Origin: Somniosus microcephalus | Lineage: Eukaryota | Direction: 5' to 3' | Length of the DNA stretch: 64,000 nucleotides | Assembly: GCA_052327205.1 (NCBI GenBank) | Contig: CM126224.1 | Location: forward strand, 39,990,001 to 40,054,000 | Part shown: in pieces, positions 1 through 64,000 of the stretch | Position numbering within the stretch: the first letter of the stretch is position 1 | Layout of the letters: every line of letters begins with the position of its first letter | Notes under the pieces: model-generated | Told to the model about the DNA's origin: nothing | The model's input: the letters and a program-made list of their open reading frames with translations, nothing else | Databases searched by the model: none | Translations under genes and position numbers: made by a program

Positions 1-690
1 GGGTGGGCGGTAACAGGGCGCTAAGGGGTTACCGACCGGGCGCGGCAAATTCACCGACGCCTGTGAACTTCCCTGGTGGGTTTGCGCTGGCGCTAAGACT
101 TACCGCCTCGCCCTCTTGTGCCCTGAAGATCGTGCCGTCAACCGGTGCGCAGCAACCCATTAGCGCCCCAGAAGTGATATTCGCTCCCACCCCCTGCAGC
201 AGCGCTGAGCGTCAACAACGAAAGCTGCAGGAGGAGTTGTCACCTCGGCTGGCTGCTTGGAGAGCGCGATTTAAAGGCAGTGGTGGTCAGGTAGGGCAAA
301 ATTTATTTATGTCCCCATTCTGGTGCCTCCTGCTTTCTTTTGCCCCCGTGATTGCTCAGCCCTGCTCTCTCTTAGAGTGCTTGGGGCTGCTATGTGCAGG
401 TGCCGTCGCCCAACAGACACAGCCTGAAGATTCATTCAATGCAGCATTGGCCCTTCCCTTTAAGGGAGGGAAGGAGCCTGTAAAGATGGCAGCGCTGCCC
501 TGAACATTGCTCAGTGCTCTGCCGATACCACCCCTCTCACTCCCTTTAGCGCTCTAAGGGAAGTGGTAGCGCTTGATTTAGCTCCACTTCCCTCTTGGAG
601 CGCTAAAGCGGAAGTTCCCGACAGCAGCAAATCTTTTTCGCCCGGAGCTCCCTGAGAAGTTATCGCCCCAAACGGGAGGGCCAGAAATTG
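1..690. mobile_element. GC-rich non-autonomous DNA transposon (PIF/Harbinger-like family), truncated by the window start
   Basis: Colinear with 11862-12595 (shared gcgctaaggggtta.cgaccgggcgcggc, cattggcccttcccttta, ccacttccctcttggag). Family termini of the GGGGGAGAAATT type are seen in the other copies. Confidence 0.6.
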
Positions 691-715
691 AACAACTTAA
701 ACTGTGCGTTTCATT

Positions 716-1820
716 AATAATATACTAGCATGGATTGAGAATTGGTTAACAGACAGAAAACAAAGAGTAGGGATAAACGGGTCTTTTTCAGGATGGTAGG
801 CTGTGACTAGTGGGGTACTACAAGGATCGGTGCTTGGGCCCCAGCTATTCACAATCTATATCAATGATTTGGATGAGGGGACTAAATATAACATTTCCAA
901 ATTTGCTGATGATACAAAGCTCGGTGGCAGTGTCAGTTGTGAAGAGGCTTCAAGGGGATCTCGACAGGCTCAGTGAGAGGGCGAGAACATGGCAGATGGA
1001 ATATAATGTGGATAAATGTGAAGTAATCCACTTTGGTAGAAAAAACAGAAAGGCAGAGTATTTCCTAAATGGTGAAAGATTGGGGAATGCAGATGCTCAA
1101 AGGGACCTAGATGTCCTTGTACATGAGTCACTGAAAGTGAATGTGCAGGTGCAGCAAGCCATTAGGGAGGCAAATGGTATGCTGGCCTTCATTACAAGAA
1201 TATTTGAGTACAGGAGTAAAGAAGTCTTACTCCAATTATATAGGGCCTTGGTGAGACCACACCTGGAGTACTGTGTACAATTTTGGTCTCCTTACCTAAG
1301 GAAGGATATACTTGCCATAGAGGGAGTGAAACGAAGGTTCACGAGATTGATTCTTGGGTTGGCGGGACTGTCGTATGAGTAGAGATTGAGTAAACTAGGC
1401 CTGTATTCTCTTGAATTCAGAAGAATGAGAGGGGATCTCATTGAAGCATACAAAATTATTATAGGGCTTGCTAGGGTGGATGCTGGGAGAATGTTTCCCT
1501 TGGCTGGGGAGTCTAGAACCAGGGGCCACAGCCTCAGGATAAAGGGTAGGCCATTCAGGACTGAGATGAGAAGAAATTTCTTCACACAGAGGGTGGTGAA
1601 TCTTTGGAATTCTCCAACCCAGAGGGCTGTGGAGGCTCAGTCATTGGGTATATTCAAAACAGAAGTTGATAGATTTCTGACTAGTAAGGGCATCAAGGGA
1701 TATGGTGATAGGGCTGGTGAATGGAGCTGAGGCAGAAAATCAGCCATGATCTTATTGGATGGTGGAGCAGGCTTGAAGGGCCGAATGGCCTACTCCTGCT
1801 CCTATTTCTTATGTTCTTAT
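716..1820 (+). mobile_element. CR1 LINE, 5'-truncated (RT C-terminus plus 3' UTR)
   Basis: Frameshifted ORF2 motifs [39 protein letters not shown] and RRNFFTQRVVNLWN; 3' tail ttcttatgttcttat. Confidence 0.93.
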
Positions 1821-2364
1821 TCCTTCAGATGGTAAATTGTTCTTAGAGATTTAAAAATTCAATTTTTAATTTTTGTTCTTACTTTTCCTTTCTGTCTCTT
1901 TTTCTCTCTCTCTTAATCCAATCTGTCTTTCCCTCTCTATATTTCTCTTTCTGTGCTTGATTTGACTCTAATTCACCCTCCTTCTCAACCATTCCTCTGT
2001 TTCTTTCTCAATCCTTAGATCTCATTGGTTAAGGAGATAGACTGTTGGTCCCACCCTTCACTGAGGTCCCAGATGCCCCCTTGCCCTTGCCGCACCGTTC
2101 CCTTGCCCTTGCCGCACCGTTATCAGCTCACTCTTCCAGCAAGTTTAGGTGCAAAAATGTTTTGCACTGAAGGGTGCAGGAAAAAGTCTAACTAACAGCG
2201 TATGCCGCGTGATGCCCCCCTCCAGCAAGATCCTGCCCATTAATCCAGTCAAAGGGTTCAGAACTCTTAGAGGATAACTCAGCTGGTTTGTTCATTAACT
2301 GAACCCCTGAAGTTAGTGTAATGCCATATACACAAACACACACACACATGCATATACATCAGCA

Positions 2365-3290
2365 AGCAATCGAAGCGGGCTGGAGTCCGTGGTCACATTG
2401 TGTGTTGCCTCTCAAATTCCAGAGCTGTAAGAAATGACCACATCTGCCATGTGATTTTGTGAAATGGTTCAATAGATAACATTGTTTGCAGGGTAGTTTG
2501 AAGCCTGGGAACTTCTGTGGGATCAGCAATCAGGTGTTTGTTTGGGACATTAACATTATCCCAGAACCCTTTCCAGTGTGCCTTAGGATTAAATGGGGAC
2601 GCTTTAAGAGCATTAGCCCGATCCCAAAAAGGCATGTGAGATTTCAGGTGTGCCTTTGGAAGATTCTGGAGGTCCTCATGAAATTGTAAATTCAGGTTGA
2701 CCATGGTACGATTGTAATCATGAGGTGTAGGTCTGTCTGTCCAGATTTTAGGTGCGGGTCTATGTGCCACAGGAGGCAACCCATTTTAGTGATCCACTTC
2801 TGATTCACAGCGTGACATTCAACTGCGCATCCAAAGGATTTGTACGTGAAATGTCTGCCCTGACTGGTGCACAATATTCGGCAGCTGAGTATTCCAGTGC
2901 TAGAGTCGCTCTTCGAGGTGTGCGTGCATCGGCACCCGAGTACTTCGGATAAGGCTCGTTTCAGACCCGTGACATTAGGTGGTTCTTTGGCCACTTTGTT
3001 GTTTAGGTAAAAGGCTGTTACCACGGTTTTGAAGGCATCGGGGTGGGGCTGCCAGTATTGAAAGGGCTCTGCCATTAACGTCAGGTCGCTAGAGAGGGTC
3101 TGGCCTATGGTGGCGAGGTTGCTACCTTGTGTCGTGAGGGCAATGTTGTCACCGTAAATGAACATGCAAAATTGTGTCAGGTATGTCTGTAATGTAGCTG
3201 TTGAATAATGAAGGAGCCTGCACAGATTCCTGAGGCAAAGCATCATTGAGGGTGAGTGCTCGACTCATTTGCTGATTCAGAAGGGCATAG
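2365..3290 (-). mobile_element. Degenerate Vingi/Ingi-like non-LTR retrotransposon fragment
   Basis: Minus-strand peptide FIYGDNIALTTQ...LSSDLTLM...KTVVTAFYLNN is a decayed YADD RT region, followed by downstream segments like those of 56048-56590. Boundaries are approximate. Confidence 0.7.
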
Positions 3291-4049
3291 TATTTCACTG
3301 ATGACAATCTACAGTTACCCATTACATGGAGACTAGTAAAACTTGGATAATCATTGGCAAAAATGCACTATATTCAGTAGGCCTCTCAGGCCCTCCACAG
3401 TCAAATAGTAGCCTTCATCTACTAAGCCAATTTTGGCACCAATTAAAAATATCTTTGGCTTCAGGAGCCAAACAGAGTGTTGCCGAATTGGCAACCAATC
3501 AATAAAACATGATTGCTTTTGGAACCAAACTCCTCTTCAGTTCAGACTTAAAGCCACTCAAAAGCCTCACACTAATTTCCCCGGCGTATTTGCCAGGAAA
3601 ACAAACAATGATAGGAGTGTTTTGGCTGACAGTTTAAATAACCATTCACATGTAGAGCTGTTAAATCAATCATAGTTTTAGTTTAAGAGAACTTACTGTA
3701 AAATGCGAGTTAATCAGAGGCAAATACTTTGGCACCAAAGAGCAAAATGAATTAGCTCCACCAGTAGCTGGATACTTCGGCGTGGCACCAAAGCTAGCAC
3801 CCAGTTAGCCTTAGCCATGGTTCATTTTGCCCACAGTGCTCGTCAAGTGCATTGGTAGGATTTGTACACAGCAGGAACACTTGTGGGAAATGCTCAGAGG
3901 ATCGTTCTGCAAAAAGCCAGCGATGTCTCAAAAGAGTGCCATGCAACAATTGAAACCGTAGAACGTCAGAGGAATTGTGGACGCCAACAGCTTTCGTTAT
4001 CATTCATATTCAATAATTACTCATTATTCATTCTGTGGTCTGATTCCAG

Positions 4050-4141
4050 GAATCTGGGAGAAGAATGTGATGACAAGAACAAAATGAATGGCGATGGCTG
4101 CTCTAGTTTATGTCACCAGGAACCATCTTTCAACTGTGTGG
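4050..4141 (+). CDS. PAPPA: PAPPA internal coding exon A (NLGEECDDKNKMNGDGCSSLCHQEPSFNCV)
   Basis: Acceptor ttccag| at 4048-4049 and donor |gtaggt at 4142; 92 nt. Matches human PAPP-A GEQCDDMNKINGDGCSLFCRQEVSFNCI. The final G joins AT of the next exon to give Asp (DEPSRC). Confidence 0.95.
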
Positions 4142-4163
4142 GTAGGTATCCTGTCATGTAAAC

Positions 4164-4497
4164 TGATGTGCCTCAATAATCCCGAGACTCGATGTTAGCG
4201 GAACAAAACAAGGCTTTTATTAACTTAGAAGATAACACGCAGTGGAGAGAGGTATCTTCCATCTGGAGCTCTGCAGTACTGGATATGAGGCCAGACTGAG
4301 CTGGCTTACATAGAGGCCAGGTATGGGCGGAGCCCTACACACAACACATTCCATACATTCCAATATACAATACAATGGTGAGGAGAAACCTGAAACCAAC
4401 CACAGTCACAGGCAGTGATGATATACAATACAATGGTGAGGAGAAACCTGAAACCAACCACAGTCACAGGCAGTGATGAATGGAATATTTCATCACA
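4164..4497 (-). mobile_element. Solo LTR (TG...CA) with 5-bp TSD
   Basis: Starts TG at 4164 and ends CA at 4497, flanked by the direct repeat TAAAC (4159-4163 and 4498-4502). TTTATT on the plus strand is AATAAA on the minus strand. Contains an internal ~58-bp tandem duplication (~4362-4478). Confidence 0.8.
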
Positions 4498-6039
4498 TAA
4501 ACCATTGCTGGGTTAATGAGAACACACACTCCTTTTAATTATTGGCAAAGCTCAAATTGTTTGATGGCTCACGTCATTCAAATAAGTTCTTAGTGTATAG
4601 GAATGTATTTCAGATGCTAGTGATAAATACTGGCAATTATTTAAGAGTCAGATCTGCTGAGAACTAACTATGAGTGTGATATGAATGTGGACTGCAAACA
4701 ACATTGTGCCATCATTCTCATTTTCCAGAGTATCTGTCCATCACATCTTGGCAAAAAGTCTGTACGACCTTTAAGATATCATAGAGCACAGCAGCTTTGG
4801 AATAAAAACCTACAAGACTTGTGTTGTATATTTATATTATGAAAGGAAGTTACATTGGGGATAAACACAATATTTTTTACAGAAGGAAGCACACTGGTAG
4901 AGAGAAAAAATAAGCTCTTTAAAAGCTGAACAATTTAATTGGTTATCGAAATACATTTAGATCTCTGGTATTATGCAATTTAATTATCAACAAAATTAAA
5001 TTTATCCATGAATTTGTGTTTAAGCTTACTAGGGGTCCTACAGGTCATACGCAAAGGATTATAATGTGGAAAGTTAAAGCTTTTATTTCTACCAACAGCA
5101 CTTTTGATGCTCCCTTTATTTTTCCGGATGGAATCGGTTTCCTATGAATCTGCAGTGTGTCCACGATTCAAAGGCCGATATTACTGTAATCCAATTGTCT
5201 TTTGTTTTTCATCTCCCTCTAATCAAATCACATCTAATCAATATATTCTGATAAGCTTTACATTGAAAACGTATGGCCTCTGTTGGGCAGCAAGGCCTGG
5301 CATTCCCATAATGTGAGCCAGCAATCTCCTTTTAAATCCTCTTTTCTCTTGGTGGCTTTTTACCAAACATCATTAAGGAGTAGATTCCACTCATTTCTAT
5401 CAGTAGCTGAATCTCCCGTGTGTATGCATCATAATCCATTCCTAGACCAAACATTTCTCAAGTTTCTCGAAAATAACGCTAAGTCCAAATCCAAAACTGA
5501 TTCAAGGACTGTTTTACGTCAATGCAATATCATGTTATTTAATCACTAGCAACTTAGTCAACCATCTTGACCTAGATAGATGGAGCACACTAATCATTTA
5601 CTGCTTCGTTCTGTTTTTGGCAGCAATGTCTGTTTTTTTTCTTGACCAACAGAATTAAAGATTTTTAATCAGTGTTTGCTTTTGCACATTAATTTAGTGA
5701 CACCTTCCTCTTTTTTTTTTAACAAAATTCAAGTACTTCACTCCTGAGATTGACAGACAGCAAGTCAATTCACAAACAGCCAATTCAACTTTCTATACTT
5801 ACACAAGATATCATGCTTGTTTTCCTGTGTGGGAAAGACCTTCGAGTGCTCTGGGATCTTTCCTCATCTCAGGTTGGGAGTGTCTTTTACTTGAAAGAAA
5901 GAACTCCTGTGTGTCCTGCCAGTTAACTGATGTTCTATTTAATCTACAAGTCTTTTATGTGGTTGGGACTGTGTGTGAAGGGTACACTGATCAGTGATTT
6001 AAAAATAAAACTGGAATTCTTGTTTCATCTCTGCCAATT

Positions 6040-6475
6040 TTCTTCTCTCTTCTCCTGAGAGGTTCCAAAGGCTACATCTGCCTTCTGCTACCTCACTAAA
6101 GTCGCCATTCTTCATGCACGAGCCTAGGTATTGAGCGTCAAAGGAGTTTTCAACAGTGGGGCATCACCACCAAACCCAATCCTGTCTCACACATGCCCAA
6201 TTTCTAGGAGGGGGTCACTGGAGCAGGCTCGAGGGGCCGTATGGCCTACTCCTGCTCCTAATTCTTATGTTCCTATGACAGCAATCAGGAGCAGGATCCT
6301 GGATTGATATTTCCCTTTGACTACTTCAGGGCACTAAGACCAATTGTAGTGAGCTTACCACTCCCCAGATGAGATCACCTAACTCAGGACAGACTGGGGA
6401 ATTAAAGCTGACGCATACCTCTTTTACATGGCTCAGCTCTGTACTGGGCAGGGCACCCATCAGTTGAGTCATCAG
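6040..6475 (-). mobile_element. Old tRNA-derived SINE (possibly AmnSINE2-like) with a short CR1 tail inside
   Basis: Reverse complement of the family motif ggttcaatccctggtctgtgctgagttagctgatctcagc...ctcctgatcgctatccagtgacccc. Related diverged copies lie at about 19360-19760, 20920-21310, 29580-29900, 33905-34220, 37545-37930, 42600-43030, 47590-48200 and 62455-62660. Confidence 0.55.
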
Positions 6476-6680
6476 GCTTATTTTTATTTACATTGCAGTT
6501 AATGTTGAAAATGCCAGAAATACCCATCTATTATTAATGTTCGAACATACAATGTAGCAACTGTCCTCTCACATTCTTAGTAAGAACCGCGACATTATGA
6601 CCGAGTTATACAACAGTGTTCCTACTGATGGCTTATCCAAGGTCTGTATCTAACTTTCTAAGTTTTAATCATTGAGATGA

Positions 6681-7772
6681 CATAGAAACATAGAAGATAA
6701 GAGCAGGAGTAGGCCATCCGGCCCCTCGGGCCTGCTCCGCCATTCAATGTGATCATGGCTGATCATCCAAATTCAGTACCCTGTTCCTGCTTTCTCCCCA
6801 TATCCCTTGATCCCTTTAGCCTTAAGAAATATATCCAACTCCTTCTTGAATATATTTAATGAATTGGCCTCTACTGCCTTCTGTGGTAGAGAGTTCCACA
6901 GGTTCACCACTCTCTGGGTGAAGAAATTCCTCCTCATTTCTGTCCTAAATGGCATACCCTTTATCCTTAGACTGTGACCCCTGGTTCTGGACTCCCCGAC
7001 CATCGGGAACATCCTTCCTGCATCTAGTCTGTCCAGTCCTGTCAGAATTTTATAAGTTTCAATGAGATCCCCTCTCATTCTTCTAAACTCCAGCGAGTAT
7101 AAGCCCAATCAACCCAATCTCTCCTCATACGTCATTTCTGCCATCCCAGGTATCAGCCTGGTGAATCTTTGCTGAACTCCTTCCATGGCAAGAACATCCT
7201 TCCTCAGATAAGGCGACCAAAACTGCACACAATACTCAAGATGTGGTCTCACCAAGGCCCTGTACAACTGCAGCAAGACATCCTTGTTCCTGTACTCAAA
7301 GCTTCTTGCTACGAAGGCCAACATACCATTTGCCTTCTTAACCGCCTGCTGCACCTGCATGCTTACCTTCAGCGACTGGTGCACAAGGACACCCAGGTCT
7401 CGTTGCACTTCCCCTTCGCCCAATCTATTGCCATTCAGATAATAATCTGCCTTCCTGTTTTTGCCACCAAAATGGATAACCTCACATTTATCCACGTTAT
7501 ATTGCATCTGCCATGCTTCTGCCCAATCACCCAACCTGTCCAAATCATCCTGTAATTTCTCGGCATCCTCCTCACAGCACACACGCCCACCTAGCTTTGT
7601 GTCGTCTGCAAATTTGGAGATATTACATCTAGTTCCCTCGTCTAGATCATTAATATATATTGTGAATAGCTGGGTTCCAAGGACCGATCCCTGCGGTACC
7701 CCACTAGTCACTGCCTGCCACTCGGAAAAAGATCCGTTTATTCCAACTCTTTGCTTTCTGTCTGCCAACCAG
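6681..7772 (-). mobile_element. CR1 LINE, 5'-truncated, well preserved
   Basis: ORFs 7109-7768 and 6773-7108 give RT motifs ([23 protein letters not shown]) with one in-frame stop between them; catagaaa-repeat tail at the left end. Confidence 0.96.
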
Positions 7773-8704
7773 TTGACAGAACAGAATGATAATAGCTACA
7801 CTTGGGCTTCTACATAGTGAGCATTGTAGAACTCGGAGAAATTGAGCTTGCTCAGTGGTAATAATGAGACCACAGCATGAAACTAACTCCAAAAAATATT
7901 GACCTCGAAAGACAGAAAATGTACACCAAACTTGGGTAAGGAAATAGCTAGGTATCATGAACAAAACACAAGGTATACCCACTGAAAGGCAGAAAACAAA
8001 ATTACATTTTTGGAGTTTCCAATAGCTCCTTCAGACCAGTTATAGAATTACTTCTACATCATTAAAAAAATCTCCAGTGTTTTCAAATACCTGACTGGTT
8101 CAGCATTTACTGCTCTCAGCTTGTGTATTCTCATATAACACTACCAGTGAGAGCAATAATATAGGAAAGTGATACAAGGCTGCAATAAAATGTCAATTTA
8201 AAAAAAAACTGCTTGCACACATTTTCAATTACTGTACTCAAGCATTATTTTTGTTCAACTCACATCAGTGTTGGCACAAAATCTGAAGCACACAGGAGCA
8301 GGGGAAGCAATTTAAGCATAAGGCTTGCATGACATTCACATGAAAATCAACTTCAAGTTCGGTTTGAAAACAGGAAGAGAGGATGAGGGGCTTTCATCAG
8401 CGCTGTAGACTTTGTGAACTCTGCAGTTCTCCTCCGATTCAAAACAGATTGTATAAATAGGAGTTATTACTGAGACAAATAGGTAAACGAGAGTGTTTAA
8501 CACAAGGATGACTGGTTGCATAGATAAGTCTGTATCCTGCAAATCTGTTTCCTGTCATGCAGTAGACTTTAATGGTTTATATTTAGCACACGGGTGCCTT
8601 TTCACAGCAGGTGACTGAATTTAGGGCTTAGTGAGCGGAAAAACCTCTTGGTAACATCCAATGCTGCATCAAGGAGATCAGTGAGAGGACACACTTTCTC
8701 CCAT

Positions 8705-9408
8705 AACAGAAAATGCTGGAAACACTCAGCAGGCCAGGCAGCATCTGTGGAGAGAGAAACAGAGCTAACGTTTCAGGTCACGGTAGCATAGTGGTCATAT
8801 TACTGGACTAGTAATGCAGACATCTAGACTAATAATCTGGAAATATGAGTTCAAATCCCACCATGGCAGCTGGGGAATTTAAATTCAGTTAATTAAATAA
8901 ATCTGGAATAAAAAGCTAGTATCAGTAATGGTGACCATGAAACTATCGGATTGTCATTAAAAACCCAACTGGTTCACTAATGTCCTTTAGGGAAGGAAAT
9001 CTGCCGTCCTTACCTGGTCTGACCTATATGTGACTCCAGACCCACAGCAATGTGGGTGACTCTTAACTACCCTCTGAAATGACCAAGCAAGCCTCTCTAT
9101 CATATCAAAATAAAACTGCTACAGTGGACTGCAGCAGTTCAAGAAGGTGGCTCACCACCACCTTCTCAAGGGCAATCAGGCACGGACAATAAATGCTGGC
9201 CTTGCCAGCGACGACCACATCCCGTGAATGAATAAAAAAAAAAGTTGATGACCCTTCGTCAGAACCCCTCACTGATCTGATGAAGGGTCCCAGACCTGAA
9301 ATGTTAACTCTGTTTCTCTCTCCACAGATGCTGCCTGGTCTGCTGAGTATTTCTAGCATTTTCTGTTGTTATTTCAGATTTCCAGCATCCGCAGTATTTT
9401 GCTATTGT
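8705..9408. mobile_element. Penelope-like element: inverted pair of terminal repeats with hammerhead motifs, interrupted by a SINE
   Basis: Arms ~8705-8780 plus ~9244-9265 and ~9277-9408 are reverse complements. TSD acactttct(c/t)ccat at 8691-8704 and 9409-9422. Hammerhead core CTGATGA(9277-9283)...GAAA(9298-9301) on the plus strand. Confidence 0.85.
8781..9243 (+). mobile_element. tRNA-derived SINE, near full length
   Basis: A-box-like tagcatagtgg, B-box-like gagttcaaatcc, 3' tail cacatcccgtgaatgaataaaaaa. Same family at ~30871-31355 and partially at ~43805-44060. Confidence 0.85.
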
Positions 9409-10599
9409 ACACTTTCTTCCATTTTAGGGGGGCAAATGTGTGACTCTAAAACAGGCATACTCGAAAACTCACACCAAACATTAACAAAAGGAAAATATTT
9501 CCTCGTGGGTTTGCTGTTTTACTCCTTCTACACATAAGTCGGCTAAAAGCTGGAGAGAAAGGAGCAGATCGCGCAGCCTCAGTTGCTGAATGGGGGGGGG
9601 GGGGCAGATTGATTTTGCAGTTAAATTTCAAATCCTTTCACTCTGTTCCTACCTCAGAGCAGGTTTCTTGAATTTTAAAACATTCTACAATTCTAAAACT
9701 GTCCGTCTAAAGATTTCTTACAAGAATCGAGGACACCGACTTGCAGCTTTTCAGGAAAAGATAGACAGAATTATGAATACAATCCCCAAAATAGCGGTAA
9801 AAATCCAGTAATCCTTTGTAATAAAAACAGAATTTGACTTATTCCTTCACCATAAAAAGAGGGGCCCCAGGGATCAAGAAAGTCTGTAATGCTTAATTTG
9901 ATTTCTCGCACCATTCAATCAGTGGGATTAACATCATATTGTATTTTGATGGTACATAGTTTAAAGATTAAATTATTTCATCACAACACAATGAGCCACT
10001 AATTCCTCTGATTGAGAAGGGTGGAAAAAAAAGTGTGAAAGGAAATGCAAAATTTGCATTTGGACTTGTAGATACCAGAACAGCACATCAAATTCATTCA
10101 AAGCATATAAATAATATTACAGAGTTATTTGAATATTCATGGTGATTCACACAGCAGAGTAACAGGACGCCTGATTTTAGCTGGTTGTCCTTGATTTTTG
10201 GACCCGTGACCTTAATTCCCCTAGTTTGCAGATTGAGAGGTATGGCCAGCAGGAAGAACTGAAAGCTAATGGGCAGGCAATTTGTTTTTGTTAAGGATTT
10301 CTGGAGTTCATTTATTTTTGGCAGCTTGTTTGCATTGTGAAAAGGTTTCTTTTTTCAACATTTTAATTGTGAATTTTACTTTCCAGTAATACTTTCATAA
10401 CCTTCTTTCCCAGGTTTATTTTTGGGGGGAGGCAGATTTATAGATTCTTGCAAAAATGAAAAGATGTCCTTCATGGTTTGCAGCAAAAGCTCTAAATAAA
10501 AGGAGTGTGTAAAAACAGCAGGGACTGAAGTAAAGAAATTCATAGGATTCCTTATTTTGTTGAACTGTTTTTTTTTTCCCTTTTCTTTTGTTTCGGCAG

Positions 10600-10796
10600 A
10601 TGAACCAAGCAGGTGTTATTTTCACGATGGCGATGGCGTGTGCGAAGACTTTGAGAAAATGACCAGCGTGCGGGACTGTGGTCTCTACACACCCAACGGG
10701 TTTATGGATCAGTGGGCCAATAACGTCACTGTCTCGCACCACGATGATCAGTACTGCCCCGGGTGGGTGATAATCGGCCACCCTGCTGCCACAAAG
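10600..10796 (+). CDS. PAPPA: PAPPA internal coding exon B (DEPSRCYFHDGDGVCEDFEKMTSVRDCGLYTPNGFMDQWANNVTVSHHDDQYCPGWVIIGHPAATK)
   Basis: Long polypyrimidine tract and cag| acceptor, |gtaagg donor; 197 nt. Close to human PAPP-A DEPSRCYFHDGDGVCEEFEQ...CPGWVIIGQPAASQ and clearly closer to PAPPA than to PAPPA2. Confidence 0.97.
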
Positions 10797-10991
10797 GTAA
10801 GGACAATTTCAAACCGTACTTTTGTACTTGGGAAACGTAGCCGAGAACTGACCGTTGGTGACAGCAGCAGTCCAAATGCTGAATGCATTCATTAGGCCAT
10901 CCCTCTGTCCGCTGTTTCGACACACGCGCTAACCTGGTTCAATTTAAATGGCTTCGTGCTTCTACTAAAATAGCAGGAACAAGGTTGTTAT

Positions 10992-11278
10992 ACAACAACA
11001 ACAACAACTTGTATTTATATAGTGCCTTTGACGTAGTAAAATGTCCCAAGGCGCTGCGCAGGAGTATTTTAAGACAAAAAAAATTTGACACCGATCCACC
11101 ATAAGGATACATTAGGGCAGGTGACCAAAAGCTTGGTCAAAGAGGTAGGTTGTAAGGAGCGTCTTTCAAGGAGGAGAGAGAGGTAGCGAGGCAGAGAGGT
11201 TTAGGCAGGGAATTCCAGAGCTTAGGGCCTAGGCAACAGAAGGCACGGCCACCAAAGGTTGAGCGATTATAATCAGGG
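10992..11278 (-). mobile_element. L2 LINE 3' fragment
   Basis: (aac)n tail followed by ttgtatttatatagtgcc; same sequence as the end of the L2 at 57784-59178. Confidence 0.8.
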
Positions 11279-11861
11279 AATACAAACACACTAAATGCAT
11301 GCAGCCCGTTGTGGGATTAACTGAAACAAAGGCAAAGGTCGCAGGTCAAATATTAGCTGAATATTAGTACAAAGAAGCAGCAAATGTGCGTTTTCATTTC
11401 CGAATTCCAGTTTTAGAAGTTTTTATTGTCATTTTAGAACTGCTGTTCACATTGATATTGGGTTATGAACACAGTGATGTGATATCAGTTTCATGAAATC
11501 ATACTGCTGCATTATCGGTAATCCTTTAATTTTTTTGACATTTATGTTTCTACATGTAACCTAGTAACACCGATTAACAGAACAAGATAGTTGTTAATCA
11601 TTCCCTCTCCTCCATACTTTAGACGGTGAGTGGCTACATAAGTATTTCTTCGTAAAATCAAGGGATTCAATTTTGACTTTGTGCGATGGTTTTAAAACGG
11701 GTGATATCAAATTGGCAGCCCGTTTGGCATCTCTCCCGACTTTTATTTCCATTGTTTCTGTAAGAGCAGGGGGTGGGGTGGGACTGATTGGATTGCTCTA
11801 TCAAAGAGCTGGCACAGACACGATGGGCCGAATGGACTCTTTCTGCGCTGTAAGAATCTTT

Positions 11862-12595
11862 GGGGGAGAAATTTGGTTGGTTAGTGCCTCCCGTTAGCGC
11901 CTGGGGGGCGGGGGGGGGCGCTAAGGGGTTAGCGACCGGGCGCGGCGAATGCAGCGACACCCACGAACTTCAGTGCCAGTTTACCGCCTGGGCTTCTAGA
12001 GCCTCGCAGATCGTGACATCATAACGTGCGCAGCGCCCCGTTATCGCCCTGGATGTGAAATTGCCTCCCGCCCCCCTGTCGTATCGCCGACCGTGAACAA
12101 CAACAGGAAGAGAAGGCGTTGTCAACTCGGCTGGCCGCTTGGGGAGCGCTAATTAAAGGGAATGGTTTTCAGGTAGGCCAACCTTTAATATTTGCACCAG
12201 TCTGGTGCCTGCTCAAAGTTTTTGATGTTTCATTGCTGCAAGACCTCCACTTTGTGAGAGTGTTTGGGGCTGTAATGGCAGTTGCGATGGTCGCCTTGCA
12301 ACACAGACCTGCTGACAAGTAGGTTGTGAAGCATCATTGGCCCTTCCCTTTAAGTGAGGGAAGTAGCCTCTGATGTCGTTAGCGATGTGCTCCAACTTGT
12401 TCAGCGCTTTGCCGCTGCTGCCCCGCTCGCGGACCTTAGCGCCCTAAGAGAAGTGGTTAGCGCTTGATTTAGCGCGCCACTTCCCTCTTGGAGTGCTGAA
12501 GCTGAATTTCCCGGCAGGAGAGAATCATTAGTGCCTGGCGCTATTTTTTCTAATTTTCAAAAATTAGCGCCCCAACCGGGGCGATACCGAATTTT
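11862..12595. mobile_element. GC-rich non-autonomous DNA transposon (PIF/Harbinger-like)
   Basis: Left terminus gggggagaaattt; colinear with 1-690 and with a terminus like that of 61293-61982. Right end is degraded. Confidence 0.65.
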
Positions 12596-15500
12596 TAAAA
12601 GATTCTATGAAGTCAATGGAAATAAAAATCGGGAGAGATATAAGATAGGCTGCCGATTCGCTATGACCGGTTTTACAGTGGAAAAGTCAAAATTGTCCGC
12701 AAGGAGTGATTTGTGCACTTGAATAATGCTTGATTCCAATAAGCAGCTCAAAGTCTTGGTTCAGAAGTTTGGTTTGATATTGACCACTTTTATCAAGCCC
12801 AAAAGGCAGAGCTGGACTCATAAATCATGCATCAGTAACAAGATAAAACACACTCAGAGAATGTTGGTACTTTCGTTCCAAATAATTTCCACTGTCAGAC
12901 TATCCTGGGCCAATAATGGACACTGCTATTTTTACTAACTTTATTACACTGACTCTCCGTACTTTGTCTGCAACAGTTTCTCCCTCCTGTGCCCATTTCC
13001 TTTGTTAGGAATTGTTTCCCTGTTTGGTTATTCTGATGATCTCCACTATTGTCCTCTTGCTCAGTGCTGAAAGAAGACTGGCATTTTTAACGTGAATCAA
13101 ATGCGCTCCTTCCTGGTTCTCCCTCCTTGCTGGTGCTCACCAGGGGACCTCTGCATACAGCAGAAATACACTGAGCGTGAAGATACTGATATCATCAGGG
13201 CTCAGTCTTCAGGCACAAACCCTTGAATGGGTAGTTTCACTTTATACATTTACCTAAGTAACGAGGGAAACTGATACCGCCCAACATACTGCAGCACCTT
13301 TCATGCAGCACAGTGCTTTTGCAATGAATCAGTTGCACCATTTTTTCTGCACTGGTAGAGCAAGGGGTATCAACCTAATGGATCTCCTTTTACCTCCTAA
13401 AGTAGGACATGATTTAAATTGCATATGGCTTTTAAATTTGAGTTCACTGACTCCAGATATTACCACTGTGATCACTTATTACTGTGGTAATATTGCCACA
13501 TCATAATGCTTCTGTTGATATTAAATATTGTCCTCAGAAGTGAAGAAGATGGTCCTGCCTTAAAAGCCACATTCAAGAGGTCTGTGATACACTGACTCTC
13601 CAGGACTAAGTCATGGTTAAATATTTCAGTTCTGTCCTTAGGTAAAGTGGAAGATTTGAGTTGAGGGAATTTATATTCCATCATGAAAAACAGCCACTGA
13701 TGTCAACTACTCAGAAAGTGTTCGTGCAACACTCAAAACCTTCTAAGTATTTGGGCCTGTTTCTCTGAGAACGTCGTGCACTGAAATGTGTGCGCTAATC
13801 CCCTGGCACGTTTACAAACCTCATGGCCACAGTTCAATGAGAATAAGCCAATTTCTAGAAAGTTCCTGTTCCATGGCTATAGAAGAATGGTGTTCTTGCT
13901 ACTCACAACAAAGACAAGTATGAAAAATATGCCAACCCATCCTTTCATTACATTTTTAGTAAGGTGTGCAGTACTTTCTATTCTTTCTGGAATAATATCA
14001 TCTATCTCTTTCTCAATAATCTAGTTCTCAAGGTTATCATGAGCAAAATAATGACTACAATTATGGACAAACGAGGTTTCTTTCCATAGTCCACTACTGT
14101 CTGACATAGCAATTCCAATCGAAACATCTCTAGATTGGGATACTTAGGACTCAAATTTAGTTTTGGAGTATGTACTGGAATGCAACTTGAAGGAGACTCA
14201 GTGAATAGTCAGGAATAGCTAAGCATTGAGTGAACAGTAAATTCAATTGTCTATGATATTATACCTGTTAGCCCTCGCCACAACTATAACCACTAACTTA
14301 TCTTGGTATTGGTACTTTGTTCTTTTCGCTGGGATTTAATACTTTGAATATGCTAACTGAAATCAGAAAGAGCAAATCAAGATTACAGGGCCAAGCCTCT
14401 TCCTCTTCCTGATTCAGAATCGCCAATATTGGATCCATTAGTTGATACAAATTGTTTAATGCCTCTGGTATGAGTCTTTCCTCACCTCGCACTCTCTAAA
14501 TCTCACCTGCCAGCCTGTTCATTTTCTTCTGCTTTTGTTGAATGAAATATGACAAGTGAATTAAAACCTGGAGTTCCACAGGTAAGAGGAAAATGATGTT
14601 ACAGTTGCAGAATCTATAGAAGAACAATGATGGAATTAGTGGTATTAAAAGAGGTGGAAGATTTGGTAATTGTATGATTACTCATGCTATTGGTGCTGGT
14701 GGACAGGGAACATGATGGGATTTCATGAGGTACAGTAGTCTGAGAAGTTACATCAGCGTCTGTCACATGAGAAACGTATCCCGCTTTAGTAACTGGCACA
14801 CAAGGGAGACATTCCAGAGAAGAGCCGCAGTGTCAGAGGATTCAAGTTATGAGGAAAAAGAGGAGGAACGTGGACTACTCAGCCTAGAAAGATTACTGAG
14901 AGGAGATCTCAAAGATGTGCTTATATATGTGTATACACACATCTTTAAACAATGGCAGTAGGACATAGGGGCACAGGTTTAAATGAGTGAAAGGCAAATT
15001 CAAACAATTGTTCTTTGCATAAAGAATAATCAACATTCGGGATGATTTGGGATGGTGGTGTAGGCAAAAACTTTGGAATCAAATAATCATTGAAATTACA
15101 GGACAGAAAGGGGCCATTTGGGTCATAGGGTTTATGCCAGTGTTGGAATAATTAAAAATACAGGAGGATACTGTGGTGGGGGACTGTAGGTTTTTCTGGA
15201 TGGAGAATCTAGGATGGTCTGAATGGATTTACACCCATATTTATCTTGCAATCTTATGAGAAGCAAAGTTAGGAGCCAGTTTAGCAGGGATAGATTAAAA
15301 TGTTTACCTCTGTTGCCATATTCACCAAATAAGAAACATAATTTAAATCCCATTGCTGCCCATTGAAAATCTGATCTTTGTATCCAATTTCCATTAAGCA
15401 AATGCAATAGAGTGCATGAGGAATGTAACCCTTGTGAATTCCTTGCTAGACTTGCCCATTGTTGCAGACCTAGACAGTGAAAGTGGTTGTGGAAGGAAAG

Positions 15501-18500
15501 AATGAGGTGTGGTATAATGCAAACTCTGTCATTATTCCTGTAAGCGGTGGAGTTTTGTCAGCTCTTGACTGGGTCATTAGATGGAATGTTTACCAGAATC
15601 CAAGTGCCTTAAGGATGTAGAGGTGACACATTAGGATCTTGTGGCTCTTCAAGAATACCTCCCTATTGTGCAGCATTGTTGGCAGCTTTATTTTAATCTC
15701 CGAGGTCAATTGTTTGAAAGACAAGTTAGATTTGCTCTTCACTTGTGACACTTGAGGATGGGTTTAGTAAGGAACATTAGAAGTTTAGAAGAAACAGAAC
15801 TTAAGGTGTGCATGACAAAGACTTAATACTGAAATATTTCACAAGAGGCAGACAGATATAATGCACGCTTCCTATTTTGGGTGCATATCTCTACGTTGTT
15901 GATTGTACAGTTTTGTCTTTGTAGGCAGTAAATAGTAATCGGTGAAGTGAAAGGAGCGTTTGTTCAGATAGTGATTATTTTGAAGTTTCCATACACTTAA
16001 TTTCTTGCCAATGCAAATCTACCTTCAGCTTGGAGAGCAGACAGGTCCCTGTCTATCCAATATTGATGTGGTGACTTTCTCCAAATCTTAATAGTAGCTA
16101 TCTGATAGATTTTGAGAAAACATCTCGAGCCCATTAAACTGAATAAAATCCTAGCCAGACAGTGCAGCTGATTAAAATGTTTACACTAGTTCCCATATTC
16201 ACTGAAAGGAATGAAAAGCATATTTGAAATCTCTTATTTAAAATGTTAATGAGTACACTGCCATAGTGAGCAAAATGTTCCCTGTATCCAGTTGTTCCCA
16301 TTAAGCAAACACTCTAAGGTCTCCGGGAAATTAATTGTGCTTGAGCAAATTCCTTTTGAAGTGAATGTTCCCATTAAAAAGGTGCATTTTAACTGGTATG
16401 TACTGTATATGCCATTGCCTGCCCCACAGGGAGCATTTTTGATGGTATAAGTGGGTACAGATTATTTTGATCTCCCTCATTTTTTGGCATTTAGTTGCAG
16501 TACTGAATCTGAAATTAATGATTACACTGTGCATACGTGTCTCCACTGGTGAAATAGGTTTGAGACATATTGTAGTCCCATAGGCTTTTTGGAATGGCCA
16601 TGGTTGATTGTCATACACAACAAAGATGTTGTTTAATGTCTTGGAATGACAAACTATTTAAAATGTCACTGATGGTGCTGCTGCCAGTCAGAATACTGTC
16701 GTTCCTCCTTTGTTACCTAGTTTTGGATCCAGCGCTCACTGATGGGATGAAAGTCTCTTCTCTGCTGATTATAAGTTTCCTGAGTGAAATGAGTTTGTAC
16801 ATAACAACAATGACGGCACTTCAAAAAAGTAATCCACTGTTTATAAAGCACATTGCAATGTTCTGAAGACGTGATAGAGTGCTATATAAATTGAGGGTTT
16901 TTTCTGTCAGTTTGAATTGGTTGGCGAGCTTCTTAACTCTGAGTTATAAGTTACCTTTGAGTTCAAGCCCCACTCCAGAACCTGAGCTCCTAATCTAGAC
17001 TGACATTCCCAGTGTCCTGGACAACATACCTCCTTCAAACAACACCACATCCCCACAGATCAACTGGCCATTCATCACAAAGCCGTTTGTCAGATCTTAC
17101 TGTGCTTAAAATGGGTGCCATAGTTATATACTTAACAAAACTCACTATACTTTATTATTTGTGAAATGTTTGGAACACTTCTGAGAGATGTGAGGAAATG
17201 CTATGTCGATGCAAGTTTTTCTTTTGTTCTAATTAGAAGGTCACACTTTTATCTTTCAACTACCAGATGGGTCGTGAATGAAAGATTCTGAGTGAATTTT
17301 ACATTTTATTTTACATTTACATTTTACTTTACATTTGCCTGAAACCCCAGCATTTTCTTTAGATTTTCACTTGAAGGATTTTAAAAAAACTATTTGGAAC
17401 ATTTGAAACACTACATTGATCTACGTTTTTAAAAAAATGTAATGGGTGACTTTTTAGAATTGAGAACTTAAGTAGCTGTAAAAATAATTATGTTCCAACA
17501 GCAATGACCACACTATCGCTGAATTAGCTACTGTTTCAATTGATGGGATTGTCAAAAGAGGAACAAGAATACAATCCTACTTCACAGTGTCTGGTGAAAT
17601 ATTCGCTGTTGGAAACAGCAACAGAGATTTTGCCTTTCTTGTCAGAACTAGTTAGTTAGTTAGAGTATCCTACATGATGCAATGGTTTCTGATGTTCCAA
17701 ACCACTGGATGCTCTGGAAACTAAGACTGATCATACAAATGTATGGCATTTGCCTGTTGACCTTGATGGGACATTTCTTCACCTTATAAGTAGAAGCATC
17801 GCATTAACTCAGTTGTCTTTATGATGAGGACATGCAGGCTTACATTATATGATAGTGACTCACTGGAAAACAACTGCATTATAGGTTCCCACCTGTTTGG
17901 TTCTTATGGTAATAACGTTATGCCTCTGTCATGGGTTGTGAAGTTAATGGATGGAAGTGGAAGGGCTGTGTGCTTCAGCAGTTCGATGAGCGATGAAATT
18001 CGGAAGAGGAATGTTTTGGGCAAGGGAAAAGCATTTGGAAATGTCTCAATATTCTACATTAAAGAGAGATTATCCCCCGTTGGGATCCATTTAATAAGTC
18101 ACATTCACCACAGGCTCTCCTATTTACATCAGTTGTACTACGAAGTTCAAGGCAACTGCAGAAAATGGCAATTTTTAAGATGGTCACAAAAAAATGAATA
18201 AGTCATGAATTAAAAAGTAAAACAATGACCATGGAATTCATTAAACATTAAGGTACCTACATTAAACAATTAAAGATACTATTTAATTAAAACCAAATCC
18301 ATTTTAAAGTGTGGTATATATCAGGTTCCTTTGATTACAGACAATCTGTACCCTGGCACTGTAAAGAATGAGAAAATATAAAGTAAATCCATCTAAAACT
18401 CTCACTGTTATTACACTTGGTCCATGTTAATTATACTATCCTGTTGCTTGTAACTGATCTGTATTGCAGAGCAAAACATGTAGAGATAGTATTAAAATAC

Positions 18501-21500
18501 TGGCCGTTAGTCAAAAGGGAAAGAAAAAACCCTATCCTGATTTGTTATCCTTTCAGTACAAATCCCCCGTGTCTGAAATGATCATCTGCCAGGTAGTCTG
18601 CTGTTTACCAAGAGCCCAATTGGAGAGGCTTACACCTATAGTTGAGGGCTGGAATCAGTCCCACACACAGTTCAGGAAACCAGAGACTGACACATCAGTG
18701 TAACAACCGCTGCTCACCTTTAACATCCTGGTTTTAAAAAAACATTCCGTGTTGGCCACCTCAAGTGCCCTTATGTGATTCTTGCGTGAGGGCCACTTCT
18801 GTAATGGCAAGGTGACAGATAATCTGACCTTTGTTTTGCTGAAATCCTTTTTTTACTGCAGCAGCAAGCAGAGCTTTAACCCTTAACCCTGTCATTTACT
18901 AAATCTTGTTCCAGTCTTACTACAATAAACGTTGAAAGCAAAGAGCCAAAAAACAATCATTAGACACCACTACGTCTACTGATGGACTTTATGGGGTGGA
19001 TTTTGACTGTGCAATAGTGACTTGAATGGAAATATCAATCGGGAGAGGTGTAAAATGAGCTGCTGATTTGCTATCAGTTTATGGCATAAGCACTTTTTAT
19101 ATGCTGGAGTTCTTGTTTCTAAATTATGTTTCATTCTCTCTTTCTCTTTTTACATTTCCACCCACTCATCCCCAGTTAATTCCGTGTCTTGATACAGTGG
19201 GAGGCCAGATTGCTCAGTTTGGCCAGTGTTATGATTGCTCTGTCTTGAGGGAGGTACGAGAATGACCTCAGTGGGACTCGCCATCCGGTTGGTGCCTCTT
19301 ACTGCTTTCTTTGGTTGTCACAACTGAGATTTTGTTCCCACGTCGCCCCCATTCCACCCCCATTCCTCTCAGGAAAAGTGCAGATTCTTGCTGGGGTACG
19401 ATTCCTCAGATGATAGATGCCCTCCAGTGATTCACGTTAACCTGTGAAGTGAGCATTGGTGGGCTATTTGAGCTGGGGTTGTGCGGGGACGGGGTGGGGT
19501 GGGGGGTTGTTACTACTGTCGAGCCTGATCCAATTCTCGCCCAACATATACACACACACACACACTTTCCAGCATAGATTACTAGATAGCAATCAGGAAT
19601 GGCGAACCCTGGGCTGATGTTTTACCTCCCTCCCCATCCCATAAACACTGTAGCCAATTGTTGCCTCCCAACTCAGCATGGGTCAAAGGTCAAACCTGGG
19701 ATCTTCCTGATCTATATGGCTCAGTTTGATGCCATGATGTACACTTTCCCAGCAAGCCATTGGGAGAACTATGGCCGGGATCTTAACCGGCGGGATGATG
19801 GCTGGCACATGGTTGTGCACTGCCATCCCATGGCCCGATGGGTTTGGGACGCTGACGGGCACAACATACTGGCTACAGATTGTATATACCCAGCCGTCAT
19901 ACTTTGAAAATTCATTCGAAACGCCATTATAAAAGTCAGTAATTATAGTTGGTTTTTTTTGTGTTAGCATCTCACTAACTTGCCTCAAATTTGCATGTCT
20001 CATTCGTGGGAAAATAACTGGCGATCACTTGTTGCAACACGACTTGAATCACAATCAGCTTAACCTCAATAACCTCATTTGCCTACACAACACTCACTGC
20101 ACTGCGGGGAAAAAAATCACTGCGTGCACTTCTTTTGAGATGGTTTTGACGAGGTGATAAGGGCGCTATATAAATGAAGAACAGGTACCCTCCGCACCTC
20201 CCAGTACTACTGTCCACTCAGCTCATGGGCATTGTGCTCAGTTCGGGCAGGAAAGGTTGTATTCGTTACTCTAATCCCATGTGACTTCATTCTGAATAAA
20301 GCAAATTGAATCATAAAGCTAATTTTTCGTACTTCTGCAGTGCCTGTGGCAGAGAGAGAGAAATAACTGGCAACCTCCGCAAATTAATGGAGCTTGAGGT
20401 TATTCAAGTGCAGAGAAAGAGAAACACGCTCACAGTGGAGATTGTCTTAATAATTGGGGCAAACGCTCTGAAAAGTTAGCATACTATTCCCCACACGTTA
20501 TTCCTGAAATTGTTTTTAAAAGCTGTTTGTGGTGTTATGACAGCGGTAATGCTTTAGCCTCCCATCTGCAGCAAATAAATACTGTATATAGGATAATAAA
20601 TGGCTGGCAGCAAGTTACAGGGCAGTAATTCAATTGAGCATATCTAGGGATGCAATAAACCTTGAGAGTGAAGCTCGGGCGATTTACAAATGTCACCAGA
20701 ACTGCAAGATTGAATTACTGCCTCAAATCCACTGCCAGCTTTTTGTTATTCTTTATATGTAGTATATTGTGTTTTTCAAAAAACATTGTCTTATTTTCTT
20801 TTATAGATCTTAAAACGCTTTTATTTAACTGTTATACAGTGGGCACCGTCGTTAAGGTGATAAAACATTGGAGTTGAAGGCATAAGTAAGAGGGGGAGGG
20901 GTTAAGTCGAGTTGCCCCCGCTACCCTTTCCAATTCTCTCCCCCTTTCCTGAAGGCACCTGCCGAGGTAAGGGAGCCATCATGTCCAAGTGGCTATTCCA
21001 TATGTGTGAGTCTAGTCAGTGCATGTTGCCAGGCTATCCAACTGTGGAGGGCATCGTGCCCAAAAGCTGATGTGAAAGTTCATACTGGCACACTTTCCAG
21101 CAGGGTTCACGGGACTGTGAGACCAGGTATGGATACCCCAGTTAATTGTTCCCCTCCTAGCCCAGGGTCGCTCAGGCCAAATGTCCCAAACCAACTCCTA
21201 ACTCCAGCTGATGCAAGCTGGCTCGACACAGGCCACGGATTGAATCCGGGACCTTCTGGTCTCTTTGGCTTAGTATCGCACCACGTGCTCCGTTTAACCA
21301 TTAACCCATCAGAGTAGCTTTTAAAAGAAATAGTACACAGCAAAACACATAATACACTTCACATTATAAATGAGTCTGGGACGAGTGCCCTTCTTCACAG
21401 GTTAATAAACATTGAAGCGTTCAGTCTTGGGCAGTCATTTTAATAACACTTTAGCAAAACCAAATCCATTTTGCATGATATTAAAGCTTATTATAGACAG

Positions 21501-23655
21501 AAGGAACAGTAAATTTTCAAAGCATTTAGCTGCACAGTTTAAGAGTCACACTTGTGATGAATCTTAGCACAGAGTAGCTGCACTTTAAAACTACGCTTCT
21601 GTTAAGAATTGTGCAATGTTTCTCACTTGCATTTGTTTGCACTCAGAGCAATTTATGGAGTTCTGACTGCTCCAGTGTATGCCCAACCAAATTACACTTC
21701 AGTGTTTATAAGATGCTGCCACTCTGTATTTGCCCCACTTACATTCTGCAGAGAAACGAAGAGAACCACCAACAACTTTAATTCAGGCACAGAATGGTGA
21801 ATTTATGGAAGGGATTGTGGAAGGGGAATAGTGTTGACAAATTCAAGAAGCAACAAGATAGGTATTTGCCAGTGAGAGCGACTGAGGGGAATGAAAGACA
21901 GAGCAGTGTATGGCATTCTTTTAACTTTGGGATCCAATCGTTTCTTCCCTTCCTGCATATTCTCGTGTTACCACGTAAAGCTCGATTTTGACAATCGCGA
22001 CTTGAAAGCAACTGTGCTGCGGGACCTTTCCAGCCGTATTGTTGATGTTTTAAGTTTCTGGCCGCAAGCCTTCCACGATGAGGCTTTCCAGCAATGAGAG
22101 CTCAAGCTGCCCGCAGACAGCACAAGATGGACGTTTGCAACGTCTCGTCCCCCGGGTCGCTTTTCACATTTGCCACCCTCCCCACTGGGACCCGAGTGCC
22201 TGCGGGCACCAAATATTGCCCCGTGTATAGTACAGCACTGCGCCAGCTCCTTCACCACCGCTAAATAAACGCAAGATCCCTAGAACGTTTTATATCATCC
22301 TTTTTATTAAGCAAATGGCTAAAATTAATGCTCCTGCTATGCCTGTGAAGCGAACGGTCAAACCTCAAAACACACAACGGGTGCCTCTTGTCAGGGGCAC
22401 CGACGGATTTCTCTTTACAAATGGCCAATGGTCACGCTGATAATTCCCTCAGAGAGCGAGTGTATCAGATGCGTGTGCTGAGCGGCAACCATTGCCGGCT
22501 GATTGTGATACATTGATGACAAAGCGCGCATCAATCCGGCGGGGAGGAGCTGAGAAGACCATGTAAACAATGAACGGGTGTCGGGTTTGGCTTGGCGGGG
22601 CAGAGAGAGAGAGAGACCACATTTATTTGCCTCTCGCGGCAGTCTGTAAACAGTGTAGCCACAACTGCTCGTCAGTACACTTTTGGTTTTAACCATCCCT
22701 CGCAGATGTGTGCAAGCGCATAAGGTTAAAAAGCGGGTCCCCACTCCGCACTTGAGGCAGGAGCCCCGCTCACCGAGGCGTTTTGAGAGAGAATATCAAT
22801 ATAAACAAGGGCAATTATCAGACTGCAAGTGGCCTCTGCAAAGAAAAATTACTACTGGTTAGAAAAATGTGGACTTGCAGCTTTAGAGTCCTTAAGTATC
22901 TCCCTTTATGTCATAAACGACTTTGAAGTCATTTGCGGTTTCCAAGGCGTTAACAACTAACAAAACCTGATTACCCAATTTTTGTCTCTTGTGATTTGAA
23001 TTTTCATTTTCATTTATTGTCAGCCACAGACAACAATAAATCTTTAAAGATGGCCCAGCAGCACAACAGCAGTAGTTAGCAAGATATTTGTGTATTTTTA
23101 GAGCTTGCTTTCCCATGCTACTCAGCTGTCATTAACTAATGCATAACAAAGTAGTCTGCCGTCAGAAGTGAAGGGTTCCCAATCTGAGCTGTTTTGATCA
23201 AATAATTTTTCACATGAAAGAGTTAGGACCTGAATAGTGTCTAATTGTAATCAGTTTACTTTGGTCTCCGACAACCCTGGGTGGCCATTAATGGAGCACA
23301 CTGGCCAATTTACATTAGAATATAGGGTTTTAGGATTGAGACACATTGCTCCGTATTAGTGGCTTGAATGGGCTGTGCCCACAGTGTGACAACAGTCCCT
23401 CTGCATAAAGCTTCACCAGGGAGAATGTGGGTTCCTGGAGAAAAATAAAAGCCTCATTGCTGACTTTAGAGAAAAATAAAACTTTGTGAGAATTCACTTC
23501 TGTTGGAAGAATCAACGGGAGTTGCAATTCAAAGAAAACCAACATTTTCATTCAAAATACCATGATCCAACATGTGGTGTACAGTATCTTTTTGCTGTAC
23601 GGTACCAATAGGGGTTTCATTATCTCTGGTAGTGGGCAAAGTAATCTTATGTGAA

Positions 23656-24037
23656 ATAACAACAGAAAATGCTGGAAGCACTCAACAGGCCAGGCAGCAT
23701 CTGTGGAGAGAAAAACAGAGTTAACGTTTCAGGTCTGGGACCCTTCATCAGAACTGGAAAAGGTTCGAGATGTATCAGACATTAAGCAGGTGCAGGGGGA
23801 GGGAAAGGGGGAAGGGAGGGGAGGGGAGGAACTGAAGGAACATTCTGTGCTAGGGTAGGAGGCAGGAGTGGTTAAATGTTGCAAATGGGGATTGCAGAAT
23901 CATCAACAGCCTGAAAAATGGGGGCAGGGGTTATGATCTGAAATTGTTGAACTCGATGTTGAGTCCTGAAGGCTGTAAAGTGCCTAATCGAAAGTTGAGG
24001 TGCTGTTCCTCGAGCTTACGCTGAGCTTCACTGGAAC
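23656..24037 (-). mobile_element. Penelope-like element 3' fragment (GIY-YIG endonuclease C-terminus, 3' UTR, hammerhead terminal repeat)
   Basis: Minus strand 24038-23931 translates to CSSEAQRKLEEQHLNFRLGTLQPSGLNIEFNNFRS*, the typical PLE GIY-YIG end (LxTLxPxGLN). TSD agtaat(c/t)ttatgtgaa at 23640-23655 and 24038-24053. Confidence 0.9.
23721..23753 (-). ncRNA. Minimal type I hammerhead ribozyme motif (PLE-associated)
   Basis: Minus strand reads ttCTGATGAagggtc-cca-gacctGAAACGTTAa: intact CUGAUGA and GAAA core, a stem II, and the short palindromic stem III typical of PLE hammerheads. Confidence 0.75.
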
Positions 24038-24296
24038 AGTAATTTTATGTGAACGTGTTAACTATCGGAGGAAATTAAAGAAAGAAATGCACTTGCATTT
24101 ATACGGCGCCTTTCACGACTTCAGGACATCCCAAAGCGCTTCGCAGCCAATTAAGTACTTTTGAAGTGTAGATATTGTTGTATTGTCGTCTGAACGCAGC
24201 AGCCAATTTGTGCACAACCAGGTCCCACAAACAGCAATGAGATAAATGACCAGATAATTTGTTTTAGTGATGTTGGTTGAAGGATAAATATTGTCC

Positions 24297-25035
24297 AGGA
24301 GAACTCTCTTCAGCACAGTGCATGATGTTTCACTGGAGCTTCAGTCCCTGTCTGTAGTGAGCTAGGAGAACTCTCTTCATCACAGTGCATGATGTTTCAC
24401 TGGAGCTTCAGTCCCTGTCTGTAGTGAGCTAGGAGAACTCTCTTCATCACAGTGCATGATGTTTCACTGGAGCTTCAGTCCCTGTCTGTAGTGAGCTAGG
24501 AGAACTCTCTTCAGCACAGTGCATGATGTTTCACTGGAGCTTCAGTCCCTGTCTGTAGTGAGCTAGGAGAACTCTCTTCAGCACAGTGCATGATGTTTCA
24601 CTGGAGCTTCAGTCCCTGTCTGTAGTGAGCTAGGAGAACTCTCTTCAGCACAGTGCATGATGTTTCACTGGAGCTTCAGTCCCTGTCTGTAGTGAGCTAG
24701 GAGAACTCTCTTCATCACAGTGCATGATGTTTCACTGGAGCTTCAGTCCCTGTCTGTAGTGAGCTAGGAGAACTCTCTTCATCACAGTGCATGATGTTTC
24801 ACTGGAGCTTCAGTCCCTGTCTGTAGTGAGCTAGGAGAACTCTCTTCATCACAGTGCATGATGTTTCACCGGAGCTTCAGTCCCTGTCTGTAGTGAGTTA
24901 GGAGAACTCTCTTCATCACAGTGCATGATGTTTCACTGGAGCTTCAGTCCCTGTCTGTAGTGAGCTAGGAGAACTCTCTTCATCACAGTGCATGATGTTT
25001 CACTGGAGCTTCAGTCCCTGTCTGTAGTGAGCTAG
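24297..25035. repeat. Minisatellite, 11 copies of a 67-bp unit
   Basis: Unit aggagaactctcttca(g/t)cacagtgcatgatgtttcactggagcttcagtccctgtctgtagtgagct starts at 24297, 24364, ... 24967; copies are nearly identical. Confidence 0.97.
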
Positions 25036-25697
25036 CTGATCTCGGCTGACAACTGAAAGAGGGAATGAACTTGCATTATATGGTATTTATGTGCGCACAG
25101 GAAGGGCCAACAAACATCTATGAGATAAATGACCAGATAATCTGCTTCAGTGATGTTGGTTGAGGGATAAATGTTGGCCATCACTCTTCTTCGATTGGGT
25201 GCCATGGGATCTTCTACGCCCACCTGAGAGGGTAGATGGGACCTTGGTGTAACATCTCATCCGAAGACAGGACGTCCGATAGTGCAGCACTCCCTCAGTA
25301 CTGCACTTAAATGTCAGCCTAGATTATGTGTTCAGGTCAAACACCTAAAACAAGACTAAGTCAGTGGTTTGCAAACATTTCTGTGAGAGGAAGCTTCTGC
25401 AAATATTGACAGGCTCCTGAGGCTCTTAGTGCTAACTTCTAGAAGACAGTGTCATCGACCCAAATGAAAGCAGTGCTAACATCACAACAAATGTGTTTTA
25501 TTAGGATAATAAAGCAACAGAAATAACAAACTAATCAGTCAATAAATACAGAAATCTGTCGACAAACAGAATTCTGATCACCCACAGACTCCCTGGGATC
25601 CTCTCTAGCACTCCAGATTCCAGGTGAACCAGTTTGAAAACCAAGGGATTTAACCAATCTAGAGCAATATTGAAACAGCATGTAAATTAAGACACAA

Positions 25698-26512
25698 AGG
25701 GGTAGAGTTTCTGCTCGGTTGCGCTGGTATTTTCGGTGCAATTCGCCCGAAATCAGCGTAACCCATGCAAAAGATCGCAAAATTTAAGCGCAAAATACGC
25801 TCCACGGTCTTCTGCATTATTTTAAAAAAACATCGCGCTGGAAGCAGGCCCCGCCCACAAACCTGCCCCTCCTCCCAGGATGAGTTATTCATCATTGTAG
25901 AGTTTCTGCTAAATTAAGCTGCTTCCTTTGAAAGAAGAAAGACAGACTTGCATTTATATAGCGCCTTTCACGACCACCAGACGTCCTAAGGCACTTTACA
26001 GCCAATGAAGTACTTTTTGAACTGTAGTCACTGTTGTAATGTAGGAAATGTTGCGTGCAAGGACACTGATGGGGACGTTTTAAAAGCTTTTGAATGTATT
26101 TTATTTATTAAGGAACTGACTACTGTACCCCAGTATAACTAGCAAATGGTTCTGTATATTTTTTTTAAGTCATTTTCAGCAATTTAAATGAGGTTACTCA
26201 CAGGTGGTGGATTGACACTCTGATTTAAAATGCTTGTTTTTTGTGATAAACCCATTTTCAGCAGTTTTAGTCAAACTGCACCAGGTTACCACTCTTAAAT
26301 AATCATGAAATATTTTTTAAAGCAAATTTAAAAAAAATTATGTTCTATAACGCAGCCTGATTGCGCTGGTTCACGGCAGAATTTACATTCAGCGATATGC
26401 AAATGAGTTTGAGCGGCAACTTGAGAAAAACACACTTCTCAAAACTAGTGCAATTTAGGGTGCAATTTGCGCCCGGATCGCTGTTTGTGCCCAAAGTGGA
26501 AACTCTATCCCC
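25698..26512. mobile_element. Non-autonomous DNA transposon (Harbinger-like TIRs) containing a SINE 3' fragment at ~25935-26050
   Basis: Termini aggggtagagtttc and gaaactctatcccc are imperfect inverted repeats, with CpG-rich subterminal regions. Confidence 0.6.
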
Positions 26513-28501
26513 TTATTTTTAAATAATAAACACCTGGAGATGATTTAAAGACAGTAATCTATCTCAGAAAGCAAACAATGGTTCTAAATCACTCAATCTT
26601 TCCTTTTGTAATTTATGATATCATTTGGACCCCTCAATCAGATTCTGCTTCTCAACGTCTAATGAGTATTCCTTATGTCCTGCACATTAATGTTTCTTTT
26701 TGCACATTTTTAAACAACCAAACTTGGCCTTTAAACTTTGTCAGCAAATTCAAAATATAAATCAGTGGAATTAAATTCCTCTTTTTTTCAGGAAAAAAAT
26801 GGGAGACTGCCTGTGCCTCCGCATAATTAACGATCTGTCAGTGAAATCATAGGAACATGCGACTTTTAACGTATGATTTCTGGGAATCTGATTTCATTAG
26901 TGGGTCATTAATTCTGAAGAAAAACAGGCATTCTCCCATTTTTCGTCAAAAGAAGAAAAGGGACCCCCATGGTTTAAAATCCAATTATTAACCCCATTCA
27001 CCCCCACCATCAGTACAAGGCTGTGATTATGTTTCGCTGCAGACTGTCTTGTGTTGTGTTTGACACTGGCTTATGGAACTCTCGTTAAGGCGCACACCTT
27101 GTTACAAGATACAAATCATGTAACTCCCAGGGACCATATTCAAAGTGCTGGCGAAGTGTCTATAATGTAATTTAAAACCCCCAAAATCTGGAATAAAGTG
27201 CTTTGGAGCAATAAAGGCACAGGACTGAACAAAAGCTTTGGATCTGACAGTCCTCTTTAAGAGGAATTTATTGGTTCCCACTGGGTGTGCAAGTTTGATA
27301 ATAAAAGAAAGCGCTGCTTCTGGGTGGTTGAATACCAGTGGGGAAATATAAAAATGTACCAAATAAAAGGATTATTAATGCCCATTTAAGGGGCTGGTCA
27401 AACCCCAAAACTTTTTGCTTAAAATAAAATGATATTTTTACAGTTTGGAAATCGAAAACCTCACTCGCAAATTATTCACTCAGAGCAACACAGGACTAAA
27501 CTGTCACCCATCAAGTTAAACGGTGTGATTTACTACATGTACTTTCTCCCCCACCCCGCCTTTTCTGTCACTGTTGCTAGTAGAGGCTAAGGTTAATGCT
27601 CGCAACTGGGTCGACTGGATACTGTTGCGCTCAGACTCGCCAGACCTTTTGCACTCGCCATTCATGTTTTATGACCAGCTTCAAAAAAAGCCCTGTTTTA
27701 TTGCAAGTCAGACCTAGGAAAGGGGGCTTTTTGCTCGATATTTGACACTTCCGAGCAGCATTTTTTTCTTCCTTTGTTTTAAACAAAACACGGCTAAACT
27801 ACACGAGACATTTTCCTGTCGGCGTTGCATGGGGAAAGCATAATACTTTAGTCATATCAATGTATCTTTGATTGGACCCAAGTATATCGTAAACCAGGGG
27901 AGACTTCATTTGGGGTTCTGTCTGTTGTGGCGAGAAGCGAGAAAGCGGGACTTAAAAGGAAAGAATCACCTCCTAATTCTTTCTCCCTGGGTGGTACTTG
28001 CCTTTAATCATTGTCTGGAAATGAACAGGAAAGGACGGGTCATCCCCTGTGTTTGAATTGCATCGCGTTATAGCATAATGTGATCTGTCAACGTGAGTTG
28101 TTTTCTTAAAACCAAGCTGTTTGAGGCATTCGAAAAATACAAAGAACTCCGTTTTTTTTCCCCAAAAAGCCAAAATAAGTTGTGATTTGCATGACAAGCC
28201 TCATTCCCCTCCACCCCCACACCCCAAACAAGAACAACACTGTCCATGGTGGGAGGCTCAGAGATAACGTTAAGCTCCAAATAGGCAGCATCTGTTTTGC
28301 TGGGTTGCCGATCCACTTTTCATACATAGCCTTGCTTGACAACAAAAGAAAACAGATACAGACACAAAAAGCGCTACCTTACAGAGGTCCAAACGGTTCA
28401 AACCGCAATATTAGTTTCTGCTCTGACCAAAATGTGAGCTTTATCACAGTCTGCGAGCAAAGCTGTCTCATTTCCACAGTGCGAACTTACCTAAAATGGG
28501 A

Positions 28502-28742
28502 AATAACAACAGAAAACGCTGGAAAAACTCAGCAGGCCAGGCAACATCCGTGGAGAGAGAAACAGAGTCAACGTTTCAGGTCGAAACCCTTCTACAGAAC
28601 TGTACAGGTTCTGTGGAAGGGTTTCGACCCGAAACATTAACTCTGTTTCTCGCTCCACAGATGTTGCCTGGCCTGCTGAGTTTTTCCAGCGTTTTCTGTT
28701 GTTATTTCGGATTTCCTGCATCCGCAGTATTTTGCTATCATA
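28502..28742. mobile_element. Penelope-like element palindromic insertion (inverted terminal-repeat pair)
   Basis: Arms of about 100 bp fold back around ~28603; the right arm carries an extra tail ending ttttgctatc. Perfect 15-bp TSD ttacctaaaatggga at 28487-28501 and 28743-28757. Confidence 0.9.
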
Positions 28743-29914
28743 TTACCTAAAATGGGATCGGTTTTCCCAACGTGAGCTCTCGTCACAAACCGAACACATT
28801 TCAGCCTCAGCTTGCAAACCTCATGGATTGGAGACCTGAGCATTGGATCTTAGGTCCCTACAGTCCGAGCAAAGATCGCACTGCTGGTCGTTATGGTCCC
28901 GCTTAGAGCGCCCACCGCCAAACAAAATGGCAGCTCAGAGTATCCCGGCTGCCAGTGCCAGTGTTGGTGCTATGTCTCCAGTAGCACAGGAACAAGCCGC
29001 AGCTTGAGCTGGAGGCTTTAGAGTTTGTAGAGTGCTGCAGTTGGAGTTGGACCTGTGCTGTAAGATAATTACACAGTGAAGCAGTTCAGATACTGGTTTG
29101 AGTTCAGAAATATTATGCTTTATTAGTGTAAGAAACTCTTCAAAAATTGACAATGTCTGCAAGCTTATTGCAGCCGCCATGGCTATCTCGACTAGGGGGA
29201 AGCAATTTAATGTCTCTAAAGTAGGGGATCAACCAGTACGGATGCCCTTGATAGATAATCATATATTGGGTCTGGTTGAAGGATGGTTTAATGGGCTGAA
29301 TGGCCTCTTCCCACTCTGGATTTTCTTATGTTATTTCTTAACCACTCTTAAGGTGAGTTTGAAGAGTGGGAAGACAAACAAAACTTGACTAGTAATAACA
29401 GGTGTTCCATCAGTAATATTGAGGGTACATTTAAAAATCAAGTGTTAGAGAAGTTCTGCTGTAATGTCCCACACAAAATAAACTTTAGCAAATAACCTCT
29501 TCTGCTTCTCCATTCTCTAACAGTATGTGACATGTATTAGTTCTATTCCCCAATGTCAGAAATAGTTCTGCCTCCTCCCATTTTCTCCGCTCCTATCCGG
29601 AACGGGTTGGGACACGGTTCCACTGATGTTCGGAGCCCCCCCCCACTTCACTACATCTTCCCAAGTGGCCATTCGATATGTGTGAGCCTTGACAGTTAGT
29701 GTCAGTCCGGTGTTTAATCATGGAGTGAATCGTAGCCAAGCCCCATTCTGTCCTCCCCTGGTCCCCACACATTCACTTTAACAACAGGAGTCACTGCATA
29801 GTGATTAGGAGAGCAAACCCCACTTGATTTATTTCCCCCATGCCCATCCAATTGTCTCACCTCAGATGAACAAATTCAACTCAGACCAGTGATCAAACAT
29901 GCCCCAATCCAACA

Positions 29915-30300
29915 GTGAAGCACATAAGCTAGGCTGACACTTCAGTACTGTACCAGGGGAGCACTGCATTGTCAGAGATGCTGTCTTTTGAATGAAAGCA
30001 TTAAACCGAGGCCCCAACTGGCTGTTCAGGTGGACATAAAAACGTCCCATGACACAATTCAAAGAGACAAAGCGTTCTCCCAGTGTCCTGGACAACATTT
30101 GTCCCTCAGCCAAAACCATCAAAAAATCAGACCATTTATAGCATTTGCTGTTTGTAGAATCTTGCTGTGCGCAAATTGACTGCCGTATTTGCCTAGAAAA
30201 CAACAGTGACTACACTTCAAAAGCTTAATTCATTGGCTGTAAATTGCATTAAAATATCCCGTGGATGCAAAAAGCACTCTGTAAATGCAAGTCTTTCTTT
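29915..30300 (+). mobile_element. DeuSINE (SacSINE1-like) fragment
   Basis: Reverse-complement match to the element at 40110-40563. Other partial copies at ~16930-17220, 24090-24300, 25060-25335, 32010-32190 and 33345-33745. Confidence 0.7.
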
Positions 30301-30870
30301 TATGGACCTTCTGATCTGTATGGTCAAAGTGTTCAGAAACAGCTTCAGTAAATCGTTTAATTGTATCTGGAAAGCAGAATTATGACATTTCTACAAATGG
30401 ACTAGGCAGGCTGAGTAGAAACACTGATGTCTATTCAACTCTGGATGGTTCTGGGCAACCAGTTACTGAGAAACGGTAGCTCTGTTTGCCTAATGAGCCA
30501 GACCTAAAATGGGGCTGGTATTTGATTAATTGTGGATGTAGAAAGACCTACTGATGGTTCTGAATGCAGTTTAGGAAAGTACAATGCTAACCTATTTGTT
30601 TTAGAATTCATTTTAGCTCAGCTGATCTTGCAGTCAAGGACATAATCTCCAGATGCTCGGTGGGGGGGTGGCGTGGCAGACTTTGGTGCCAGGAATGGGC
30701 AGACTTTGGTGCCAGAAATCTGCAAACTTTATGATATACAGTTTGAAATATGGTTCGCAAAGTATCAGAAGGGAACAAAAACCAAAAACACGTACAAATC
30801 ACCCAGATATGCCACAGGAAACTCCATGATGATGTTACCGTCTCTGCAGGTATGCCAGTGGCATGGAGAC

Positions 30871-31355
30871 GGTGGCATAGTGGGTATGTTACTGGACTAG
30901 TAATCCAGAGGCCTGAACCAATGATCCAGAGACGTAAGTTCAAATCCCACCACCGCAGCTGGGGAGTTTAATTTCAATTAAATAAATTTGGAAAAGTATC
31001 AGTAATGGTGACCATGAAACTATCCTGACGAAGGAGCAGCGCTCCGAAAGCTTGTGATTTCAAATAAAGCTGTTGGACTATAACCTGGTGTTGTGTGACT
31101 TCTTACATGAAACTACCAGATTGTCGTAAAAACCCATCTGGTTCACTAATGTCCTTTAGAGAAGGAAATCTGCCGTCCTTACTCCAGAGCCGCAGCAATG
31201 TGGTTGACTCTTAACTGCCCTCTGAGATGGCCTAACAAGCCACTCAGTTGTCGTCAAAAAGGTGGCTCACCACCACCTTCAAGGGCAATTAGGGATGGGC
31301 AATAAATGCTGGCCTTGCCGATGACACCAATATTCCGTGAATGAATTTTAAAAAA
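30871..31355 (+). mobile_element. tRNA-derived SINE (same family as 8781-9243) interrupted by a hammerhead mini-element
   Basis: Colinear with 8781-9243 apart from the 31023-31105 insertion. Confidence 0.85.
31023..31105 (+). mobile_element. 83-nt terminal fragment of a second PLE-like family: hammerhead motif plus AATAAA
   Basis: Reads CTGACGAaggagc-agc-gctccGAAAGCTT, then AATAAA. Perfect 10-bp TSD catgaaacta at 31013-31022 and 31106-31115. Confidence 0.8.
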
Positions 31356-31633
31356 GGATAGTTTGTAACCGTTCCACCATTTGGTTCTGCTTTCAACAGT
31401 CACTGGTATTTCCATCACTGTGTTGGCAAGAGGCTTGGCTCAACATAAGGCAGCCTGAGCCAGCATAATTTGGCACTGCACAGGTATTTTCTGTACTCTG
31501 TCCTCAACTCTAATTAAATACGTTCAGCATCTTTGGCTAGATTTGCAAAATAGATATGTAGTCACTTGGCCGTAGAGTGCTTTCCTATTCATGTTATTAA
31601 CAAATAAATTAATGTAAGTGTACTTACCTTCAG

Positions 31634-31747
31634 GTGTGCAAGACTAGGGTCATCGACTTGTCGGACGGAGTGGCTCAGTATGCCTGGTTCCCATGTCTGG
31701 AAGCGTTTCACAGCAATCCATTCTACAGAGCAAAATACTGGCTAAAG
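31634..31747 (+). CDS. PAPPA: PAPPA internal coding exon C (VCKTRVIDLSDGVAQYAWFPCLEAFHSNPFYRAKYWLK)
   Basis: ttcag| acceptor and |gtagga donor; 114 nt, phase 0-0. Homologous to human VCRTKVIDLSEGISQHAWYPC...FWLR. Not listed in the ORF track; translated by hand. Confidence 0.95.
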
Positions 31748-32499
31748 GTAGGAAGATTACATTGGCGGGCCTGAAACGGATCCTAAAGCAGAGCTAACAC
31801 ATTGTACTCCAAGTGACAGCAAACAATTTTTCATAATTATATTTCAGCACACCCCTCCCCACCCCAACTCTCTCACCTCATATCTTGATGGTGCTGCCTC
31901 ATACTGTGGAATAATTTCACCATTCTCTACCTAGTTGGCCCAGCTTTACCAGGCTATGTGACCACGAGGAGCCAAGCTCTCTCCTGAACCAACACCCGCA
32001 CTTTAAAGCAGGAATCATTCTGGTCATTATCTCATTGCTGTACGTGGGATCTTGCTGTGTGCAAGTTGGCTTCCACGTTTCCTACATTACAACAGTGGCT
32101 ACACTTGTAAAAGTATTTTATTGGCTGTAAAGTGCTTTGGGATGCCCTGTGGTCATGAAAGGCGCTATGTAAATGCAAGATATTCTTTTTTTTTAGCAGC
32201 TATAAACAGAAACTCTGTCCTATTTTTGCCCTCGTCCCTCACCTGGCAAGCACCCCTACCACCACTGAACCTGAAATCAGCTAATTCAGCACAGGCCACG
32301 GGTCAAATCTGGGACCTTCCTGGCCAACATGGCTCAGTTCCATCTGAGGCAGTGAACTTACCCATCAGTTATTGGGAGAACACCTAATCATTAATTTCAG
32401 AACATAACTTAAATGTGGACAGAATTTTTTAAAATATGCCCATAATTTTTTTTAAATCTTAAAAAAAGCTATGGCGACTGCAGTACAGTGACTTTCGAA

Positions 32500-32945
32500 C
32501 TTTTCAGTGTGACCCCCAGCAAATACTGACACACTCCCAGGGACATGCTCACAGGGACACATTACAACTACTGACATACACATAGGGACTTCTGCAAATA
32601 CTGACGCACTCACAAATATATTCTACAAATACAAACACACTCACAGGGACACGCAATAATTACTGACACACTCCCAAGGGCTTATTACAAACACTGGCAC
32701 ACTCCCAGGGACCAACGTTCCCGCTATGCTGCGCGGCCGGGCAGTGGTCTGGAGGTCCCACGCAGGCTGCTCACGGGCTTTTCAATGTAAATAACCACGC
32801 ATGCGTGCAAAATTGAATGGACTGTGCAACCAGTTAAAGGGCTTTCGCACCACCAAAAAAATGACAGGGAACATTGCTAGGGACCCCTGTTAAAACTGAC
32901 ACACTCATGGAAATGTGCTACGAATACTGACACACTCCCGGCGAC
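32500..32945. repeat. Degenerate ~33-bp minisatellite (caaatactgacacactcccagggac-like units)
   Basis: Repeated tactgacacactc motif on both sides of the hAT MITE. Confidence 0.7.
32713..32876. mobile_element. hAT-type MITE
   Basis: TIRs caacgttccc and gggaacattg; 8-bp TSD ccagggac / ctagggac with one mismatch. Confidence 0.75.
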
Positions 32946-33846
32946 ATGAGAATAGACCTCTGAAAGGCAGCATTTGCTACTCGAAAGGAATCATGTCCAT
33001 CAATCTGGAAAATGTGTTTTTTTTTACTAGTATGTCACTACAGAAGTCAACAAATAAAGAAATTGGATGACCCCGTTGATTCTCTGGGATATTCTTGAAG
33101 ACCCGCTGCAGTCTTGAAACCTCATTATAAAACCCTATGATTTATTACACCAATAAGCAGAGCAATAGCTGACAGCATTTCATAATGGGCGAAGGCAGTG
33201 GCCAAGAGCATTATTTTTCAATCAGTGGCCCTTTTATCAGATGGGAAGCAGTAATCTGTCATCCAAGTAGCATCAAATTGTAGCTTGTATCAAGAAATCC
33301 TAAACATATTCAGCCATTTTAGGCAGACTGCAAGAACTAAAGAAAGGAATTGAATTTATATAGCATCTTATCACATCCTTAGGATATCCCAAAGCGCTTT
33401 ACAGCCAATAGATTACTTTTGTGAAGTACAATCACCAATCACAGTTGTTAAGCATGCAAACATGGCAGCCAAATTTGTGCACAAAAAAGTCCCACAAATA
33501 GAAAATGACCAAATAATTTGTTTTTAGTATTGTTTGTTGAGGAACATGGCTGGCCAGGAAACCGGGCAAAATCCATGCTATTCTTGAAATAGTAACACGG
33601 GACCCTTTACATCCACAGACAGGGTCTTGGTTTAATATCTTACCTGAAAGACAGCACCTCCGCCAATACAGCACTCCCTCAGCATTGTACGAATGTGCCA
33701 GCCTAGATTATTTACTCAAGTCTGTAGTGGGCTTGAACCCACAGCTCACAGTTTGAGAGTTGAGCAAGCAACTCTCCATTGTTTTGCCTGCTGATGCCAA
33801 TCAATGGGCGAGAATGGACATCATTTCTCACATGAAAACTCATCAC

Positions 33847-34808
33847 TTAATGACATTTCAACATTTTTGTCACTGGGCAATTATATACAAATACAGACAT
33901 GAGACGTGACACTATGTAGACCAGAAGATCTCAAGTTCAGTGGTTGGTCTATGCTGAGCTAATTGATCTTAGCCAGAATGCTTCAAGTGGCCCCAACTCC
34001 CCTACCCTACCCTACCCTAAGGAGTGGAGAAATCGGCCAGGGATTCTGCTCCTGATCATTACCCCGTAACTCTGTTGGTCAGCTCGTGCGTGGATGGATA
34101 GTATGCTTGACTGCGATGTCCTCTGCACTTGAATAGCCTGGCACCATTCACCATGAAGACTGATCACTTGGCGGAGGTACCAGAGCTGGAGAATGAGGAA
34201 CCTTCAGGATTGGGGGTGGGGAGGTTGGCAAAAAGAAAATTGATAAGCTACTGAAAAGATGTTTGGAAGAAGATTTATTTTCCAAAAGATATACAATGTG
34301 ATAATGCTACAGTTTCACAGTTGTGTCTGAACAGGTTTGTTACTTAAAAAACACAAACAAACCTATTAAATATATTGCGATAGCAAAATACTGCAGATGT
34401 TGGAAATCTGAAATAACAACAGAAAATGCTGGAAAAACTCAGCAGGTCAGGCAACATCTGTGGAGAGAAATTTGAGTTGACGTTTCGGGTCGAACCCTTC
34501 TTCATGAATGGTGCCAGGCTATTCAAGTGCAGAGGACATCGCAGTCAAGCATACTATCCATCAACACACAAGCTGACCAACAGAGTTACGGGGTAATGAT
34601 CAGGAGCAGAATCCCTGGCCGATTTCTCCACTCCTTAGGGTAGGGTAGGGTAGGGGAGTTGGGGCCACTTGAAGCATTCTGCCTAAGATCAATTAGCTCA
34701 GCATGGACCAACCACTGAACTTGAGATCTTCTGGCCTACATAGGGTCACATCTCATGTCTGTATTTGTATGTAATTGCCCAGTGACAAAAATGTTGAAAT
34801 GTCATTAA
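33847..34808. repeat. Long inverted repeat with arms 33847-34150 and 34505-34808
   Basis: About 304-bp arms with 9 substitutions by my count (~97% identity), including a shared private (cctac)n tract and non-SINE flank. Confidence 0.95.
34377..34504 (-). mobile_element. Penelope-like terminal repeat (tail through hammerhead)
   Basis: gatagcaaaatactgcagatg...gacgtttcgggtcgaacccttcttca, same family as 28502-28742 and 23656-24037. Confidence 0.88.
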
Positions 34809-34959
34809 ATATATTATTGTTAATGTGAAATAAAGACAATTGGAGCATGACACACTATGTCGCTGGAGCAGAGAAATCTGTTGACTTTTATAGTGCTTTC
34901 CCCACCTCCCCCCTCCTTCTTAACCAAATGCTAATCTTTATCTTTTTCTCTCTAATGAG

Positions 34960-35095
34960 GCCTACTTCGCTCAACCCATGGTTGCTGCCGCTGTTATTGT
35001 CCACCTGGCTACTGATGGAAGTAGTCTCATGGATCAAAGGCAAGAATCAATCGCAGTTCAGTTGGTTGACACAAAGGATCAGAATCACGACCTGG
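34960..35095 (+). CDS. PAPPA: PAPPA internal coding exon D (AYFAQPMVAAAVIVHLATDGSSLMDQRQESIAVQLVDTKDQNHDL)
   Basis: 136 nt, |gtaagt donor, acceptor tgag| (GAG) after a pyrimidine tract with a CTAAT branch motif. Homologous to human AYFSQPMVAAAVIVHLVTDG...VQLLDTKDQSHDLG. Confidence 0.95.
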
Positions 35096-36141
35096 GTAAG
35101 TCTTTTTCTTTTTGAAACTCAAAGGATCATATTTAGAAAGGATGTAGTTATCTCCGAGCCTGAAGGAAGTTCAAACGGCTCAATTAGTGGAGTGGTCCGT
35201 GTACTGAGGATCAGCACCACGAGGATACACTTCGGGAATGACTCAAACAAAGACCAGCAACTGAAAAGGGTGAAAGGAAAACCAAGTGAGGCAATCTCAC
35301 ACACACACATCTTTGCTTCCTTCAAAAGATAATCTCATGCCGTGTCTTTAAAATGCGCAAAGCTCTTTCTCAGTAAAAGCACACATCCACAATCAGGTTC
35401 TTTTCCCTGCTTGCCTTTGAGTTCTACTTAGTGCTCTTTCTTTCTCCTGAGTTAATTTTATTTAGGTGCTTTTATATTGTCACACCTTTTTCCGAGAGCT
35501 CACAGCTCTCCACCTGGTGCCATCCACTGGCCTCTGCTACTGCTGAAACGAGAGAAGTCTGGCCCTGTTATAATTTCAAGTATAGCCGACAGTGTGAAAA
35601 AGCTGTGCATTTGCTGTTGACTGTACTTTCAACACGTAAAAGCACCTTTTTTTATGGTCCAGTTATACTGTAGCTTTTGCATCTATGCAACAGTTTTCAC
35701 ATCGCAATGACACAAAACCTGCACTATTACTGGGGCAAATTCTGGCAAATAGAGAGAAGCCTTCTTGAATCTCATAGTAACTGCCACCTCTGTGTCCCCT
35801 GACCAGACCTGGCAGTATAACTCTGCGCTGCTGACTCACAACACTCTGAAGAACACATTTATACACCAACTGTGACTTTGCAGCAAAGCAGTCCATGCTC
35901 CACTGTGATGCTAAAACTGGAGTGTAAACAAGGATTTATCCATGCCAAATCCCAACAGGTCATAGCCGAGCAGCAGAAATGAAACCCCCAGCAGCCTTGG
36001 AGCTCACCCCCAAACTTCAGAACACAAGTCTTTTGTAGCTCAGGTTTAGAAGTACAGAGTAGCAGGTGTCCATCTCTCGATGTCGAAGATGTGAGAATGT
36101 CCAACAGCTTCACACTGATTTCAAAAACCAGGAAGTCATAT

Positions 36142-36345
36142 CTGGAACTCTCTCCCCCAAAAAACTGTTGAGGCTGAGGGTCGATTGAAACTTTCAAACC
36201 TGAGATTGATAGATTTTTGTTAGGCAAGGGTATTAAGGCTAACGGAACCAAGGCGGTTAGGCGGAGTTCAGATACAGATCAGCCATGATCTAATTGAATA
36301 GCAGAACAGGCTCGCGCGGCTGAATGGCCAACTCCTGTTCCTATG
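36142..36345 (+). mobile_element. CR1 3' end fragment
   Basis: ctggaactctctccccc...gatagatttttg...gatcagccatgatc...cctgttcctatg. Confidence 0.75.
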
Positions 36346-37159
36346 TTTGGAGTAGCCAAAACTGGCTAACTCCGCAGCGATTCCCTCTTAGTTCATGTTG
36401 TGAAGTGTAAATGCACCCTTAAACAGGTACTGGTGTAAAACCAGTATCTGCAGTACAACAAGACTGTAAAGCTCAAATTCTTTTCTTTTCCATTGAGGTG
36501 CAGTTAATACTGCGTTGCACCAAGGGCAGCAATGCGAGTAAGGAAAATAAACCATTCTTAATTAGTAGGTCACAGATGTGAATGGGGGAGGTGACACACA
36601 TGTTTGGAAAGGATACTTTTAATAGAATATCTGCTTGCTGTAAAACCAATTGTAAAAGCGTTCAGTTGCCTACAATGCTTTCCATGCTCTCGGCCTGTGG
36701 TTTTGAAGCTTTTCTGTGTAGGGGACCCCTTGCAAACATTGACCCAATTGCAGAGACCATCTGTTCTAACTTCTGAATGCTACCCAAAGGAAAAGAGTGC
36801 GATCACTGCGGAAAAGGTTTTGTTTAATTAGTACACATCAAAAACTGGTATGATATAAAATATAACAATCTGATGACAAATGGGTAGGTCTCTTTATCTT
36901 GTGGAATACCAGTACGAAAACCTATGTTGCATATCACTGGTCCGGTGAAGATAAAGGTTTTATTTTCGTAAGCACGCTAACTGAAAAATTGTGATAGAAA
37001 TACTCGGTCTTTTAAAATGCATCAATAAAAACATTTTCTCCTTTTTATTATTGCTGTCTAAACGTATTTTTTTTGAATGAAAATTTGCAGTTGCAAAGAT
37101 TGAAATGCCTTGCTGATCTTTAATGACCAGTGTTTGTCTCTCGCCTTTGTTTTCTGCAG

Positions 37160-37373
37160 GAATGCATCTTTTGAACTGCAGGAACAACCCCCTCGTTATC
37201 CCTGTCATTCACGACCTCAGTCAGCCATTCTACAGGACCACAGCCATCCTAATTACCTTCCATTCACTGTACGTTGCCATCTCTGGGGTGGCCCTGCGCT
37301 CCTTCCACAACTTTGACCCCATTACAATTAGCAGCTGCCAAAGCAGTGAGATGTACAACCCCACGGAGCAGAG
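37160..37373 (+). CDS. PAPPA: PAPPA internal coding exon E (GMHLLNCRNNPLVIPVIHDLSQPFYRTTAILITFHSLYVAISGVALRSFHNFDPITISSCQSSEMYNPTEQ)
   Basis: tgcag| acceptor and |gtgagc donor; 214 nt. Homologous to human GLHVLSCRNNPLIIPVVHDLSQPFY...AISGVALRSFDNFDP. Confidence 0.97.
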
Positions 37374-39558
37374 GTGAGCCTTGATACCACCTTTCAACTT
37401 TTATTAATCAGCGGTTCCCAGATAAAATAATGATGCTGACAGAGTCAGCCGCTCATAATCAACTCTTGTGGCTCTTCTTCAAAGCTAACGCAATTGTAAA
37501 AGCTTTATCTCTTTCAAGAACAAAAAAAAACCAACAAATTTGACCGTGCGGAACAGAGGGATACAAACCAAAGGCCCCAGGTTCAATTTGCAGTCTGTGC
37601 TGAGCTAGCTGACCTCAGCCAAGTGTAACATCTTGGGGGCTACGATTGATTTTAATGCCCCGAGCTGGGTATGAGGATGGGAAAAATTAAATCTCGAGTC
37701 TCGGCCCCAGCTCCCAATAGCTCTCCAGCGAGTCTTGTTGGGGAAAATATGCTTCAACAGTTGCTGTTGAGGATGGAATGAGGCTCTGCTGTAATGGCCT
37801 CTGTAGACAACCAACCAGTGAACACCCGTTGTTCATTCAGCATGAAAAATGGCTGCTCGGGAGGGATCCTGGTATCCACGGTACCTAACCCTCATATGAG
37901 TAGGTGAGAGGAGGGGAGGAAAGGGAGAAAATTGTCGAGGGGGGGGTGGGGGAACAAATTAGTGAAAAGTAAACACAAGCTCCATGTACAGAATCTTCTA
38001 GAAAGGAATTTGAAATGTTCGTTTTGATCTGTGAAAACATTTGGTCCAAATTGTCTTTTAGATATCAGGTGATAAGAAAAAATGCGTTATGCAATTAGAA
38101 GGTATGTGCACCTCAGTGAAGTTACCATTTAGTTAGTGGGTCAACAAGAGCTGCAGAAAGGGCAGATTGTGGACTCCAAGATTTATTGATAACACAGATG
38201 AGTGAACTGAAGGCATGAAAGCGTTGGAATGTGAATGGAAGGTTACCTTTTATGAGCTGTGATCTGCTTCTATTTCCATCTCATTAGTTAGAGTAGTGTT
38301 ACCTTCTACACTTGTAGTCAGTGTAAAAAGAATCCATAACCTTTGATTTCAGTTGGGCAGATAACACATGGAAATGGACCTCTAAGATAACTAATGTTTT
38401 AAAGTTTGCCGCTGTGTGCAGCTTATAGTATTCAGCTTTTGAAAATAACGTCTTTCGTGTAAGAATTTGAATTTGAAAGAGAAGGAGCATGCAGGAAAGT
38501 ACCTTCAATGGGCCGATTTACATAAAATCCATAATGTCAGCAGACTGCATTCAATTAAACAGGAATGTTTCCCTTTTGGCTTAGAAGGTAAAACTGCATG
38601 GTTTGCTGCTGAGTTGTACAGGCCAGTAAGGTGCAGCCTTCACTGTGGAATTTGTCGGTGTGTTAGAACCGACCTCGGTGCCACTGGGCTAGGAACAGTA
38701 AAAAATCAGTCAGTTTTCCACCCCGGATCACTACCTATATGCAGGATACACAGGATCAGGCTCAGTTGGGGTGTCCTCAATGGTTGAATACTATGCCATC
38801 ATTCACTGCTCACCGTCTAGCGTCATTTATGAAGAATGGTCCCCTTTGGCAAGGTACCGATGGGCAGCTGGTTCCCTTTGAACATATCATTGGCTTCGGG
38901 GGGGGGGGGGGTGTGCGGTTAGGCAGTGTCTTGTCGTGATGCTCTGGCCATCATGAGTGTGGGGATGGCTTGATGGACCAGTTTGGTCTTTTCCTGCCCA
39001 TCATTTTCAGGGGAGCAGAGGAGATAAAGAAACACAATTATTCTACACTGGCCTATTTCAATGGAACTGATGATTTCTTAGCAGGTATTGACAACTTTCT
39101 GAATATTGACCAATTCTGGAATTTCTGGTAGGTTCACGAATCCAGACAACTTATCTGATGATTACTCCAGGATTTGTCAGCACTGTGTAAACACACATAT
39201 TTTCCGTGTTTAAGGACTGACCACAATCAAATGATTTGATCTCACAAAGACCAAACTACTGAATAAGCAACGGCCTTCCATTTCCACAGATAACACAATG
39301 AATATTCAGTATGACAGCATTCCTACTAATCAGTCTTTTCTATTAAATTGTACCAGTCATATTTTCCTCAAAGCCCCAGGGCTAGGGAGGGGAAAATAAT
39401 TAGCATGGGCTGGCACTCCCGATCATTTAAAGTGACTTCTGCTTGTGTGTGTGCATACATATCACGTGTAGACATGATTGGGCCAGACTGCAATTCCCCG
39501 TGATTGAAGAGTCTGCTGACTGATACTCCCTTTCTAAGGTCACAAATTAAGAATGGTA

Positions 39559-39698
39559 CAAAAAGAAAATACTGCAAATGCTGGAAATCTGAAATAAAAA
39601 CAGAAAATGCTGGAGATACTCAGCAGGCCAGGCAGCATCTGTGAAGAGAGAAACAGAGTTAACGTTTCAGGTCGATGACCTTTTGTCAGAACTGGAAG
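39559..39698 (-). mobile_element. Penelope-like terminal repeat, solo copy
   Basis: Same family sequence; perfect 14-bp TSD aattaagaatggta at 39545-39558 and 39699-39712. Confidence 0.88.
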
Positions 39699-40109
39699 AA
39701 TTAAGAATGGTAATTTGGCTGAGGTACCCGAATGTGTGACAACACCAACCGCGTGCAAACCAAATACTGTATGGGGTAAAAACCAGCATCAGGAGAGGAA
39801 GGAAGTAAAAAGAGCTGGGACTGTTTTTGAGGGTACGGCAGTCAATGACCTTTGAATGAGGCAGTTAATGATTGTATATAACTGTAAGGCTCCCAGTACA
39901 ATGCTGTTAGTGATAGAGTTCATTGAGATCAATAAATAATGAGTGAGGTAACGGATACTATGGTAGGTGAAAATGCAAAGCTACCATGATGGAAATCCAA
40001 CCCGCCTCAGGTCCCCAGATAACATTTTCCATATTTAAACGAATGAATGTACTTTTTTGTAAATGTGCAAAGAAAGTATCAGTTAAATTTCTATTTTTGT
40101 AATGTAAGA

Positions 40110-40563
40110 AATTTATATAGCGCCTTTCACGACCACCGGACGCCTCAAAATGCTTTACAGTCAATGAAGTACTTTTTTGAAGTGGAGTCACTGTTGTAAT
40201 GTGGGAAATGCGGCAGCCAATTTACGCACAGCAAGCTCCCACAAACAGCAATGTGATAATGACCAGATAATCTGTTTGTTATGTTGGTTGAGGGATAAAT
40301 ATTGGCCAGGGCACTGGGGAGAACTCCCCTGCTCTTCTTCGAAATAGTGCCATGGGATCTTTTACGTCCACCTGAGAGAGCAGACGGGGCCTCGGTTTAA
40401 CGTCTCATCCGAAAGACGGCACCTCCGACCGTGCAGCACTCCCTCAGCACTACAATGGAGTGTCAGCCTAGCTTTATATGCTCAATGCCTAGAGTGGGAC
40501 TTGAACCCACAACCTTCTGACTCAGAGGCGAGTGTGCTACAATCTGAGCCACAGCTGACACCA
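40110..40563 (-). mobile_element. Full-length tRNA-derived DeuSINE (SacSINE1-like)
   Basis: Minus-strand 5' end ggtgtcagctgtggctcag...gggttcaagtcccac has A and B boxes; central body ggaggtgccgtctttcggatgagacgttaaaccgaggcccc; L2-like 3' tail gcgctatataaat. Confidence 0.85.
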
Positions 40564-40704
40564 AACCTGGAAATTAATATTTGCAAGATTAGTGTTTGAC
40601 TGCTGAACTCCAAAATACAAACAGGTTAATGCCTCAGTTAAAATATCAAACATTTGAACTCATTGAGCACTCATGGATTGATATTACAAACACTAATTTC
40701 CCAT

Positions 40705-41106
40705 AATAACAAAAGAAAACGCTGGAAAAACTTAGCAGGCCAGGCAGCATCCGTGGAGAGAGAAACAGGGTTAATGTTTCAGGTCGAAGACCCTTCGTCA
40801 GAACTGGAAAAAAGCAGGAAATAGAATAGATTTTAAAGCAAGTGGGGGCTGGGAAAAGGGGGTGGAAGAATAAAAGGGAAGGTCAGTGATAGGATAGAAA
40901 GCAGGAGAGATTAAGAGACATTGAGAGACATTAAGAGATATTCAAGGCAAGAGGAGGTGGTAATGGGACAGATTAAGGAACAAAGGATGGCTTTAGATGG
41001 AGTGTGAATTGCGCTGGCAGAATGAAGGACAGCTGCCACGTGGGAGGGAAAAAATATATATATGTGATAGAGGCCGAGGTTATGATCTGAAGTATTTTGC
41101 TATTGT
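40705..41106 (-). mobile_element. Penelope-like 3' fragment with a short inverted tail
   Basis: Terminal repeat plus purine-rich 3' UTR up to the ORF stop (ttatgatctgaa), then inverted tail gtattttgctattgt. TSD actaatttcc at 40692-40701 and 41107-41116. Confidence 0.8.
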
Positions 41107-41169
41107 ACTAATTTCCATGTTAAGTTTTTGGAGACCAGAGATACAGTGGTAGAAAAATTGCTCATCAAA

Positions 41170-41500
41170 TCTCTGTAACCTCCTCCAGCCCTACAAGCCT
41201 TCGAGAGCTCTGCGTTCCTCGAATTCTGGCATCTTGTGCACCCCTGATTTTAATCACTCCACCATTGGCAGCCGTGCTTTCAGCTGCCTGGGTCCTAAGC
41301 TCTGGAATTCCCTCCCTAAACCTCTCCACCTCTCTACCCCTCTCTCCTCCTTTAAGATGCTCTTTAAAACTTACCTCATCTGTCCTGATATCTCCTTCTT
41401 TGGCTCTGTGTCAAATTTTGATTGATAACGCTCTTGTGAAGCGTCTTGGGACATTTTTCTACATTAAGGTGCTATACAAATGCAAGTTTTTGTTGAATGC
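41170..41500 (+). mobile_element. L2 LINE 3' fragment (a more decayed minus-strand L2 follows at ~41770-42170)
   Basis: Peptide-like GSRAFSCLGPKLWNSLP...FKMLFKTYL and the gctatacaaatgcaag tail. Confidence 0.8.
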
Positions 41501-42289
41501 ATTACCTGACATCCAGTCCTGACCTTCCACTACTGCTTCCCTTCCACATGCACCCAACATAGATATTTCTTTGAGGGGCAAGTGCCATCATCAATCCTGA
41601 AGCTGTTACGTATTATTCTTCCCAAGACCAGTGGTAGCAATTCCCTCTCGGATATGTCCGCTCTCCCCCACCATGTTCTTCCCAAGGTCACCATTTCCCC
41701 CCCCCCCACGACCCCTTTCTGCAAAATGCCTTTCTGACGAGCACTTGTTTTGGCTCACACAAATGCAATAACAACAACATTTATGTCATGCCTTTAGTTC
41801 AGAGAAACATCCCAAGGTGCTTCACTGTGCTGCAATCAGACAAAAATAGGCACTTAGCCAGAGACCTTAATATTAGGGGTGTGGTAATGAGAAGTGTGGT
41901 CAAAGAGGTGGATTTTATAATGCTCTTAATGGAGGAAAGGGAGGTGGAAAGGTGCAGGGCATTTAGAGAAAGAATTCCAGTGCACGAGGCATAGACGGCT
42001 GAAGGGACATCTGCCAATTGTGTGATGAAGGGACTGGGGTTGCACGAGGTCAGAGTCAGAGGAATGGAGCATTGTGGAGGTGGCTTGTGGGGCTGGAGGA
42101 GGTTATAGAGATAGGGAGGGGCACGAATTTTAAATTGAAGGCATTGGAAGATCAGGAGCCAATGTTGGGCAGGAGTAATGGATGCAAGTCACAAACAAAC
42201 ATAGGATGTGTTTCCAAAACATGGGTAGTTTGCCGCCATAGATAAAGTGGAAAAGTTAACCTGGGCTGCTCATACCAGCCTATTGATTG

Positions 42290-42382
42290 TTATTTAAGAG
42301 CTGGAAATACTCCGCAGGTCAGGCAGCTTCGAGGAGAGAGAAACAGAGTCAAGGTTTCAGGTCGATGACCTTTCGTCAGAAG
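42290..42382 (-). mobile_element. Penelope-like terminal repeat fragment
   Basis: gctggaaatactccgcaggtcaggcagc...tttcaggtcgatgacctttcgtcagaa. Confidence 0.75.
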
Positions 42383-45382
42383 TTTAGAAATTCTAAACCA
42401 TTTCGTTATATGTGGGTAGGCAAGTTTGTGACACTTGGTGCGCTGTTGTTTAGTGGAGGCATTAGGAAAGACGAATACAGTGTGAATCAGCAAAGAAGTA
42501 CGTGTATGCATCATTTGGGTCATATCAATGTAAAATACAAGAATGTTAGTTGTAGTAGTATAGAAACGTGGCTGAGCTGTGCCTTCCATAGTGGTCCAGC
42601 TCATTAGGGCACTGGGTAACTGAGCCATGCCGATGAGGAAAGTATCAGGCTCCATCCTGGTCTTTATCAAGTTAGCTGAACTCGGTCAGGGAAGTAGCAA
42701 GGACACTAATTGGCCTCAGCACCCAAAATTAGGAAGAGGAAAATTGGCCAGAGTTCTCACTCCTGATTGTGATCCCAGAAATCCTTCCTTTGAAATGTTT
42801 GCATGTGGGTGTTGGGCGAGAACAGCACTGGACTTTGCAATATGCTGAGCCCAATTTTCAGCAGAGGTTTGTTGGAAAGTGATCAGGATTGGGAACCCTG
42901 GCTGATCTTCCTTCTTGCTAGCCCAGGAGAATTCAGGCTAATAAGTAGCTTCTCAACTGCTACCCTGGCCAAGATTAGCGAATTGCATCCCAGACCTAGG
43001 ACATGCTTGGTCTATATGTCTTGCATCCATAACACATGCTGCTCCCTTTACTCCCCGTGGATGAACAGAGTGCTGAGACCGAAGCAGCAAACAAACTGGA
43101 CTGATCCCAGAGCTTTCATGATATCAAGTAATTCAGCCAAACCAAAACTAGACTGAAGTGTAGCCCATGACTATGCCTTCATGTGCAGTGCGAACACCTT
43201 TCTGACTGAATTGGAGATTCTGGACCTCGGAACGATTGACGTCGGGCCTTGTAGTCCTCCCTCTGTCTCAAAACTGCATCGCATTTAATAACCTGCTATT
43301 ATGATGCTTTTTGTTGTAATATCTCCAGTAAGCACTCAAGAAAATGCGGATCATTTGGTGCAGAAGCTGTGCTTTTGTTTCCGAGGGGAACCTAATGTGA
43401 CACTTAGTGAATTTTTTCCCCCTCCTAAGAACAGCAAATTAATTTGCACCATTAAGGCGCAGACCACCGAGAGAGGTGGTAACCTTTACTTAAACTCCCA
43501 ATTTTTTCTCCATGATTGCCAATTGCGACGGTACAAATACCTCACTAAAATGGGTCCCTTTACACAATTGCAATTACGCTGGGGCTGATTGAAGGCTCAG
43601 CCTTTACCACTTTGTATTGCTCAGCAGGAGAGCCCAAACCTTCAATCAGGGAGGTTTCCCCAAGGTCTTAGTGTCTGCTTCATTCAAACATATTGGGGCA
43701 AATTTAGTGTGTTGAAGTGGAGAGCGTTCCCAGTTTCAACAGACGCTGCTTTGTTGGTACTCAATTTGAACTGGGCACCCTCGCTAGTACGCTCACAGAC
43801 ATGCTGCATTTCATTAATGTCCTTTAGGGAAGGAAACCTGCTGTCCTTACCTGATCTGGCCTAGATGCGACTCCGGTCCAACACCAACATGGTTGAATCT
43901 TGAATGCCCTCTGAAGTGGCCTAGCAAGCCAGTCAGTTGTACCAAACCGCCATATAGTGGTTCAAGAAGGCGGCCCACCACCACCTTCTCAGGGCAACTA
44001 GGGATGGGCAATCAATGCCGGCCTTGCCGGTGTTGCCAACATCCTGAGAATGAATCATTTTTCATTCATTACCATGTGTATCAGCCACAGAGCGTGTCAT
44101 GCTGTGCAGGGTGAGACCAGACAAGACGACAAGACAGGAGAATTGAAGCAGTAAGTCCCAAGGCATTGTTGCCTTAGGTGAGTGTTGTTGACTGTGCAGT
44201 TATCCCCCTCTCAGTGGCACTCTTCAGACACAATTTCCATTGAAGTAACAGCTTTGCTTTCCAAGACTTTTGTGGGTTGTGTGTCATCTGATCAAATGCC
44301 TCCCCCTGTGGCCGACTAAACACGTTGGCGTGGATTTTGACTTTGTGCAATAGGTCAATGAGCAATAGGGAGTCAGCAGCCTGCTTTATATCTCTGCCGA
44401 TTATTATTTCCATGAGGAAATAAGATGTGCCCTATTGAGCCACTTCAGTGTATCAGTGTATTTGCACTGTGACGCAAAATCATGTCATGACTCAACCACA
44501 TAGGTGCATGGGACTGGATCAGCACCAAGTTCCCAGAGTCGGTACATTTTTACATGAAGGGAAATTATCTGACTCTAAATTGCATGATCTCCATTGCCAG
44601 CAACAATGCACCATGATATCGCAGGATGTAAAGTCATGATGTTGGGATGCTTTGCGCATGGTTTCTGATTTTGTAACTGGCCTCCAATGGGCCTACACAG
44701 AGACTGGAACCAGATAGCAGTGTAACTGCAGGAGAATGGCCCACGCAGGTTGGGTCTGCGTTACTGTTCTTGGAATTAATCTAAAGATAAAACTACCTCA
44801 ATTGAAATGACGCCCATGAAGAGCTGATGTTTTATCCCACCCAAGTAAGGTAATTCATAAACTATGGTAGCCAAAATCAGCAAAAAAGTGACTCAGCTTG
44901 GCATTACACCTCAGCAGTAGCACCATTCATTGCAAGTGTTGTCTTGAAGTCAGCATGCAGCACTTCCTCTCTATTGCATTGCAGTATGTACACTCTAACA
45001 TGTGTGGTGTACAATGCAATGTAACCAAAGAACAACCACAATAAAAAAAGGGAAAAACAATAGAATGAGAAAATCTATACAGAATAAAACGGTTATGATA
45101 CATTCGTGTCATGACACATAGTCCCCGATGAAATGAAATTGTACTGCCCACAGTATTTGCAGACATTTGTGATTTGTACAGATTTGTACAGATTGCTTAT
45201 GGCTCAATGGTGTGATTTGCTTCTGCATCATAACCATAACCAACTTGTGGCAAAACAAAGGATCCCACTGAAAGCCCTTTGGGATGTTCTGTTTTTGCAC
45301 TACTCAGATCCTCCTTCTCACTGAGCCAGTCGCTGCTTGTTTATATCCAGCCTAGAGCAACCAATACTTGGAGCTGGACTGG

Positions 45383-46542
45383 TTCTCAAGAATATGACAA
45401 AACCCTTAACAAGTGAGCAGTTTGGAATAATCAAACTCCGATAAGATCGTCTATTGGATCCTAAATCATCCAAGACTTAGACATGGGAATAAAATTAGCC
45501 TTTTAAAAAACTTAGCGATTTGTCTTACAGTTTTTAATTCTGAGTAAGGTGGCACTGCTCTCGTTCTGAGATCAGTCTCAGCAATGGGGAGTTATCATTC
45601 CAGGGTTACTCTGAGGAACAAAATGCTGTTCTCATTCTCTTTACTCTGAGTAAAAGGGTGCAGTTCTCATTCAGATATTCCTCAGAGTAATTGGGAGCTT
45701 TCTCATTCCAAGGTTACTCTCAGTAACTGGGTGCTATCGTCATGCGGAGCCTATTCTGAATAACGATAAACTGGTCTCATTCTGCAATGACTCAGAGTAA
45801 CAACAACAACTTGACTTTATAACGCGCTGTTAACATAGTAAAATGTTCCAAGGTGCTCCACGTGAGTGTTTTCAGACAAAAATTGACACCAAAGAAGGAG
45901 ACATAACAGAACAATGTTCTCATTGTGACCAACCTTTACTTTAGCATTGAAAATGAGAACTCGACTATCTTTTTGCAAAGCCTTTAACGGTCCTAATCTA
46001 GGAGTGATAATAAGACAATTCTGATACGATCACAAGCTCCTCAAAGGAACAATTTCACAATTTTTTGCTGAGGTGGGATAAAGGGGCGGGAAGAGTTCAG
46101 AGAAACTTCGCACCTGGATAACAGAAAGCAGCTCACTTCAAAACCAAGCCGACAAGGCCACAAGATCCGTTCTGGCATAAATACTCAAGCTGCAGTTTCC
46201 CCGATAGTCTTAAATGATGTAAAAAAACTAATTTGTGACAGCGCACCCCGTTTGTGCCGTGGTGACTTAATTAAAGGCACATTTACTCAGAGTAAAGAGA
46301 ATGAGAACAGCATTTTGTTCCTCAGAGTAACCCTGGAATGATAACTCCCCATTGCTGAGACTGATCTCAGAACGAGAGCAGTGCCACCTTACTCAGAATT
46401 AAAAACTGTAAGACAAATCGCTAAGTTTGTTTAAAGGCTAATTTTATCCCCATGTCTAAGTCTTGGATGATTTCGGATGCAATAGATGATCTTATTATTC
46501 CAAACTGCTCACTTGTCAAGGGTTTGGTCATATTCTTGAGAA
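45383..46542. repeat. Long inverted repeat with arms 45383-45654 and 46282-46542
   Basis: Arms are reverse complements. The inner ~145 bp appear identical; the outer part has scattered substitutions and one ~11-bp indel. Confidence 0.95.
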
Positions 46543-46678
46543 TATGTTGCACAGTGAGCTGTAGCTTAAATACAGTAAATCATCCGGCAGGATTTCATTA
46601 CAGTGGAAACACCTCCACAATGACCACAAATCCATCTGGTCCCACTGACGTAATTAGATTTGGGTTTTGACAGTGGTA

Positions 46679-46936
46679 CAGGTTGAACCCCGGTAATCCG
46701 GCACCCGACGGTCCGGCACCTTCAGTGGTCTGGCACGAATTGAAACCGGCGGTCTTTAGTTTGCAGAGCAGCCGCTCGGCGGCGCCACCGTTTCCCGCGA
46801 TATAAACAAACATAATATTGTACCTAATAATATTGTTATTTTAGGTGTTATTTACCTAACCTTCAGTGGTTCGGAATTTTCAATGGTCCGGCACCGGCCT
46901 GGTCCCGAGGGTGCCGGATTACCAGGGTTCAACCTG
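46679..46936. mobile_element. Tc1/mariner (Tigger/pogo-type) MITE
   Basis: 28-bp TIR CAGGTTGAACCC(C/T)GGTAATCCGGCACCC with TA on both sides (46677-46678 and 46937-46938). Confidence 0.92.
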
Positions 46937-47655
46937 TATACACACGCTTCACGTAGATGCGCTTTAGCAGTGATCTGAACAAGTGGCGTGTGTGAAAATG
47001 AGTTACGTACCTCTATTTCAAAGTATGGGGGTAGCCATACCACCAATTGCAGGTAATGACTTAATTGTCATCAACCTGTTGTGAATGGGTCCATCAAACC
47101 GGGGGGGTGGTGTTTGTGTCTTTAGTCACACATTACAAAATTTGAAAACAATATCCTGTTGTCTTTGGCAGCTCAGCGAAAAATTGTACTGGTTTCTTGT
47201 TTGTTGGCAGCGTAGAACTAAGTGTTTTGTCGCAGAGTGACGGGGCGGGGTGGGTTTTACTCATGGCATTCCACGTCTGGGAAGGCAGTAACCTCAGTAC
47301 CACCATTGCGGACGGCACTGAGAACTGGACAGGCATTCCGTAAGAACGGAGAGTGGCAAAGTGCCCGAGAGCGCCTCCTTGAGGCCTAGCTCAACAATTG
47401 AGTAGGCAGAGGCCTGGGAGCGGATTGTTTGCCTGTCGTGATCCCCTCCCTTCGCAACAAATGGAGTGTTGCCTGCAGTAGAGACAGAGCATAAAAGGAA
47501 GCAAGAGGATTAAGAAACTTAAATGGAGGCACAACGAATATTTTCCTTCTTTCCTGAAGATCGTGACTGATGCGTGATGTCAAAAGGACCATCATTTCTG
47601 CCTTACTGTCTGAGCCTAGACAGCAAGTGTTGGCAGGCTATTCGACTATGGTAAG

Positions 47656-47990
47656 CATAGAAACATAGAAACATAGAAGATAGGAGCAGGAGTAGGCCAT
47701 TCGGCCCTTCGAGCCTGCTCCGCCATTCAATGAGATCCATGGCTGATCATCCAAATTCAGTACCCTATCCCTGCCTTCTCCCCATATCCCTTGATCCCTT
47801 TAGCCTCAAGAAATATATCCAACTCCTTCTTGAATATATTTAATGAACTGGCCTCCACCGCCCTCTGTGGCAGAGAATTCCACAGGTTCACCACTCTCTG
47901 GGTGAAAAAATTCCTCCTCATTTCAGTCCTAAATGGCTTACCACTTATCCTTAGACTATGACCCCTGGTTCTGGACTCCCTGGCCAACAT
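47656..47990 (-). mobile_element. CR1 3' fragment inserted in an older SINE
   Basis: ESRTRGHSLRI...RRNFFTQRVVNLWNSLP; catagaaa-repeat tail. Confidence 0.9.
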
Positions 47991-48842
47991 GGACAATCAA
48001 ATCCTGTCCTCATCCAATGTCCACACATCCACTTTTTCCAGCAGGGGTCACTGGATGATGATTAGGAGCAAGAATCCCAGCTGATTTTTCTTTTCCTCTA
48101 TGTCCTGATGAGTTGAGCCAAGTGTAACATGCAAAGCGCTGATATAAGCTAACTTGGGACAGACATGGGTTGATGTCAGTACATCTTAGTGCAACACCAT
48201 GGATTGCAGTTCGACACAAGGCCAACAATATTCTTACCAATTTACCAAGAAAAAAAAATTCAGAAGCAGCAGTTTGCTTTTTAATTTTCATTTTTGGCTT
48301 TAATCAGCTGCTTGTTTCACTCGAAGTAGTTATTTCTCGCACTTAATGTTACAAAAATACTTTAATATTTAGGAAAAACAAGTTGGCTCTGCCAAACGTT
48401 GCCAGATATCTTAGCCAAGTAACTTCCTGTTTGGCAGCGCTTATGTGATTGTAGTCTAGGGTGACTGGATAAATGAATTCAAATATTGCTGCATCGATGT
48501 ACGATTGTAATTTGCAGTGCAGGGTGAAAGTGCCCAGTGCTGTGGGCTAGAACTCCAGGAATAGCATTGTTTACAACCAAATGCTGGCGGATGCATTTTG
48601 CATTATGTTGCATATCCCCAGCTGTTCTGCAACACTGCAAGAATTTTCTTTCCTTTTCTCTGGTAAATCCCTGTTTTGGTCACAGTGTATTCTGCATGGG
48701 CAGTAGAAATAAACTTTACTGAGGGCTTAATTACACAGTATGGAAGTGAGCCGCGCAGACCAATGAAGGTCCGAATATAATTCCCGATCTGTCCCAGGGC
48801 TCACCCAAGGTGGGGGCAAGGGGTGCTTACGTTTTTACATAA

Positions 48843-49288
48843 AATTACATACAAATGACAGCACAGAAACAGGCCATTCGGCCCAACTGGTCCGTGTTCC
48901 ATACGAGACTCCTCCCATCCCTTTTCATCTCACCAGCGTATTTTTATATTCCTTTCTCCCACTACTGTTTATCTAGCTTTCCTTTAAATGCACCTGTTAT
49001 TCAGCTCAGCTACTCCTTGTGGTAGCAAGTTCCACATTCTAACCACTCTGAGTAAAGAACTACCTTCTGAATTCTCGATTGGATTTATTGATGACTGATG
49101 TTTATTGGCCCCTAGTTTTGGACTCCCCCCACAAGTGGAATGATTTTCTTTACATCTACCCTATCAAACCCTTTCATAATCTTAAAGACCTCTATCAGGT
49201 CACCCCTGAGCCTTCTCTTTCTAGAGAATAGAGCCCCAGTCTGTTCAGCCTTTCCTGATAGCTATAACCTCTCAGTTATGGTGTCATC
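48843..49288 (-). mobile_element. CR1 3' fragment of a different subfamily
   Basis: acagcacagaaacaggccattcggccc tail, ttccacattctaaccactct and aggtcacccctgagccttct (RRLRGDL on the minus strand). Confidence 0.75.
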
Positions 49289-51541
49289 TGGTTTTTAAGA
49301 AGGTGAGTGACAGAAGTGGCTGGAGCAGTACGGCCATTGTGCTGTGGTAGAGTTACCAGTCTGGCTAATTTCCTCTGGTTGCTAAGGGCATCGTAAACAA
49401 GATTTCCTCAAGTTAGTATTTCTCGAGAAATCATAAGTATGTTTTTGAATTCAATAACTATTTTGCCAGAGATGCTACTCAATGCAACCCCTCCTGAATT
49501 TGTTCACAATGCACAAAGCACCTGTAAAAACTCACTCTCATCGCCACCTGTTAGTAAGCAGAAAATATCATCACATCGCTACTTGCGCCTTATGGTGAAA
49601 CTATTTGGCAAAGTGAGACCTCGAAATTGGCACTTTTATCATGCCCATAGCTGGCTAACATGGTGGCATTATGTTAGAGCTTGTTTTGAATGGGCTGGCC
49701 CTGACTACTGAGGTGATTGCACCTTTTTACAGCAGAGCAGACCAAGCACTGTCTTAAGAGGAGCCCAGTGTTCGAAAAAAGAGAACATTTGCCTTTTAAA
49801 GCTCAGAAGCAATACAAGTATCCCCCCAAAAATATCCAAATAACAAATACCAGGGAGGCAGCAGGAGATGAGAACGATGGAATGAGTGTCGGAACTTTGC
49901 CATAGTCTGCACCTTGTTGGCAAGCATTACGTGTCTCCCAAGAAGGACATTATAGTCAAGGTCAATTCAACTCGGACATTTCAAAGTCTGCTTGTCTTCA
50001 GGGTACAATGGCTGTCAAGCATAATTCAACTTAAACACATCTTACATGGCACTAAAGCAGATATTTAGACTTTTACGGTCTATTGGCGATGTAGCAAGGA
50101 GGACATGAAGATTGCCAGATCGCCAACAGAGAATGGGCCATACATTCACTTTACTGCTCCAATAAATTTAATACATATTGAATATGCGCAGCAGTAGAAT
50201 GCAGGAAACACAGTCCACTGGTGATGTCAGGAAAACACAAGGAACAAGCCAGAGAGGGTTCTCAGTATTTGAAGTTGGGGTAGACTCCTGTTTTTCAGTC
50301 ATTTCCAAATCTGTAGATTGATTTATGGCACCTACTCATTTGGTCTAATAATAATAAAAATATACATACATTGAGTTTTGGAGATGAACAATTTCAAAAT
50401 GATGAAGGCACTGCCCAGTTTGCAATTGACCCATACACTCCAACAAGGTCACTCCTTGCGTACGCTGAATGATCTGACCTCAGGCAGGGTAGGGGTACAG
50501 ATGGACATTAGCCAGGGACTCTGGCTGTAAAATGCATGTATGAGTTTTGGGCTTATATGTAAGGTCACCCACCATCGAGTAACCTGCCAACACTAACCGT
50601 CTTAGCTCACAGGTCAAGAATGGGCAATTGGGTCAGGTACAACACTTCAGTGTCAGTCAGCACCTTCAGGAAAGGAAAAGATGGGAGGATTTAAAAAAAA
50701 AAGAAACAGATGTTGATCACATAAGTTGCTCTACAACAAATGGAAATTTGACTTCTCAATCAACTTTCCTGTCCATATAGTGGATTGAAAAGTTTACCTT
50801 CTTTGCATTTAACAGTTGCAATGTTTTTGAAGAGCTGGCGCCCTCGATACTATATTAAAAGTTAGCAGACTTCAAATATCTTCCTGTTGCTGTGCTAAGA
50901 TACAAGAAGTCGCATTTCTATATCATTTTTAAACCTGCCAGGGCACTCCATAGAGGCATGAGGATGCTGTTCTGGTTGTTAACTTTGCCCAGACTGATAA
51001 TTGAACCTAGGACCTAGGCTGTGTGATTTGACACCCACCAACAGTGTTCTTATTCAGTGAACCAGAGAGAAGTTCACTAGTTTTGGTTCTGGTGTAAAGA
51101 TTCCAGTCATCCCTTTCTGGAGCAGTGTGCCTGGTGTAGTAGTTTGTAAGTCTATTACTTACCACTCATTTTGTGGTTCATTCTTGTTATTTATGAACCG
51201 CTTTTTGTCAGCAGCGTTATATCTTGCTGTGGAGGCCTGTCTGGCTGCATGTCTACATAATGTTGCTCTGTGTGTTATGTTTCTGGGAATGGCAATGCGC
51301 AGTCTTCTGAATTTACTGTCTTGGAGCATTTTGTTGACATTTATTATACAAGCTTGCTGTATTATTTGTTTTGTATAATTCCCACAGTGTTACGAAAGGC
51401 AGTATTTATAAGATATGAGGATCTTGAGATATTTGTGGCTTTTCTTGTTGCCTAAATTTCATGACTAACAATTGAATTGCTTTATTTAAATCAGCCAATA
51501 AGCTCCATAATAGCACCCTAGTGTTCACACCAAAAGGATTA

Positions 51542-51992
51542 ACATAGAAACATAGGAGATAGGAGCAGGAGTAGGCCATTCGGCCCTTCGAGCCTGCTCC
51601 GCCATTCAATGAGCTCATGGCTGATCATCCAAATTCAGTACCCTGTCCCTGCCTTCTCCCCATATCCCTTGATCCCTTTAGCCTTAAGAAATATATCCAA
51701 CTCTTTCTTGAATATATTTAATGAACTGGCCTCCACCGCCCTCTGTGGCAGAGAATTCCACAGGTTCACCACTCTCTGGGTGAAGAAATTCCTCCTCATA
51801 AATGTCCTACCCCTTATCCTTAGACTATGACCCCTGGTTCTGGACTCCCCGACCATCAGGAACATCCTTCCAGCATCTAGTCTGTCCAGGCCTGACAGAA
51901 TTTTATAGGTTTCGATGAGATCCCCTCTCAATCTTCTAAACTCCAGTGAGTATAAGCCCAATCGACACAATCTCTCCTCATACGTCATTCCT
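51542..51992 (-). mobile_element. CR1 3' fragment
   Basis: ORF 51635-51988 MTYEERL..LGLYSLEFRRLRGDLIETYKI; catagaaa tail. Confidence 0.92.
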
Positions 51993-52103
51993 GCTCCTCA
52001 TACGTCATTATGGTTAGTACTCAATTTTATTGATATTATCATGGTCGATGCTCCTCTTATTTTTTGTCTTTTGTTCCTCCTAAGCTCACACTAGGCCATC
52101 CTA

Positions 52104-52563
52104 TACATAGAAACATAGAAGATAGGAGCAGGAGTAGGCCATTCGGCCCCTCGAGCCTGCTCCGCCATTCAATGAGATTCAATACTCTGTCCCTGCTTTC
52201 TCCCCATATCCCTTGATCTCTTTAGCCTAAAGAAATATATCTAACTCCTTCTTGAATATATTTAATAAGTTGGCCTCAACTGCCTTCTGTGGTAGAGAAT
52301 TCCACAGGTTCACCACTCTCTGGGTGAAGAAATTCCTCCTCATCTCTGTCCTAAATGGCTTACCCCTTATCCTTAGACTGTGACCCCTGGTTCTGGACTC
52401 CCCGACCATCGGGAACATCCTTCCTGCATCTAGTCTGTCTAGTCCTGTTAGAATTTTATAAGTTTAAATGAGATCCCCTCTCATTCTTCTAAACTCTAGC
52501 GAGTATAAGCCCAATCGACCCAATCTCTCCTCATACGTCATTCCTGCCATCCCAGGTATCAGC
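52104..52563 (-). mobile_element. CR1 3' fragment
   Basis: Same subfamily as 6681-7772 and 51542-51992. Confidence 0.92.
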
Positions 52564-54473
52564 CCTTCCTTTCTCCTTCATTGCCCAGGTGTTGAAATAA
52601 AGATATATTGCGCCCTCTCCCATCCTAAATATATTATTTCAGAGGGCCTCAGATCTGTGGAACACTTTAGTTTACCTCAGTCTTCCCTTTCACTTGCAAG
52701 CTATAGACTTTTAAAGGGTCAGCTTGGCATTGCTCAATATCTACTCCACAACTTACCTCATCTCTTTCCTTTTCAAACGCAGCAGCATCCCAAACTATGG
52801 ACCTCGGCCATCACCTAGTTCAAACTGAATATTCTCACAGTTTTGTTGATTATGGAGAAAAATAAGTGTTTTTTTTTAATAAGAGGAGTCTCAGGAAACT
52901 GGGAATAAGATTGGAGGTTATAAGATAGATATGGATGATGAAATGTAACATGGTACACAGAAGCCCTGTGCTCGTAAAGGGGCGTGGAGGTGTTATCTGC
53001 AGAGGGGAGCAGTTCAGGGCTGAATAATAAAAATGCAAGAGTGGATAAATAATTTTGCTTAATTACTTCTGGCAATCAGAAAGTGTTCAAACAGAAGTTT
53101 CCCTCAGGAGGTTAGATGGTTACATCTTAACAATCCAGGATAAGATTGTACCTAGTCCTTGGAATGACTGGGCTGATGGGCCAAATGCTCTTTTCTTGAA
53201 TCATATTCTCTTTGCTCTTATTTTACAAAGTTGATATTTTGAAAAGATATTGGGGATAAGAAAGCGCAACCTACAAGACACCGCTTCTAATGATTGGCAC
53301 AATAAATATATAAGGCTCCATCTTGAAAAAAAAATTGAAAGACCAATTAAAATAACAAAAGAGATAAAAATGATTGTGCAAAGTGAAAAATCAGCAAACA
53401 CTGTCCTGACAGGAGAGCGAATGGCCAAGCGACGGTTTGGGTTCTTGTAAGCTGAGCAGTGTGCAGAAGGCCAGCTGTTGTGGTAATTCTCTTCAGTTGT
53501 TCTATACAGTTTATTCAAAGCCGCTAGTGGCGTGGCCTATTGCATTACCCAGTACAATTGACCAAAATTCTGAAATCTCAACACATTAATTCACAGCACA
53601 ATATTTATATTGGCAGGAAATAATAGCAAAATATCAGAGGGAGCAGCCACTTTTTTCTTGTCTGCTCAGACTGTATTCTTCAATCCTCCAGCTTTCTAGC
53701 AGACACTCTCGCTGGTCTGGTAACATGGTTAGATTTGGTGGATATCCATTTGCATCGGAAATTTGGAACAAATAAAAAATTCTACGCATCTGGGACCATA
53801 GTGAGCACAATAAAACTGTTCAGAATAGGTGACTGGGTCAAATGTAGAAAGAGCTCGATGAAGCTCGGAGGACTATTAAATAAACACACATTTTACACAG
53901 GCCATGGTTAGAAAAGTTACAATAAAAATAAACAAAAAGGGAAGAAAATAGTAGACGACTAAAGAGAAAAACTCATATAAGGCAACTGATTGCAAAATCC
54001 TCTGGGATTGGATAGGATTAGTTTCAGAGACCTGTAGGAACGCAGACCTGTTGGAATATTTGGCGAGTTTTATAACCTCTTGAAGGATTCAAGGGTGAAA
54101 AATGGATAAATCCTTTGGGATTTGTTATCAGAAATAATTATTTGCAGCTTTCTTCAAAAGATGACTATATTAATGTACAGTAAACTTTACAATATCCAGA
54201 GCTGTTAAATTATTGCACACGGGTTATTTGGATTTTTAAAATGGAAAATTTACAGTCTTACAATTGGCACAGGTGAAAAAGGGAGCCTCACAGAGCTATT
54301 GAAAAAAATGACATTTGGACCCACATTTGATCCCTGGTTTGCTCCGAGTTATGTAGGAGCACAGCATTTGACCTGAGCTCCCTTAGGTTAGGGAGGAAAA
54401 TTCGACCGATTGCTATCCAGAGAGACTTGCTGTAATTTGTGCCTATTAAGTGGAATTCAAAGTCACAAACAAT

Positions 54474-54594
54474 GGGGTCGATTTTAACTGTTCCTGCCAG
54501 GAGGGAAATAAATTAAGGAGTTAATGGAAAGGTAACTTTGGCCAACCCACTGGCACTTGTTTCTCATCTGGTGTGAACAGTTAAAATCGACCCC
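54474..54594. mobile_element. 121-bp PIF/Harbinger-like MITE
   Basis: Perfect 20-bp TIR ggggtcgattttaactgttc with 3-bp TSD AAT on both sides. Confidence 0.85.
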
Positions 54595-55173
54595 AATATT
54601 TATTTCATGATCTGTATCTAACTGCATGATGATAAATTCATCAATTCCTCGTGCCAGTGGGGAGCCATGCTTGAATGAAGTAGTTCAGCGATACCAGGCC
54701 ACAGTGAGCCGCCCTATTTCCAAATCGCACTTCCTCTGAACACAGCTCCCCACCAGGACAGCAGGATTGGGGAATTTACCCTACTGTTTTCCGCTGTGGT
54801 ATATTATTTTTATGCCAGTCATTTTCTGACCAACAAACCCAACTTGCAAACTGGTAGTGTGGTGAGGGTCTTCTGCGCTATCATGGTTGTACAGTGCAGC
54901 CCACAGTTGCGTGTCCATTACAACCAAGGTCACGAATTGGCTTTAGATTCCACTGACCATATACATGTTTAGAATTCACTCCATAAGCAATGTTATTCTG
55001 TGTAATTTGTATTAATTAGGTGCTTGTGTTCCAACGCCCCCCTACCCCCACCAACAGTTTGCATTCCTGAAATTTAACAGTACTGTGTTTGGATGATGTG
55101 CTTGTGAAGCGATCAGAATGTGATAAAGTCGCTGTGAGAAGCTGGACAGGTGATTATGAAGAGATGGCCAGGC

Positions 55174-55555
55174 TTGGGCAAGGTGAGCGAGGGGATGGTC
55201 AGAGTTGGGCAAGGTGAGTGAGGGGATGGTCAGAGTTGGGCAAGGTGAGCGAGGGGATGGTCAGAGTTGGGCAAGGTGAGAGAGGGGATGGTCAGAGTTG
55301 GGCAAGGTGAGTGAGGGGATGGTCAGAGTTGGGCAAGGTGAGTGAGGGGATGGTCAGAGTTGGGCAAGGTGAGTGAGGGGATGGTCAGAGTTGGGCAAGG
55401 TGAGCGAGGGGATGGTCAGAGTTGGGCAAGGTGAGTGAGGGATGGTCAGAGTTGGGCAAGGTGAGTGAGGGATGGTCAGAGTTGGGCAAAGTGAGTGAGG
55501 GGATGGTCAGAGTTGGGCAAGGTGAGTGAGGGGATGGTCAGAGTTGAGCAAAGTG
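55174..55555. repeat. G-rich minisatellite, about 12 copies of a 31-bp unit
   Basis: Unit ttgggcaaggtgag(t/c/a)gaggggatggtcagag; two 30-bp variants; degenerate units extend to about 55141 and 55625. Confidence 0.95.
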
Positions 55556-56047
55556 ACTATGAGGAGTTGGTCAAGTTAGGATGAGGTGACGGAAGAAGCA
55601 GCCAGGCTCATGCAAGGTGACTACTGGAACAGATTTAGATGAGTTAACTGAGGAGGCTAGATTCACTCAGGTTACTCTGAGGAGGCAAGTCAAATTCATC
55701 AGTGAAAATTAATGGTCGGTTCACCCTACAGAAATCATAGCACATTAAGTCTATGATGCAGGTGTAGATCTGTACCTTCTGATGTATAGATGTGCAATTT
55801 GTTGAAAATACAGAGAATGAACGTATCTCATGACCTTTGCCTTTCATCAACCAATTTTCAAGCTCAGCATTGCAAGATTTTGAACATTCAGACATTCTGT
55901 GCACCTGGGATATAAATAGTACAATTGTACAATAGTAAAATTGTTAAAAATCAATGACTGGGGCAAACTAGAACGAGACTCTCGGCAGGTTGCTGGGGTA
56001 CGTGACAATATACCTCATCAACACTGTCGCTCCTTGCTTTTGTAGTC

Positions 56048-56590
56048 TTCTTTCGTATGGTAGTAGCAAAGCAAATCAGATGTCAATATCTAAGTTGGCC
56101 AACAGCGTGGATATCTTGTAGACTACCTGCGAATTTCCTCTGAGGGCAGTGCTCAATGATGTGCTCCAGGGTCTGATCAGGAGCTCCACAGTCGCATGAT
56201 GGGGATGCTTTAATCTTCCATCTATGGAGAAGGTGGCAGCATCTACCATGACCAGTTCTGTGGCAGTTGATGGTTGTCCACTGTTTGCAATAAAGGTTTG
56301 ATCCTTCAGTTTGTACTGTGGGGTCCTCTACAGTTCTTCCAAGCATTTCGTCATCGGTCATCAAGGCTGAGGGGAGATCGCTGAAGGGCTTCGGCGATGG
56401 TCCAAAATGGCCTACTAGATTTGAGACGGGTTGGTGGTAGGTTGTTCAACTCGGCCTGGATCGTGTCTTTGCTGGTGTAGCGGTTGTATTCACTGGAGAC
56501 TGCATATTCGCGACGTAAGTGTGGTGGTGCGATGTTTGCAAGCACGGGCAGCCAAGGCGTTGGTGTCGATAAAAGCATACCGGTGATCAT
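56048..56590 (-). mobile_element. Vingi/Ingi-like non-LTR retrotransposon 3' fragment
   Basis: TPTPWLPVLANIAPPHLRR and the C-terminal zinc knuckle CDCGAPDQTLEHIIEHC. Perfect 10-bp TSD ttttgtagtc at 56038-56047 and 56591-56600. Confidence 0.85.
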
Positions 56591-57094
56591 TTTTGTAGTC
56601 AATTTCATCTGTGAAATATCTAAATACCACAGCTGGCAGCTGGTATCCTCAATAATTGAATTCTGGACCCTTGACAGCCATCTCTGTACACCATGTAACA
56701 GATATCTTGTTTTATCCTATGTTTAACTATAACAAAAAGATGTTTTGTTTAAATTATTTGGAGGCTTTTTTGAATATCAAGGTCACTCCTGCACTTTTGG
56801 CTTGAAAGGGCTGAGGCCCCTTATAGCGTACCTATCGCTGGCCCAGCCAACTAAACACAGACTGTGGTGGAGGTGGGGGGGATCAAACCACAATGCTTCC
56901 AGGCAAATGCACTTGTCAACTGAACCACAAGCAAAGCGCCTACTTTAGGTTTATTAATGCATATTGAGGTGGGCAGGAACAGGAAAAGCAAGGCCATTTT
57001 GCTGCATGTATCTGTATGAATCCTGGGGCTATAATATTCTGCTCAATTTCCAGCAGTTCTAACGTTTCCATCATTTATTTCCTCCCTCCTGCAG

Positions 57095-57263
57095 TTGTGT
57101 CCACTACTCTTGTGAAGCCACTGACTGTCAAGAGCTCAACCTCAAAAATGCAGTGCTGAACTGTACCGGAACTGGGCGCTACAATGGGGACCAATGCACC
57201 GTGTCCTGCAAGCAAGGCTACGTGCTTCACCTGCGAAGAGACGAAGACACCTCCAAGCGTCAG
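57095..57263 (+). CDS. PAPPA: PAPPA internal coding exon F (SCVHYSCEATDCQELNLKNAVLNCTGTGRYNGDQCTVSCKQGYVLHLRRDEDTSKRQ), start of CCP/sushi 1
   Basis: tgcag| acceptor and |gtcagt donor; 169 nt; phase continues from exon E (AG+T = Ser). Homologous to human SCVHFACEKTDCPELAVENASLNCSSSDRYHGAQCTVSCRTGYVL. Confidence 0.96.
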
Positions 57264-57783
57264 GTCAGTTTATGCTCTTAATATTTTTGAGACGGCCAAC
57301 AACAAAGAATTTCAATATTCCACTCAGCTATTTCACAAACCTATCAGGTTGACACTAGCCATGCTTTGTCTTGTATTTCTTTAGAATATATTCAACATAT
57401 CAAAGGAATAGCATTGGCAGTAGCAGCATTGGCTTAGAGCACTAAAGCTGGCGTTAATATTTCTAAATAGACATCATTGTTTATGACTGCTGGAAATTGA
57501 GTAGAAGATTACAGCCCCAGGGTGTAAGAAAACGCTGTAAATTCTTTGATGTTATGTCAAAGTTGTTGTTTGTTGGCTCACAGTACATGTTTCAAACTTC
57601 ACTGTGTGGTTTTAAGAGGCAAAAAGGAGGTTGACTGGGATTAGACCAACCATTACACCTACTGATGAGCACTGTCTCTTTCCTCTGTTGCTTCTCGAGT
57701 GATGCCATTCCAGCCCAGTCACCTGTCTGGCACTCAGGCTCAGTTGCTCTTCCAAGAGAATTTCGGCCAGTATTGTCTTCAAA

Positions 57784-59178
57784 AACAGCAACTTGTATTT
57801 ATATAGCGCCTTTAATGTAGTAAAACGTCCCAAGGTGCTTCACAGGAGCATTAAAAGACAAAAAATTTGACACCGAGCCACATAAGGAGAAATTAGGGCA
57901 AGCGACCAAAAGCTTGGTCAAAGAGGCAGGTTTTAAGGAGTGTCTTAAAGGAGGAAAGAGAGGTAGAGGGGCGGAGAGGTTTAGGCAGGGAATTCCAGAG
58001 CTTAGGACCGAGGCAACAGAAGGCACAGCCACCAAAGGTTGAGCGATTCTAATCAGGGATGCTCAAGAGGGCAGAATTAGAGGAGCGCAGATATCTCGGG
58101 GGGATTGTGGGGCTTAAGGAGATTCTTCTTAGGCAGTCCCTCGGAACCGAGGATGACTTGCTTTCACATTAAAAATGAGTTTGCAGGTGACTGATGAGTC
58201 CAATGCGGGACCTACAGTCTCTGTCACAGGTGGGGCAGACGGTGGGGTGCTTGGGTTGACGTGCACTGCTTGCGCTGCCTGCGCTTGGCTTCCGCTTGCT
58301 CCCGTCAAAGAGACTCGAGGTGTTCGGCGCCTTCCCGGATGCTTCTCCTCCACTTTGTGCCGGCTTGGGCCAGGGATTCCCAGGTGTCAGTGGGGATGTT
58401 ACACTTTTTCAAGGAGGCTTTGAGGGTGTCCTTGAAGCATTTCCTCTGCCCACCTGGGGCTCTCTTGCCGTGTCGGAGCTCCGAGTAGAGCGCTTGTTTT
58501 GGGAGTCTCATATGGGGCATGCGGACAATGTGACCCGTCCATCGGAGCTGATTGAGCGTGGTCAAAGCTTCAATGCTGGGGATGTTGGAGATAAGGAGAT
58601 TACAGAGATAGGGAGGGGCGAGGCCATGGAGGGATTTGAAAACAAGGATGAGAATTTTGAAATCGAGGCGTTGCTTAATGGGAAGCCAATGTAGGTTAGC
58701 GAGCACAGGGGTGATGGGTGAACGGGACTTTGTGCGAGTTAGGACACGGGCAGTCCTCAAGTTTACCTCGAGTAAACCTCAAGTTTACGTAGGGTAGAAT
58801 GTGGGAGGCCAGCCAGGAGTGCATTGGAATAGGCAAGTCTAGAGGTAACAGGCATGGATGAGGGTTTCAGCAGCGGATGAGCTGAGGCAAGGGCGGAGAC
58901 GGGCAATGTTACGGAGGTGGAAATAGGCGGTCTTAGTTATGCTATGGATATGTGGTCATAAGCTAATTTCAGGGTCAAATATGACACCAAGGTTGTGAGC
59001 AGTGCGATTCAGCCTCAGACAGATGTTAGAGAGAAGGATGGAGTCAGTGGCTAGGGAACGGAGTTTGTGGCAGGGACTGAAAACAATGGCTTCGGTCTTC
59101 CCAATATTTAATTGGAGAACATTTCTGCTCATCCGGAACTGGATGTCGGACAAGCAGTCTGACAATTTAGAGACTGTG
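57784..59178 (-). mobile_element. L2 LINE 3' portion, interrupted by an RTE
   Basis: CLSDIQ..MS.N.LQLNIGKTEAIVF and PITPVLANLHWLPIKQRLDFKIL motifs; L2 3' tail. Confidence 0.92.
58125..58591 (-). mobile_element. RTE (BovB-like clade) LINE 3' fragment
   Basis: QLRWTGHIVRMP..RLPKQALYSEL..GKR..GGQRK.FKDTLK motif and a gaa-repeat tail. 10-bp TSD taaggagatt at 58115-58124 and 58592-58601. Confidence 0.9.
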
Positions 59179-59549
59179 GCGTGCTCAATGCTTTCACAAA
59201 AATACTTCAGGTAGAAGAAAAATAGTTTGACGTCACTATTGCTGAGAAATGGTGTAAAATGTCATAGACACATATTACATTAAGACGTCTGATTGGGAGC
59301 CTGGGAAGAATCAACTTGGGAGGGTTTTTAAAAAATAAAACAGGATACTACTATAAAATTACATTTCCTATCATCCCTTGCGCATGTTCGCATTGGTAGC
59401 AATGATTTAAAATCGACTGCAAATACCAAGTTAAGAAGCTCCCAAATTCACAAAATCATTGCACTTACAAAATACTAGTCAGGTGGAACTCCAAAAGAGT
59501 ATTTTATTTCTACCAGGTCTAATCAGTGGGCCAGTTAATCATTTTATAT

Positions 59550-59878
59550 CGGCAGATAGGTGAGCACCCGACTTGCCCATAGAGAAAATTCACTTGGATA
59601 ATTGCAGTAGAAAAGGAGTACCACTACTTCAAGTTAATCCTTTAAGATCTTCTGATCTCATGGACTGGTTTCGATCGCCTGAAGGGATCAGGGAGGAATT
59701 TTACAGAGTATTTTTTCCCACTTCTTGGCCCTGTTTTTTCAGCTCTCCCCGGAGACTACATGGCGGCGGGGTGGGGGTGAGGTGGGTGGTAAGAAGTGTT
59801 TAGCCATGATGGTCCGATGGGCAGGCTTGATGGACCGGCTGGTCTTTTCCTGCCCGTCAATTTTGGATGTTTGTATGC
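59550..59878 (+). mobile_element. CR1-like 3' UTR fragment
   Basis: Tail ggcttgatggaccggctggtcttttcctgccc...atgtttgtatg; a short related tail lies at ~38960-39005. Confidence 0.55.
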
Positions 59879-60765
59879 AAGCACTTCTTGCATGAGACAG
59901 CTTGTTTCAAAAATATAACTTAAATGCATACTGAGCTAGAATATTAGTTTTTTATATCTTACTCCTGGGTCCCTGTTCAAGTCAGCACACAGCTGTTTTA
60001 AGTTGGCATACTCCATAAAACTGAATGTGAATTGCCAACTAAAGGCAGCTACAAGCTGACTAAACAAAACAGGTTCTTGTTTTCAGTTGCTTTGCATTGT
60101 TCTTTGGGTCTGTATGGCTTACTGAAGCCCCAGCCTTTTTGCTGATATTAACAATATATACAGGGCGGCAAATTGTTCCAAAATCGACCATCCAAAAAAG
60201 CATGTATCCATATCCTAAGAAAAAAAAGTTCAAAGATGTTAAAATATCACAAACCCCAGAGGTCCTAGAACTGGTTAAAAACTTGCTGGGTGTTTTTGTT
60301 TTACTAAAACATACACCTTAAGCAGGTCCTTCTCCCTAAGGTTGATGCTATTTTGTAAATAGTACAGCACAGAAGGAGGCCATTCGGCCCAACGAGCCTG
60401 CACCCTATTTGAAAGAAAATAAACAAAAATACATTTTTCAGTAGAACAGTGGAAGAGACAACACACTGGGTGTAACATTTCTGGTACATTTCATGAATCT
60501 GCCATAATTCATCACCTGCTCAGCTAGTTCACTGACATAATTGAAAACAGAATCCATTTTCTCTTTGTTGCTCTGATAAGGCCACCAAAACCTTTACAGT
60601 GTTCACACCAAATTCTGAAACTGTGGTAATGTTGGAGTGCATTTTCCCATTTGTTTATGTGGACACAAACGGCGGTCTTTGAAACTAGCATTATACTTAA
60701 GATGGCTTTTTCATGAGCATTAGTGAAAGGACCAAAATATCTCTCATATACTTTGTGCATTCAAT

Positions 60766-62220
60766 GGGCCAGAAATTCGGGTCGGAGGCTTCCCACGGGT
60801 GCAAGCCCCCAACCTGCACTTACCTAGCGCGCCTGCGTTGTGCTGTGGGCCCGCGTGGAATTCCGATCCTGGGCCTCCTCCAGCTGCCGGCGCGCAGTGC
60901 TTGTGTATCCCAGGGGCGCAGTTAGTTCGAAGCATCCCCTGGGATCACGTGGACCATGGAGAGCCAATCGTAGCAGGAAATCTCTATTGATAGATTTGAC
61001 AGGAAGGCCTGTCAAATCTATGAATAGAGATCGGCCCCAAAACCTAACTAAAACTTCAAATAATTTTTTTTTTTAAATCACATTTTTAAAATAACTATAA
61101 ATTACATAAAATAACTATTTTAAACAATAATTTTAATTTTTGAAAAAATTAATTACTGTTTTTAACAGGGCTAAAAATAAACTTACCTTTCTTTAAAGTA
61201 TTAAAAAATAATAAACCTGTGGAAAAAATGTTTTAATTTTACTTAATTCACTACTTACCTTGTTAAAAGCAGGCCTTGCGACTGCTTTTTAAGGGGGAGA
61301 AATTGGGTGAGTAGCGCCACCTATTAGCGCCTAAAGAGGCAGGCAGTGGCTGTAGCGCCACTGGCTGCGCCTCCAGCGATATTCAGGAGGGGCGCTAATG
61401 GTGGCGTTAGCCTGTTGCGCTGTGCCACCACCGATGACGTCATCGGTGTGCGCAGCGCCCCATTCGTGATATTTGGTAGCGAACGGCGCAGTTGCGCCGT
61501 TCGCTACCTGCGCCCGGTTCACGGGGCCTTACTGTGCCGGCAGCGGCGCAAGTTAAGGTGGAGGTGCGGGGCGGCCGCTTTTTTGGCGGCCGCCTGCCAG
61601 CACCTCCGTCCCCGACCTCCTAACCACCCCCCCCCCGCGGCATTGCCGGCTGTTTCCCGAGAGCCCGGCACTTCTCCTTGGTGCCGGGCTCATTTGCCGG
61701 CACTCGCGAGCGGGGATCGTGCTGTTGCAGGCACCTCACCCTTAACAGTGGGAGGAAGGCCTGCAGTACCGCAGTGTGCCGTGCCGCAGCGTGTGGCGCT
61801 GCAGCACGTTGTGCTGCGATAATCAGTTTCAGCGCCCTAAGAGGGACGCGGAGCGCCTCGAGCCTCGCCCCATGTCCCTCGAGGGGCACTGAAACTGAAT
61901 TTCTGGCGATCGGTATTATTCCGATCGTTGCGCTAAATCCTGCGCTCAGGCGACTTTTGCGCCCCAACCCAATTTCTAGGCCTAAAAGTGTAGCTGCTGG
62001 AGACTTACCCTCCCGGAGCAACCTGTAAAAAAACGGAAGTTCCAGGTGTACGCGCTGCCTCTCCGGTGCACGCGTTCGACCTGTGAACCCCTTCCTTTAA
62101 GGGAACAGAAGTTCCGGTTTCCAACGCATGCGCAGTGCATGTACGAAACCAATACTTTCGTTGGCCCTACGCGTGAGTACCCAGCGCGTACTCACCCGTG
62201 GGGACCCGAATTATTGGCCC
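60766..62220. mobile_element. Non-autonomous PIF/Harbinger-like DNA transposon (outer element)
   Basis: TIRs gggccagaaattcgggtc and gacccgaattattggccc (16/18 match); 3-bp flanks aat / act. Confidence 0.8.
61293..61982. mobile_element. Non-autonomous PIF/Harbinger-like DNA transposon nested in 60766-62220
   Basis: TIRs gggggagaaattgggt and acccaatttctaggcc (13/16 match); TAA TSD at 61290-61292 and 61983-61985; very CpG-rich. Confidence 0.82.
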
Positions 62221-64000
62221 ACTATATCTAGATTGTAATGAGAATGGGAGATAGAGCTAGAAGTATTCTGAATACTTGTGAATTGAATATAAATTTCTTA
62301 GAAATAAATAAATCACTGAAGCAACTATATTTTGGGGATTAAAGCTCGACATGAAATATTGTTTTTTTTAAAAATCGAGGAGTAAATGTTAATTCACACA
62401 AATTAAGCACTGCTGATGATTTAATGGTTAAATGCATTGCCCAATATATTGCTGAGCCTTATGGACTATAAGGTCCTTGGTTCAATCACTGGTCTCTACT
62501 GAATTCGCTGATCTTAGCCACGGCAGTGTTAGCGTGCTACAACTGGCCTCCGTGCTCTAGGCTAGGGAAGAAAGAGAAGAAAAAAAATCAACTAGGTTTT
62601 CTACTCCTGATCACTCTCCAGTGACCCCTGTCACAAAGTGCCATGTGCATTTTTTGTCAGGTGTCAGCTGAGATGTTCTCCATGTCAAACAGCCTCCCAT
62701 TGCTCACTGTCTGGCCTCACACATGAACAATAGCTACTTAGGTGAGGCACCAGAGCGTTGCCAACATCCGTGGAACTATACCCAGGAAGGGACAGGAAAG
62801 CATGGAAGAAAATTGAAAGATTGAAGTCCATTAAGGCAAAAAGCCCAAAACTAGAGCTGAATGCTGAGACATTGAATTCAGAGAAAACAATCTTGGTTAC
62901 TATCAATTAAAGTTAATGCATTCAAAGGCTTTAAAACCCAAAGGAAAGAGAAAATATGAATTAGAGATTTCCAGAAGACATTAGCATTCAGGGTCAACCA
63001 GTCATTTCAAGCCCAACTGTAGTTAATTAAGACAAATGTTTTGGTGCAGGCCTCAACTTCCCCACAGGGGGCTTTTTTGGAGCCTGAACTGAGCATGTGC
63101 AGGCTATGCGCGTGTGAATGCTGCCTTCACAATCCACTGGGCTTCTTTATTACAAAAACAGATTGAGCAAAGCAAAGCGTTTAAAGGAAAAGCTCGCTGA
63201 CTGATAACAGATCTGCTGAACAATAGCTTTCATAATATGTATTTCGCAATCTTCATTTTTCGTAAAGAAAATAAAAATGATAACATTATAGAGCCAGACA
63301 TAAACTGAATTAGGGTACTCCTGCTTGTGGTAAGACTATTGTTGCAGAAGGATAATTTAGATTCAGAACCGACAAGTTTTCATTTTAAAATGAAGGAATC
63401 CATAAGAGTTAAATCATGCTTCGTCTGCGGCAATTAGCATCAATTCTCATTTACCAAGGAAAATAAGCACAAGAAGATACTCATAGAACCAAAATAGTGG
63501 CCATCTGGGAGTGGTGGTGCCACAGGGTTTGATACTCAAATCCATTGTGGTACAGAGCGCTAAGGTATGGAGCTTTGGCCATGATAACTCACTGGGCCGT
63601 GAAAGGATGCTTCATCACAGGGAAGGACCTCCCTCCTGGTACTTACTGGCCAGGTTACCTGTCCATGCTTTAAGTTTAATAACGTACAACAGCATCTCCA
63701 GTCAGGTAGTTGTGCCATTTGTTTGCCTCTGCGGCAAAGTGACAACTCACAAGTTCTAAAAATAAAACCATCTCAAAACAGAGAGCCTTCAATTTGTCAA
63801 ATATGTGCACATTTTATTTTGATTACTGGTCTGACGCACTTGTGAAAACTGTCAGAAAGGAATGACACATCTTTAAGTCATTAACTGTAAGGTTGCTTTT
63901 GTTGGCTGTGGCAGTAACAATGTTTTTCTTAAACTGTAATTTTTTTCACAATTTAAACTATTTTACAAATCAAAAAGTCTTAATTTAATCTGAGTAGTTT

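Follow-up and report, generated by a model that had tools for sequence, protein, structure and literature searches.

The window, a 64,000-nt stretch of the genome of Somniosus microcephalus, includes a coding exon on the plus strand that was identified as part of PAPPA (Pappalysin-1; E 7e-17). The intron preceding this exon was found to carry a composite insert, in which a 128-nt fragment of a Penelope-like element (PLE), antisense to the gene, is followed by a reverse-complement copy of sequence from the same intron. A target-site duplication brackets the whole (Table 1). The inverted arm and its source could be aligned without gaps at 97.0% identity, and a (cctac)n tract is present within both aligned arms. 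The exon starts 152 nt beyond the stem that the arms could form, just downstream as the original prediction had placed it. A degenerate tandem repeat with a unit of ~31 nt was seen further upstream, at 32504-32943.

Table 1. Features of the PAPPA intron insert and of the insertions used for comparison
Feature	Coordinates	Strand	Remarks
Host source segment	33847..34159	+	~100 nt of near single-copy intron flank and part of a dispersed SINE-like (candidate) repeat with (cctac)n
Microhomology letters of source	34154-34159		within host source segment
Left copy of 12-bp target-site duplication	34365..34376	+	single copy in organism C
PLE 3' fragment, young subfamily	34377..34504	-	tail start to 5' edge of hammerhead core
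Minimal hammerhead-like motif	34474..34504	-	cut short inside stem I; from sequence and standard hammerhead layout
Inverted copy of 33847-34150	34505..34808	-	295/304 identical
Right copy of duplication	34804..34815	+	first 5 letters are also the inverted arm end
PAPPA coding exon	34960..35095	+	splice sites read from sequence
Two-armed ordinary PLE insertion, comparison case	28487..28757	.	15-bp duplication
L416	1490-2898 of G000:C14:8839689-8842736	-	hairpin copy of head-side flank
L107	787-914 and 1565-1692 of G000:C7:184224620-184227653		direct copy between inverted arms

On the plus strand of the window, the 12-mer of the target-site duplication occurs only at 34365 and 34804. Five of the 12 letters in the right copy double as the end of the host arm, and the chance of finding the 7 independent letters at a fixed place is 1.6e-4. 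The two microhomologies noted originally were confirmed in the sequence. At the inner junction, TCTTCA is common to the PLE end (34499-34504) and the host, and after it the copy carries a 3-nt gap relative to the host; at the outer junction, ATTAA is common to the host arm end and the right duplication. Elevated repeat depth is confined to ~33957-34130 of the source segment, and a 32-mer from the non-repeat part of the arm has exactly two occurrences in the 6.4-Gb assembly, one in the source and one in the copy, so the arm is a local copy as had been proposed. Same-species contigs provide cover of the arm and extend 23-30 letters across either outer junction (the bridging rule being 31 letters), and none of the contigs listed bridges the inner junction, 34504/34505. 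The composite insert, a PLE fragment and a reverse-complement copy of local host DNA inside one 12-bp target-site duplication, is confirmed as real.

Copies of the PLE family were gathered by exact patterns, and a 28-mer of the PLE piece was found to have at least 3,939 exact matches in the genome. The piece differs at 2 positions from the majority of 146 copies. Family sequence runs on past the stop point of the insert in 29 of the first 30 loci, thus the piece is 5'-truncated, and 34504 was rejected as the natural 5' end of the element. The continuing sequence leads into an ORF with a C-terminal GIY-YIG endonuclease domain (PF01541; 23.1 bits against a cut-off of 22.6 in a longer family member, L024). 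Upstream of the nuclease lies a 322-aa open frame with a YIDD motif, for which a Pfam search gave no match. Two 3' start points, ~33 nt apart, are used by family copies, here termed tail and tail-less. The GIY-YIG ORF, the two start points and the inverted insertions with duplications described below uphold the original identification of the element as a PLE. Internally deleted variants, with the 3' end joined to sequence from the 5' part of the element, were seen at L009, L010 and L183, and same-strand copies 2-6 kb apart, possibly tandem arrays, at C37 61853497-61873037 and 62791673-62806257.

A putative hammerhead ribozyme, with core, stem II and the GAAA-CGUC layout, is visible in the PLE piece. 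The motif gave no Rfam match at the gathering score, and folding of the fragment gave a z of -0.13. The young subfamily has U at C3 (34499-34504, minus strand), and the older copies in the window (9279, 23750 and 40800) keep C. We take cleavage at the predicted GUC to fall between 34479 and 34478 from the standard hammerhead layout, which places the junction at 34504 ~26 nt from the cut site. The original claim that reverse transcription had run to the hammerhead end therefore held for the 5' edge of the core and not for the ribozyme cut. Among young arms that reach family position 122, 58 of 218 end within a 13-nt zone (positions 122-134), and for the 15 nt that follow the figure is 9 of 160; in loci chosen for an intact 28-mer, 5 of 77 arms end in the zone. 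Per base, arm stops at this edge (~34499-34511 in the window) are ~5 times as frequent as those just beyond it. As the ribozyme cut site is the end point of 13 of 262 arms, compared with the 58 of 218 at the 5' edge, it was rejected as the origin of the junction. The stop cluster may reflect either a reverse-transcriptase stop or an RNA start. No local host arm was found in the 26 other exact copies that leave family sequence at the same letter (27 with the insert).

In a survey of the family, 447 loci (449 less two duplicates of L107) were resolved into 383 insertions, 32 of which ran off the locus, and the remaining 351, including the insert, were scored. This sample is non-random, being pattern-picked and rich in tail starts and in contigs C1-C2, with 0.4-3 kb of flank visible. 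Inverted insertions make up 143 of the 351, and 127 of these have an adjacent duplication. Duplication length is 10-18 bp in 140 of 141 cases, with a mode of 14, and the 12 bp of the insert is normal for the family. The segment 28502-28742 of the window, originally described as an inverted self-copy, is one, with a 15-bp duplication.

Inverted insertions pair a tail-start arm with a tail-less arm in 106 of 115 cases and two tail-start arms in 4; examples are L013/L014, L020/L021, L028/L029 and 28487-28757 in the window. This pairing and the frequency of inversion provide genomic support for two-ended priming that would be routine and would use a different start point at each end. Short junction fillers made of repeated duplication or element-end pieces, resembling slipped re-priming, were also seen at L056 (1528-1556) and L004 (1533-1558).

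The orthologous site was examined in relatives through contigs from 6 of the 24 listed runs and two RNA runs, organism D being left out for thin coverage. Organism C has an empty site, as one of its contigs reads 33664-34364 and then 34804-35600, and it retains the host source segment. An empty site lacking both parts of the insert had been anticipated in a related shark. Organism B shares the insert, with contigs that reach 30 nt into the PLE tail and a right junction contig that starts 25 nt inside the arm, and the insert ends match those of the window species.

In organism E, the left contig contains the flank and then 23 nt of PLE tail, and in a second contig 33 letters of PLE, inverted and tail-less, run straight into 34805. 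The source segment is crossed by one unbroken contig, and at a depth of 5-6 the contigs gave no cover of the host arm at 34737-34783 and no joint at 34504. At this site, organism E thus has a PLE of the usual two-armed kind and no trace of the host arm, as read from two single contigs at depth 5-6 in one run. An orthologue with the PLE and without the arm had been named in advance as refuting the original prediction, and organism E is such an orthologue. Three states of the site therefore occur among relatives: empty, two-armed PLE, and PLE with host arm. An extra cctac unit is present in both arms in the window species and absent from organisms C and E, thus it is likely that the host copy postdates the splits from C and E. 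A 14-nt piece at 34868 is present in organisms B, C and E and lost in the window species, a recent deletion between insert and exon.

The young subfamily is almost absent from organism E, with a depth of 46 at 34491 versus 1.5 million in the window species (single-copy depths ~5 and ~32, respectively). The left contig of organism E has 3 inserted letters and ends 3 nt earlier than the contigs of the window species, a difference that would fit a PLE with a different start point. We read the data from these two contigs, at depth 5-6, as favouring an independent insertion in organism E.

Among the 351 scored insertions, 181 have a duplication directly at the element end and 151 have none. A screen of the 170 that lack an adjacent duplication, for local matches 24 nt or longer at 93% identity, flagged 10 loci. 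Seven of these are repeats, leaving the insert, L107 and L416. Six (L100, L112, L161, L202, L242 and L361) were dropped from the count as insertions into tandem repeats and L134 as a dispersed repeat. Candidates from looser passes (L110, L121, L170, L183 and L403) were also dropped, as were L220, L221, L326, L327 and others, which are repeats or have an adjacent duplication. The dropped candidates inspected individually were L134, L361 and the five from the looser passes.

Local host DNA inside the duplication was therefore found in 2 of 350 other insertions (~0.6%; 95% interval 0.07-2.0%), and an inverted local copy in 1 of 350. The family thus does make local host duplications, in line with the original prediction; the exact geometry of the insert (tail-side, inverted, with a long loop) was found in 0 of the 350. 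The hairpin copy in L416 comprises 438 nt of head-side flank and has its centre in a self-complementary 14-bp duplication. The copy has only 1 mismatch, hence L416 is very young, and the zero-spacer hairpin points to a DNA template. In L107, a 13-bp duplication encloses two PLE arms separated by 128 nt of tail-side flank (local repeat DNA) in direct orientation, and a 36-mer of the copied segment has only two occurrences in the genome. PLE-driven duplication of local host DNA is real but rare, at ~0.6%.

The explanation we favour, and consider somewhat better than an even bet, is that a truncated PLE was joined to inverted upstream flank within a single insertion event, when the end of the new cDNA folded back on host DNA that was single-stranded. 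The PLE protein would cut both strands 12-14 nt apart, and the left 3' end would be extended on element RNA from the tail start, stopping after 128 nt at a frequent stop of the family. Ordinarily the cDNA end would meet a second PLE cDNA coming from the opposite side; here it would anneal via TCTTCA to its own strand ~220 nt upstream, laid bare by 5' resection. The annealed end would slip 3 nt, and either the PLE reverse transcriptase or a repair polymerase of the host would then synthesise ~300 nt. The new end would finally pair via ATTAA with the overhang of the right end, and gap filling would complete the duplication. The two-armed PLE of organism E would have arisen separately, by another insertion at this cut site.

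In favour of such a foldback are the empty site of organism C, which lacks either part, the normal duplication length and the two parallel cases, L416 and L107. L416 shows that DNA foldback synthesis of this length occurs at insertions of the family. Divergence between the host arms (3.0%) is near the 80th percentile for twin arms of the young subfamily (mean 1.4%, 75th percentile 2.6%, 90th percentile 3.7%; 92 pairs). Judged from the rows of the relatives, 8 of the 9 arm differences appear to fall on the copy (p 0.04, tentative), and such a concentration would tentatively fit error-prone copying. Against it, a second independent insertion at the same site is needed in organism E and the target preference of the family is only moderate; the foldback also presumes resection of more than 500 nt and a polymerase.

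It is unlikely, in our estimation, that the insert arose in two steps, namely a two-armed PLE palindrome that formed before organism E split off and a later template switch at the hairpin tip that replaced its right arm. In detail, and with the same low probability, a fork or break at the tip would have copied 300 nt of upstream flank backwards and rejoined at the hairpin base. Such an origin would account for the two-armed PLE at the same site in organism E, with no joint at 34504 and in the standard layout of the family (106 of 115 inverted insertions). The PLE piece also ends where short family palindromes are often centred, the hairpin base would explain why the second junction falls at the duplication, and the tentative excess of differences on the copy (8 of 9, p 0.04) is compatible with it. 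However, the young subfamily is nearly absent from organism E, whose left and right junctions seem to be offset from those of the window species by 3 nt and 1 nt, respectively, and the evidence from that organism comes from the same two contigs of a single run, each at depth 5-6. In addition, the age of the host arms is towards the old end of the range for the subfamily, so the second step would have had to follow fast.

The original prediction had the polymerase jump to a plus-strand template, either top-strand DNA or nascent PAPPA pre-mRNA. The strand is not fixed by the product because, with microhomology at both junctions, priming could have come from either end. The proposed test of strand bias for an RNA template was rejected on logic, as every side and orientation fits DNA and RNA templates alike. 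A jump of the reverse transcriptase from element RNA to the pre-mRNA, copying 300 nt of intron, appears improbable. The orientation is compatible with it, PAPPA being on the plus strand, 300 nt would suit a processive reverse transcriptase, and the available text of PMC10191854 reports one such case for L1. However, nothing points to RNA at this locus: the one unambiguous parallel, L416, is a zero-spacer DNA hairpin, and A-to-G changes do not cluster in the copy, where they account for 1 of 9 differences. As the source is intronic throughout, splicing would have left no mark in it. None of the three sources is further than ~720 nt from the cut, as with resection, and in L1, in the parts of the literature available, DNA foldbacks outnumber the RNA case several times over.

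Re-use of an occupied site, with a young PLE cutting at the boundaries of an older two-armed PLE that persists in organism E and taking its place, the foldback arising in this second event, has in our view little chance of being correct. It would reconcile the site shared with organism E and the young arm in the window species; according to PMC6765202, PLEs insert within older copies or next to them, and family sequence precedes 13 of 375 arms. However, inspection of the 14 lowest-identity pairs among 115 identified five loci with a young copy beside an older inverted arm (L052, L129, L144, L183 and L244), and these read as nested insertions rather than arm exchange. A full replacement would also leave no trace in one genome.

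Synthesis in the opposite direction has a lower standing still. The right 3' end would have annealed to the minus strand of the left flank at 33847-33851, served there as primer for synthesis towards 34159, and then met the PLE cDNA. Microhomology at both junctions agrees with this, and PLE proteins extend both strands in vitro according to the available part of PMC11167929, but invasion of the left duplex on 5 nt of homology would be required and the template would be the strand removed by resection. An assembly artefact, or two unrelated SINE copies, can be virtually dismissed even though no listed contig spans 34504/34505 and much of the arm is repeat: the arm takes in non-repeat flank with just two occurrences in the genome, 9 differences set the two arms apart, independent contigs agree with the arm to within 0-1 differences, the insert ends recur unchanged in a second species and the empty site of a third is clean.

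A functional dsRNA stem had also been suggested. All 9 arm differences are one-sided, with no compensatory change, and the polypyrimidine tract and likely branch region of the exon lie outside the stem. No RNA run was listed as containing the stretch, and two RNA runs with the same species label, of which about 24% and 31% were read, gave 0 reads on the exon or the arms. There is no evidence for any function of the locus, including as a dsRNA stem.

The survey and the PAPPA insert provide the first rate estimate (2/350, 95% interval 0.07-2.0%) and germline examples of this outcome for a PLE, and speak for a double-strand break with resectable ends as an intermediate of PLE insertion. Given the at least 3,939 near-identical arms, tens of such duplications would be expected in the genome. 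The three-state site offers a ready test of a one-step versus a two-step origin and of same-site insertion. A broader and rather doubtful proposal is that PLEs re-cut palindrome-occupied sites, or re-hit one cut site in sister lineages, and that the reverse transcriptase itself continues from element RNA onto neighbouring resected host DNA or nascent pre-mRNA, giving a steady supply of 100-450 bp local duplications in very-high-copy genomes.

The family shares the canonical anatomy of EN+ PLEs as described in the available literature, with a GIY-YIG ORF, a hammerhead predicted in the pLTR, and inverted copies with duplications. EN+ PLE insertions in which the accompanying copy is inverted and 5'-truncated and a 30-40 bp tail is present on one side only are described in the accessible portions of PMC3846280 and PMC8557442, the former of which mentions host DNA captured into the PLE spacer. 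The PAPPA insert is unlike these canonical insertions in that the second PLE arm is missing and host DNA is in its place. In the part of PMC11167929 available, the PLE protein cuts and extends both strands and ribozyme cleavage is dispensable; the two start points ~33 nt apart match the tail signature reported there. Class 2 templated sequence insertions (PMC5110952, available in part) likewise copy a DNA patch into a break, but as described there they are templated from distant regions and have no tie to retroelement insertion, unlike the PAPPA insert. No report of a local host foldback at a PLE insertion was found in a literature search that reached few subscription papers.

The closest likeness is to human L1, for which this kind of event has already been described (PMC10191854, PMC11702581, both in their available sections). 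Nam et al. 2023 (PMC10191854), in the text available, report foldback inverted duplications of 52-220 bp at 3 somatic L1 insertions (0.3%) and 1 further case that includes an internal inversion, and attribute them to additional DNA synthesis as the insertion is resolved. As at PAPPA, these combine a retrotransposon fragment with inverted adjacent host DNA at a target-primed site and are rare, and the PLE rate of ~0.6% is close to the 0.3% of those reported L1 foldbacks. The same portion of that study includes one co-insertion of nearby pre-mRNA (Extended Data Fig. 9g), which is what the RNA option would amount to; an RNA template is without support in the PAPPA insert.

The available sections of PMC11702581 (Figs S9-S10 and 8A) describe three local inversions at L1 insertions, one of them an inverted duplication, and three templated pieces, and explain these events by resection, self-annealing and fill-in at the cut ends. 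Those cases share junctional microhomology with the PAPPA insert, and L416 closely resembles the inverted-duplication case. The examples worked through in those sections concern the reciprocal end, whereas the reverse-transcribed end is likelier here. What is new is the demonstration, for a PLE, of an outcome known from human L1, together with its rate and a three-state site.
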